The notes under the pieces are model-generated. The model saw only the letters and a program-made list of their open reading frames with translations. It was not told the origin of the DNA and did no database searches. DNA of 64,000 bases from Microthyrium microscopicum (taxonomy: Eukaryota). The stretch covers positions 2,127,481-2,191,480 of the forward strand of contig MU004232.1 in the NCBI GenBank assembly GCA_010405405.1, in the 5' to 3' direction. The position numbers and the translations under genes were made by a program. This document shows, in pieces, positions 1 to 64,000 of this stretch. Positions within the stretch are counted from its first letter, which is position 1. Each line of letters begins with the position of its first letter.

Positions 1-1436
1 GCGTGCGATCGACAGCCGAGCGAATCAAACCACTTGTGGATATTCCTTTGCTCGGATCCTCGAGACACCGAAAAGTGTCATAAACAACATCTAAGCGCGG
101 CGAACAATCATTCAAATGGAGAAGAATTTTACAAGTAGATATTAGGCTAACTTTGAGTGGAATTCGATTAATCAACCAGTCTTAAAACTCCGGGCATTTA
201 CTGATTTAGCGGCGATCTAGTTCTTTGGGTTCCTATTGTCCCTAAAATGAACAAGGTACCAATTTTTAATTGGCTGAATGGATAGTTCCAACTACAGTCA
301 TAATGGACCACAAAATTGGTGGCGCACTCCCATCAAACCTATGCTCCTTTTGCCATCAAAGGTGTTGGAGTTTTTATGACTTCCTAGGTTCAAAACGAAG
401 TCACAGCACCATTCTTCTATTCATGGTAATATTCCGTAATTGTGGTCAACTCGACAAGGCCCAACCGCATGACAAATTAACTGGCGTTCTCCCATCAACT
501 TCGCTGGCTCCCATGAACGCTTCTAATTGAGAGGTGTTATATTTTCCTTTGAATTTAACAGAACTCCCGAGTCCAAACGCCCTATATGGTATATAAAACA
601 CCCGATACCAGAGCGTGTGGGATTTATCGAAGTCGGTGGGGGCATGCCAAATATTTTGTCTATCAGTTAAATGCCATTTGTCTCGCTCACATGCTCGTAT
701 GTTTTTAACTCACTCATTCTTGTCAATATGAACAATAGCTTCCTAGCACTGAGTAGCAAAATACCGTGTTGTACAGGCGAAAGCCCTGAAAAATCAAGTC
801 TATCTGTGAATATGGTAATGGAATGTAAGAGTAGGAGCTTCTACTCAAGTGTTCTACATGATAGTTCTTAAAAGGCGTGATAACCAGCTGCTTATGGTAC
901 TATTTCACACTGCCAACTGGATTAAAAAATTGTGAGCATTAAATTTACAATGCGAGGGATGACACATTTGATTATAGGACAAGTAAAAGCAAAAAAAGAT
1001 GATGGAGCTGGCGAAATTCGAACCCGCAGTACCACTGGCCTGGGAGCAGCAGGGAAAAGGATTCAGCGTCAGCCAATGTCCTGGGCGTGTTACCAATTAC
1101 ACTACAACCCCTTAGATTTTTGACTCAAAATTAGGGAGAAAGGACATATGACAGAGCTCGCAAAAAAATCTGGCCAGAGTGACTATAATCATTTGCTAGA
1201 ATACAAGTATCTACAATCTCATCCAATTTGAACTGTTCACTTTCCCTCGATGACTGTGCTTAACGAACGGAGCAAGACGCGGCGACGGCCACGGGGGAGC
1301 GACTACAAGTTTCTAGTGTTCTTGACTGCGATGATAGTGAAACCAATAAACCGTTTCTCCCTATGCTTTCACTGTATCAATGATGCCACGGGGCAATGTG
1401 ATTTTCGTGAACAGCAGTGAAATTGCTGTAGAGTAG

Positions 1437-1442
1437 TATAAA
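1437..1442 (+). promoter_or_regulatory. Putative TATA box of the secreted Cys-rich gene
   Basis: TATAAA about 140 nt upstream of ATG 1582, followed by a C/A-rich leader. Confidence 0.45.
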
Positions 1443-1581
1443 GGTTCAATTAATCCTCTGCTATTGATCTTCCGGACGTCCAGATCCAACAAACACAATT
1501 TACAAAGTCTTTGACAACTCCATCACCAGAGTTCTTCAACAAGATACAATACCTGTCTACTCTTCTTCCAAACTCACCAAA

Positions 1582-2121
1582 ATGCATCTCGGCAACATCT
1601 TGTCAATTGCTTTCGGACTTGTCGGAGTCTCAGTCGGTATCGTCTTGCCAACTCAGCCCAAGTCGGTCTCGATTGCAGACATTGCCGAAAGCTCCATCAT
1701 TCGTCGGAATACTACTAGCACCGCTGATAGATACGTGGTTCGCTGCAACGAGAACAATCTGAACAACGATGGCATTGTCGGCTGCTTGAGATTGCTCAGC
1801 GACGTTAACACGAGAATGAGGGGACAACAGTGCTTTGCCACTGGAAGCGGAAAACCTGGTAAGAATGGCACTGACTAGACAATGGATCTTTGCTTACATA
1901 TTTTAGGCGCCGGTACTTTCTGTCAAATCGAGGGTGCTTACGTCTCTGGGCGTGGATGGTCTGACAACGGCGGACCTGGAACAACAGTGGCTCTATGTAA
2001 TGATGTCGCAAACGCAATGACTCATATCATTGACAAGTGTGGAAACAAAGGCGGTTCAAATGGTGTCTTCCAAACTGATCACAACGATCTCGTGGTTCAC
2101 ATTTCGGATCACTGGGTTTAG
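1582..2121 (+). CDS. Small secreted cysteine-rich protein (effector candidate), about 163 aa, 2 exons
   Basis: Hydrophobic signal peptide, pro-region ending in RR, 6 Cys; a 48-nt intron 1859-1906 (GTAAGA...CTTAC...TAG) joins ORFs 1582 and 1882 in frame. Confidence 0.8.
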
Positions 2122-2903
2122 AAGAATTACTTCATGACATCCGAGGAACTATATGATCAGGGCGGCGAGGTTCAAGGGGAAAGATACTGAAAAGATGGGC
2201 AGAAACCTTCAGACTCTACACATCTACCAGATGGGTGAAGATATCTAGCAGCAGAGTAGTAATGTTGACTTATAGCTTACACTTACTCAAACGTTCCTTA
2301 CATCGTGCCATTTTGTTGATAGCTTTATGCTCGCTGCTCCTTATGGTTGATTGAAATTGTGCGCAAGTTGTTGTTTCGTGTTAATCAGACACCACGCGAC
2401 GTGAGACGAAAATAGGGAAACCTGAGGAGAAACCAAAGTACAGATCTCACAGGTTGGTAGTTCTATAGAGAAGTGGTCTGCACTAAGTACGAACTCACTC
2501 TGTAACTCCAAGTCGCTAAAAAAAGACAATTACGCCTACAAGATCGAACGGTTTCGGCTAATTCAGGAGTTTTAAAACTTGAATATATATCTATGTTGCT
2601 AGTGAGGATTTAAGACTAGGATTAACACTCAATCTATACAACAAACCCCTGAAGATAATCTAGTTCTTTAAGAAACTAACGCCCTACAGCAAACCTTCCA
2701 GAGTCTGAGCACTGATTTAATTTTCACAATGTCTGTCATTGGCTATTGTCAAATGTCTTTAGTGCCATGGGCAGCAATTTATTCATGTCGTAAGCATTGA
2801 TAGAAAGCGAGACCATTAAAGTATAGACTACATCGTCTACCGTACTGGTGAAGCAATCGTTTCTTCTCACAACTTTGCGCGACGTCGACTCAAATTCAGC
2901 ACA

Positions 2904-4073
2904 ATGAGGTTTGCGCTTGTCTCGCTGTTCTTACAGCTGAACCTGGTGTCGGCGGCCTATTGGAAGTTTAGCACTGACAAGCTGGGACTATTTGTCCAGG
3001 AATATCCTTCAGTCAATGCCAATCCGCCAGATTTTGTACGTCCCTGAAGCGCGACGAGTTAGGCAATTATCCAAACTAACTTGTGCAGGCCGATGACTAT
3101 CTAGGCTTGCTAAAACGATCCTACGAAACTGATCAGATACACGACCCGACATCCTCGACTGCGGAGTGGGATCGATTTGCCTACTACGTCCAGCACCTCA
3201 ACCAGATTAGTGGTTCATCCGAACAATACAAAGTCTTATATCTGGGTCGTCATGGCGAAGGCTATCATAATATCGCGCCAAAGTTGTTTGACCAGGAATG
3301 TTTTAGAGTAAGGATTACATATGGAGTCCACACCCATACATATTAACCATGAACAGTGCTACTGGCAGACACAAGAAGGCAGCGGCAATATCACTTGGGC
3401 AGATGCATCTCTGACCCTGACTGGCGTTCAGCAAGCAGAACGCGCTCGCGACTTCTGGACTACAGCAACGGATATGGACAAAATCCCGGCCCCAGAAAAG
3501 TTCTATTCCAGTTCACTTGCAAGATGTTTGCAAACGTCCAACATCACATTTGCCGGTTTGCCAGCACTAGGGAGCAAAAAGATAATTGTGGATGAAGTGA
3601 GTGTTCTTGACAATCATATAACCTTGGTGCGCCATAACTAACTCGATTACCAGCGAATTCGTGAAATCATGGACGGTTGCAGTTGTAACTGGAGAAGAGC
3701 GAAAAGCGAATTACAACCTCTGTTTCCCCTTCACTCATATCCAGCTGATATGCCAGAACAGGATGCGATGTATAAGCCAGGCATGTCAGAGTCAGAACAA
3801 GCTTTCACAGTTCGAGTGACAGACTTTTTGAACTCTGTTTGGCAAAGTTCGGAGACATATGTGTCAGTCACTGCGCATGCGGGGACAATTCATGCTATTC
3901 TGCGTATCGCTGGTCATCCCAATCCTAACTTCCCGATGGCGACCGGTCAAGTCATCCCGATTTTGGTCAAAGGGAGCAAAGTGGAGGGTGCTCGGCCAGT
4001 TGTGAATGCTGCAGGACCAACACCACTACGTGCTTGCCAACGGTCATGCGGTCCTTCAAAATTACGGCGTTGA
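2904..4073 (+). CDS. Secreted histidine phosphatase / phosphoglycerate mutase-like protein (PMU1 family), 4 exons
   Basis: ATG 2904 MRFALVSLFLQLNLVSA signal peptide; intron 3036-3088 plus two more introns; motifs LGRHGEGYHN, DASLT..G..QA, SSLARC, AHAG. Confidence 0.85.
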
Positions 4074-4974
4074 ATGATCGCGATGTGGTTCTTTCAGGAG
4101 CAATTCGATACATAGGATAGTAACATAGCTCCAAATAATTTAATGACAGGCGTCTTGTTAGCTGCTTGAAAACAAAATGTTGAAATCAGGTCAAGGAAAG
4201 AAGTAATTGCACTGCAACCTTCATAATGACACAGGCTTGACAGGCGGTTCAATCGTGGCGAACTTTAATTTTTTCTAAAAAGAAGACTAAGAAAAGGAAC
4301 ATTTTGCAAAACGTTCTGATTCGCAGCCAGCGAGCTGTTCAAGTGGGTCTAATCTTGTTTAGTTGGTTTCTCCCGAACCAACCATGCGGTCTGGTTCCAT
4401 TCCTCGACTCGAGATGTGTTGATCCCTCGACCAAACCTCCCACCTGATTTGGACTTGGATGCTACACTCCCTGAATCGAGCACTCCAAGTAGTACACCTT
4501 CCCACTATTTCTGGTTGGTCAATTTGGCGGCTCGTCATCAGGGGCGTTAAGGCAGATCTCCCGCCTGGCGAATCCGCGAATGTCATCTTGCAATTACCCC
4601 TGTTGGGATCTACCTCGATTGGGCAGGTTCATAACCTTATATCAATAGACATGAGTAGAGAATCGCGCAACATTATGCCTAGCATCTGGGAACTTGTCTT
4701 GAAACTAAAAAGACAGTCATCATGCACGGGACTCCATTGGACAATCACCCGCCTATTTCGAAATAACGCGTGGCTGAATGTAGGCATTTGGCGTGTCTTA
4801 TCTGGTCATTCAGAGATTTGGGAAGCTCCATTGTGTATCCTAGGTGTGGTAGCATTCCAGGTCTCCGGTCGAATAGGCTCCTCATCGAATTATGATTGTC
4901 AAGTTTAAATACAAGCTTCTCCGGCTTGATTGAACAAAAGAGCTGGTCAGAAGTTGGATTTACAAACATCAAAG

Positions 4975-6635
4975 ATGCTGCTTCAAAACACACTGTACAG
5001 CGTGCTGCTCTCCCTTCTGGTCAGCAATGGAGTGCTTGCTTCCCCTTTTGGCCGTTTTGGCGATATCAACCGGAGACCAAAAGGTGGACCATCAAAAGTG
5101 AAACAATTGCTAGAAAGGGAGCCACAAGCTAAGCAACAGTCGACACAATTCAAATACCTTAGCAATGCAACTTCTGGTATGTTGAGACACATTGATTAAC
5201 CCATTGAGACTAACAACGATCAGCTTTTCAAGTAAAATCTATGCCGGACTTTTCATTTGATATTGGCGAAATGTATTCTGGTCTCATACCAGTTAAATCT
5301 GGTGACACTTCCAAGGAGGTTTTCTTCGTGTTCCAGCCAAATGTCGTGAATCCCAACGACAAGACATTAACGATTTGGCTGAATGGAGGGCCGGGATGTT
5401 CATCACTTGAGGGATTCTTTCAAGAAAATGGAAGATTCGTCTGGCCACCAGGATACGACGCTCCATTTGAGAACCCTTATGCATGGACAAATCTGACCAA
5501 CATGCTCTGGGTTGAGCACCCAATAGGTGTTGGTTTCAACAAAGGTAAATATGCTCTTTCTTTTGCTTGACCTTACACTGACATCTATAGGAACACCTAC
5601 TGCTACTACTGAAGAGCAAGTTTCTTCTGATTTCGTAGGATTTCTCAAGAATTTTGAAACCACTTTTGGAATCGAAAACTACAAGATTTATGTTACTGGT
5701 GAAAGTTATGCTGGAAGATATGTGCCATATGTCTCCGCAGCAGTCCTCAATCAAAAGGACAAGAATTACTTTGATCTTGGAGGTATGGTCAAGACGAGAA
5801 TGTTTTATGCGACCACTGAGCTAATTCTTGTAATATAGGCTCAATGATGTATGATCCTTGTATAGGACAGTATGATACAGTTCAAGAAGACACTGTAGTA
5901 GTTCCTTTCATCAAGGCAAATCAGCAGTTCTTTCCGTTCTCAGCATCGCAAATGTCTTCGTTGGAGAAATCCCACAAGAGTTGCGGCTATGACACATATA
6001 TCGATACCTACCTGCAATTCCCACCACCAAAGAAGCAACCAGCAATTGCAGCTTCAAAAAGTGGTTGCGGACTGTTCAATACAGCTTATAACGAAATCAG
6101 CAACATCAACGAATGCTTCAATGTCTATGATGTTAATCAAACATGTCCAACACCAGTCGATCAGCTAGGTGACAACCCATACTTCAATCGGGCAGATGTC
6201 AAGGCCGCTTTCCATGCTCCGTCAACTACAACATGGACAGAGTGTTCTAACAACAATGTCTTTGTTGGCGGATATGGCCGAGGCCCAGAAGGAGAAGGAG
6301 ATCTTTCCGCTGATTCGATTCAGAAAGTGCTTCCCCAAGTTCTAGAGGCTACTAACCGCGTTATTGTCGGTAACGGAGACTACGATATGATCATCATTAC
6401 GAACGGAACATTGCTGGCTATTCAAAACATGACATGGAATGGAGATCTTGGATTCCAGAGCAAACCTGCAACACCAGTTCTGCTCCCCGATGGATCGTCA
6501 GGTGGAGTTCAGCATCAAGAAAGAGGTCTTCTATGGACAGAAAGCTTCAAAACCGGTCATATGGGTCCAGAATACGCACCATATATTGCATACAAGCAAG
6601 TACAGTGGCTGTTGGGTCAAATTGACACACTTTGA
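4975..6635 (+). CDS. Secreted serine carboxypeptidase (peptidase S10), 4 exons
   Basis: Signal peptide; WLNGGPGCSS, GESYAG (catalytic Ser) and GHM motifs; introns at about 5177-5223, 5545-5590, 5783-5838. Confidence 0.93.
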
Positions 6636-7009
6636 GGTGTGGGTACACATTATGCTGACGTTTGCATGTATGGATTAAAGAAGCGAAACAGTCTACGGCT
6701 AAATAGCCAGATCTAATTATAATATTCTCCTCGACCATTGATTTCGCTTGAAGAGATGTAACCAGCTAACAAGGCTGAAAATGAGCTTGGCAAGGCTGAA
6801 GTGGGTCCCTTACCTAGGCAGCTGCGGGGATCGCTGCTGCCAAACAGCTTGCCTCTTGCTCTCCAAAGTCTAAAGCAGGTCTGTAGCTTCATACTTCTAC
6901 AACTATTCTCAATTCTGCTATCTCCATATACCCCAATTCTGGTCGCGCGTTTTGCATTTCTTTCCTTTGTAGTTGTCCAAGCCACCGCTATTTGAATACT
7001 TCCCTAGCC

Positions 7010-8764
7010 ATGACTACCACGCCTCCCGTCCTTCAAGGACCCACTGCCAAAGAGAAGAAGTACGACCGACAGCTCCGTCTCTGGGCAGCAAGCGGCCAAG
7101 CGGCTCTGGAAGATGCACATCTACTGCTCATAAACTCTGGCCCTGGAGTTATTGGTGTCGAAGCGCTCAAAAATCTGGTTCTGCCAGGTATGGGACATTT
7201 CACTATACTTGATTCAGCTGTTGTGGAAGAGAAAGATCTGGGTGTCAATTTCTTCTTAGACGAGCAAAGTCTGGGAAAGTCTCGCGCCCAAGAAACTTGC
7301 AAGTCTTTGCAAGAGCTTAATCCTGATGTTCAGGTTGATTTCAACTCCCAGGTACTGATTGAGTACCCAACTCAGTGATGTTTGCTAACCAGGTAGACTG
7401 CCAGCAAATTCCTAAGCAAACCTGATGCGCTTCAACCATTCTCCATCATCCTCGTCGCGTCGCCTCTCGAGTCCAAACTCCTCTCCCAGCTATCAGAACA
7501 TTGCGATTCGTCTGGCGTGCCTCTATTCTACATGCATTCAGTTGGATTTTACGTACATTTCTCAATACAGCTTCCACATGCTTTCCCAATCGTCGATACT
7601 CATCCTGACCCTGTTACAACAACCGATCTACGACTCCTTAAACCCTGGCCTTACTTGATCGAATATGCGCAAAACAAAACGAAGGGCTTAGATGCGATGG
7701 ATCATCACGACCACGGACACGTGCCATACCTTCTGCTACTACTACACTACCTGGGCGATTGGCAGAAGAGTCATGATGGTAAATCTCCTGCAAACTATCA
7801 AGAGAAGAATGAGTTCAAGAAGTTGGTGAACAGCGCAATGCGGCGTAACAATCCAGAAGGAGGCGAAGAGAATTATGAGCAAGCTGTAGCGGCGGTGCTC
7901 AAGAATCTGAACGAACCAACCCCAAACTCCTCAGTGAAGGGGGTATTTCAAGCGGAGGAGTGTGCAAATCTCAGCGCTCAGTCCGCCAACTTTTGGGTCA
8001 TCGCACATGCAATCTCAACATTCTACACGAAAAATGGAGTGCTTCCTCTACCCGGTGCTGTACCTGACATGAAAGCCCGATCCTCGGACTACATCGAATT
8101 GCAGAATGTCTACAAATCAAAAGCTCGACAGGATATTGCCGAAGTCTTTAAAGAAGTGCAATCGCTAGAGATCAAGCTTGGCCGCACCAAGCAGATCGAG
8201 AGTAGTGAGGTTGAGGCATTCTGCAAGAACGCAGCGCACATCAAACTTATCAGAGGAAGCCCGTTACACATTTCAGCTGCCAGTACCACACTGGACTGGT
8301 CAGACAAAGCGTCTTCCGCAGCCATGTTGTTAACAGACGAAACCTCTCACTTCCTGCTATATGTGGCATTCTTAGCATATGACAAGCTGTATGACGAGAA
8401 GCAAATCGCACCTGGCATTGAAGCAATCAAAGAAGATGCCACAATTATGACGAAATATGCCAACTCTATCATTGGCGATCTTCTCAGCCAGGCTGGTAAG
8501 AAAAGCAGTGAAGACGTGGAAAAGGCCAAGACTCGGGTTGGAAAGCTATGCGCCGAGCTGTAAGTTGAGATTGCCTCGATTGAATATCAACTAATACATT
8601 GTAGTGCCAGAGCCGGTGGAGGCGAACTACACAACATATCGTCCCTGGGAGGTGGCCTCATTGCCCAGGAGGTTATCAAAGTGGTAACCAAGCAGTATGT
8701 GCCGGTTGACAATATCTGCTTGTTTGATGGTATCAACAGTACCAGTAGCGTGTTGCGCTTGTAG
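7010..8764 (+). CDS. ULA1: NEDD8-activating enzyme E1 regulatory subunit (APP-BP1/NAE1)
   Basis: KYDRQLRLW, EALKNLVLPG, HGHVPY, PDMKA.S.DYI.LQ.VY, GGGELHNISS..GG..AQEVIK; introns 7352-7396 and 8560-8604. Confidence 0.95.
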
Positions 8765-8960
8765 AGCAATAGCACCGCTAAAGACGAAACGACTAACGAG
8801 GAATTGATGGATGAGGGATGTGAAAAAGAGATGAGAAAGCTCTCTGTCATCACACTGATTGTTTGATTTTCAGCGTCATAGATACATGAGTATCCAGGCT
8901 CTATACACCGTAATGCAATGCAGTCATTGTATTATTCAGCACAGTCTCGTATGCTTTTCC

Positions 8961-9743
8961 TCATTGAAACTCCCCGAATTCTCCATCATCAAAACCCAAT
9001 TCTTCCGCCGTCATCTGTCCGGAAGCCTTCGTTTCCGGCGGAGGTGCTAACACCGGCACAGAGCCACTTGCTCCTCTTTTGTGGCCTGAAGGTCCTCCTG
9101 GCGGAGGCGCAATAGCAAACGGATTCCCTCCAGCACTCAGACTATCCTCAGCACCAGCAGCGCTCTTTCTGCCTTTACCGCCAATCTTGATAGTGATCAT
9201 CTCGCCATCCTTCAGACTGAGATCGCGCTTGGCCTCCGTCTCAGCCTTCTTTGCCTCAGCCGCCTTGACGCTGGCAGTCTTGCCTCCAGGAGCTTCAAAG
9301 CCCAAGACTCTCCGCACATCCTGTAGCGCTATGCTAAAGTCAAACGCATCCGGTCGCTGCTCATACCCAAGTCCAAGCGTTGCCTTCATCCCGCCCTCGC
9401 CTACCACGCGAATGGCAAAGAAACGGCTACTATCAGTAGCTTGTTCCACCACACTAGCATGGTTGTACGGCGCAGCAGCAAAGAGCTCGCCCGAGGACGC
9501 ATCTTCCAGCAGTATCGTAGCGCTCACGCTTTCGCCATCGCCCTTTGGTATCGCCGTCTCGACCAGCCGCAGACGGGCGGTGAATATGTGGTCTGCTGGA
9601 TTGGTGGTCCAGTTTGCGGCGGTCAGGTAGCGCGGGGCGGAGGGGGGAGGGATGCGGTAGATGTGGACAGCTGGTGCGAGGTAGAGGACGCGTTGGATTG
9701 CGTCGGCGGGGAGGGCGGCGTTGGTGATGGGATCAACGTTCAT
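8961..9743 (-). CDS. NECAP-like adaptin-ear-binding coat-associated protein (PHear domain)
   Basis: VHIYRIPP...A..W, GELFAAAPY, VEQATDSSRFFAIRV, AFDFSIALQ, DLSLKDGEMITIKIG, C-terminal FGEFQ; ATG at 9743. Confidence 0.9.
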   Translation of the reverse strand: MNVDPITNAALPADAIQRVLYLAPAVHIYRIPPPSAPRYLTAANWTTNPADHIFTARLRLVETAIPKGDGESVSATILLEDASSGELFAAAPYNHASVVEQATDSSRFFAIRVVGEGGMKATLGLGYEQRPDAFDFSIALQDVRRVLGFEAPGGKTASVKAAEAKKAETEAKRDLSLKDGEMITIKIGGKGRKSAAGAEDSLSAGGNPFAIAPPPGGPSGHKRGASGSVPVLAPPPETKASGQMTAEELGFDDGEFGEFQ

Positions 9744-10030
9744 GGCGAAGGGAGAATATTGGGAGACGGCGGGAAGAGTCTGGTATTTAGGGTGGAGATG
9801 GACGGGAGTGGGAGGATTTGGTTGCAAGTCGTGGGGTTTAATGCGGGCTAGACGGCATCAAGCTTTGGGAGTGTTGGAGCTCCAAAGTCAGCTTGTGCCT
9901 GGCGGTACACAGCACCGTGACAGGTACGCAAAGCTTACAGGTAGAGCTTTTGACGGAGCTTCCATTGTCGGTGTTGACCTTTTTTGCCAAACGGTTGCAA
10001 TCAGACTGTTGGTTATTGGTACAAGAAATC

Positions 10031-10219
10031 TTATTCATCGTCGTCCAAAGGATTTCCTAAGTCAAGGTCGTTGGCTGGCGTGTCGGGCTTCTCTTGAACA
10101 GCAGAAAAATGACCGATGGTGAGAAGCATGCCGGTTGAGAATAGACCAAAGATTGCGATTAGGAAGGTCTTGTCCCAGACGCTCGAAGTTGGCCTCGAGC
10201 CTGTTGTCGAGTCGGACAT
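10031..10219 (-). CDS. Putative 62-aa single-pass membrane microprotein
   Basis: True ATG preceded by a pyrimidine-rich leader; one hydrophobic stretch (FLIAIFGLFSTGMLLTIG); acidic tail. Confidence 0.4.
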   Translation of the reverse strand: MSDSTTGSRPTSSVWDKTFLIAIFGLFSTGMLLTIGHFSAVQEKPDTPANDLDLGNPLDDDE

Positions 10220-10767
10220 GATGAGTTAGGTTGGGAGGACTTGGAGAGGAAACAATTGAAGAGAGTGCAGGCTCACGCGACCAATTTTTTTTCCAGGAAT
10301 CCAGATGGAGGCTTGTAGCTGACTCCTGAGCAACCTGTCAAAACCTCCGGCCTCCACCTTTCGAACAATACAACTTGAAAAAAGAAAACATGGTTGGAAT
10401 CAATGTCTTCTCTCTGGCTATCAGACACGGCGAAAAATCCCATAACTTGATGAGGAGATTGAGCAGAGATTATAACTATAAACTTCGAGACAAATTTGAA
10501 ATCCAGAGTCGACCAGTTTTGAATCATGAAATGTTCAATTGTGATAGCCTTTGATTGCGCTGGTTCTATTTACTCTAGCTTCTGGTAGGGTGCTTTCAGA
10601 ACAGTCTGCTTTCGCTCTTCATTCCCATCAATGTTTGAGGCGTAGCAAATTTCTGAACGTACGATTGCTGTAGGGTATGATCCCAAAATGGCGAGAAAGA
10701 CAATAGAAAACGGTCACAAAGTCTGTATTATATATATTCGGTCGGCTGAATTGTGACCGAAACTTAA

Positions 10768-10858
10768 GGCGCTTTGGCTGAGTGGTTATAGCGATAGACT
10801 AGAACTTATTATTCATCTATTTCCTTCGGGAGCGCAGGTTCAAATCCTGCAGGCGTCG
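10768..10858 (+). tRNA. tRNA-Ser(AGA) with a 10-nt intron (10805-10814)
   Basis: Acceptor stem GGCGCTT/AGGCGTC + G73; D arm TGGCTGAGTGGTTATAGC; anticodon stem ATAGA/TCTAT with loop CT-AGA-A; long variable arm TTCC-TTCG-GGAG; T arm GCAGG-TTCAAAT-CCTGC. Confidence 0.95.
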
Positions 10859-10870
10859 GCGCAATGTTTC

Positions 10871-10876
10871 TTTTTT
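10871..10876 (+). terminator. Pol III oligo(T) terminator of tRNA-Ser
   Basis: T6 run 12 nt after the tRNA 3' end. Confidence 0.75.
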
Positions 10877-12815
10877 GATGTCTGATTACGGAACCTCAAA
10901 AGCTTTTTGCCCTCCGCTTCTAAGGTTACTACAGGTAGTCTATTTTTGAGCCCTTTAATGGTTCACAGAAAGGCGAAATGGCCGGGGTTGAGAGGAGAGG
11001 AGAAAGTTAGCTGATGATAAGAGTGAACCATACGAGAATCAAGCTTCTTGGGCGGTGCGCGATTTCAGCAAACTTGGAATCTGGTTTATGTCATACACTG
11101 ATGTACTTCTTCATTTTTTCAAGTACTGGAGGTATTTACATGAGAAGCGGAAACTGTAAAGAAAAAGATTGGGGGGTAATGGAAGCTTAAGATGGTAATC
11201 GGGATATACTCTACATCAACAGATTCGTACTCTGCAGTCTGAATGGAGCTGCTGATGTCAAAAGACAAGTGAGCATGGAAACGATAATCATATACGACAA
11301 GAGTCCGTAACTTCAATCGATAATGGTCCCATGGTGCATTCCATTACTGACTCTCGAAAGTAGTAGTTTTCAAGTTCAGACTGGCAGAGTCACGAATGGC
11401 AGATTTGTATCATATGGGGTCTAAGAGTATTCTGGTCACTGCATGGTAAGATCTAATTTACACCGTTCATACCTTAGGTTGTAAGTCGTTCGGTTTTTCT
11501 GGATACGATTTGCCTGTATAAGATATCCGTGACATATGAGATATTTTGGATCAGTATCTTAGCATACTGTGGGAAGAGTTGGATTTTCTCCTCAAGTCGA
11601 GATGCTACCTAAACATCTCAAATTGTGCCTGCCAGAGAACATCCACTCTCACGCAGTTTTTCAAACCAACATTCATTTCGACAATTCCACGTAATTCCAT
11701 GTTGCCAATTCAGTGGAGAATAGGAAACCAGAAGCACCTGAATACATTCTCTTCTCCTACTAGTACAGAGATACTTTTGAATTGATAGCCACATCTGGAA
11801 TATAAACCTGCACAGTGTCTCTTAACAAAGTTTTGATTACAACCAGTTTTACGTTATCGGCAGCACTAAACTCCTGCCCCCAAAAGTCGTTTCCCAAAAC
11901 CGGAATGCAATACTACATAACTCAAACTCCAAATTTATATCCATCGCTAATTTGAGCTCCGTATTGGGCCGGATTTTCGAGTGTACCAGTTGACTACCTT
12001 ACGTACTAGTAGAGCCGTACAACAGTCCAATTGATCATGTTTAGTAGCAGCGACAGATCGCTCGAATTCGGAATTATTGCGAAGATACGCGCGAATATGA
12101 AGCCTACGCATTGGTGCGATTACACGACGATTCCGCAATAGAGTATCCTGTATGCGTTTCTATTTCTTGGCCGCCGATTTGCTTGCCAGGAATATTCTCC
12201 ATTCATTCATCAATTCAATGTGGGGCATTATCTCAGGGTTATTGCGATATATGCTTCATCTGCCAGGTGCCCTACCGCCCCTACCTGAATTACTCTCGAA
12301 ATTACCTGTTACTTGAACAATAGAGTAGTGCTTGTAACAAGTTACCCCAGATATCATCTACTCTGACCTGTCAGGATCGAGGGCCGGCGCCTCTTTTGAA
12401 AGCACGGATCCAAGCCACCACACTACCAACATCTTGTTCTGTATCAACTCAAACGCGACGGGATTTCTTTCCGACTCCATCATCTTTTGGTCTTGGCTAC
12501 TAGACATCTTTGTTAGATTATCTAAGCCACATCTTCCTTTGCAAATTACTTACACTCTATCGTATCAAACCTCATCATGAACAATTGAGCCAGTTAGAAG
12601 TATCAATTGATCAGAGTCATTCCCACGTGATATAGCTTCTATATTGCATCTGAGACTTCTGTTGGCCAACTTCAGCTGCCATTAGTCTGGTCCACTTTCA
12701 ACATTTATGGACTGATTGACCTTGTATTCACCGGTTTTGTCCTGACTTCCAACTTACCAAGTTATACTCCGCTGGCATCCGAGGATCGTTGGCAGCCCGC
12801 AGCTTCCACACCAAC

Positions 12816-14126
12816 ATGGCGCCTCGTCTGCATCATACCAAATCCCGGAATGGATGTCGAATGTGCAAAAAGCGGAGAGTAAAATGTGACGAGATACATC
12901 CTACATGTACCAATTGCAAACGTCACGGAGTAAGTTGCGAATACCCAAGCAAAGACTCTCCAGGAAGCCGGTCACCTCCAAGACGACGATCAAGGGCGCC
13001 TAATCCAGCCCCAAGTGCTTTCGCTGGATTGAATATGCACCCCAAAATCAACGTTGACGACATTGACGAAGAAATCCTTCTGGATGCTGAAACTCGACGA
13101 AATTTGGAACTTCGTCTCTTCTTCTGGTTCACTTCTGTTGTCATAGAAGGCTTTCCATCAGCCAAGGATGAACCAAGTACGGCAACGAAAAACAGCCATA
13201 TAATGGGTATGGCCTTGGAGTACCCATTCTTGCTCAACTCTTTGTTCTCTCTCTCCGCTCTTCACATGGATTATTCTTCCCGGGTACCACCGAATTCACC
13301 ACCACCAATATCCAGCATCATCGCGAGGGAACCTGAACCGAAACCGATACCAGTTCCCAGACTCCCAGTGGCACCAGCGAGTGCCCATCGGATTTATTTT
13401 AATATTGCAGCTAAACAACAACGAGAAGCTCTGTCCAACATCAACCAGGAAAATGCCAACGCGCTTTGGCTTACTACGACAGTTCTTTCAATCCAGGCAT
13501 TGGCACTTTGTCGAGAAGAAACACGGGCAGAGGAAGGATATAGTCCGCCAATGCGATGGCTCCATATGATGAGAGGTATATGTCAGATGGCATATACAAT
13601 CAAGCCTATAATGCCAATTGTTCTGAAAGATATGGTGCTTCGACAAGACCAAGAATTGATGAATTGGAACAAATACGATCTCGATAAGGTCGGAATTCCA
13701 GATCAATTCTTGCGGCTTTTGGACTGGGAGGCCCATCCTGAGCCAGACTTTGACCCGGAAGTAAAAGACGCTTATGAATTAGTGGTCAAATACATGTCTG
13801 GCGTGTATGCTGGGATACAAAGCCGCGATGACTACCACCTCACCTTTCGGCGACTGCTTTATCTCGACCTTCTCGCATCACCCTCATTTCTCAAATTCGT
13901 GGAGGAACAACGGCCGCGAGCGATTGCGATACTGGCCAATTATTGTGCAATGACAGCAGTGGTGGACGATCACTGGGTATTTCAGGGACTGGCGGAGCGC
14001 GAGGTAAGCGGGTTATCGACGTTACTGCCTCAAGAATGGCAGTGGGCGATAATATGGCCGCAGGCGATGATTCAAGCGGGAAGGAGTCCTTCGACACAAG
14101 CAGTTGATCCTGGATTGGCACGTTAG
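12816..14126 (+). CDS. Zn(II)2Cys6 transcription factor, Upc2-like
   Basis: HHTKSRNGCRMCKKRRVKCDEIHPTCTNCKRHGVSCEY; C-terminal LELRL, YPFLL..L.SLSALH, PRAIAILANY..., W.WAI.WP; intronless. Confidence 0.92.
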   Translation: MAPRLHHTKSRNGCRMCKKRRVKCDEIHPTCTNCKRHGVSCEYPSKDSPGSRSPPRRRSRAPNPAPSAFAGLNMHPKINVDDIDEEILLDAETRRNLELRLFFWFTSVVIEGFPSAKDEPSTATKNSHIMGMALEYPFLLNSLFSLSALHMDYSSRVPPNSPPPISSIIAREPEPKPIPVPRLPVAPASAHRIYFNIAAKQQREALSNINQENANALWLTTTVLSIQALALCREETRAEEGYSPPMRWLHMMRGICQMAYTIKPIMPIVLKDMVLRQDQELMNWNKYDLDKVGIPDQFLRLLDWEAHPEPDFDPEVKDAYELVVKYMSGVYAGIQSRDDYHLTFRRLLYLDLLASPSFLKFVEEQRPRAIAILANYCAMTAVVDDHWVFQGLAEREVSGLSTLLPQEWQWAIIWPQAMIQAGRSPSTQAVDPGLAR

Positions 14127-15181
14127 ACTGGAATCTATCTCTCAAATGATAACGACAGCGAGTACATACTACCTTGACGCAAAGCTACGGTGTAATGTTC
14201 TTGCAATGAATGCATAGCAGCGAATTTTCTACTTTTACAGCGAACTGGAATAGAAAAATCTGATGGGCAGAAAGCATGTCAAATACTTACTTTAGCTTAC
14301 TTTTTTCCTTATTCCAATCACGTTCCAATGGTCTGATCACTTCATGCGCCAGGCTCGTGTTCGCATTCGCACTCGTACATGTAAGATGTATCTCAGTTCC
14401 AGTCATGATGCAGCTTCGTCTAAATTCGCCTTCGATAGATTTCTCTTTTTAAAAATGAGATCGAATGGAGTCACAGTACAGAAAAGCTAGTCACAAACTC
14501 AAAGGATCATGACAGCTATCACCACGAAATATCATCCGCCCTGGCCACCAAAGCTCTGCTTCAGTGACCAGGTCAGATCCATACAACAATGAGCTAAGCA
14601 TTATTCAAAATCTCGGCAGGACCCTCGTTTTAGTCAGGGCAAGCTGTCAAGATGATAATGAGTTTTCCCTAACAGCATGGATGTATATCTAACTTTGTCA
14701 ACTACTGTAGTTTATGATGATTGTGAGCGTAATATGGACTGACTTTGTTTTGGAACCAGGCCTAATAAGCAGGAGATGTGCAAATAAATGTAGCTCCTTG
14801 TTTAATATCTGTACTAGTAGGTTTGTGCAATTTTTGCTACGTACTAGAGTAGAGTATACGTAGAGTAACAACGTTTCGTTCCTGATGAGTCTTTCCGATG
14901 TCTCTTCGAATGGTAACTCCTATCCTCAAGTCCTAAAAGGTGAGTACTAGGTGATGAAATCAGAGTATAGTAGTTCAGATCGAATGTCCAAATGAATTTG
15001 AAGTTATAACAGTTAGCAAGCTGAGCATGTTGTTGGCAAAATAACTGTAGCAGGCTAGCAGCAGAAAAAGTTATGATGAATTTCAAGATAGCATTATTCA
15101 ACTAATATATAAGAACAATTCGAAGCTGAGGAACAAAAATCGAATTGGGGCTTATTAGTGTATGGTGAAATCTTAGAGTAG

Positions 15182-15189
15182 ATGACTCA
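15182..15189 (+). promoter_or_regulatory. Gcn4/CpcA consensus site (ATGACTCA) upstream of eIF2B alpha
   Basis: Perfect TGACTCA core about 220 nt upstream of ATG 15408. Confidence 0.35.
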
Positions 15190-15407
15190 ACTGAAAACTG
15201 CTCCAGCTCAGCTCTCACCACCTCCAAGACCTCAACCTTCAACTTCACAACACACACAGACAACCGTCCGTTTCACCATATCACCACTCCAGCTTGTTAT
15301 TCTAGACTACTGATCGCTCAGAATCAAGCATATTAAATTGACACACTCTCACCACTTCACCCTCTTTGCGCTTACCAGCATTCCAATCCCACACAACAAC
15401 CAACAAC

Positions 15408-16503
15408 ATGACAGTACAATCATCGGGCCCACTGCCCACCGCCTCACCCAACTTCGATATAGTCGCAACCTACCACGCCCTCCTCAGTTCCGACGCCGAC
15501 CTAACAATGCCCGTCGCCGCCATCGAATCCCTCGTCCGCGCTCTCGCCGCCCACCCCACCAGCACCATCTCCGAAACTCTCGAATATCTCAAATCCCTCG
15601 TCGAAACGCTAACCGCATCCGTGCCAAACCCCATATCTCTCTCCGCCGGTACAGATCTCTTTCAGCGCTACCTCATCAGCAGTCTGCAGACGCGGCAGGC
15701 TGGCAGCTCGACGGACTTTGACATGCTGCGACGCCACCTGATCAACAACGCGCGCCTGTTCGTACAGCGCGCAAAGGACAGTCGCAATATCATTGCTGGC
15801 TTTGGCAAGAACTTTGTGAGAGATGGATGTACGGTGTTGACGGCAGGTGGATCGCGGGTTGTAGGTGCGCTGCTTAAGGAGTCGGCGAGCCGGTCCGCTG
15901 TACGTTTCCGTGTGGTGTATGTGTTGGGCCAATCCGAGACGCCGGGTGCTCGGCCGGAAGGGAGTGACACTGTGGATGCGTTAAGAGCACAGGGCGTGCC
16001 AGTGGCTACTATTGGCGAAGGTGCGGTGGCATATTCGCTGTCGCAGGTCGACATGGTTATTGTTGGCGCAGAGGGAGTTGTTGAGAACGGAGGTGCTATT
16101 AGCAGACTCGGCACGTATCAGATTGGATTGTTGGCCAAGGCGCATAGCATACCATTCTATGTTGTGGCTGAGAGTCACAAATTTGTGCGCTTGTTTCCCC
16201 TTGGACAGTACGATCTGCCTATCGAGCAGCAAGTCGTCGAGTTCAAGGTTGAAAATGAGAAGGTCGTGGATGAATTGGCAAAGACAGTGGATCTCACAAA
16301 ATCATCGAGAGGAAAGAGGAAGCTATCAAATGGCCCTCATGCCGTTGATTTTACAGTAAGCATATCCCCATTACAGAATGACCGCAGTTCATGCTTGCTA
16401 ACCAATAATCCAGCCTCCCGACCTGATCTCAGGTATCATAACAGAGAGTGGTGTCCTTACCCCAAGTGCTGTCAGCGAGGAACTCATCAAGATTTGGTTT
16501 TAG
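15408..16503 (+). CDS. GCN3: Translation initiation factor eIF2B alpha subunit
   Basis: TMPVAAIE, ISLSAGTDLF, SRVV, VIVGAEGVVENGG, AESHKFVRLFPL.QYDL; intron 16356-16413 restores the C-terminal LTPSAVSEELIKIWF. Confidence 0.95.
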
Positions 16504-16526
16504 GAAATCGATCCCCTTGATGAGGC

Positions 16527-17167
16527 CTAGACTCCTTCCATCGCAATTCCAAACCTTTCGCGCACCCTCCGAACCCTTTCTATCAAGTCCCGAAGCAATT
16601 CTTCTGATAGTGGGGCTGTATTGCGTAGCATCTTGGTCTCCTCCTCCCATTTCTTGATCTGCATCTCCATCATGCTGGTCTCCTCCATCGACATCTTGGC
16701 CTTCCCCTTCAACACCTCAACTTTTTCCTTCAGCATCTTGGTCTCTTTCTCCAGCTCCCGCAGATACATATTTTTCTGCACTGAAACATCTTCCCCAAAA
16801 AGCTTGCGGTCAAGTGCACCGAATGCTTCAGGCGACACCAGGAACATCAAGTAGTGTAAAGGCGTATTGATCATGAGTGTCACCACTAGTAGCGACGGGT
16901 TGTATTGTACAAACGTGCTGAACAGTGTTGTGCACGCCACAGAACCAGATAGCGGAAATAGCGCGTTGATGCGCCGGTGGGTATTGATCCATGAGTAGAA
17001 ATGCTGATAACGAGAATTCGAAGGGAAGAATTTGTGGCTCAGGTCGAAGGTTATTTGCACCCCGAGTACAAAGGCAATAGCTGAATAGTGTTAGTAAAGC
17101 TTATCATAGACCGCCATGATCGCTGACAGGGCGAATGAGGGCCAACGCCGATTTTGATGGATGTCAT
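16527..17167 (-). CDS. Hypothetical membrane protein with C-terminal coiled coil
   Basis: 177-codon ORF extendable through intron 17081-17127 (GTCAGC...CTAAC...CAG) to ATG 17167; hydrophobic segments, then an E/K-rich heptad region. Confidence 0.5.
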
Positions 17168-17291
17168 GATAGAATCACATAGCATATCTTGGGAAGCAAC
17201 GACATGAGTGGCCCCTTGAAAGATGTTTGTGTTGTGGGAGAACCTTACTGAATATATAAGTCATGAGCGCTCGCTCTATGAAAGTCAACCC

Positions 17292-18177
17292 CTATTTGAC
17301 TCCATTTTTCGTGTTGTAAAGGTCTTGGATGTGGTCTACCAAAGCCTTGGGGTCTGCGCCGCCATCGCATTCTTTCCATTCTCCGCCGTCTCGAACGCAC
17401 CAGATTGTCTCGTTGACTCGGACCTGTGTTCTTTTAGTCATCGCAAGCTATTATAGTTGGAAATGTTCTTACAGTGCAACTCTTGGTGACACCAGCCTTT
17501 CTCGTTCGCTCAACACTGTCACGCAAAAGACGCATGCCGTAGCCGCCATCATCTTTACTGGCGCAATCATTCAAGCGACTGAATGCTATTCCGTACTCTG
17601 CAGCACACTCTTGGATCAAGCTTCTCTGTGGAATGAGGTCGTATTGTTTCATGGTGCAGTAGGTGAATCCGAGATATTGCTTTGGGTCAGGATACAGCTT
17701 GGCAGCACAAAGTTGTAGAATGTTTCCCAGGCACTCGTTAGGTCCATGCATACACTCTACACCATCGTCACCCTCAGAGACTTTTCCGATGTATGATAGT
17801 GTGAAATTGACGATTTTGGGGTCCAGCTGAGACATGGCAGGCACAACTTGATCAAGGATGCAATCGCGAGCATCAGGACATTTGGACATGATGTGAGCTT
17901 CGAGCTGGACAGGAGCGCTGAGCGTGAAGAAACCTGGCTCGGGTAGAGTATCCTGCTTCTTGGGAAGATCTGGAGCTTGGATTGGCGTTTGGTGGGTCGA
18001 GTCCAGGTACGTGTCTGCATTGGAAGCTGGAATATGCCTCGCGAGCAGAGTCTGGACGTGCCATATGAGGACGATAAGGGAAATCCCGAGCATGATTGCA
18101 ATTTTGGGGCGACGATAGCGAGGTGGAATGATATTGCGACGAAATGTAGATGGATGACTTGTGGTTTTGGTGAGCAT
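17292..18177 (-). CDS. GILT-like (gamma-interferon-inducible lysosomal thiol reductase family) type II membrane protein
   Basis: N-terminal TM; LEAHIMSKCPDA, CMHGPNECLGN, KSCT|VRV...WCVRDGGEWKEC; intron 17424-17472. Confidence 0.88.
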
Positions 18178-18902
18178 GGAGGAGGGATGAAAGCAGGCGG
18201 GAGGATTGCTGACGATGACTAGGAGGTTGTTTCGTGAGGCAAGATTCACCCGTTATACAACAGGCAACTTCAAGAAAAACAGCCCAGACCGAAGATGGAG
18301 ATCAAGATCAACAAACAATCAACATTGAAGCAGTTGAGAGGGACCGAAAAGGTTCCGCTTTCCAAACGTGAGCTCTCCACGAGTCCACGTGCATGTGTGC
18401 GGATCGGCCCGTAATGCCGAAGCTCTCCTCTCCGGCCCGATTCAGTACCATTCCATACATTGATGTACAAGAGATCTGTATGGTATGTCCTGCTTTACTT
18501 ATGTGATCTCATCGATCATGCCTTGATGCGGCGGCACCTTGAGCTGGAGTGTTCTCTCGTCTTCAAGCTGTATCTGAATTTCTACTTGAATTTAGAGCGG
18601 CGACAAAGTAAGCGCTGACACGTTCAGATGCTCAGCCTTCAATAAATCGAATCCTGCTGCTTGCTAGATTTCGATGCTTCCAAGCGGCAAGAGGCAGAGG
18701 ATCTCAATAGGCGCTGGCTCTGAACTATGAGCAAGCCACGGCAGAATCCGCGAGTGTCGAGATCTCCTATTTTCCTCTCGATGTCGTTGAGAGTCTGGCA
18801 ACTGAAGCTATTTGGCGCCAGATGAAACTATCAGCTACCACGCCGCCCAAGACACCCAATGGCTATGATGACCTGACTTGGGAAATAGGCCTCAGAGCTG
18901 CG

Positions 18903-18909
18903 TATATAA
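18903..18909 (+). promoter_or_regulatory. Putative TATA box of the thioredoxin-like gene
   Basis: TATATAA about 190 nt upstream of ATG 19093, followed by a long CT/CA-rich leader. Confidence 0.45.
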
Positions 18910-19092
18910 GTCTTTGAATGAACGTCTTCATGAAGCATCATACTCTTAAGAAACTAAATACTCAACTCGCTGATTTTAACGCTGAGCATCTGCCCAACTG
19001 TTCAGATCACTCCATTGTTAAATACCACTCCTTATTCACTCAGCACATCTTCTCATCATTCTTCTACCGCAAGTCATACATACTCCACCAAT

Positions 19093-19410
19093 ATGACAAT
19101 CAAACGCATCAGCAGCACTGGCGACCTCAACAATATCTTGCAGGAGAACACCAATGTCATAATCAACTTTGGGGCGGCATGGAGTGCACCTAGTAACGTC
19201 ATGAACTCCGAATTCCAGAAGCTCGCTCATGCGAACACCAATGCGGGAAATCTTGCTTTCGCCGAGGTCAACACTGATGAGCACTCGGAGATCGCAGCAG
19301 CATACAATATCAGCGGCATGCCGACATTCGTACTCGTCAATAACGGACAAGTTCAGGAAACCACTCGAGACGCATCCGGGATTCAAGGCTTGATCAACCG
19401 CGCCGCTTGA
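19093..19410 (+). CDS. Thioredoxin-fold protein lacking all cysteines (WSAPS at the WCGPC position), 105 aa
   Basis: VIINFGAAWSAPS, FAEVNTDE, IA..YNISGMPTFV..NNG: the full thioredoxin pattern including the cis-Pro MPT motif. Confidence 0.85.
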   Translation: MTIKRISSTGDLNNILQENTNVIINFGAAWSAPSNVMNSEFQKLAHANTNAGNLAFAEVNTDEHSEIAAAYNISGMPTFVLVNNGQVQETTRDASGIQGLINRAA

Positions 19411-19592
19411 ATCGCTACGAGAGGGTGCTAGAATATCAGAAGGTCAGGATGTAAATAGACTCCAAACGATGAGTGAAATAAGCCTGGTCGAGATTTACCT
19501 GTTGGATATCTGACGCCATATGATATATTGAACTCTTGGGAATGAGCTACAACGAGGGGTGGTAGTATAACATAGATAGACTTAGAATCTGA

Positions 19593-20452
19593 CTACTTTC
19601 TACCTAGATAACAGGTCAATCCTCCATCAATTGTATGCGAAGTGCCGGTGATATATTTTGACTCATCTCCGACCAGAAATGCTACTAAGCTAGCAACTTC
19701 ATGTGCTTCTCCGCCTCTTTGTATAGCTTGTTGTGCGACCAGACCTCCACTGGTATTCTCGTTCAAGCCGACTTTACCATGGGCATCTACAGACGCCATA
19801 GTCATCGGTGTCTTAATAAAGCCACTGAAATCGTTAGCATCAACTGCCCAGATGACCAAGTGACATAGGGCATCAACACTCACGGACAAATCGCGTTCAC
19901 TCTAATGCCCCTTGTACCAACTTCTTTAGCCGCCGACTTCGTCAGCCCAATAACAGCATGCTTTGAAGCCGCGTATGCTGCGTGATTTGGCGTGCCGACA
20001 ATGCCAGCAACGCTCGATGCATTAACAATACTACCTCCGTCTGCCAGGACTCTCAGCTGCGCGCGCATACAATGGAAGACGCCGTTCAGGTTGATGTCGA
20101 TGACAAAGTTCCAATCCTTGTCTGTTATATCTTTCACTCCGTCTCTGGCAATGCCTGGGCTGACCACACCGGCCAGGTTGACTGCGCTGTCGAGGCGTCC
20201 GAATTTCTTGACGGTCGCGGCCACCCAGTCGTCTACTTGCTGCACGTTACGGACATCGAGAGCGGTGCTGATGATATTCTTGTTTCCACTTTTGGCAGAG
20301 ACTTCGGCTGCTGCCTTTTCGAGGGCTTCGAGGTTTAGGTCGGCGAGGGAAAGGAGAGCGCCGCGTGAGGCGAGGAGATGGGCGGTAGCAAGACCAAGGC
20401 CAGAGGCAGCGCCGGTGATTGCAATTACTTTGTCGGAAACTGATGTTGACAT
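19593..20452 (-). CDS. Classical short-chain dehydrogenase/reductase
   Basis: TGAASGLG, NLAG, YAASK, IRVNAICP|G, ITG...IDGG; intron 19825-19883. Confidence 0.93.
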
Positions 20453-21002
20453 TTTGAACGGTGAATTGTTTCTACCTTGCTTTCTAGAAAGAAATCATTT
20501 GAATTTAGTCTTTGGGAGCTTGACAGATGCAGTGGGGATCGTGCGGATAATGGTAACCATCTGCGTTCATTTTCCGACAGTTTGGTTCTCGTGGAATCAT
20601 ATGTCATTTGTATCCCCGCAAAATCCAGTACTTTGGATTGAGCTGTAGCTAGCTTGAAAATAGCGTATGTACTAATTGTTCGCTCATTTTTGACAAGTTT
20701 GACATTCTTACCGCGACGGCATGTCCCGTACTGTACATCACGCATCCAACCAACATATGCCCACTCGATGTGTCAGAGGGCATTCTGAGGCATGGGAGCT
20801 CTCAGACTGTTTCCTTGCCCAAGCAAATTCTGTTGCTTTGCATTGCATGTAGTCGGCTGGCCATACATTTTGTACTTTAGTTCGGCCTTATCCTATGGTT
20901 ACGGAGATTGGGCTCATCGTGATGTGCTTGTTCCTGGGCTTGTAAGGCGCTGGCTGAAGCCGACCACATAGTTCATTATGAAGCCGATCTATAACAAAGT
21001 CT

Positions 21003-21413
21003 TCAAAGTTTCATCCGCCCAGCGGCATCCTTTCTTTGTCCGGATTCAGCAACGTATCCGAAAGCTGCTGGATTCGCAAAGGTGCTCATAGCAGCACCGG
21101 GAGGTAGAGGAAACGGCGGTCTGAGAAGAGACCTGGTAAAGAATACTGGATGGATATGAGCACTGTTATAATATGGTCGTTGAATCTGAGGCATCGGTGG
21201 TGGAGTCATGTTCGAACCGTACGGAGGCATCGCTTCTATTTGGTTCTTTGGAGCCATTGGCTGACTTTGCGGGGCTGATTGGGAATGTAACTCGCGCGTT
21301 TGAGGATTCGGCACGACTTTTGGAGATATCTATATGGGTTAATGACCAGTACTTGCAAAGAACTCTTTTCATGGTTGTACCTTAGGCCGGTGTGGTTGCA
21401 GAGCTGGGAGCAT
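21003..21413 (-). CDS. Small Pro-rich hypothetical protein, 2 exons
   Basis: ATG 21413 (MLPALQPHRPK) joins in frame to ORF 21003-21314 through a candidate 51-nt intron 21330-21380. Confidence 0.3.
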
Positions 21414-21762
21414 GGCGATGCCTATCTCAACAATGAAGTCCTTGTTAAGCTATCGTGAACGGTTTGAGGGACGGAGTAATGAGATGATGTTTTGACGACC
21501 ATATCTTCACTCGTTTCTGAAAGAAGCGATAGTGATGCTGGGGATGATATTGACCTCGGCACGGCTTGTAAGTTGTGCCCTTCAACTCATTCTTTCACAA
21601 TTTTGATGCACGTCATACACCGGACTTAACATTTGTTGAGCCCGGAGTTAAACATTCACTTCTTAAAGAATCGGACGCGCTTCCAAGTTCCAATGAGACG
21701 ATGTCTTTTGATCCTTCAAACGCTTCCATCGTATTTTGGTCTTACGATTCTTAGAGGAGCTA

Positions 21763-22904
21763 ATGAAGCTTGCAGTACGACGGCCAATTTCGGCCAGTTT
21801 TACGTCACCGCCGTCTATTTTCAGGCGCCATCGATCGTATTTGTCTCCACCTTATCTGCTGGACGATTACAGTCCGCGATACCAGTTGATATCATCCCGA
21901 GACGCAGCTAAAAAGCGCTCTGAAGCTTATGCCCATTTACGCGACTGCAACCTATGTCCACGTTTATGCGGAGTCAATCGCTATGAGAAGACCGGGGTTT
22001 GTCTAATTGGTGCTGAGACTGCCAAAGTGAGCACTATCGCTCCGCACTTTGGTGAAGGTCAATGAGGTCCAGACTGTCGGCGGGCACGACACACTAACTT
22101 CGAACAGAACCTTGTATCCAAGGTCATAATGGTTCAGGATCAGTGTTCTTCTCTGGATGCAACCTGAGATGTGTTTTCTGTCAGAATCACGACATCGCTC
22201 ATCAGCGAAATGGTTTTGACTTGACACCAGAGCAGCTTGCCGAATGGCTTATGAAGCTACAAGATGTTGGAGGTGTCCACAATATCAATTTCGTTACACC
22301 AGAGCATGTAGTGCCTCAAGTTGCACTTACGATCTTGCATGCGAAAGACCTGGGTCTCAAGGTCCCAATTATCTACAATACCTCATCGTTTGATTCACTG
22401 GACTCAATTCGATTGATGGATGGATTGGTCGACATTTATCTTCCGGACTTCAAGGTTTGGAACGACTCTACTTCAAAGCGATACCTGAAAGCAGATAATT
22501 ATGCCGCCGTTGCCAAGGAAAGTATCAAAGAAATGCATTCCCAAGTTGGCGATATTTGCTTCACTCCTGATGGAATTGCTCGGAAAGGGGTTTTAGTTCG
22601 CCATCTTGTAATGCCGGGACAAGAAGATGAAGGATGCAAAATTATGACATGGCTTGCTGAGAATGTCTCGAAAGATTTGTATGTTCACATCATGGAGCAG
22701 TATCATCCGCGAGCGCATGTCGGCAAACCCAAGCGAAGAACTGGTACCTCGTCAACAAAAAGTGACAAAGAACTTGAAAAGAGGTACGAAGAAATCAATC
22801 GGCCAATTACAGATGTGGAGCATTCTCTTGTTCGAAAGGCTGCGGCACAGGCTGGTCTTTGGAGATTCGTCGAAGTTGCTGAGCATGGTGGTTTCAACAT
22901 CTGA
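21763..22904 (+). CDS. Radical SAM protein, PflX family (usually annotated PFL-activating-like), with Arg-rich N-terminal extension
   Basis: CNLCPRLCGVNR...GVC, HFGEEP, FFSGCNLRCVFCQN (CxxxCxxC), HNINFVTP, VDIYLPDFK, LVRHLVMPG; intron 22058-22107. Confidence 0.9.
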
Positions 22905-23180
22905 TGGAAGAACTCGTCTGCTCCCTTGCCTTACCGCCTCCGCTTGTGGACTGCAATAGAAGTTGCAAGAGTTCAACAAAGTCCCGCGTATCTGGCGTGC
23001 AAATTCATGAGCCGAACAATGGGGTTAGCTGCATATCATCAGAAATCTGGTACGGTTATGGCTTGAAACAAAGCAACTGAACAAAGCCTCGCCGAAATAC
23101 CCACCATGTCCTTATGCTAAGGACAAGACCTATGGTTCTTGAAAATCTATGCTTGAAGCGTAATGCTGCACTCTTCATAA

Positions 23181-23972
23181 ATGAATCGAAAGAAGAGCTT
23201 CCTTGACGTCAATGCATCACTGGCTCCCCAATTCACTCCTTACTATACATCAAATTCGATGGATCAAAGCGTAGAGAGTGGCGCAAGCATTGAGCATGCA
23301 TTTGCATCTCCACAAGAAATATATAGAGCGCTGACAAGTTCACTGACTGAATCTCAAAAAAGGCTTGAGAAGCTCCAAAAGCGGATTCGAGATTTGGAAG
23401 GAGACCTCAAAAAGCCCGATCTCAGATGTAAAGAGCGCAAAAGAATCCGACACATTACCGGAAAAGTGAAGAGACAAATACATCACGAAAATCAAAACAT
23501 ATCAGCCATCACAATCGCCATTGCAGACAGCCAAATCCAGTCTAAAACAGTAGGCATGCCACCAGCTATGGATTATGTACCGCCAACCATGAGATATCCC
23601 GCTTCGCCTCTTTTTAGTCCAGTTTATTACTATCCTCCTATTCCCGCTACACCATCCGGCATGATGTTTTGGCCGCCGATTGTTAGCCCGCACATGGAAA
23701 GTTTGCAAAGTGGCTGGCCAAATGGTCCGCCTTCGGCGACAGGGTCGTGGACGGCAAGTTCAGCAGGCTGGCAAACACCAACGTTTACCCCGGGAGAAAA
23801 TTATACATCAGAATGGGTCCAGACGCCGTGTGATGAGTCCAGTCAGTCGGGTCAAATGAGTTCAGACCCTGAAGACCAGGAAGATAGTATTGCGGACCAA
23901 CCATCGGAGATAGATCCGAGCATTGACAATGTTGTCAACAAGGAAATTGCACTGCAGGTGAAAGAATCTTGA
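23181..23972 (+). CDS. Hypothetical protein (basic coiled coil plus Pro/Tyr-rich region)
   Basis: 263-codon ATG ORF with coiled-coil heptads; no recognisable family. Confidence 0.55.
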   Translation: MNRKKSFLDVNASLAPQFTPYYTSNSMDQSVESGASIEHAFASPQEIYRALTSSLTESQKRLEKLQKRIRDLEGDLKKPDLRCKERKRIRHITGKVKRQIHHENQNISAITIAIADSQIQSKTVGMPPAMDYVPPTMRYPASPLFSPVYYYPPIPATPSGMMFWPPIVSPHMESLQSGWPNGPPSATGSWTASSAGWQTPTFTPGENYTSEWVQTPCDESSQSGQMSSDPEDQEDSIADQPSEIDPSIDNVVNKEIALQVKES

Positions 23973-25529
23973 TAGAACTTTCTAGAGAAAATGATACCCA
24001 AAACCATCCTCTAAAAGCAGAAATAGCAGAGCTTTAAGCTTGCACGAGTGGTATGTTACCATGAGTCTGGCAAGACCTTTATGCTGAGATTATGAATTGA
24101 GTGCGAAAGTCTCTGTGATCAACCACAGCCATTGATCAAACGAGCGAAGAAGCCTCCAAAAAAATGCTATGTAGTAAAATGATAATTCATATTGTGCATA
24201 CTAAGTCAACTCACTAGTAGTAAATATCGAACTCTTGAAAAAATTGGTGACTTTGCAGCTACCATACCTGTGATAGTAAATTTGGTGCTTTGTGTCTATC
24301 AAATATGTAAATGCGTGCTCTTTGCCAACGGCAAATATCAATTACGTACTAAATGGGCACGTCGATCTACTTCTTTCTCTTAATGGGTGTTGGTGTCCTT
24401 CTATCCCTGTATACCACTACCAGTATGTAGGTATGTATGAAGCCCTTAGGATCATTTATGTAGGTAGACTACTTTGAGTGCTCTGGACTCTGTAGTAATA
24501 AAAAATGGCGTGGTACTGTACCTACCTGTGCACTGTGGCATCAAAAGTCAATTGATATTTGACTTGTGCTAGTCGACAGCGGCTATGAGCTTCAACGAAT
24601 CATATGTATTACGCCTTACGCATTGGCATCTTGATCCTTGCCGAGCTCTACAGGTACAGTCGTTTGTCTTGGTTTGTGCATTTTTCCATCTTTTCGCCCT
24701 GTCTTCTCTTCTCTTCTCTTTCTTTCAACACCAACTATTACGCCCACGTTGACCATCAGCCTGCCTCAATTGTTCCCAAGAATTCTACTTCATACTGCTG
24801 AAACATCTTCAGTTGCACTTTGACAATTGAGCCGAGTCGAATCCTTTGGGACCCTGTCTTGCCTGTCATCAATCCACGTTTTTGCACGACGTCGGGAGGC
24901 CACACGCTGCAAGCCTGCAAGGTCCCAGATCCCCGCATTTCTTCACCTCAAAGCTGCACGGTTGTGGGTCTTTTTTTCTTTAACCTTTTGGCGATACCGA
25001 TTGTGTACTACTACCTCTTACTTCATCCCAAGTCTTTGTTTGCCTATATTATCGCTATCTTTGTCTGGTAGCTCTCTTATTTCTCTTTCGAGCCGTACGG
25101 TTTCTGCGGTATTTTTTCCCTAAGCGCCTGCCTCGGGGCTTCTTTGTTCTTGCTGCAACCTGACCTTCAACTCGTTGCAGCTAAAGTACTTCCTATTTGG
25201 GCGTCATCAGCATCTCTTTGGTCAATATATCCAAAGTTTTTGAGGTGGAAACTTGTCACTGGCGTGATCTGTGACTATCGTCTATCTACTAGTCAGGTAT
25301 TGATCCTCAATTACGAGTTTCAGTGGTTCAGCCTACCGAATTTTCCGCTCCTTTCCCAACCACCAAGGTCCAAAACTCGTGACCACATCAACAACAATCC
25401 TCGTGACGGCCACTCCCACAACATTCACCCTGGCTCCTATTCAACAGTCGTCTTACATGGTTGCTCTTCCTATCCACTGCATCATCCTTGGATACTCCTT
25501 CTGGGGTGCCATAATCTGAATCTCCAATC

Positions 25530-28467
25530 ATGTCGGACAACTCACCTGTAGCGGGTGACAACCAACTACGCTCAAGGCCCTCGACAACCAAACCCTCGGT
25601 CAACTTCACAGAACCAGAGGAATCAGCCCAAGAGAAAGTCTTGCGTATGAACCAAGATCAGAACAATGTCAAGTCCGGCAAAACATTTGGACGGACACCA
25701 AATGGGACAGTCTTTACCGTTCCTGAGACACATGATATGGTATCGCAATTACTATCTCCAACGCAGCCGAAGAATGCATCAGATATCATTCTTCTCCTCG
25801 TACTAGGACTACATATATCTCTGCTCATATTCCTTCCTGTCTCATGGCGTATACCTGTCATAGCAGTGGTGTATTCCTTTTGGCGATGCGCGTACAATGC
25901 AGGCATAGGATACCTACTTCAAGCCCAGTCCGATGACCGTCGCCTTGTCTGTTGGGCTCGAAAACTTGCAATATTTGAACCTCCAACATCTGGGAAAAAT
26001 CCGCGTCCTTGGCTGTTCAACATTATCAAGCGAGAATTTGAGATCAAACTACCTAAGGACTACAAGATTGAAGATGCCCCCATCGAGTACAACACCTGGC
26101 TCTTGTTTCGCCGCTTGGTTGATCTGATCTTAATGTGCGACTTTGTCTCTTATGTCCTCTTTGCTCTAGCTTGTGCCCACCAGCCAGCCGGAGAAGGAAC
26201 ACTCATGATGCTGGGCCGGTGGTCTTGTGGGATTTTTTTATTCCTGATCAATCTTTGGGTCAAACTTGATGCTCATCGTGTAGTAAAAGACTATGCATGG
26301 TACTGGGGTGATTTCTTTTTCTTGGTTGATCAAGAACTAACCTTTGATGGTGTGTTTGAAATGGCACCACATCCAATGTATTCAATCGGATATGTGGGCT
26401 ATTATGGCATGGCTATGATGGCAGCTAGCTACAAAGTTCTCTTGCTATCGGTCGTTGCTCATTGCGCTCAATTTGCATTCCTCTGGTTTGTTGAAAATCC
26501 TCATATCGAGAAGATTTATAATCCTCCGCCAAAACGCCTTGTGGATGTGCCAGAGATGGAACCTACAGATGAAATCTCGGACAGCGGTAATGTTCATGAT
26601 CATGAAGGCACTCAGCAGCCATCTGCTGTTCACCGAATAATCGGGCTGCAAAACACCGACTTCCATCGTGCAGTGGACATTGCAGTGTTCCTCCTCCAAG
26701 CTCACATGTTCCTTTTGACCATATTCACACCGTCAACCAAATGGTCTCAATTGGCTTTCCTTGTCAATGCCCTATTCTGGCGACTTTGGTTCACGGTTGG
26801 CATTGGCTTCTTGCTCAACATGCAATCTTCAAAGAAATCATGGACTCGTCATTTTATCAAATACGGCGAGGATTCGCATGAGGCATGGAGGCAATGGAAG
26901 GGAATGTACCACATTTCCATGCACATGTGTTATGCTAGTTTCATTGCTGTCGCCTGGAAGTCTTACCATTTGCCCGCAGATTGGAATTATGGCTCAGTCC
27001 TACTCCGTCACGTTCTTGGTGGCTTTTTCATAGCCCTCCATATTTGGACCGTCTTGAGCTGCTACGACTCACTTGGAGAATTCGGCTGGTTTTATGGCGA
27101 CTTCTTCTACGAGCCCAAGGATAAGATCACATATAATGGAATTTATCGTTTCTTAAACAACCCGGAACGCGTACTCGGACTTGCTGGACTATGGGGAGCA
27201 GCCCTCATCACATGGAGCTACGCCATATTTGCACTTGCTTTGATCAGCAATGGTCTAATGTTGGCATTCATCCAGTTTGTAGAGCGTCCGCATATGCAAA
27301 AGCTCTATGGCGAATCACTTCGTGACCAATCTGGTCTGTCCAAGGGTTTCCGGAAATCACTCCCGGAACCACTTGCCAACTGGCAAGAATCTGTTGATCA
27401 GCGTGTGGGCCAGACTACCGACTTCTTCAACGATTTTATGGACACAGCACGACCAAAGCTCGCGGCTGGTGTAACTACCATTGTTCGTGATGCTACATCA
27501 CTCTTCAAGAATTATCCGGCAAAAATTAGCATCACACGAGTAGCGGAGGATATTGCCAAATATGACACTGAGGACTATTCTTTGTCTATTGAAGCGACTC
27601 CCACTTCTCCTCGTGCTGAAGTGGACCGCCGTAGTCGCCGAGAAGGTGAAATTGGCCAACAACCACCAGTTAGAACCAGCCCCTATTCCACCCTACTATT
27701 CGAGTATGGCGCCCCTATCAAGGTCAAATGGACTGCTCCTCTCAACCATGGCAAGAAGGATTGGATTGGACTTTATATGGTGTCAGACAGCCCAGACCGC
27801 CAAATTTCTCGCATCACATCCCGCGGCCGATGGATTGCAACCACTCCTGGCGAATACGATTCTTCTCGTGCCGACTCTGGCATTCTCCAGAGCGATGTCC
27901 TCGTTGCCAAAACCGGCAGCATCAACGAACACTACGAAGGCGAGATGGTGTTCGAAGGTGATAAGCTTTGGTGGACAACCGGAGTCTTCGAATTTCGCTA
28001 TCACCACGATGGCAAGCACAACGTGATGGCCATATCCAACCCCTTTGAGATTCGCATTGGCAAATTTGACGAAGATGATGCCGATCTCGACTCCAACGGC
28101 ACTCTTCGCGGGGCTGTCGAGCAAGCGCTGCTTCCTGTGGTGCGCAACTGTTTTGATCGTGATCCAGAGATTGCACCAAACACTGTCGATCAAGCATTTG
28201 GAGGCCTTGTCGAGCGCGATGGAAAGTTCACTAACCGTGTTTCTTTTGCCATCCAGCAAATGTTTACGATTGACCTGTCGTCTGAGGTCGTCAAAGCAGA
28301 TGGAAATATCAAGAATTTAGCTTGGCGAATTTGCAACGCCAAAAAGGTTTTGGTAAGTCTTTATACCCCTATTTCGCTGAAGAATGGGCACTGATTGTAT
28401 CCAGGAACCGTACAGTCTAACGAACACGCAATCGGGGCGAGCTACACCACGAGAAACCAAATGGTAG
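25530..28467 (+). CDS. CHO2: Phosphatidylethanolamine N-methyltransferase
   Basis: [70 protein letters not shown]; intron 28353-28404. Confidence 0.96.
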
Positions 28468-28754
28468 TCTCTTTGCTTGGTATCAAGAAACCTCGAACAC
28501 ACCAAAATCGCAAGTATACATTTCTCCTAGAACAATTATGGGATAAGCGATTTTTTCTCGGTGGCAACATTTTGTCTTTAAGCATATATTCAGAAACTGT
28601 TAGCAATGTTTGAACATTTCCATTACGGCTACTGGCAACATGTAAGGAACATCATATTATACCCAGAAAATGCATAAAAGCGCACTGGAGCTTATTATAT
28701 ATAGAGATAATGAAGGTGACTTTACTTTTGATCTAAACCTCCATATGTCCAATA

Positions 28755-29630
28755 CTACCAAGCCTGTATCATGTTTGCCCGAATAACCTTTGCTGTATTA
28801 TGATCATGCTTTCCTTCAATCACATCACGAATGAAATTTCCGCCCTCAGAAGGATCTCTTGCACCCATCTAATACAAGTTAGCTTTCAGAACCTCTTGAA
28901 CAGTCGAAAAAAGATTACTTACCTTCTTGAGTGCCTCTCCCCCAATACCAGCAAGCCCAGTAGCCAGAAAGCCAGGCGAAATAGCCCAAACCTTGACCCC
29001 ATCATTCTTCAAAGTCCTCGCCCACTGCGTCATCAACATATTCAAACCCACCTTACTGCTCCGATACCCCGTAATAGGATTCGGTCCCTGCGGCTTAGGC
29101 CATCCTGCCTCTGGACTCGCATTGATACGCTTGCCAACGTCCGTTTCATGGTCTTCAGTCTCGGTAATACACGCCGTCCCGCTCGTGATGAACAGGAGCC
29201 GTGGATCGGAAGACTTGAGCAGCAACGGTGCCGCTTCATGCGTGAGCACATGTGTGCCCGATACATTGACATCCCACATGGTGTTGAAAGCCTCACGGAT
29301 AGTCATGCGTCCAGCATCGCTTTCGGGTTCGTAGTTGCCGCCGGCATTGTTGACGAGAATGTCTAGACGCCCGAACTTGGATTGGATGGTGGAGACTGCT
29401 TTGCTGATGGAGTCGTCGGAGGATACGTCGACTTGTATGACGTTTAGAGTGCTGGGGGAGTTGGGGATTTCTTTCTTGACGAGGTCGGCGGCTTGGTCGC
29501 CTTTGCTGATTGTTCGTGTGCCGATTATGATTTCATAGGGGATGGTGGTTTTGTAGAGCGCTTTGACGACTTCGAGACCGAGGCCAGTATTGGCGCCGGT
29601 TATGAAGACTACTTTCTTGTCTGAGGACAT
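28755..29630 (-). CDS. Short-chain dehydrogenase/reductase
   Basis: ITGANTGLG, LVNNAG, YRSSK, SPGFLAT; intron 28869-28922. Confidence 0.9.
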
Positions 29631-30138
29631 GATTCAGTGATGATGGTTGAGGTTTAAATAATTGGAGAGTTATCGCAGCTGTTGATTTCAGGGGTCGAGC
29701 TGTGCCTTTTGTCATGAGTGATAAGTGATGAGAGCAATATCGGGCTCGACGAGCCTTTTATACACAATATCTTATACAATCCTGCTTGTACGCGTTTTAC
29801 CACTGGGATCGTTTTTGGAGACTATATCCGGACCGCTGAATCGACAACTTTGGAGATAGGGTACAGACCTATTCACGCTAAGTGGGCTACGCGGAGTTTG
29901 GAGTCGCATTCATGTGCAAAAACTCCGCCCGGCCAGAGTCTATGACAACTCACTACCTGACCATCGTTATTAGCGCGATTATTAAAAATGCAGTCCAGTT
30001 TGCCAACTAAAGTCTTGATGTTTTAGCTACTTTGTTTCATAGGCGCAGGGGAGGTATCATCTTTTGCAGAAAGACTTTGAGGTTGTTCAGGAAATGTATA
30101 ATATTTGTACAGATAAAGGGGTATAGAAAGACTTCAAA

Positions 30139-32512
30139 TTATGACACTTCCTTCGCGATTTCGCTTTTGACCCAATTCTCAAGCCCACCTTTAGCGATTA
30201 TCTCTTGCACATTTGGAGGAAGCTCGCCAACAGGCTGTGTCCACTTCTCACCACCTTCACCCTCTTGTACAGTTACTTGACTTCTCCTTACGTCCCACTC
30301 GAGTGTCCAGCCAGTTCTTCGAGACAGGTTCTTGTTGGATTCCGAGCTAAATGCTTCCCGAAGTCTCTGTACCAGTTTCGGTACTTCAAGGCCCATAAGA
30401 GCATTGTTTATACTGTTTCTGCTGAAAATGTTGCCAAAGCTTCCTGCAACTACTAGTGGAATTTCTTTGGCCAGAATTGCCGTCGCTGCTTGTTCGCGAC
30501 TTGAGCCGCAACCAAAATTGTATCCAGATACTAGAATATCGCCCTTCTTTGCGATTGAAGCGAAAGCAGTATCGTAATTTTCCATAACAACCTCTGCCAT
30601 CTTGGAACGTGGGACATCATCCTGATATGTGTACTTTCCAGGGTAGATCGCATCAGTATTGACGTTGTCTGCATCACAGAAGATTATTTCTCCGGAGACC
30701 CTCTCAGGAAACCCAGGAAGAACTTCGGTAAGTGATGTGGATTTGGTAGAGTCTTTCGACTTTGCTGTAGCGTCACCAACACCCGCTGCTATTATTCCAT
30801 CGAACTTGCCGATTATGTTGGATAGCGTGTCGTGCACACTGAGAGGTTCGAATGGCTCGCCTTCCCGAGTTTCTACTCCTGTCCAGCCAGTGGGTTTCTG
30901 ATACCAGCCTGGGCCAGTCATTTTACCAGCAAGAGCACTTGCAGCTACTACCTCGGGGCTAGCAAGATATGCCTTGGCATCAGTCGATCCCATTCTGCCC
31001 TTGAAGTTGCGATTGCTCGCGCTAATTCCAACTTCACCTGGTTCTAGCAGACCGGTTCCCAGTCCAATGCAGGGGCCACACCCGGATGGTAGTGGTTGAG
31101 CACCGGCTTCCAAAAGCGCCTGCCAATCACCTTGTTCCTCCGCGGCTTGCTGTTCAGGTAGAGATGCGGCGGCAATGTAAAACTTGACGTGGCTGGGAAT
31201 CTGAGGAATCTTTCCATTGTTGGAGGCTGCTGCATCTTTGAAGACTTTCGCTGCCGCAGCCAAGTCTGATCGTCGACTATTTGTGCATGATACGAGATAA
31301 GCTTTATCTACCTTGATATTCTGGGCCTCCAGCTCGTGCAGTGGTGTCGCAACTTTGACAGAATTGGGTCCGGCTACGTAGGGAGAGAGAGAATCAAGAT
31401 CCAGAGTCAGTTGCTTAGCATAGCTTGCACCAGTGTCGGCCTTCATTGGATTTTCAAGGAGGGTGTCTAGAGCTTGGTGATTGAAACGCGTAACGCCACT
31501 AGAGGTTGAGAGCTCGGCGCTCTCATAGAGAGCAAATTCAGTTGCCTTTGCGCGTAGCCATCCTTTGAGAATGGAATCGATCGGGAATAGCCCCGACAAT
31601 GCTCCCCATTCTGTTGTCATGTTTGCGATTGTCAGTCGGTCGTCAACAGGAAGACTTCTGAGGGTGTCTTCTGAGCCAGTGAATTCGATAGCATGATTTA
31701 GGACCTCATCATTCTTGAACAGCCCGCATAGAGCAACAATAACGTCTTTTCCGGTTACGCCCTTGGGTAAAACACCAGTAAAGGTAACCTTGGCTACCGG
31801 AGGAATCTGCCACCAAGTCTTTCCAGTTGCCCATATGCTTGCAGCGTCGGTTCGTACAATGGGAGTTCCAAGGCAGCCGACACCACCATACATGTTCGTA
31901 TGACTATCAGAGGCTACAGCAAGAGTTCCGGGCCATGCATAGCCTTCTTCAACCATGATCTGATGCCCAATTCCTATTCTTTATTAGCCTTAGTGCTTAA
32001 TCGCGTTGTTTCAACGTACCTCGACCGGCCGGATAGAAATCAACCCCATGAGTTTGAGCAAACTGCTCAATGTTCTTATACTTTTTCAGGTTCTTTTCTC
32101 CTTTGTTTTGTACATCGTGGTCCAAGGTCATAACCAATTGCCTCGAGTTTGCGATTTTGGTTGCTCCAATACCCATGAATTTGGTAGCCACAGGCCACGT
32201 GTTATCATGTGTCATACATCTTGCAGGTTTGATAGTAACATAATCTCCAGATCGCACGTATTTTCCTTCAGGCAATCCAACAGCAAACTTTTGCACAATC
32301 TTCTCCGTCAAGGTCTGTGGGTTGGCACTTGGAGTAAGGGTCGAATTGAGGAATGACGCAGCAGAAGGATCGTTCAATTGGGAATGGAAGGCATCAACAG
32401 ATTGCCATCGACGCTGAGACAACAAAGATAGTGGAACACGGTTCAATTGTATGGTACGTCGAGGTAGGAGTTGGTAGGCTTGTCGTCGAAGAAGGCGTGA
32501 TGGAAAAGCCAT
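30139..32512 (-). CDS. LYS4: Mitochondrial homoaconitase
   Basis: Arg-rich presequence; [56 protein letters not shown]; intron 31974-32019. Confidence 0.96.
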
Positions 32513-34415
32513 GGCGGCGAGGGAAAGTTTGGGAGTCGCCTTTACATAGACAATGTTTCGCGCCAGCACCGGTAGCTCGAAGAAATACGATTAAAGATCT
32601 CGAATTGTCATGAAGCTGGATTAAACACGGGAGAGTGGAGTCAAAAAATAATAACCTTGGAATTATTTTCTGCTCAACGCTGATTGATTCATGACCGCCG
32701 AGATCGCAACCGTCAGGGCCGAGATTAGATCATTTAATCAGCCCGATCTTTGGCTGCTGTCGGCCCAAGTCGGCATCAATATTTTTGGTCATGTTGTGAA
32801 GCACGAACACACGAACATTGAAGACAACAACATCTGCTTATCCGTGCCCCATTTTGTTTCTCAATTTGTTCGCCATGATTCATCTTACGTCTGCGATTGA
32901 TCGCACTCACCGCTGTGGCCTATGGCTTTCCACCTGTGTTTGACAGCACTCCGGCCTTGAGCTTTGTAACTATGAGACCCATCGTCTTTGCTACTGATAC
33001 AGAGAGTCCTGTTCCGGGTCTTGTAGCTGCCGTATCCCATCTGGCTACTCGAGCATTAGACGAGAGAAAGTGGATTCGACTGCCACCAACGGCCCGAATT
33101 TCAAGATTCACGATGCACTACAATGCGTTGACATAGGAATGCAGGCGGACCTCCCGACCGAAAAAGCACTGGGTAACTTGGTGGTTTTGAAGCTTGACTA
33201 CAGTTTGCTTCTTATCTCAACTTGTACTATTATTCCAAATCGCTGTCAGTGGGCTTCTTGTCCAGTCCCAGCAGTCGTTCTACGGAAACAAATGGCCCCT
33301 GCGCCTGTCACTTCCCAGATCCGAACGCTCCTTGAATACCATCAGAGCTAGGATATGATGCTTATTTCGCCGTCAAAGCTGGGGACTTGGCCAATTTCGA
33401 CTCTCCAGCCTTTCTTTTCAAAGGCCGGGGTCCCTAGGAAAGTCTGAGACGTGCTTTTTGGTGGGGTGAGCCATCATTCACATTTCGTTGACTTGGAAGA
33501 TGTGGGAGGGTCTCCGTGCGTGTTTCAGGGCTCCAAGCAACCTCATGCATGATACACCTCTAGCACTGGTACGACAACTCCCCGTGGCCGACGACTTTGT
33601 TTCAACCAATATTGCTCGCAATTGGACTGCCAACTTCTTTCTGTCTGTTTTCGGAGAGATGGGAAATGGCCCAATTTCGCCTCTGTAGTCAGACCACCTA
33701 AATGGGTCAAGGTGGATGACTCTAGGTTCGTATTGTCCCGGCAAGTTACCCTTCCATTTGCGATATACAGGTACCCGAGTACCGTATTACAGTACTTTCT
33801 TGATACACAAATGGTTAAACCAGTAGAGACAGCTCGACCGTGATGTGCCTGAGCAGGTACAGAACTTGACGTGAAAATCAAGAGCTTAGAAACTCCATAA
33901 CGAACTTTGCATGACAGATATCTGGGGCTAGAGAAGCGCCACTCGGAACCCTATAGCTATTCTCGACCTGGATGTACCCCAGGCTGCGATACTTGCAGTT
34001 CAGGTGCACGAATGAAACCTCTAGGCCAAGACGAGAGGAAACAACAGATTGATTTTGATACTTCCTATACTGTGAGAGAAGGCCTGTGGCCGTATGTTCC
34101 CCGCTAGCAACTTAATGGCTTGGATATGCATGTGCTTCCTGGTCCAGCCTTGCCTCCCTGGCCTCGCCAGACATCAATCCCCCTTTAAACCCTTCTTCAC
34201 TACGAGTGGGAGATCTTTAGGGATAACCTACGCCATTCGACCCAACGTTCACTAACCCTTCAACATTCATAGAGTCGAAAACCGAAATATTAGTTCAATG
34301 ACTTCTCAAGTTCAACAATTACTGAGGAGCCATTTCAATCCCCACCAATGAATTGACCGACAATCCAAAGCCAATCCTTTACTGGACTACACTTGATTGA
34401 ACAAATAAAAAGAAG

Positions 34416-36645
34416 ATGGGGGAGCAACCTTCCAAAATGCCACCTCCAAATTTTGACCCGACGAATCCTCAAATTCCAGGAGTCAGCAGTACCTATTCGG
34501 CCTTGGATTTGGATGATGCTACAGTCACTGAAGGATTGCGATCGATATTAAAAGGTTCCACTCTTGAGACGGTCTCGGAACAACGAGATGTACGCATAGG
34601 AATAGGTGCTGTGAGCTCCATGCTTGCAATCTATGTCATATTTCGAATATGGAGAGATAGTTGGAGAGCCTCTCAACTGGCTCCGCAACAACCCAAAACA
34701 GGGTGAGTCGTTCTATTACTGTATATTGATGCAAATGCTGACTCGAATCAGGCGGTTTGCATATCTATGGGAAATACATCCCGCCGAGACCTTTCCATTA
34801 ATCCTAGGCTTTGCAATTCTTGGTTCTAGCCTGACGATGATTATAATTGAAGCTGGAGCTCTGAGTACGATTGCAGTAGAGAATTGTAAGGACACAGGAA
34901 TCATTGGAGTTCCAAGTAAGAAATAAAACCTACCAAGTTATGTATGAGCTAGACTGACTGATATTAGTTGTTCTTACCTTTGCATTCCTTCACTTCGTTT
35001 TTGGCCTAGAAACTACGATTCGTTACCTACGCCGGAATACACCAATCAGCCAGCGGTACAGATTCAGTATTCCGGTCAACCTCGCTGCATTTGGTGTTTT
35101 GGAACTAATCACCTTGATTGTGGCGAAAGAAGTTGGTGACGATGCCGACAAATGCTTTGGTAACATAGTCACTCGCGCAGCTTCCTTGGATCTCAATCGG
35201 GGTATCATTGGAGTTCTCGGTATTGTCATGATCTCATTATTGACCATGGCTACAATCATCGCTCTACAATTGCTTCGGACCATTCACTTGGATCCAGCGG
35301 AACGAATTGCTGGAAGTCGCATGGTTTACTATCTCGTAGCAACTACTGTTCTCGAGGTAAGTCACTCCATTCAAATTCTTGTTATACGATACTAATGTAA
35401 TAGGCTTTCATCATTCCATTCTTCGTTCAAGATTATCTCGGAACCCTCGATGATGACTTTACATCTGCGACTATTGCAGAATACGTCTTGTTTTCATCAG
35501 GAGCAGTGCTCACTTTCTTGCATCTATTTTTACGAGCAAATGCGGCCATGACTGCTATTAAAGCAAGAGAGACGACATGGCACACCCCAAGACGCTTAAG
35601 ATTCTGGGGACCAAATGATCTGGAGGTCATGAACATAAGTCCGCCTCTCAATCTCGTCAATCCATCCTTTCGACCCGACGAAAAGATTGACGAACTGTGC
35701 CACAAAACCCAAAGAGGAAGTCCTCCAACTCCCAAAACACCACTTACAAACTTCTCTTATCCCCAAAAATCTCTCTTATCGAAATCCTCAAGTCTAAAGC
35801 TTCGACGCATTGACACAGAGAATGACCTTCCTCCACTTCCTCCTACACCTATTTCTCAACAGTCATCACCTGTCGCACAGATGAAATCACCTGTCGCGCA
35901 AATAAGATCGCCGAGCTCTCAAATCAACTCTAACCATGCAAGAAAAAAGAGCTATGTTCTTTTCCCTGGCGAGGATGACATAAAACTCCCAGCTACAGTA
36001 TATAGTCCTCCAAGCCTGACAAGCCGTACGAACCCTTTTCGACCTGTTCTTAAGGTCCAAACTGGACCACAAACGCAACCAATACAAGGCCCTTTCACAG
36101 CGCCATCAGGAATATTGGGTGGTCCTTTGACCGCGCCATCGGTGACTGATATCAGACAAGCTACGTTAGAAGCCAATGGAGGCCTGCAACCACCTGGCGC
36201 TCCTTGGATGCTCCATCGAAGAGGAAGCAGCACAGATAGCACAGCAACAGTCCAAATAGGAATCAGACTATCAAACGCCGGAAGTGGGGTTTTCCAAAGA
36301 TCGCAAAGCTTTCTTCCTCTACCCAGAATGGGCGAAATGCCCGAGAGTCGACCTGGCTCGAGACTACGAAACCCATTCGACAATGATTTCTCAAATGGCT
36401 TCCAAGCCCAGGTCCGCGATGCAACAGGCCGTGATCTTAACTCTTTCCAATGGATTGACACACCTAGCGACGAATCACCACCAGCTGTGGATAACGGTCT
36501 GCTTCTTCTTCAGCCCACCACTTATACACCGCCGCTCGCTGCAGCCCGAAGGCGACCAGCGTTGGTTCAAGGCTCCATTATAACATCAACTTCCGCATCA
36601 TTTGGGAACACTGCTCCAGAGACGGAATCGCGAGATCGTCGTTAG
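34416..36645 (+). CDS. Seven-transmembrane (GPCR-like) orphan protein with long Ser/Pro-rich tail, 4 exons
   Basis: Introns 34703-34751, 34916-34967 and 35357-35403 join the ORFs in frame; seven hydrophobic segments counted by eye. Confidence 0.75.
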
Positions 36646-37712
36646 CTTTATACACTGCTCTTTTTTACCTCTGCCATATACTCCGTCCCATTATGGAACT
36701 CGTAAATGTAAATATAAAATGCTTGATATTTGGAAAAGAGATGCTACAGCCATTTGGCCAGCATGAAGGATTTGCCGCATGGTTTACGGAAAGATGGGAC
36801 CACGCATTGCCCATCATGTATTTTCAGCCTTGCTCAGACCAGCAGTCTCGTTTTATATCTGACATCTATACCAAAACTACTACAGTCTATTCAACTGCCA
36901 CACTCTGCCCATTATTACCGAATCTAGCCTGAAACAAAATCTCAGCATATCTGCTCCATAAATCTAAATCATTGCATACAAGATACAATCCTCTCTCGCC
37001 CGCAATTGCCTACCAGGTCCATAATTTCTCGCGCGAGACTACGGAGCCTTTCCCCGCGAAGCTTGAGCTCCACCCCGGTCAACAGAACTGCTTGTCTGGC
37101 ATGTCATGAAGAGCCATTCAATGCTTCTGTATCGCACAACCTTTGGCATCAATGATCTAGGATCGTCTGACAATGGATGTCGATCAGGCTGGGCAATTCC
37201 ACCGCCCTTGTTAACTTTCCCATGCAGCTCCGGACAGAGGCTGCTGCGACATGATGTCGTACGCAAGCGGGGCATAAGGCGAAAATGCTGGGTTTGAATG
37301 ACCCGTTCCACCGAATGGTAGGCTTCTAGAAAACCGTTATTGGGCGACCTGTGATTATGGTGTTTACGTTAGAGGAGGGGTTGGTTGTTAGTTTCATTGG
37401 TATTTAAGTTGGCTTGGTCCCGGTTCTTGGAGCTTTTTGGACTGTTGTGATTGATATACTCATTGTCGAAGCATAGTAGTCTTAGAGTCAGTATATTTCT
37501 TTACATATGTTGATGATGGGAGTAATATATACTAATGTACTGCGATAGTATACTTATTGCCAATCATCACTTCCTATACAATATCATCTCATTGTAATCA
37601 TCCTTCGATCTACTGCGCATAGTACGGTTCCGGCATCACACAGCTGATATCAACACCAACTTTGCCCGAGACATATTCTCATCTCTCTATAACGTTCGAC
37701 TAATCAGACAAA

Positions 37713-39149
37713 ATGGTATTTCTCTCTCGTTCCCTTCCCCGCGCTTCATCAGCCTTGTTCCGCAAACCAACACAATGCCACCCTATTCGACATACTGCAT
37801 ATCGATCACTAACAGCAACCTCTCGCAAACAGGGAAAAGTACTTCTTGTCCTCTACGACGTAAGTCTCTCCATCAAACTCATCTTAATCTCATCTAACTC
37901 TCGTCAGGGCGGCGAACATGCCGACCAACAACCCCTCCTGCTCGGAACAACAGAGCGTGAACTAGGTCTCCGTCAATGGATCGAGTCCCAAGGCCACACC
38001 CTCGTCACGACCTCCGACAAAGAAGGCGAAAACTCCAAGTTCGACCAAGAACTCGTTGACGCAGAAGTCATCATCACCACCCCGTAACTCACCTCCGCCC
38101 TTTCCCAGGCGTTCCTCTCCCCTTCTAACATCTCCCCCAGTTTCCACCCAGGCTATCTAACAGCCGAACGTCTCGCCAAAGCCAAAAAGCTCAAACTCGC
38201 CGTAACAGCCGGCATCGGCTCCGACCACGTCGACTTGAACGCTGCCAACACGACCAACGGCGGCGTAACCGTCGCGGAAGTGACCGGCTCGAATGTTGTG
38301 TCCGTGGCAGAACATGTGGTGATGACGATATTATTGCTGGTGAGAAATTTTGTGCCGGCGCATGAACAGATTGAACGCGGGGATTGGAATGTTGCTGCGG
38401 TGGCGAAGAATGAGTTTGATTTGGAGAATAAGGTTGTGGGCACTGTGTAAGTGATTCTGTTTGACGAGGGGATGTGATGGAATGGTGAGGATGATGGCTA
38501 ATGTGGTACAGGGCCGTGGGACGAATTGGTGAGAGGGTGCTGAGACGGTTGAGGGCGTTTGATTGCAAGGAGTTGCTATACTTTGACTATCAGCCGCTCA
38601 GTGCGGAGGTTGAGAAGGAGATTGGATGCCGTAGAGTCGATACGCTCGAGGAGATGTTGGGACAATGTGATGGTAAGTCAGCCCGCCCCGACCTATTAAC
38701 CATATGCTGACAATACGCTTTCAGTCGTGACCATCAACTGCCCACTCCACGAGAAGACGAAAGGTCTCTTCAACAAAGAACTCATCAGCAAAATGAAGCC
38801 CGGCGCCTGGCTAGTCAACACCGCCCGCGGTGCCATCGTCGTCAAAGAAGATGTCGCCGAAGCGCTCAAATCAGGCCATCTCCGCGGCTACGGCGGCGAT
38901 GTCTGGTTCCCGCAGCCAGCACCAAAAGACCATCCATTACGCACTGCCAAGAACCCATGGGGAGGCGGAAATGCCATGGTGCCGCATATGTCTGGTACCA
39001 GTCTTGATGCGCAGAAGCGGTATGCGGATGGCACAAAAGCTATTCTCGATAGCTACTTCTCTGGCCGTGAAGATTACAGGTTGGAAGATTTGATCGTGCA
39101 CAAGGGCGACTATGCAACCAAAGCATACGGTGAGCGTGCAAAGAAATAA
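37713..39149 (+). CDS. FDH1: NAD-dependent formate dehydrogenase
   Basis: [63 protein letters not shown]; introns 37860-37907, 38084-38140, 38446-38511, 38672-38724, plus an optional intron 37716-37832. Confidence 0.97.
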
Positions 39150-39354
39150 GTATGATAGGTAATAATATGGTATGGATGAGTATATCAAAAGGATAACATA
39201 TACCATGGGCAACCAGTGCCAACCTTAACACGAATGGGGAATTTATCAAAGCAACCTTGCTGTATCAACGAGAATCTCAATCGCTTCGCTTCCAAAAACC
39301 CAAGTGACCAAAATGAAATGCCGTGTCGTAATATCGCCCATACACACCATCTAA

Positions 39355-39886
39355 TTATCTCGGCCTCTCAACATGATCATCCCTCTCTTCATCGCTAGAA
39401 TCCCGAAACCCTTCCTCCAAATCCCGACTTAATCTCGGCCGTTCCTCACCCATCCCTAATCCCTCCCTTAGCCCTCCACGTCTCCGATCAATGCCATCCC
39501 AAACCGCCTCCTCCAATTCCTCATCCTGACTCGCTAAATCATCACCAACCTCACTGCCGCCGGGACTATCTACGCGCCCTCGTCGAGGTCTCAGCCACCG
39601 CTCCGCAAACCGGAAGTTAGGCGAGAGAAAAGTTGGTAAGATGGAGGAAAGAGCGTCTCTCGCACGTGTAGCTATACTGGGTGTTGAAGAGGCGGATTGG
39701 AGAGGTAGGTATTGGGAGTAGCGGGCGATATGTCGGCGGTAGAGGGGAAGGACGGCAAAAAAGAGAACGCAGTATATCAGGGCGGATATAAGTAAAGGGA
39801 CTAGGAGAGCCTGGATATGTGGTTAGAGGGGTTTGGAGAGGGAGGGAGGTGGTGGTATTTACTTTGACAAAGGAGAGGAATGCCAT
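39355..39886 (-). CDS. Small (159 aa) N-terminal TM protein, missed by the ORF track
   Basis: Exon 1 MAFLSFVK (39886-39863), intron 39811-39862 (GTAAAT...CTAAC...CAG), exon 2 ALLVPLLISALIYCVLFFAVLPLYRRH..RYSQYLP ... RLSRDLEEGFRDSSDEE, stop at 39355. Confidence 0.8.
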
Positions 39887-40946
39887 GGCAAGCAAGTGTT
39901 GGTTATGATCTTGTAGGGGTGGGATGCATTGTATTTGTTGTATGGAGCCCGGGATGTAGTGGGCTTTGAGGGTGATGAGGTGAGGCGATTGCTTGTTTGG
40001 TGATGATATGCAACAACGAGTTTGGAGTAGTTGGTATTTTGTCAGGCTGGTATAGCTCTTGTCAGACTGATCATGGTGTTGAGTTTGTATGAGAGGCCTC
40101 AGCAGGGGAGGCACGGCACAGCATATGACGGAAATAGACTAGCGTTGAGCATGCACAAACTTAGTCAGATACACTAATCTGTTTATGATCGTAGCGTGGA
40201 ATCAGCAGCCAGCCAATGTTAGCTGATGGACGATAATTGGCGGAACAGCGACGACAATGCGAGCGAATTGGGAGTAATTCAACGATCAACTTCTTCTCTC
40301 GACTTCTTTTTGACAGAGTTGACCCTGAATCCTCGACGTGGCGTTTCTTCTTCTTCTTTCAAATCGATCGTAAACCGCCGTTCATCTGGTCGCTAAGTTT
40401 GCGGAGAGACCGTGATGCTAAGCGTTATGGTATGGAGGATGCAAGTTGCATGAATGCCCTCCTGTTCCTAAACTGTAAACCTCCTAGTTCCTACAGGTAC
40501 TTCCTACCCACCACCAACTCACCCTACTACTCCCGTTCAACACCACTTCCCTCCCTGGGGCCTGCGCTGCTGCACCTCGACTCAAGACACTCCAGCTCTT
40601 ATCCTTCTTTATCACGTCTGACCTTCTGCATACCTATCTCCCTTTCGTCTCAACTTCTCTCTTTACATCCATACACTCCTTTACTCCTAATCCCTTTTCT
40701 CCGCTCAACAGTCTCACCAAAGTCACCACCACGCGCGCCGAGCCCTCGCATACCTCCACTCCCTTTCTTACACCCGCCATACTCCTCAAGCCTGCCAAGT
40801 CCAAGATCAATGCACTGTCGACCCAGACACGAGCCCCTCTCTCCTTCCTTTCATAATCTCGTATCTCATCTTCTACATCAAAGCAACGCCACATTGAAGA
40901 CATCCCTGCGCGTCTCCTCTTCACCTAGCTAATCCTGCTCCCAAGC

Positions 40947-43900
40947 ATGGTTAGCCAGGATGCCAAATCGAGGCAGTCCTCTGCCGGTAAAAACATGTTC
41001 GGCTTCAAGCGCAGCAAAGAAAAGACAACCTACGATGATATACAAACAGATCTAGGCGCTGTCCCCGGCGGCTCTCACATCTCCCAATACGGCTCACAGT
41101 CCTCGCGTCATTCTGGGAGAAGTACAAATCATGCAAGAAATTTGTCTGCCAATGAAGGGGCTAATGGCCTTGCTGTCAATGCGGGAATCATAACAGCCAT
41201 TCCGTATGATAGTGTCCAGGACGGGGCCATGCCACGAACCGTCGAATACTTGCCAAACGATGAAAGACCACATTCGAGACGAGATCCGCTACCACATCAC
41301 TTGAACAAGGGCGGCGGTGATTTCCATCAATACCCTTCTTTTGATCCCAACAAGATGGCTCCTCCCGCACCCCCAGCGCATGCCCGGCCACACAATGTTC
41401 TGAGAAAAAGTAACGCCAGTACAATGGGAGGTTCTCCATACAACAATACCCAGAGATATACCAACGCTACGAATGGTGGTGATCAATATGCGCCTAGGGG
41501 GTCTTTTGATCAAGCTAGCATTCACTCTACCGGTTCCGGCAGAACATCTGCCATGAATCATCATCCAAATCAATCACAAAGTACAATAGGTTCCGTGGAA
41601 CGAAATGGCAGTGATGTATGGCCTTCTGTGCCGTCGAATTCGGATCGTGATCGACGTGGAACTATGCATTCCACCATGAGCAGCAACTTTTTCCATCATA
41701 CGCCGGCACCGGAAGGCTTCGATTTACAACAACCGGAGGATGATCGCGTTGTGGAACAAATGTTCTTCGAATTGATGGACAAACGTGGTCATAAAAATCT
41801 TCCAGAGCAGGCTCAACGACAAATGATGGCATATCCAACTGAAAAGAAATGGCTTATGATTCACCAAGACAAACTCTTCGAATGGCAAAATAAAAAGAAG
41901 CGGATAACTCAGGTGGAAAGTGGTCAAGTCCCATTATCAGACAATCAAATATACCGCAGAGCGCATGAAGAAGGAAGCCCGGAATGGTATGTGAGGAAAG
42001 TTATGGACAATTCCATCACGGTCAAGGAGCTTCAAAATCTCATTGTCAGCCTTCGGACACAGCCAATTACTTGGGTCAAGGCATTTGTCGAAGCTCAAGG
42101 TCAAATTGCTCTCACTAATGTCTTGGGCAAAATCAATCGGAGACAACGACAGAGTAATGCTCCAGTCACAACCACCTCAACCCAGGAAAAGGATGCCGAG
42201 AAGGAGTACGATATTATCAAGTGTCTAAAGGCTCTTATGAACAACAAGTATGGCGCCGACAATGCCATGTTATATCCTCAAATTATCACTGCGCTTGCCG
42301 GATCACTACTTTCTTCCCGTATCGCTACCAGGAGATTGGTTTCGGAAATCCTCACCTTTTTGTGCTACTGGTCGGATGGCGCTGGCCATGAAAAAGTCCT
42401 CAATGCTTTGGATGTTTTGCGGGGAATGCAAGGTGAGAATGGGCGATTTGATGCTTGGATGCGCCTATTCGAGGTTACCATTGATGGCCGCGGAAAAATG
42501 GGCAGTCTTGTTGGAGCCAGCGACGAATACCGCACTGGTGGACTAGGCATGGAAAATATGCTCATGGAGTACGCTCAATCGACGATGATTTTGATCAACA
42601 TGATTGTAGACACTCCAAGAGATGTCAATGTCCGGGTTGGCATAAGAACGCAATTCACTAGTACTGGAATTAGGCGTATAATGACCAAGCTGGAGGCCCT
42701 TCAGTATGACCCCGTCGACAAACAAATAGAACAGTACGAGTCGAACGAGGCCATCGATTACGAGGATTTGTTGGAACGCGACAGCGATAGTATCGAAGAT
42801 GGTCAAGAACTTCCCGTTCGAGACTTGTCAGATCCATTTCAAATTGTCGAGGCGATTCAAAAGAAAGTTGCTGATAGCGAAGCATACAATCCGTTTGTGT
42901 CTGCACTGCAGAACATGCTTCTCATGGTTCAGAATGACTCTGGCGATTCTCTACGATCCTACAAATTAGCAGATTCCATGCTCAATTATGTTGCCATGGA
43001 CCGCCGTTTACCGGATATGGAGTTGAAACAGGCTCTTAACTTTACGGTTCAGAACCTGCTAGACAAACTGTACACCGATTCCGAAGCTCGACAAGCCTCT
43101 GAGGATGCCGTCGCTGCTAGGCAAATTGCCGATGCTGCCATTTCTGAGCGTGATGAAGTTCGCTCGCAGGTTGCAATGGGCGCCGATGGACTGGTTGCCA
43201 AACTTCAAAAGCAACTGGCTGAACAACAAGCGATTATTGATCTTCGTAGCCGGCAAGTCGATGCTCTTAAGGCTGATATAGCCGAACAGCAACGCCTGCG
43301 TGCACAAGAACTTCAACGTAATGAACTCGAGACTCGAGAGCTATATCTCATGCTGAAGGACGCACAACAAGCCGCGGCATCATTAGCAAAGAACACGAAG
43401 CCAGATGGCACACCTGTCGCCGATCCAATTCAAATGCAGGGTATTCTCGATCGCCAGAAGCTGATGGAGAGACTCGAAATGCAATTGGAGCGCGCGAAAA
43501 CGAGAGCCAAGTTGGAAGGCAAGGCCTGGCAACAAGTTTCGCCCTCGGATAGGCTTAGAGAACTTCGTGAGAAGATGGATGGCGATTTGGATGATCGCGA
43601 GGAAGAACTTCGAAAGTTTGAGGCTATGCATGATGGTAACTTCCTTTCGTCTCGAGTGTCCCGCGGTGGAGCAGCAAGAATACCGAGAAAAGCCGTTCCT
43701 AGCTCATTGGCCAATGAGCTTGAGATGCAAGTAGAAGAGGATGAGGATGACACCGTGTACGAGCAAGCTCGTCTCATAGATGTCGGCGGTCGACCGAAGC
43801 TGCCAACTGGCCTGTTGTCGCAGATAGAATCCAAGCGACAACAAGACGGTGGTAGCGACGAGGAGAGTGTAGAAGCCGATGGCGTTACCACAGGTACAAC

Positions 43901-46260
43901 CCATCCAAGTATGGATGCCGATGCTCCACAAACTCCTGCAGATGACAAGACTCCTATCGCTGGTGGAAAGGCACTTCCTGGCTTTACATCTAATGCTCCC
44001 CCTCCCCCTCCACCACCTCCACCCTCGAATTTGGATAGTACCACTGCTCTCCCTGGATTCTCCTCTGGCGCTCCTCCTCCACCTCCACCACCTCCAGGTG
44101 GTTTACCTGGATTCCGATCTGGTGGCCCCCCGCCTCCGCCGCCTCCACCTCCCGGCCGAGGTGGTCCTCCTCCTCCTCCAGCACCGCCTCTTCCAGGTGC
44201 TCTACGGGGACCAGGTGGCTTTTTGCCTCGAGCCATGCCCGGATTACCCACTACAGTACCAGCTCTCGGGGTCGCAAGGCCAAAGAAGAAGCTCAAGGCT
44301 CTTCATTGGGAAAAGGTCGATGCTCCATCTGTCACTGTCTGGGGATCTAGTGGTCTATCACTCGATGGACGAGAAGAGAAATATCGCGAGTTGTCCAGAA
44401 AGGGTGTCCTTGATGAGATTGAACGCCTCTTCTTGGCCAAAGAGATCAAGAAGCTTGGTGGTGGAGTCAAAAAGGACGACAAGAAATCGATCATCTCCAG
44501 CGATTTGTCCAAGACATGGCGTAAGTCTTTCTTCAGCGTAAATGGAGTACTGCTAACCAGTTCCAGAAATTTCCTTGGCCAAATTCTCTCAACGGTCCGT
44601 GGAAGACATTGTTGCAATGGTTCTGCATTGCGACGATGAAGTCCTTGATAATCCTGTTGTTATGGACTTTCTACAGCGCGATGATCTGTGTAATATCCCA
44701 GAGAATGTTGCGAAACAGATGGCTCCATACAGCAAAGACTGGACTGGTCCCAAGGCCTTGACGTCAGCTCGGGAACAGGATCCATCAGAGCTGACTCGTC
44801 AAGACCAACTGTACCTGTACACTGCTTATGAGCTTCATCACTATTGGAAAGCAAGAATGCGAGCTCTCTCTCTAACCCGAAGCTTCGAACCAGACTACGA
44901 CGAGCTCTCTGCCAAACTCAAAGACATTGTTATAGCATCAAATGCGCTCCGCGACTCGACCTCGTTCATGAATCTTCTTGGCAATATCCTACTGATAGGA
45001 AATTTTATGAACGATGTTAATAAGCAAGCAACCGGCTTCAAGATAACATCTCTAAGCCGACTTAGCATGGTGAAGGACGGTAACAACGAAAACAGCCTTC
45101 TCGATGTCCTTGAACGATCTATTCGTCAGAAATGGCCAGAGTGGGAAATATTCCTTGAAGACCTCGCTGGTGTCGTCACTATCCAAAAGATCAATGTCGA
45201 TCAACTCATTCAAGACTCTAAGCGCTACATTGACAATATCACCAACGTCCAGGCAAGTCTCGACTCTGGCAGCCTGAGTGATCCCAAGAAGTTCCACCCC
45301 GAGGATCGCGCCACTCTCGTCGCCCAACGTAGCATGAAAGATGCCCGCCGTAAGGCCGAGCAGCTACAAATCTACCTCGAAGAAACAACAAGCACATATG
45401 CCGACATCATAGCATTCTTCGGCGAAGACCCAACTGACGAAAATGCTCGCCGCAACTTCTTCGCCGCCTTTGCTGACTTTGTGCGCGAATGGAAGAAAGC
45501 ACGCGACAAGAACATGGGCGTCGAAGACACTCGTCGCCGTAACGAACAGAGCATGAAGCGCAAACAGACCGCCGTGGCCGCCGCCGCTGCTAACAGCAGT
45601 GCTAGCGACGTGCCCGGTAGCCCTGGCGCTTCCTCTGGTGCCATGGACGACTTGATCGCCAAACTACGCGCTGCTAAACCAGAGGCTCGCGACCAGCGTG
45701 ATCGTAGAAGACGGGCTAGGCTCCGTGAAAAACACGCTGTGCGCGTGGCGAGTGGGCAAAAGATGCCGGACCTCGCAGCACTCGTCAAGAGCCCTGGCGA
45801 GTCTGCTGTCACACCTGATGGCCTACTCAGTCCCACGAGCGAGATTAGCGAGAACGTTTCTGTGGCTGGAACTGACGATGCGGACGTCGAAATGTCAGAC
45901 GTTGATGTCGCTGACCGTGCGGCGGAATTACTCCAGGATATGGGTGGGCCGGATGAGGAAGAAGCCCCTAGCAAAGACGACGGTGGCGGGTTACGTGTGA
46001 GTCGCCGACGCGAGAATGCACTTGATGAGCGCGCGAAAAGACGGCAGCGGCGACAGCAGGCAAGAAGTGAGATATCAGTTGGTAGCGCCAGCACACGGGT
46101 CGAGGGCGAAGACGGCGACGAAGGTCTCGCGAGTCCAAGAAGTCCAAGGAAGAGTGCGGCGCTATTGACGCCTGCCAGTCCGGACAAGAAGATGGAGATG
46201 CCAGTGACGATAGTCAGCCCACCAAGTCCGGAAACCAGTCACGCAAAGGAGGAAGACTAA
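40947..46260 (+). CDS. sepA: Diaphanous-related formin (SepA/Bni1)
   Basis: GBD/FH3 (SLRTQPITWV..F, IIKCLKALMN), poly-Pro FH1, FH2 (KKLKALHWEK, GNFMN, GFKITSL), DAD (AMDDLIAKLR + basic); intron 44521-44566. Confidence 0.96.
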
Positions 46261-47042
46261 ACCTCTTCTCGTTATTTTTGTGTTTGTATAACAGCAAGGT
46301 GTGTGCATGTTGTCGATTTTGCATTGCGTGCATCGCGGGTGGCACTACTCTAGAGACGAAACATCTATTCACATCTGGCTTTGCGCATACCTTTGTTTTC
46401 TGGCCGGTTCTTTTGAGGCCTTTTTTCTTGTTTATATTATAAACACGGGTGTTGCGAGGGAAGCCCGGGCATGGAAATGTGTTCATGGTTTGGAGTGCTT
46501 TTGGCGTTTTTTGGTCATTCTGCGGGTGGCAGACAGGCAGGTATGCAAAGCGTGGCGGTGTGTGTGCTGTTTTTATTCTCCCTTTTCTTTTCTCTCTTCC
46601 TAGGTTACTTGGGTATCATTTTAATGCGATCATTTGAGGCTCGATTGCGTATCCGTATTGGTTTTTATCTGAAGGTGGGAAAGCGCACAGATCGTGCATC
46701 GTATGGCCTTATCCGAGAGACAGAGAGTGCCCCTATCAATTTCCATGGCTTCCATCAAGATACGACACTTTCTGCCACGGAAAGCAATGAAAAAATAAAG
46801 CCCCTTTTGTTTACTAGCTATCATACGAACCAGCTCAGCGAAGCTACTGAGCATATACCAGTCATTTTGTCTAACAATTGAAGGTCCTACAAGTTTGGGG
46901 GCCAAATACATGCAAGTCATTCTGTCTTGCCGCTCGCTCCAACGTCACCATGCTGCCACAGCTTCGTGTTGAGTTTTGCCTACCTCATGATACAGCGTAG
47001 TATATACTTTGACGCTATCTAGGCCAGTCAGACTCGGAAGTG

Positions 47043-48329
47043 ATGGCTATAGCAAATCCAGATTCACCATGGACATATCTAGCCGTGAAGGAATATTTTG
47101 CGGAGAAGCTCTTCACCTCCAAGGATAGGAGAGAATACTCCCGCAAAGGCGGTCTCAACACGCCAGACCTTCAGCTAAGGCACTTAGTTGGTATCGAAGA
47201 GCATCCGATGCGGCGAAGATTCAAAGCCTTATTTCGACGACGACGAAGCTTTCGCGACTGGCAACTACACTTTCAGCGAAAGGCTGCCAGATCGAAGATA
47301 CCACAACATCTCTCACAAGCCACAAACGAGAACTTGAAACATGGGTTTATGAGCTTACCAGTCGAGGTGATGGACATGATTGAGCATCATTTATCCCTGA
47401 CCGACAAGATCTGTCTACGGCTGACCTGCCGTCAAATGTTCACGGGACTTCCATGGCCAAAAGGGCAGCCGTATAGGAAGAGGAGAGGCCGTATGGTGGC
47501 AACAACACAAACGTCAGCTGAGTACGATCCACATGTTCAGTCAATTCGAAGTGCTCTGGATCTGAACCGTTGGAAGAAACTCATTCAACTTGAGAAAGAA
47601 GGCAAGCTCGCTGTCAAAGTCGAGGGTAAAGCTTACAAGATGTTTTACTGTCAAATCTGTACAACTGCTCACATCGAGCCCTATTTTTGGCCTCATCGTT
47701 ATGCACGTGGCTTCACGCATCAGCCCCAGCCTGGAACCCGCGTGTGCGGAACTTACGATGCCATTTCCCCTGAGATCTTGGCCACAGTCCATCAGCTCCA
47801 AGGAGAAAAGGACGAGCGTTGTATACTGAAAGCCTTGTTCCACTTACCAAATCGAATGACAATACGTCGAAAAGTACGCCTAGGTTATTACCGAGGAGAG
47901 GAAGTTGTTTTGAGGAGCAACGATCCCATGAAAGACTTCATCCGCAACATTCCGTTATGTGTGCACGCATACGGGGACAATTCTCATGAATTTCACGCCC
48001 TCATGAAGCTAGCGAGTGACCGACCACGCGTAACAGGCTTTGTAGAACAAGGTACTCGCGAAAGCATTTCCTCGTGGAGGCGTGGACGCTTTGGACGGTA
48101 CACATTCGAGTCTGTTTGGCTTTGTAAACGGCCGCAGTGTCGATGCAAGATACGATTCGTGGCTGAGACAAACTGGGTGGCTGGCATACCACTGAAGAAT
48201 ATAAGCTTTATGCCAGTGTACATAGAGATGAGGAGGACGATTACGGTACCGCGGCATGTTAATTCTAGGGGATGGCGGCGGGAGGTTATGGCACAGCGAG
48301 AGAACTATGAGCAACATAAATGGTTGTAG
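47043..48329 (+). CDS. F-box domain protein with unrecognised Cys/His-containing C-terminus
   Basis: FMSLPVEVMDMIEHHLSLTDKICLRLTCRQM F-box pattern; long ORF. Confidence 0.7.
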   Translation: MAIANPDSPWTYLAVKEYFAEKLFTSKDRREYSRKGGLNTPDLQLRHLVGIEEHPMRRRFKALFRRRRSFRDWQLHFQRKAARSKIPQHLSQATNENLKHGFMSLPVEVMDMIEHHLSLTDKICLRLTCRQMFTGLPWPKGQPYRKRRGRMVATTQTSAEYDPHVQSIRSALDLNRWKKLIQLEKEGKLAVKVEGKAYKMFYCQICTTAHIEPYFWPHRYARGFTHQPQPGTRVCGTYDAISPEILATVHQLQGEKDERCILKALFHLPNRMTIRRKVRLGYYRGEEVVLRSNDPMKDFIRNIPLCVHAYGDNSHEFHALMKLASDRPRVTGFVEQGTRESISSWRRGRFGRYTFESVWLCKRPQCRCKIRFVAETNWVAGIPLKNISFMPVYIEMRRTITVPRHVNSRGWRREVMAQRENYEQHKWL

Positions 48330-48629
48330 TGAAGCACACACAGCGGGTTCTCAAGTTGTGATATAAGAGCTTTAAACTCCCATCGAGTGACCTAAACTAT
48401 GAAATGCTATGGGATTCATCAGTTGCAAATCTGAACTGCCTTTTTCAAGGATGTAGTGTGGTACAATAGACATTGTAATGTGTGCGAATATGTCGAGCAA
48501 ACACTGGACTGGCCAGCAAGAATTATGATAGGAGTAAATAGTTTTGATCATATTCAAAGGCAAATTCTTGAGTATCAATTACATACAAAACAGCGCAAAG
48601 GTCGTGGCCACGTTCCAAGGTCACACAAC

Positions 48630-49250
48630 CTAATTCTTCCTGTACTCAGCGATCGCTTTATCAAACAATGCCTTGATTTGGGTCTTAGCGTTCTGTCCCA
48701 TGGCATAGTTTAGCCAGTTCTCCTGGTTGAGGATGGCATCCAAGAACAATGATGATTCCGATTGAGCCAAAGTAAGGCCGTCAATAACGGCATTCTTAGC
48801 ACCCAACACCTGGGCTGCTGGCTTTGCGGCAATCCAAGCGGTCATGGCAGTCGAGATTTGATTGGCCATTGGACCAAGTTGCATGGCAATTGTCATGGCT
48901 TGTCCTGCGTAGATGCCATTGTTGTTGGCGTTGATACTGGCAGCACCAGTCCGTAGCGCTTCAACGACATTGCGGTTCTCTCGGAGGGCGTCTTGGAGAA
49001 ATCGGGTGGCAGAGTCCCCGTCTGAGCCGGTACCCTTTGCCATAGCTTGGTTGAGTACTTTGACTGATGCGACTACTTTGTCGACACTTGACTGGACGAC
49101 ATCAACGCTTTGTTTGCCGAACCAAGAGGTAGGGAAGCCCCAGGCTTTGGTAGCTTCAGTAGATTGTGTAGCCTCAGTAGCAGCTTGTGCTGGTGCGGCG
49201 AGAGTAGTGCTAGCCAATAGGCCGAAGACTTGAACGATTGCGAGTTTCAT
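48630..49250 (-). CDS. Secreted helical protein, HsbA/Mp1-like hydrophobic surface-binding family (tentative)
   Basis: Signal peptide MKLAIVQVFGLLASTTLA-AP; Ala-rich amphipathic helices; no Cys; C-terminal I...FDKAIAEY. Confidence 0.7.
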   Translation of the reverse strand: MKLAIVQVFGLLASTTLAAPAQAATEATQSTEATKAWGFPTSWFGKQSVDVVQSSVDKVVASVKVLNQAMAKGTGSDGDSATRFLQDALRENRNVVEALRTGAASINANNNGIYAGQAMTIAMQLGPMANQISTAMTAWIAAKPAAQVLGAKNAVIDGLTLAQSESSLFLDAILNQENWLNYAMGQNAKTQIKALFDKAIAEYRKN

Positions 49251-51086
49251 GTTGTGTGGTAAAGATTGTAGTTGTTAATGAGTGTAGATGATGAAAAGTG
49301 ATCTAAACACGGTTAGTGTTCAGCCTCGCCATTTGGAAGCCAATATAAACTTACATCACTGAGTCAAAGCGATTACTGTTGCTTGAGAATTAGATATAGT
49401 ATGATGTTTGCAAACCTAAAGAAGGACATCTCTCTTTTATAAACACTTGATAAGGGACATGCCCAATTGTACAGTCACACAACCACTTTCCTGCTCCTTC
49501 CAAAATTCGGAATTGAATTCCTTACTTGGACTTGGGTGAGCAACTTGTTACTGGTCAAGACGATAATTTTACGCCCGCAGTGTAGCTGAATGGTCTACAA
49601 ATAGTCCTCTAATGTCCGATCTTAGTTCGTCCCGATGGATTACCAGGGTGTAATGCCAGAGGCTCAGGGGCAGTATATTAAAGAATTGACCAGAAGACGT
49701 AGGTGACAGCGATTATCACCAGCTCTTGTCTTGACAGTCAACAGGCTATGTGCCTGTCGGCGGCGAAGCGACTGTTTTCTCCGTCGTCGTCAGGTCTGCA
49801 AGACTGTTGGCTGTGAAGAAGGCAACCACCTTCCTATGAAGGGAGGTCCTATGCCAGTTAATAAAAGATATTACAACAGCCACCCGAACGGTACGGCCCG
49901 CGCATTAGGCCCAAAATACGTGCTGAGGCTCGTATCTTATCAGGATTCCAGAAGGAGCAAGGGATTCTGTAGGAAGCTTGTTATTTAAGTGCTCAATCCG
50001 GGATGATTGTTTGCTCTAAAAGCAGGAATTTCCTCAGACCCCTACCGAAGTCATTCATTGCTCCATGTCCGACGCGAGAAGAAGAGTATGGAGGCGAACC
50101 TTTCGGAGATTAATTCAGGAATGCTGCCTCAATGCTATCTGACATCCAGGAGGAATTGCCTACCATGTTTACCTAGGTAGTTATCACATACTGTATCATC
50201 TTAAAATTCCCTGATAACTTCGTATTCATCGAAATGTAATCATGGTGATTCGGTGTTACTATCTCTTGTATGAAATTAGATCGTCTCATGACATCAAGTC
50301 TCTCAATAATCAACCGAGGAGGTCCCTATTTTTATTGCGTGGCGACTGGCACCGCCATCTATGCCAGCAATAATACACGTTGTCTTCCCTCGGCGAGCTC
50401 ACTTGTCACCTACTCGATCAGCATCGGACCTATCTTGAAGCGGTGGACGCGCATGTACCTTGACAACATCTTGCGTAAATATAGACTAGTTCCGATCGGG
50501 TCATTCGGAATACAAAGACTTTTGCACGAGCTATTAGTTTAAGAGCCGCAAAAGTTGAAATTCTGAGGGATCGCACAGATAGAGTGACAGTGGTGGCATT
50601 GAGGTTAGCAGGGCTAACCAGGTACGACCGAACGAACAATTTAAGAAGCGCCTCTGGTCGTAGTTTGTCTATTAGTTTATCGCTGGCAACTGGGTAATTT
50701 GAGCTTCAGAGTGAACTAGTAAGGAACCATGATCGACTTTGAGCCTGGTTCTTAAAATTATGCTCGTTCATATGAGGCCGTCATAATTCCGATCGTAATT
50801 ACAAATAGACAGCACTGACCTGTCGTTTGAAGATATCATAAATAGCTGTTGACGCATATGATTCAAAAAGCCCTTCTATATCAACTCTCCCTAGCAACTG
50901 CTGTATCCTATGCATATATTGGCTCCAATCGACTGCGGTTATCCCATTCTTCGAATCTTATTTTCTCATGGATCTCTAGCAAAAATAATAGTCATCCCTC
51001 ACAACATGCAAAGTAGAGCCTCGGAAAAACCATGTCCCTTCCATCGATGAGATTCAAGTTTGAGTCTTCCGTCCTGATATATTGCC

Positions 51087-51536
51087 TCATGTTGTCTTCG
51101 CTTTTCCTTGTTTCTTGAATCCCAATCCAGCAACGCATGCGATTCGAATTGCAAATGGCAGAACTGATGCGATTATGACGGCCCAATCATTTGGAGTCCA
51201 GAGAGATGTACTCCAGAACCTAGCAGGACCTCGATCTTCGTACAGACTCAACAGGTAGAATACATCAGAAAATAGACCCCCAACTTGAATCAGCCTCCAT
51301 AGATTGGGATCCTGGGTGTAATGCAGAACGATTGAATGCGATGCGAGTAGTAACCAAGCTCCAGTCTTTTGTGTATACAGTGGTTGAAGACCAGAGTGAT
51401 ATTTGATGTTTGGGGTTTCGGCTTCTGCCAGCGCATGTGCAAGAAAATAGGCCTGGAATGCACCGATAGAAGCTTGAATTGGTTCTATCCAGTTGAACAT
51501 GACCCGATAAGTCAATGGGATCTGGTTGGAGGCCAT
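51087..51536 (-). CDS. Small multi-pass membrane protein of unknown function
   Basis: 149-aa ATG ORF with about 4 hydrophobic segments (F.WIEPI...GA; W..IQ...L.SD; RIA...GLG). Confidence 0.7.
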   Translation of the reverse strand: MASNQIPLTYRVMFNWIEPIQASIGAFQAYFLAHALAEAETPNIKYHSGLQPLYTQKTGAWLLLASHSIVLHYTQDPNLWRLIQVGGLFSDVFYLLSLYEDRGPARFWSTSLWTPNDWAVIIASVLPFAIRIACVAGLGFKKQGKAKTT

Positions 51537-52146
51537 GTTGTGATAGGGCCCAGCTTTCTAGTGGCTATCCTATTCTTCAAGTCGCGTCTGATAGGAGGGT
51601 TGATGGGGGCCAAAAATTGCGATGATCGAGTGTCGAAGTAGGTTTTACCTGAGAACACCCAAGCGTCGAGGAGTTTGATGTTATTAGTAACAGGTAGTAA
51701 AGAGAGAGTAGCAGTAAAAAGGAGGAAGGAAGGAAAGGCACATGGTCCAAAACGTGTTGGACCCTTCCATGCTACCTAGGCTCGGGCCTTCCCTATACAA
51801 AAACGTGCAGTTCTTGCCCAATAATTCAGAAAAGTTATGTGTCTTGCTTGAACCAGTGAAAAATAGATAAAATCACGTTTCTCTATTTCAAGTCTAATTT
51901 AGAAAGGACAACTTCTACTTACAAAAAGAGTTATTGGAAGAGTTGTCTCCTGGCCCCAGGGTGGCGCACCAGCTTGATAAGCCACCTGCGCCACTGAGGT
52001 TTTGTCGCGCCTGCTTGCCTGTTTAGCATGTCCTTCAACCAAACTCTTAGATTTCTTGTCCTTTCAACTTCCATCAACGTTTCATCCCCACAACACATTT
52101 TCATCATTTATTCTGCTCTAACTGACAAATACATCATACATCAACT

Positions 52147-53837
52147 ATGGCAGGCGGCCATGATGCTACTGGAACCCCTCCTCCTGTGGAGAAAGGCTTC
52201 GCGACCATGGCCACTCTACGGTAGGCCTTATTTCTTTTACTTGAAAACACTTAGGCTAATTTTTCAAGCGTTGGAGTCAAAGCTATGGTGGAAAAAGATG
52301 GTGAAAAGCGGAAAGCAGAAATCCTCTCCATCCAACAACGCAAGGGAAAAACTACATTCTAGTAAGCTTGTTCCGGACATTCAATAAACAAGTATTAATT
52401 CGAATAGTGTGCATTATGAGGAATTCAACAAACGTTTAGATGGTAAGTCCTTATACGGTTCTGCTCATCAGCGTGAGCTGACTTCCACTAGAATGGATAG
52501 CAGCGGAGCGAATCGACCTTTCTCAGGAGGTCGAATGGCCTGCACCGGATAAGGCTGATAAGAAGAAGGCCGGAGCCCAGCAGACCAAGGCACAGCAAAG
52601 CAAAAAAGCGGAACCTCCCAATAAGAATCTCAAGCGTCAAAGATCAAAACTCGACCGAGAATTCTCAGGCACTCCGGAGTCCTCAGCTAGTAACATCAAC
52701 AAGCCTCCCAAGTCTTCCAAAGCTGGCGGGAAAGAGAACGATGAGCAAGCGACATCTGCAGTCGACACACCCAAGGGTGAAGATGACGACGACCTCGTCG
52801 ATGTTAACGCTGCTGCAGCTGCCGCTCAAGGCACAGTCGCTGAAAATTACTCCAGAGAAGAGGAGATCGAAAAACTTCGAACTTCAGGATCCATGACACA
52901 GAACCAAACTGAGATATCGCGAGTTCGCAATCTCGAGAAGATTCAAATGGGAAAAGCAGAGATTGAACCTTGGTACTTTTCGCCATATCCCCAAGAGTTT
53001 GGCGATGCCGATATGGTCTACATTTGTGAGTTCTGCCTCAGCTACTTTGGCGAGATGAAGCAATTCGAACGACATCGAGCAAAATGTACTCTCGCTCATC
53101 CACCTGGTAATGAGATATACCGCGATGATTTCCTGTCATTCTTTGAAATCGATGGCCGAAGACAACGAACATGGTGCCGAAATCTCTGTCTCCTTTCAAA
53201 GTTATTCTTGGATCACAAAACCCTCTACTACGACGTGGACCCATTTTTATTCTACTGTATGTGTACCCGAGACGAATACGGCTGCCATCTTGTAGGGTAT
53301 TTCTCCAAAGAAAAAGAGTCTGCAGAAGGCTACAACGTCGCTTGTATCTTAACACTACCGCAATATCAACGAAAAGGTTTTGGTAGACTACTCATCCAAT
53401 TTTCCTACGAGCTCTCACGACGAGAAAACAAGCTCGGTAGCCCAGAAAAGCCACTCTCCGATCTAGGTCTTCTCGGCTACCGCGCTTACTGGCAAGAGAC
53501 TATCGTTGAAATGCTCATGGATGGCCGAGCGGAAGGAAACATTGAGGATCTGGCGACCTCAGCTGCCATGACCACGAATGATGTTCTGCACACACTACAG
53601 AATCTGAACATGATACGTACATCGGTAAGTTCCTCTTATGCCCATATCGAAGGCGGAGATACTCATTCTTTTCAAAAGCGAAATCAACATGTCATTGTCC
53701 TCACCGATGCAGTTGTACAGCAGTACGAAAAATCAAAGGAGAAGGAGAAGTTGAAACCGAAACACAACATTGATGCTACGAATCTCGTTTGGAAACCTCC
53801 TGTTTTCACGGCGTCATCAAGAACGTGGAATTGGTAA
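52147..53837 (+). CDS. ESA1: MYST-family histone acetyltransferase (NuA4 catalytic subunit)
   Basis: Chromo-barrel [15 protein letters not shown] across exons; [55 protein letters not shown]; 4 introns. Confidence 0.97.
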
Positions 53838-54228
53838 AGCAGGCTGCATGGGCCTGATGGTGCGGAGTATTAGATTTCCTTACTACATGATGATACCCCT
53901 TATTTTTCTCGAAGTCATTCTTTTACCGTTACAATCAAACAAGAGCTAATAAGCATACGCCACATGAGAGTACACTTTTGCCAGTATAGTATTCCATTCA
54001 AATTCGAATCCAATCTCATCAATATACAAATAATGCTACAGCGCCAACCATCTTCTCCGGGGTATCATCATATCATCGCGATCAATGCAACGACCAATAT
54101 AGCAGGCGAAAAATCCCATCCTCTACACTCCATACCATGCTGATGCCATCCTAACCTATCCCAGCCAACCCAACGCGCGATATCCAAAATCAAAATATCA
54201 TCATGTCGTAAAACCCTCTAAGCATCCA

Positions 54229-55848
54229 TTATGCTCTCTTCCTGGCCTCAATCGCCTGTAGGAACGCGCCATAGCTCCACGTCAAATGCGTCGCTCCACG
54301 CTCAAAGCCCGTCACACGATCAAATTGCTCCGACATACTCCCATCGCCCGACGTATGTGTTCTCACTACGGCCAGGAAAGAATCTCCGGCACTCTTAAGG
54401 CGCTGTAATGCTGCCTTGAACTCTTCGCTGTCTGCGCCATATTCCCTATCTGCCTGCACGTCCATCTTCGGTAGAAGTGCTTGCCAGAAAGCGACTCCAC
54501 GTAGTCCAAATTTCAGGCTGCGGGTCTGTTGAAGGTGCGTAGATGTGCGGAACAGGATCTCGGATACGGAAGACGTGCACAAGAACCACGGATTGCCGCC
54601 AGCAGGTGATGTCCCGTATCCATCGTAGATGTCCTCCGGATAGCGACCCACACCCGTACCAGCAAGTTTGTCAAAGTCGTCCGTGGAAGGAGGCGTAGGT
54701 ACTGCATTTACAGGAAAGCGATAGCGCTGATCTTTAACAAGCGCAAGCAGTGACGAGAGCACTTCATCACTATACGGCGGAAACGGACTAGCGCTAACAT
54801 CCTCCTCATTGCTGCCATGAATAGCGCCCAACAGAAGTCCGCAGTCCAGTCCAGACCTCGAAGAATCCAACGTCTCGACAAGATGTCCCTTCTCATTTGA
54901 CCAGAATGTCTGCGTGAGCTCGGAGAGCGCATCAGCTTGCGCATGATACCAGCGCGCCGCACCAGGATCGTTGAATGCAGATGCGAGATGTGCGCCTTCC
55001 CGGAGGGCGCGGAGTTGAACCATGGCGGTGAAGAAGTGGAGGCCTTGGACTTCTTCCCAGAGATCGAAACCGGGGGCGGACCAGTATTTGGCGACGTATT
55101 CGAGATCTGCTTTGACGACGCTGTGGGCGGGTAATGCGCCATCGTAGAGATCGGCGAAGGGGTTGTTGTCTGCGCCACTGGATGTCCAGAGTGCTGGGTG
55201 GGATGCGTTGTATGTTCTTAGATAGGCCATTAATGTGAGCGCTCGGAGAGCTGGCCCGTCACGTTGTGGTCGACCCCAGTTGCCGGTGAATGGTGTGCCA
55301 TCGACCATGAATTTTGGCTCGCCTAAACCAGAGAGGTCGGAGAAGTCACCGGATGGGTTTGGGGTTTGCTGGATTTTAGTGGAGAGTTTTGCGTATGATT
55401 CTAGAATTGGGACGATGGTTGATGTGGAGAGAACTGATGATGAGTTTTGCTGGTAAAAGTTTACAAGTGTTGATAGTGTGATTCCAGCATCTCGAATCCC
55501 TAATTTTCACTTCATCAGCACAACTATCGTGAGATTTTGAGATTTTGACATACATTGGGAATAATAGTCAGGGTGCGATTGTGACGGACTGGCGATTACT
55601 GTGCCAGGGGCAGCATTTTTGGTATTCTTGCCACCAGGGGCGACATTATCAAGCAGGTTGGCCAGAGACTGTTTCTCTTGACGTTCTATCCAGGCATCCA
55701 ACGACAATTGTGGTCCAAAATCCGCTGCTAATTCATGATATGCGCCGCTCAAGAGAATCTGAGCCGTTCGCTGAGGCACGGGTATGCTCCTTGCGAATGC
55801 ATAGAGAATGAAATACGCCACACAGACGAGTGGTATTATCGGAATCAT
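54229..55848 (-). CDS. Glucoamylase (GH15) without a starch-binding domain
   Basis: VIASPS...PDY..Q|WIRD, GLGEPKF.VDG, WGRPQRDGPALR, DLWEE, GRYPED.YDG, MSEQFDR, LTWSY; intron 55500-55553. Confidence 0.94.
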
Positions 55849-57136
55849 GGTGTTCTTTTCAGTATGCAGAATGCAAGCAGAAGTTGACGTTAATGCACAG
55901 ATCTAGAGATTACAGACTAGATTCTAATACGGGGCAAGTGCCCAAGAGTGTACGGGTTCAAGAAGAGAAAGAAGTGAATCAAAACAGCAACTAAAATTTT
56001 CAAAAGTAAAAATCTGAGACGACACCATCGTCATATAAGCTCTCCCACAAACACCAGGCGAACCCTGGCATCAGAAAAAGTCCAGTTGGCCATGTGGTCC
56101 CGTCAGAGCAACGATGACAGGCAAGGACACGATGGCATCATGCAATACTCGCGCGCCCGTCTCACATAGCGGCCTTCTTAGCAGTATTGGGCAGCAAAAG
56201 AGTGGGCAGCGGCAAACACCATCGGGGTCGTCTCCGAGGTAAAGAACAAGCGTGTCTAAGCCAGATTGGGCATCGCAAGCAGCAGCGCAGACGATCCGTT
56301 GGAGCAGAGAAAGCTAGTTATTGGATAGAAGATTAGTGGCAGATGTTTCGGAGTGAGAGGTTGTTGGAGCGCTGAAGGGCTTGTGGGCTTGTGACGTTGA
56401 CAGCATGGCGCGTGGACAAAAAGTTGGGGGCTCGCGTGACGGAATGATGGAACATATGCACGCATAAAAGTACCTGGATCTGGTATAAGGTATTTAGGAT
56501 GCTTGGATTGGATCCAGCAGTTTGGATTCGGTTCAGAGGCCTGGCGGATCGTATGGAGCCTCACCGACTTCGGATGACCGGAGAATTTCAATCGTTGCAA
56601 ATACGAGACTCTGTGCAATGCCATTCTAGGTACTCCGTATACGCAGTATGTTACACGGGAGAAAGGCGGTAATGTGAACTTCTCGATGTTATCTTGACCC
56701 TGGTTGTAGGATGCATTTTTGGTGATAAAGTTGGCAATTCGTTGGAGAAGAGATGCAAGAAAAACAGACGTCACTGGGTGATAAAGAGGGTCCGTGTTAT
56801 AATGCCCACTGGTTTTGGCGGGATCATGAATGCCTAGCGGACTGCACTTTAACGGAGTCTGTAGCCAATACTCCCGTTGACCATCGCACGATTTCGCGCA
56901 TAATCCTTCCACCAAAAAAACTCGACTCCTTCACATGTCAATCATTCTCGTCTTACTCCTGCATACCGGTACTACTTCTCATCAAGTACAACTCTTCCGA
57001 AATACCCCGGCTCTTTTCCCACCAGTCGTCTTGGGAACCATCAAGCATTATTCTCATGTTTGACTCGTGATGAGCACCAACAAGTCGCCATCTTTAAGAG
57101 CAGGGATAAGTTTTACCTGGGTATATTGGCCTGGAA

Positions 57137-57910
57137 ATGGCCAATATTGATGAACAGATCGTGAGCAGAACCGCTCTATTCGGTTCGTCGCCCAGGGAAG
57201 GTAGTATTTCATTGTCAGATGCCCAGGAGACTTTGCGGCAGGCACTAGATGTGGAATTCGAGGTCAAGGCAACCACAGACACTGAGCTCATGCCTGGAAA
57301 TGGTTTTGAGAATGAGATATCTGATGACGCTGAAATTGAATTCCGCTTGTTTGCCCATGGACCATCAAAAATAGCCAAAATCCGCATTTCATCTCCAGAC
57401 GACGATGATAAACCACCTGGCTTTGTGATTCCTGACCGTCCACACGACTATTACTTCCAAGATGAACTCTCTGAAGGCCAAAAAGCGCAGTTAAGCGCAA
57501 TCACTTTGACTGGTGATCAAGTCAAGTGTCTCTCACAAACGACCTGGACTGGATGTGCACATCCATGGCGAGTAATGAAAATTACTCTAAACGGGAGTCG
57601 CCAGGGACAGCAGCTGCTAGACCATAGTGCGGTTTCCCCAAGTTTTGATGCTACCCAAAAGAAGGCTCGTCCCAACAAGAAGGTGCGAATTGCAAGACGA
57701 AAGGCGCTAGTGGTTAAACAGGAAATGGCCGAGAAGAAGAAGTTGCAAGAGAATGACAAAGAAGCTGCTTTGCGAGAGAAGAAGATCCGTCGCAATAGGG
57801 AGAAGAAGCTTAAGAGGAAGGCAAAGGATAAGGCTAAGAAATTGGCAGATGTGCCAGATGTGCCAGAAGTGCCAGAAGATTCTCGGTCTGCGAGCTCTGA
57901 TGATACTTGA
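57137..57910 (+). CDS. Conserved fungal protein, DUF2011-like (basic C-terminus); start uncertain
   Basis: EFRLFA, IRISSP, RP.DYYF, PWRV, RPNKKVRI, K/R-rich coiled coil. Confidence 0.7.
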   Translation: MANIDEQIVSRTALFGSSPREGSISLSDAQETLRQALDVEFEVKATTDTELMPGNGFENEISDDAEIEFRLFAHGPSKIAKIRISSPDDDDKPPGFVIPDRPHDYYFQDELSEGQKAQLSAITLTGDQVKCLSQTTWTGCAHPWRVMKITLNGSRQGQQLLDHSAVSPSFDATQKKARPNKKVRIARRKALVVKQEMAEKKKLQENDKEAALREKKIRRNREKKLKRKAKDKAKKLADVPDVPEVPEDSRSASSDDT

Positions 57911-58261
57911 AGCATACCAGATTCAATAACGACACCAAAGGGATATCTAGGTCCTCAAGAATCAAGCGGCTATCATTTCTATGTATTGTATGTGCTATCA
58001 GCAATCATGTTGTAATTTTGGAATGGTGCTGGCGGCCATCAACTACTCTTGACGCAGACTGTGGCCAGTGTTCTGGAAGTCGTGGTCAACTCGAAATTAT
58101 GTACATGCGTACTTGCCAAAGGAAATGATAAGCGGAAAGAACAGAAAACATCAACAACCTTCGATCTAAACATATCCAAAGCTTCTAGTGCCTTTACCAA
58201 ACAGCATCATCATTCTACATGCACCCATCGTTTACATCTCTACTTTCGCATACTTATCAAC

Positions 58262-61200
58262 ATGGCCAATCCATTCGTTCCAAAGCCCAATGAACCTGAT
58301 CCTATGGACACTGATCCCAAGACTGTAAAGACTGAAGAGGAAATCAACCACGAGGTCTGGAAAAGTCTGCAAGAGGAATTCGATCGCGAAGAGGCAGAGC
58401 TACTACAAGCAAAATATTCCGCCGAAGAAAGAGAAGCCGCCGAAATCCTTGACGACCTCAAGTCTTCTCCTCCAAGCGATGCGTCTTCAACAGCGGCTGG
58501 AGATTTTCAGTCTCAGCCTTCCTCTGTTTCTCTGCCTCCTCTGCTTCCTAAACCTCCAGCTCCAGAGGCTTTCGTCCCATCAGGACAATCTACTTCGGGA
58601 CCTGCAGGTATAGTTCCTAGAGCTTCAGAGGATCAGAAATCGAGACTGTTAAGGATATTGAATGGTGGGCCCTCGACTGCTGGATCTTCAGCTACTGGCC
58701 CTTCAGTTACTGGACCTTCAGCTGCTGGACTTTTAGCTGGTGAACCAAAGCCAATTGAGTCAAAGCCCACTGAATCAAAGCCCACTGAGCCAAAGCCTAC
58801 TGAACCAAAGCCAACTGAGTCAAAGCCTACTGAACCAAAGCCTACTGAGCCTCCAACACCTGGACCTTCAATATTAAGACCAAAGCCTCTACCGAAGCCT
58901 TTGCCAGCTCTCTCACCCCTTGAAGTCGAAGTTTCACTAGCTCCTGAAAAAATTCTTGAGCCATCGCCAGTTCAGATTTGGCTTCGTGGAAATGAAGCTC
59001 ATAACCGATTGAATGAACCTCAAAATGAACCTCAAAAGAAGGCTCGAACTCGACCGCTTCGATCACTTCGTCCTGCCACTCTCATAGAAACCCAGGGTAT
59101 AAAGCCTACTGGTGTCGGCTGCGATCTGGACGATCCAAAGAGAAGCATCAACGACTACTTGGACAAGGATGCACTCGACGATGCCCCCCAGCCATTCCGC
59201 TTCCAAGCCGAAGAATCATATTTCTCAATCACACGTGGTACTTGTGCTCCAGAACCATTGCTCAAGGTCAGAGCGAATAAGGAGAAAGGTAGTAAAAAGC
59301 GGGTCATCTATGACTCGCCAGAAGAAACCGACCAAGTAGATAATTCTGGACAAGCAGGCAGTTCTGAACAAGCAGACAGTTCCGAACAAGAAGATAGCTC
59401 TAAGGAGCATGGTACCTCTCGCAATACTGAAGCAGTCGCAGCCCAAATGAAGGCCGACGAGCAGATGGCACGATATCTGCAGGCTGAAGAAGAGATGGAA
59501 GCCGAAGAAGAAGAGAAAGCTAGAGACGAAAGGAGTGTACCTGTCAGCGCAATAGCTATATCCCAGGAGGAGTCGAGTTCTAACCATCGCTCGCGATCTT
59601 CATCGCCAGTGAACGAAAGGGGACAGCCGATATGTTCTAGTCCAATAACGGAGTAAGTTTTAACTCTGTTCACATTACAGCGCGGGGGTGGAAGGGCTCA
59701 AATCGTGCCGATCCTTTGACTTCACGATCGAACATAACATGAGCCTTGATCACCCCAATTATTCTTGCGGCACGAGAACATTACCGTTATATTCACTGAC
59801 CATTGTTAGCTCACAATCAAGCCGTCATGCCTGGAAAGCCCGAAGCGCAATCAAAGTCGGTCTACCCCCTGGGTGTCATCCAGAGCTTGCGTCATCTCTG
59901 TTGGACCTTATGTACGCACAAGATGAGAAACAGAATAGTGAAATGGCGCAAGAGTTGCAAGCAGAGCTGGAAGACCATGAGCGACTACTTGAACAGCCCG
60001 AAAACCTTCGTGGCAACCACGTCAAAACTCAAGTGGGCACCGCAGAGCTTGGAAAACAATTTTGTTCAATTCTGGCAACGAAAGATTGCCACGCTCTCCT
60101 TGCCCATACTGCAGACTATCTCAACGGCTTGGATGATGCTGAAAGTCTTCATGTTTTACATGTCGAGTAAGTTCCGCACTTGAAGTAATTTGTTTCTTTA
60201 GTACTAACAGCCCCGAGCGAATGCGCTGAGGTATTCGTCCTCCTCACAGGTCTTTGGCTGCGACATAAGTACCAGATGGTGCAGAAATGTCTAGTCGTCG
60301 TGAGCATGGCCGCAGACGACGACTCAGGCCATGAAAGAGAAAGCGAGCTAGTCAATCATTTCCGGAGTTTGTTTGACGTCGAGACCGCAGTCGGTGATAT
60401 GGTAAGCCTTCTATACAGCAACATTTCCATCGGCCTTTCGATTGCTGGATACTGTCTTTTGACTACGTACCTTGCCTTGGTGGGCTCTGTCTCCAATAGT
60501 CAACGCGCCTTATGTCCCTATAAACTCACCATACAATACCAAGCAATCTAGGCTAACAGTGGCTAGACCTTACACAGCAATTCTTCCCTCACCATGCATC
60601 TATTGATAGTCCGCCCCTCGGGTCCTGAGGATGATTGGCCTGGACTTCCTCGAGAAAAGCCGACTGTAAACAGAAGCTCTGGTTCCTGCGCCGCTAGTTC
60701 CTCGTCTTCACAAGACAATCGGGAGTCGCGAATCAATTCCCTGCCCCATACAAGCGAAAATAAGCCACCCTACCGTCCGCAATTCAGTAACAATCGTAAG
60801 GACGTTAGCAGATTGATATGTGTGCTCACGTATCTCTGCGGCTCCAACAAACTTGGTGGCCCTAGCTCAATCATATGGCATGAGCTTGGAATCCTAAGGG
60901 TCCTTTTCGGCCTTCTGCAAGCTCAGGTGGTTGGAGATTCGCAACTCATTTGGAAATCGCTTATTCTTCAAAACCAGTTCAATCTAACCAGGGACACCAT
61001 CATCAACAACACGTCTCGCCATCGGTTTCACGACGAAACTTTGGAATGGTTCTTGCGAATAATCCGATACTTGTCCATTGCTACATTCATCACAGACACT
61101 TCTACCGTGGCCGAACCTACCGCATTCGTCAGCCTCCCACTACTTCCAGAAGTCTTGTTTTCTCAAGCACCAACACTGTATTTGAGCCAGGCTCTCAATT

Positions 61201-64000
61201 GCATAAACCATCATACATTACAAATGATCAATGAGTATCGAGAGAGTATGCAAGGCCCTCGGTTAGCACCTTCTGACTGGCAACGATTGTACAACACCCT
61301 CAAGCTCATTCGGTTCAATGCTCAATATCCGTTAGGACAGCGCATAGATCACATACTGTCACTGTATTTTGTTGGTCAACCACTTGCCTGCCCAAATCTA
61401 GGGGTCAAATTTCGGACCGATCTCCCAGCAACCAAAGATATCTTAGAAGTCTACGAGAATCCGGCCTTCGCTAAATCTAGACGCCCGGGAAAATTCCACG
61501 TGGATTCAAGCCAAGACAACGAGATGGACGTTGATACACCTATAGTGCGTGAGAAAATGAACCAAAAATTGACTGCACACCGAAGGAAAGACTCCATAAT
61601 GAACAGCGAGGCTGAGGACGAAGGGTAAAGTTCTAATTCCGACTCTACTCTCACCCATTTCATGGTCCAGCATTGAACTTAGCATCTCGTGATGGATTTG
61701 CAGAACTTGGTGCCTGCTAGCATTTTGCAGCTACCACGAAGTCTAGTAGTTTTCGATTGCGAAAAGCTACCATGCTATCTTCACCACACGAGGGCTTCTA
61801 TACCATGAAGAATTCCTCCATAAGCTTCCAGTGTGCTAAATATCTTCAGGCCAGAATCGAAAGCAAACCTAGTGTCATCTCATCCAAGAGGTACGCTGAA
61901 AGTCATCAACCCGGATATTGGTTATGATGACTCCCCGACGACAAACAATGAAGTACCAGCACCGCCAAAAGTACGCAAATGCAAAAAGAAGGCCGCCGTC
62001 AGAGAGGCAGAGCATGACAGTCCAGTCCCTCCGAAGAAGTCGTAGAACGAGAGGGCAGCTGCCGATACTAACTCCGAGGACAGAAAGGCATACAATGACC
62101 CTTACAGGGCTTCATACTACTTTCATTCATTTCCAGTTCGGTTGCCAGCGTTTGTCGAGCCAGACAAAACGCTTCGAAACACACAAGTCGATATTGGAAG
62201 CAAGATTTTCGTGCTATTGCCTCAAGCAATTCCGCTTCAAGATGTGGAACCACAGCTTCGTGACTATCACCGTCTATTGGAAGATGTCATCATGCATGCG
62301 CCTGGAGAGCAGATAACCATTGCAGAGACAGGCGAAGAAATTTTCACGACCTGGAGACAATATGCTGAACAATGTATCAGCCTGCTGGTGGAGAGCCTTC
62401 AGTTCGAAAATGGTGTCAGAGCACCGCTTGGGTGTCGCGACTTGGTGGAACAAACTATAGCTATCTATGCTGCTGGATCTTTTACACGTTTTGTGGACTC
62501 CTTTGAGAAGAAGAAGCCTCCAATATCTTCGGCGCCCTCAACTCGGGACCCTCCCATACCACCCTCGACCGAGCCTGATGATTCGGTGACGATCGAACCT
62601 CAATCCTCAGCCTCTGGTAAGTTAACTTTTACATAACTAGATGCATCAATACCTTCTTTCAATGTAGCAATTTGGTGCCCTGATGGGGCTTGGCAATTGC
62701 TAAGGTATCTGATGGCTACTAAACTCTTACATAACCCAAAAGACCCCTTGTTGTGCCTTCTAACTAACTACCATCAGACGAGGACTCAACTCTAGCTGAA
62801 AAGGAGCAGTACAGCGTCGTCTCTGATCCAATGCAACCCAAGCCGGACCCAGCGTCTATCTCAAAGGCGGACCTACGTCCAAATACACAAGCATCAATGG
62901 CGGATTCTACTTCGGCTCAAAAACAGCAATCCGGTTCTTTCCTTAAGCTAACCCAACCAGCTCCACATCCACCACCTCCTTGTCAAAAGAGTCAAGAGAA
63001 GCAGCGGCATAGTCCATTCCTCGAGCTAACCCAGCCACTTTCATATCCACGACCTTATCGACCTCCTAAGCCTCCAAGTGAGCGAGCGCTGGGTGAAACA
63101 TCTAGTTCGGCGCCAAAGCAACAACATGATGCGGAAGGCCTCGATGAAGGAGCGATGAGCGCTGCCTTGTCGTCCTGCGATCAGTCTTCCGAGCCAACCG
63201 CATACCCAGCGTCTTCTTATCAATCGTACGAGCCTCCAAGTGAGCAAGCGTCGGGGGAGACCTCGTATTCGGTGCCAAAGCAGCAACACAATGACCAAGT
63301 GCTTGATAAAGGAGCGATAAGCGCTGCTACGTCATCTTGCGATCAGGATTCTCAGCCAATCACATACCTAGCGTCTTCTTGTCAAACTTACAACAATCCA
63401 AGTGAGCGGGCGTCGGAGGCGACATCAGCTTCGGCACCAAAGCAGCAACAAGATGGGCAAGGCGTTGATAAAGGAGCGATAAGCGCTACCCATACGTCCT
63501 ATGATCAGGCTGCCCAGACTCTAGACGAACGTGCTCTTCGGGACACGATACAGCAGAACCAGCGAGATATCTGTGAAGAGCTCGGTTTCATTTCGAATGA
63601 TCTACCCTTGTTGAACTTTCCTCTCCTCAAGCAACAGGCACAGACTAGTATTCAGCCAGCTTCAAACGTTCCCATTTCGCCAGATGAACCAAAAAATGTC
63701 CATAAGCACCCCAAGAAACGCGAAGCACAAGACCTTGATGTCCTTGGGGATGAAAGTAGAAGGGATCCAAAGCCTAAAAAACGACGGAACAAAGAGTTCA
63801 CACCAGTCGCACACGCCCTCAAACTCTTAGCAAATGATCACGAATGGAATCAGGCCAAGCGCGACATGAAGAAAATTCCATTGCTTCGCGATGACAAAAC
63901 TCTACTAAAGCCCTTGGAACAAGGACCTTCCCACCCTTCAGCTAATCGACTTACTCCAACAGAGTCCGCACTGAATCTAGAGCGCTTGCTCGGAGCGAAA
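58262..64000 (+). CDS. Large multi-exon orphan protein with internal repeats, truncated by the window end
   Basis: Phase-consistent introns 59653-59809, 60167-60217, 60402-60566, 61625-61849, about 61891-62136, and 62617-62777; last exon appears open to the window end and carries NLS-like PKKRRNK. Confidence 0.6.
58742..58852 (+). repeat. Coding 15-bp tandem repeat, about 7.5 copies, E(P/S)KP(T/I)
   Basis: gaaccaaagccaatt gagtcaaagcccact gaatcaaagcccact gagccaaagcctact ... Confidence 0.92.
63071..63520 (+). repeat. Coding 162-bp (54-aa) degenerate tandem repeat, about 2.8 copies
   Basis: Units start at 63071, 63233 and 63395 (CCAAGTGAGC...CCAAAGCA.CAAC...GAT.AAGGAGCGAT.AGCGCT...GATCAG). Confidence 0.9.

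Follow-up and report, generated by a model that had tools for sequence, protein, structure and literature searches.

An intron directly behind the start codon that probably doubles as a mitochondrial presequence in a fungal formate dehydrogenase gene

In the NAD-dependent formate dehydrogenase (FDH) gene of Microthyrium microscopicum, the start codon is followed immediately by a segment that can be read in two ways. Within the window (the whole 64,000-nt stretch of DNA that was analysed, taken from contig MU004232.1 of GenBank assembly GCA_010405405.1), the ATG at 37713–37715 of the plus strand abuts a donor-like GTATTT (37716–37721), and a branch-site sequence CTAAC (37809–37813) and a CAG ending at 37832 follow. 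The segment enclosed by these signals (37716–37832) is 117 nt long, a multiple of three, and contains no in-frame stop. Is it an intron, a run of 39 codons, or both? An initial annotation of this DNA had proposed the last of these, with the translated segment acting as a mitochondrial presequence, and its positions, length and reading frame all proved right on re-reading. Our preferred reading, to which we assign a probability of roughly 0.75, is that segment 37716–37832 of this Pezizomycotina gene is a spliceosomal intron and at the same time an in-frame mitochondrial presequence. Judged from the sequences of relatives and the organism's own spliced RNA, this dual reading is well supported, and the one gene would probably give rise to both a cytosolic and a mitochondrial enzyme.

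Gene structure and the spliced transcript

The gene encodes an NAD-dependent FDH. The predicted protein matches PF02826 (E 1.1e-48) and PF00389 (E 5.8e-15), each passing its curated cut-off, its mature part is 84–90% identical to that of related contigs, and many of the proteins matched by residues 1–70 carry the name formate dehydrogenase in their source records. Domains and named similarity fit an NAD-dependent FDH of the D-isomer specific 2-hydroxyacid dehydrogenase superfamily, the activity being predicted. When the 49-residue exon alone was used as a query for homologues, the window's own protein was the sole match. The open reading frames upstream and downstream of FDH gave no Pfam matches.

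The coding sequence comprises six exons, the borders of which were placed by hand and later confirmed with RNA contigs. With intron 1 (37716–37832) removed, the start codon makes up the entire coding part of exon 1, and it is followed by exon 2 (37833–37859, encoding GKVLLVLYD), exon 3 (37908–38083), exon 4 (38141–38446), exon 5 (38512–38672) and exon 6 (38725–39149, including the stop codon). The product is a protein of 365 residues with the start that the initial annotation had assigned to the spliced form. With intron 1 kept, as codons 2–40, the product has 404 residues and is identical to the public M. microscopicum protein; the public model is thus the intron-1-retained form. The other four coding introns lie at 37860–37907, 38084–38140, 38447–38511 and 38673–38724 and measure 48, 57, 65 and 52 nt, a range of 48–65 nt in place of the 48–66 nt first given.

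A length divisible by three and an open frame are weak evidence in a single sequence, because intron 2 (37860–37907) shares both properties; the argument is carried by the comparative data and the RNA. In intron 2 the two properties apparently coincide by chance, the matching intron of a genomic relative (L018) being 56 nt long.

Two sequence data sets were compared with the locus. The first, X1, contains 66% of the sampled words of 37400–39300. X1 is not recorded as RNA and is treated here as RNA-derived because its contigs are without all six introns. Aligned to 37000–39700, these contigs agree with the window at every letter and leave out six GT..AG segments, namely a 62-nt intron in the 5′ leader (37487–37548), the 117-nt intron 1 and the four other coding introns. 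The main contig (record 1, 1,029 nt) lacks all five coding introns and joins 37714 to 37832, which can equally be cut as 37715/37833. Between the piece that ends at 37714 and the piece that starts at 37908 it carries 28 letters, corresponding to the ambiguous G plus the 27 nt of exon 2. Since a contig identical to the window joins across the segment with this 28-letter spacing, intron 1 is a real intron. The main assembled transcript encodes the short form, and the public 404-residue model differs from it. The second data set, the X2 run, contributed one matching piece of 168 nt and no added information.

The leader intron, joined from 37486 to 37549, is a sixth intron that the initial annotation had missed. 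It is followed by the last leader exon of the FDH mRNA (37549–37712, covered by a contig piece spanning 37549–37714), which is free of ATG. An X1 contig extends upstream of 37487, where it covers either further FDH leader or the end of a neighbouring plus-strand gene.

At the level of contigs, then, the RNA check proposed with the initial annotation bore out splicing, and the retained form was unseen among the X1 contigs. Over 37728–37818, inside the intron, X1 contig depth is 0, compared with about 3,150 for the spliced contig; rare variants drop out of contigs, so the absence of a retained form cannot be read from these values. Retained mRNA was minor at best in the X1 sample. The exclusive recovery of the spliced form fits an alternative in which the segment serves Microthyrium today solely as a constitutive intron. 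Its open 117-nt frame would then be a relic of an ancestral dual-use element, and the 404-residue model an artefact of annotation, a first coding exon of 3 nt being beyond what gene finders can place. We consider this unlikely. The absence of a minor isoform is something that contigs cannot show, and the donor has stayed weak: GTATTT is unimproved, whereas the donors of the gene's other coding introns read GTAAGT (three) or GTAACT (one).

Coding and splice-signal constraint in relatives

Related sequences were gathered in one pattern scan of a metagenome collection for the codons of a ten-residue FDH peptide. The scan yielded 21 loci, comprising 11 that are long and mRNA-like, 8 in which the ATG is joined directly to GGN, and 2 that are genomic, with the intron after YDG kept. 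The window and 12 related loci form a set of 13 long sequences, 11 of them distinct; these are related to one another and do not represent 11 independent events. The segment measures 117, 135, 141, 144, 150 or 153 nt in the distinct sequences, and each of these lengths is divisible by three and open. The donor is GTATTT or GTACTT throughout, the branch site is CTAAC or CTGAC with its A exactly 20 nt from the acceptor (11/11), and every acceptor is CAG. The comparison of FDH 5′ ends for which the initial annotation had called therefore returned joint conservation of donor, branch site and length in all 11 distinct sequences.

Each splice signal would lie inside codons of the presequence: the donor in Val2-Phe3, the branch site in Leu(−8)-Thr(−7) and the acceptor (37830–37832) in Gln(−1), counted back from the Gly of exon 2. 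Codon choice at these places was set against the downstream coding sequence of 15 loci. Val2 is encoded by GTA in 11/11 sequences, compared with 22 of 325 background Val codons (6.8%), and Leu(−8) by CTA or CTG in 11/11, compared with 89 of 332 Leu codons (27%). For Gln the background is 52 CAG among 81 codons; the neighbouring Gln(−2) uses CAA in three sequences. Over the first 24 and last 36 nt of the segment, the average share of the most frequent base is 0.66–0.67 at third positions versus 0.78–0.89 at positions 1 and 2. No variation is seen at the third positions that form part of a splice signal, namely A in GTA, T at +6 and G in CAG; the other wobble positions vary freely. At the DNA level the window segment is 55–62% identical to the other sequences. 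This pattern of variation is the signature of two overlapping constraints, one on coding and one on splice signals.

A weak donor next to the start codon also invites a simpler account, in which retention is unregulated splicing noise and the long protein has no selected function. GTATTT agrees with the fungal donor consensus at +1 to +3 and +6 and departs from it at +4 and +5, as this account would have it, and three of the 11 long contigs (L004, L007 and L019) keep a further interruption; they may be unprocessed RNA or genomic DNA. The remaining eight align without a break to the window's mature protein along the full 243 residues present, which span introns 2–5, and therefore retain intron 1 alone. 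Noise leaves unexplained why six different lengths should all be multiples of three and why the variation should be biased to wobble positions. We regard it as improbable, more so than a relic. The departure at +4 and +5 has a ready explanation in the dual reading, because the codon there must give Phe or Leu.

Some prefixes of contig names are common to long and short contigs, which indicates RNA-derived assemblies. A long and a short contig from one species were not found among the 21 DNA loci, where the best coding-sequence identity was 85%.

The expectation that orthologous segments would be divisible by three and open, correct for the 11 distinct sequences, failed in one genomic relative. 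In L020 the ATG is followed directly by GTATTG, and the segment is 208 nt long, not divisible by three, with a CTGAC and a TAG acceptor. Its anatomy indicates that an intron at the start codon can exist as a plain intron, and the presence of at least this one relative without coding capacity lends something to the relic account. On the sequences compared, dual use appears widespread but not universal.

Presequence features and the two protein forms

The search with residues 1–70 returned 107 FDH proteins, which were sorted by the sequence ahead of the conserved [GV]K.L..LYDG. There are 32 short forms (M-GKV), 51 true long forms of the GKV type and 3 short forms with a read-through of the leader; the others are 10 long forms of a KVKVL type, listed from Nemania, Xylaria, Gnomoniopsis and other sources and all beginning MV, and 11 proteins with a truncated or unrelated N-terminus. 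Each of the 51 GKV-type long forms starts with MV, at residue 1 in 50 of them and, in P0056, once 23 leader residues have been read through; Q stands directly before GKV in every one. A donor and an acceptor placed within codons would produce just this: a constant Val (GTN) as second codon and a constant Gln (CAR) as last codon. Acidic residues are absent from the presequence in 51 of 54 sequences scored. By their source names, long forms come from species of the Dothideomycetes, Eurotiomycetes, Lecanoromycetes and Sordariomycetes.

Three long/short pairs are nearly identical in their mature parts (P0108/P0117, 99.7%; P0036/P0092, 99.7%; P0010/P0090, 98.9%). P0056 and P0068 have in common the read-through leader peptide and the first roughly 150 mature residues and differ by exactly 52 residues between M and GKV; their C-terminal halves differ (78% identity overall), so that the two may represent closely related sequences or assembly chimeras. 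As the 21 DNA loci gave no pair, coexistence of the two forms within a species rests on these protein pairs and on P0056/P0068. An origin of the short form from a downstream start codon was rejected: none of the long forms has Met at the junction. The initial proposal of a segment that is both intron and presequence has thus held with respect to splicing in Microthyrium (X1 contig), coding and splice-signal constraint, and the occurrence of both forms among relatives.

Retention adds 39 residues to the window protein, with 6 Arg, 2 Lys and no Asp or Glu, as first counted; the extension is net positive and rich in Ser and Thr. The last ten added codons (37803–37832) match the R-10 motif, RX↓(F/L/I)XX(T/S/G)XXXX↓, which marks precursors cut by MPP and then by Oct1/MIP (PMC3128517, PMC7996597). 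R at −10, a residue of the F/L/I set at −8 and one of the S/T/G set at −5 are all present ahead of the G, a placement that assumes the G of GKV to be the mature N-terminus. The branch site falls within this motif, at its Leu(−8)-Thr(−7) codons. The pattern R.[FLI]..[TSG].... ends at the junction in 50 of the 51 long forms, the exception (P0055) having N at −5. Its presence in 50/51 proteins from several fungal classes is a further observation that splicing noise does not account for.

Two properties of the window presequence are less distinctive, and both suit the relic account. With 39 residues, compared with 44–54 for nearly all others, it is shorter than any other presequence in the set, and it also diverges the most. 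Its maximum hydrophobic moment, a crude measure of an amphipathic helix, is 0.66 versus 0.60 ± 0.12 in shuffled sequences, 31% of which reach it. Set against them are an intact frame without a stop, the lack of any acidic residue and an R-10 motif complete at −10, −8 and −5.

The same undistinguished amphipathicity would be compatible with an extension that is a genuine N-terminal signal for a destination other than the matrix, or for turnover or regulation of the enzyme. This seems to us the least probable of the alternatives, by a small step below noise and clearly below a relic. An Arg-, Ser- and Thr-rich composition without acidic residues suits a presequence, and the R-10 motif belongs specifically to precursors that MPP and Oct1/MIP process in the matrix. 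Plant FDH is, moreover, mitochondrial by way of an N-terminal signal, according to the account in a 2011 review of plant FDH (PMC3347622). In Penicillium expansum, the mitochondrial proteome study reports NAD-FDH in Percoll-purified mitochondria and records that three predictors called it non-mitochondrial (PMC3130790), which speaks against both a non-matrix signal and functionless noise. The mismatch with the predictors is what one would expect had the database contained the short form, and a dual gene may explain it.

Proposed route, precedents and implications

Under the dual reading, the two mRNAs would have the leader and the ATG in common. Because the shared leader contains no ATG and the start is shared, the choice of protein would be made by the spliceosome alone. 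Splicing would join the ATG to GGA and give the 365-residue cytosolic enzyme MGKVLL...; retention would give the 404-residue precursor, with its open frame and the R-10 motif in the last ten added residues. After import, MPP and then Oct1/MIP would be expected to cut the precursor to a mature start at the Gly of GKV, and the cytosolic form, after loss of Met, would begin at this same Gly. The weak donor could plausibly set the ratio of the two forms through incomplete splicing. A more far-reaching version of this scheme, which we hold to be evenly balanced between true and false, is an ancient overlapped dual code across the Pezizomycotina, in which the splice signals are themselves functional presequence residues, both routes end in the same mature polypeptide, and the codon-weakened donor sets, and may let conditions shift, the split of formate-derived NADH between cytosol and matrix.

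The initial annotation had left it undecided whether such a switch was already described for fungal FDH, and in outline it is. The 2011 review describes the FDH genes of several fungi as coding for a signal peptide that alternative splicing either leaves in the mRNA or removes, depending on the state of the host cell; its section on fungal enzymes names the Ajellomyces capsulatus (Histoplasma) isoforms AjcFDH1 and AjcFDH3, citing Hwang et al. 2003, and lists signal-bearing N-termini from Aspergillus oryzae, A. flavus, Penicillium marneffei and Mycosphaerella graminicola (PMC3347622). The Ajellomyces case shares with the present one both the enzyme family and the idea of splicing a signal in or out. 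However, that section gives no start-codon intron, dual-use splice signals, R-10 motif or conservation analysis (PMC3347622). The window sequence comes, in addition, from a different class (Dothideomycetes, Microthyrium). A full-text literature search, with most subscription journals outside its scope, brought up no description of the anatomy beyond this review, and the main text of a 2026 Histoplasma isoform preprint mentions neither FDH nor formate. The principle is therefore already in print in outline for fungal FDH; what is unusual here is how cleanly splice signals and presequence codons overlap and how well the overlap is conserved.

By analogy, the closest mechanistic parallel is PTC7 of Saccharomyces cerevisiae, which is described as having a long-conserved in-frame intron, divisible by three, that is translated if retained and shifts localisation; the intron is reported to be divisible by three and stop-free wherever it is alternative (PMC7491326). 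The gene is unrelated, and its retained intron provides a transmembrane helix that directs the protein to the nuclear envelope, the spliced form being mitochondrial (PMC7491326). In FDH, by contrast, the retained intron would itself be the mitochondrial signal and sits right after the ATG. The homologous mitochondrial FDH of plants carries a cleavable N-terminal presequence rich in Arg and hydroxyl residues; in the account of the same review, however, it is encoded by an ordinary constitutive exon rather than by an intron (PMC3347622).

Two further systems share the outcome and differ in the means. In mouse peroxiredoxin V (Prx V), the presequence of the long form is described as ending in an R-10 motif, and processing by MPP and MIP as yielding the short cytosolic form; the protein is unrelated, and its two forms arise from two in-frame AUGs rather than by splicing (PMC7996597). 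Bol3 of Aspergillus fumigatus is a filamentous-fungal locus reported to give mitochondrial and cytosolic products from one gene, by alternative initiation at a downstream Met (PMC11285713). This last route is closed for FDH, because no long form has Met at the junction.

Functional alternative splicing is reported to be rare in fungi, with few cases that are long conserved (PMC7491326). Here one 117-nt stretch must serve both the spliceosome and the import and processing machinery of the mitochondrion, and both constraints are visible in it; the overlap deserves a proper description. It is also of value for annotation, the public models of the FDH family being divided between the long and the short form. 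For the biology of these fungi, the dual use would bear on the site at which formate derived from oxalate, methanol or one-carbon metabolism undergoes oxidation, and on the compartment that receives the resulting NADH.

Leader of the FDH transcript

The transcript of the NAD-dependent formate dehydrogenase (FDH) gene carries a 62-nt leader intron with GT..AG borders (37487–37548). All of the ATGs near and upstream of the FDH start codon lie inside this intron, and the leader exon downstream of it (37549–37712) is free of ATG. The contig bearing the FDH 5′ end in X1, a run of the same organism treated as RNA-derived, is unbroken through 37000–37486 and extends past 37000. Either the FDH leader is longer than 650 nt and contains several upstream ATGs, or the contig was fused in assembly to an adjacent + strand gene at that gene's 3′ end; the ORFs of this neighbour are at 35404–36645 and 36495–36932 (both + strand, no Pfam match).

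Intron 1 in public models and in relatives

Intron 1 is kept in P0001, the public 404-aa model of 37713–39149, whereas it is spliced out in RNA contigs of the same organism. Across the FDH family, public models are a mix of long, short and N-terminally cut forms, the latter of, for example, 340–341 aa.

The start-codon intron of the related genomic contig L020 lies within the 211 nt upstream of the codons for GKV, the conserved and predicted start of mature FDH. It is 208 nt long, not a multiple of three, ends in TAG, and is a plain intron without presequence capacity. A second long-form type, comprising P0031, P0050–P0054, P0065, P0071, P0072 and P0075, has an extension of 75–83 residues that begins with MV and ends in REKV, followed by KVLAVLYDG; the listed source species include Nemania, Xylaria and Gnomoniopsis. 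Judged from protein sequences, this type may be another case of an intron doubling as a presequence, spliced at some other acceptor.

Intron 2 as an internal control

Like intron 1, FDH intron 2 (37860–37907, 48 nt) is a multiple of three and in frame without a stop. Its counterpart in the related locus L018 is 56 nt long, and the open, frame-preserving state of intron 2 in the window therefore looks like chance. Intron 2 provides a useful internal control on the argument from length and open frame.
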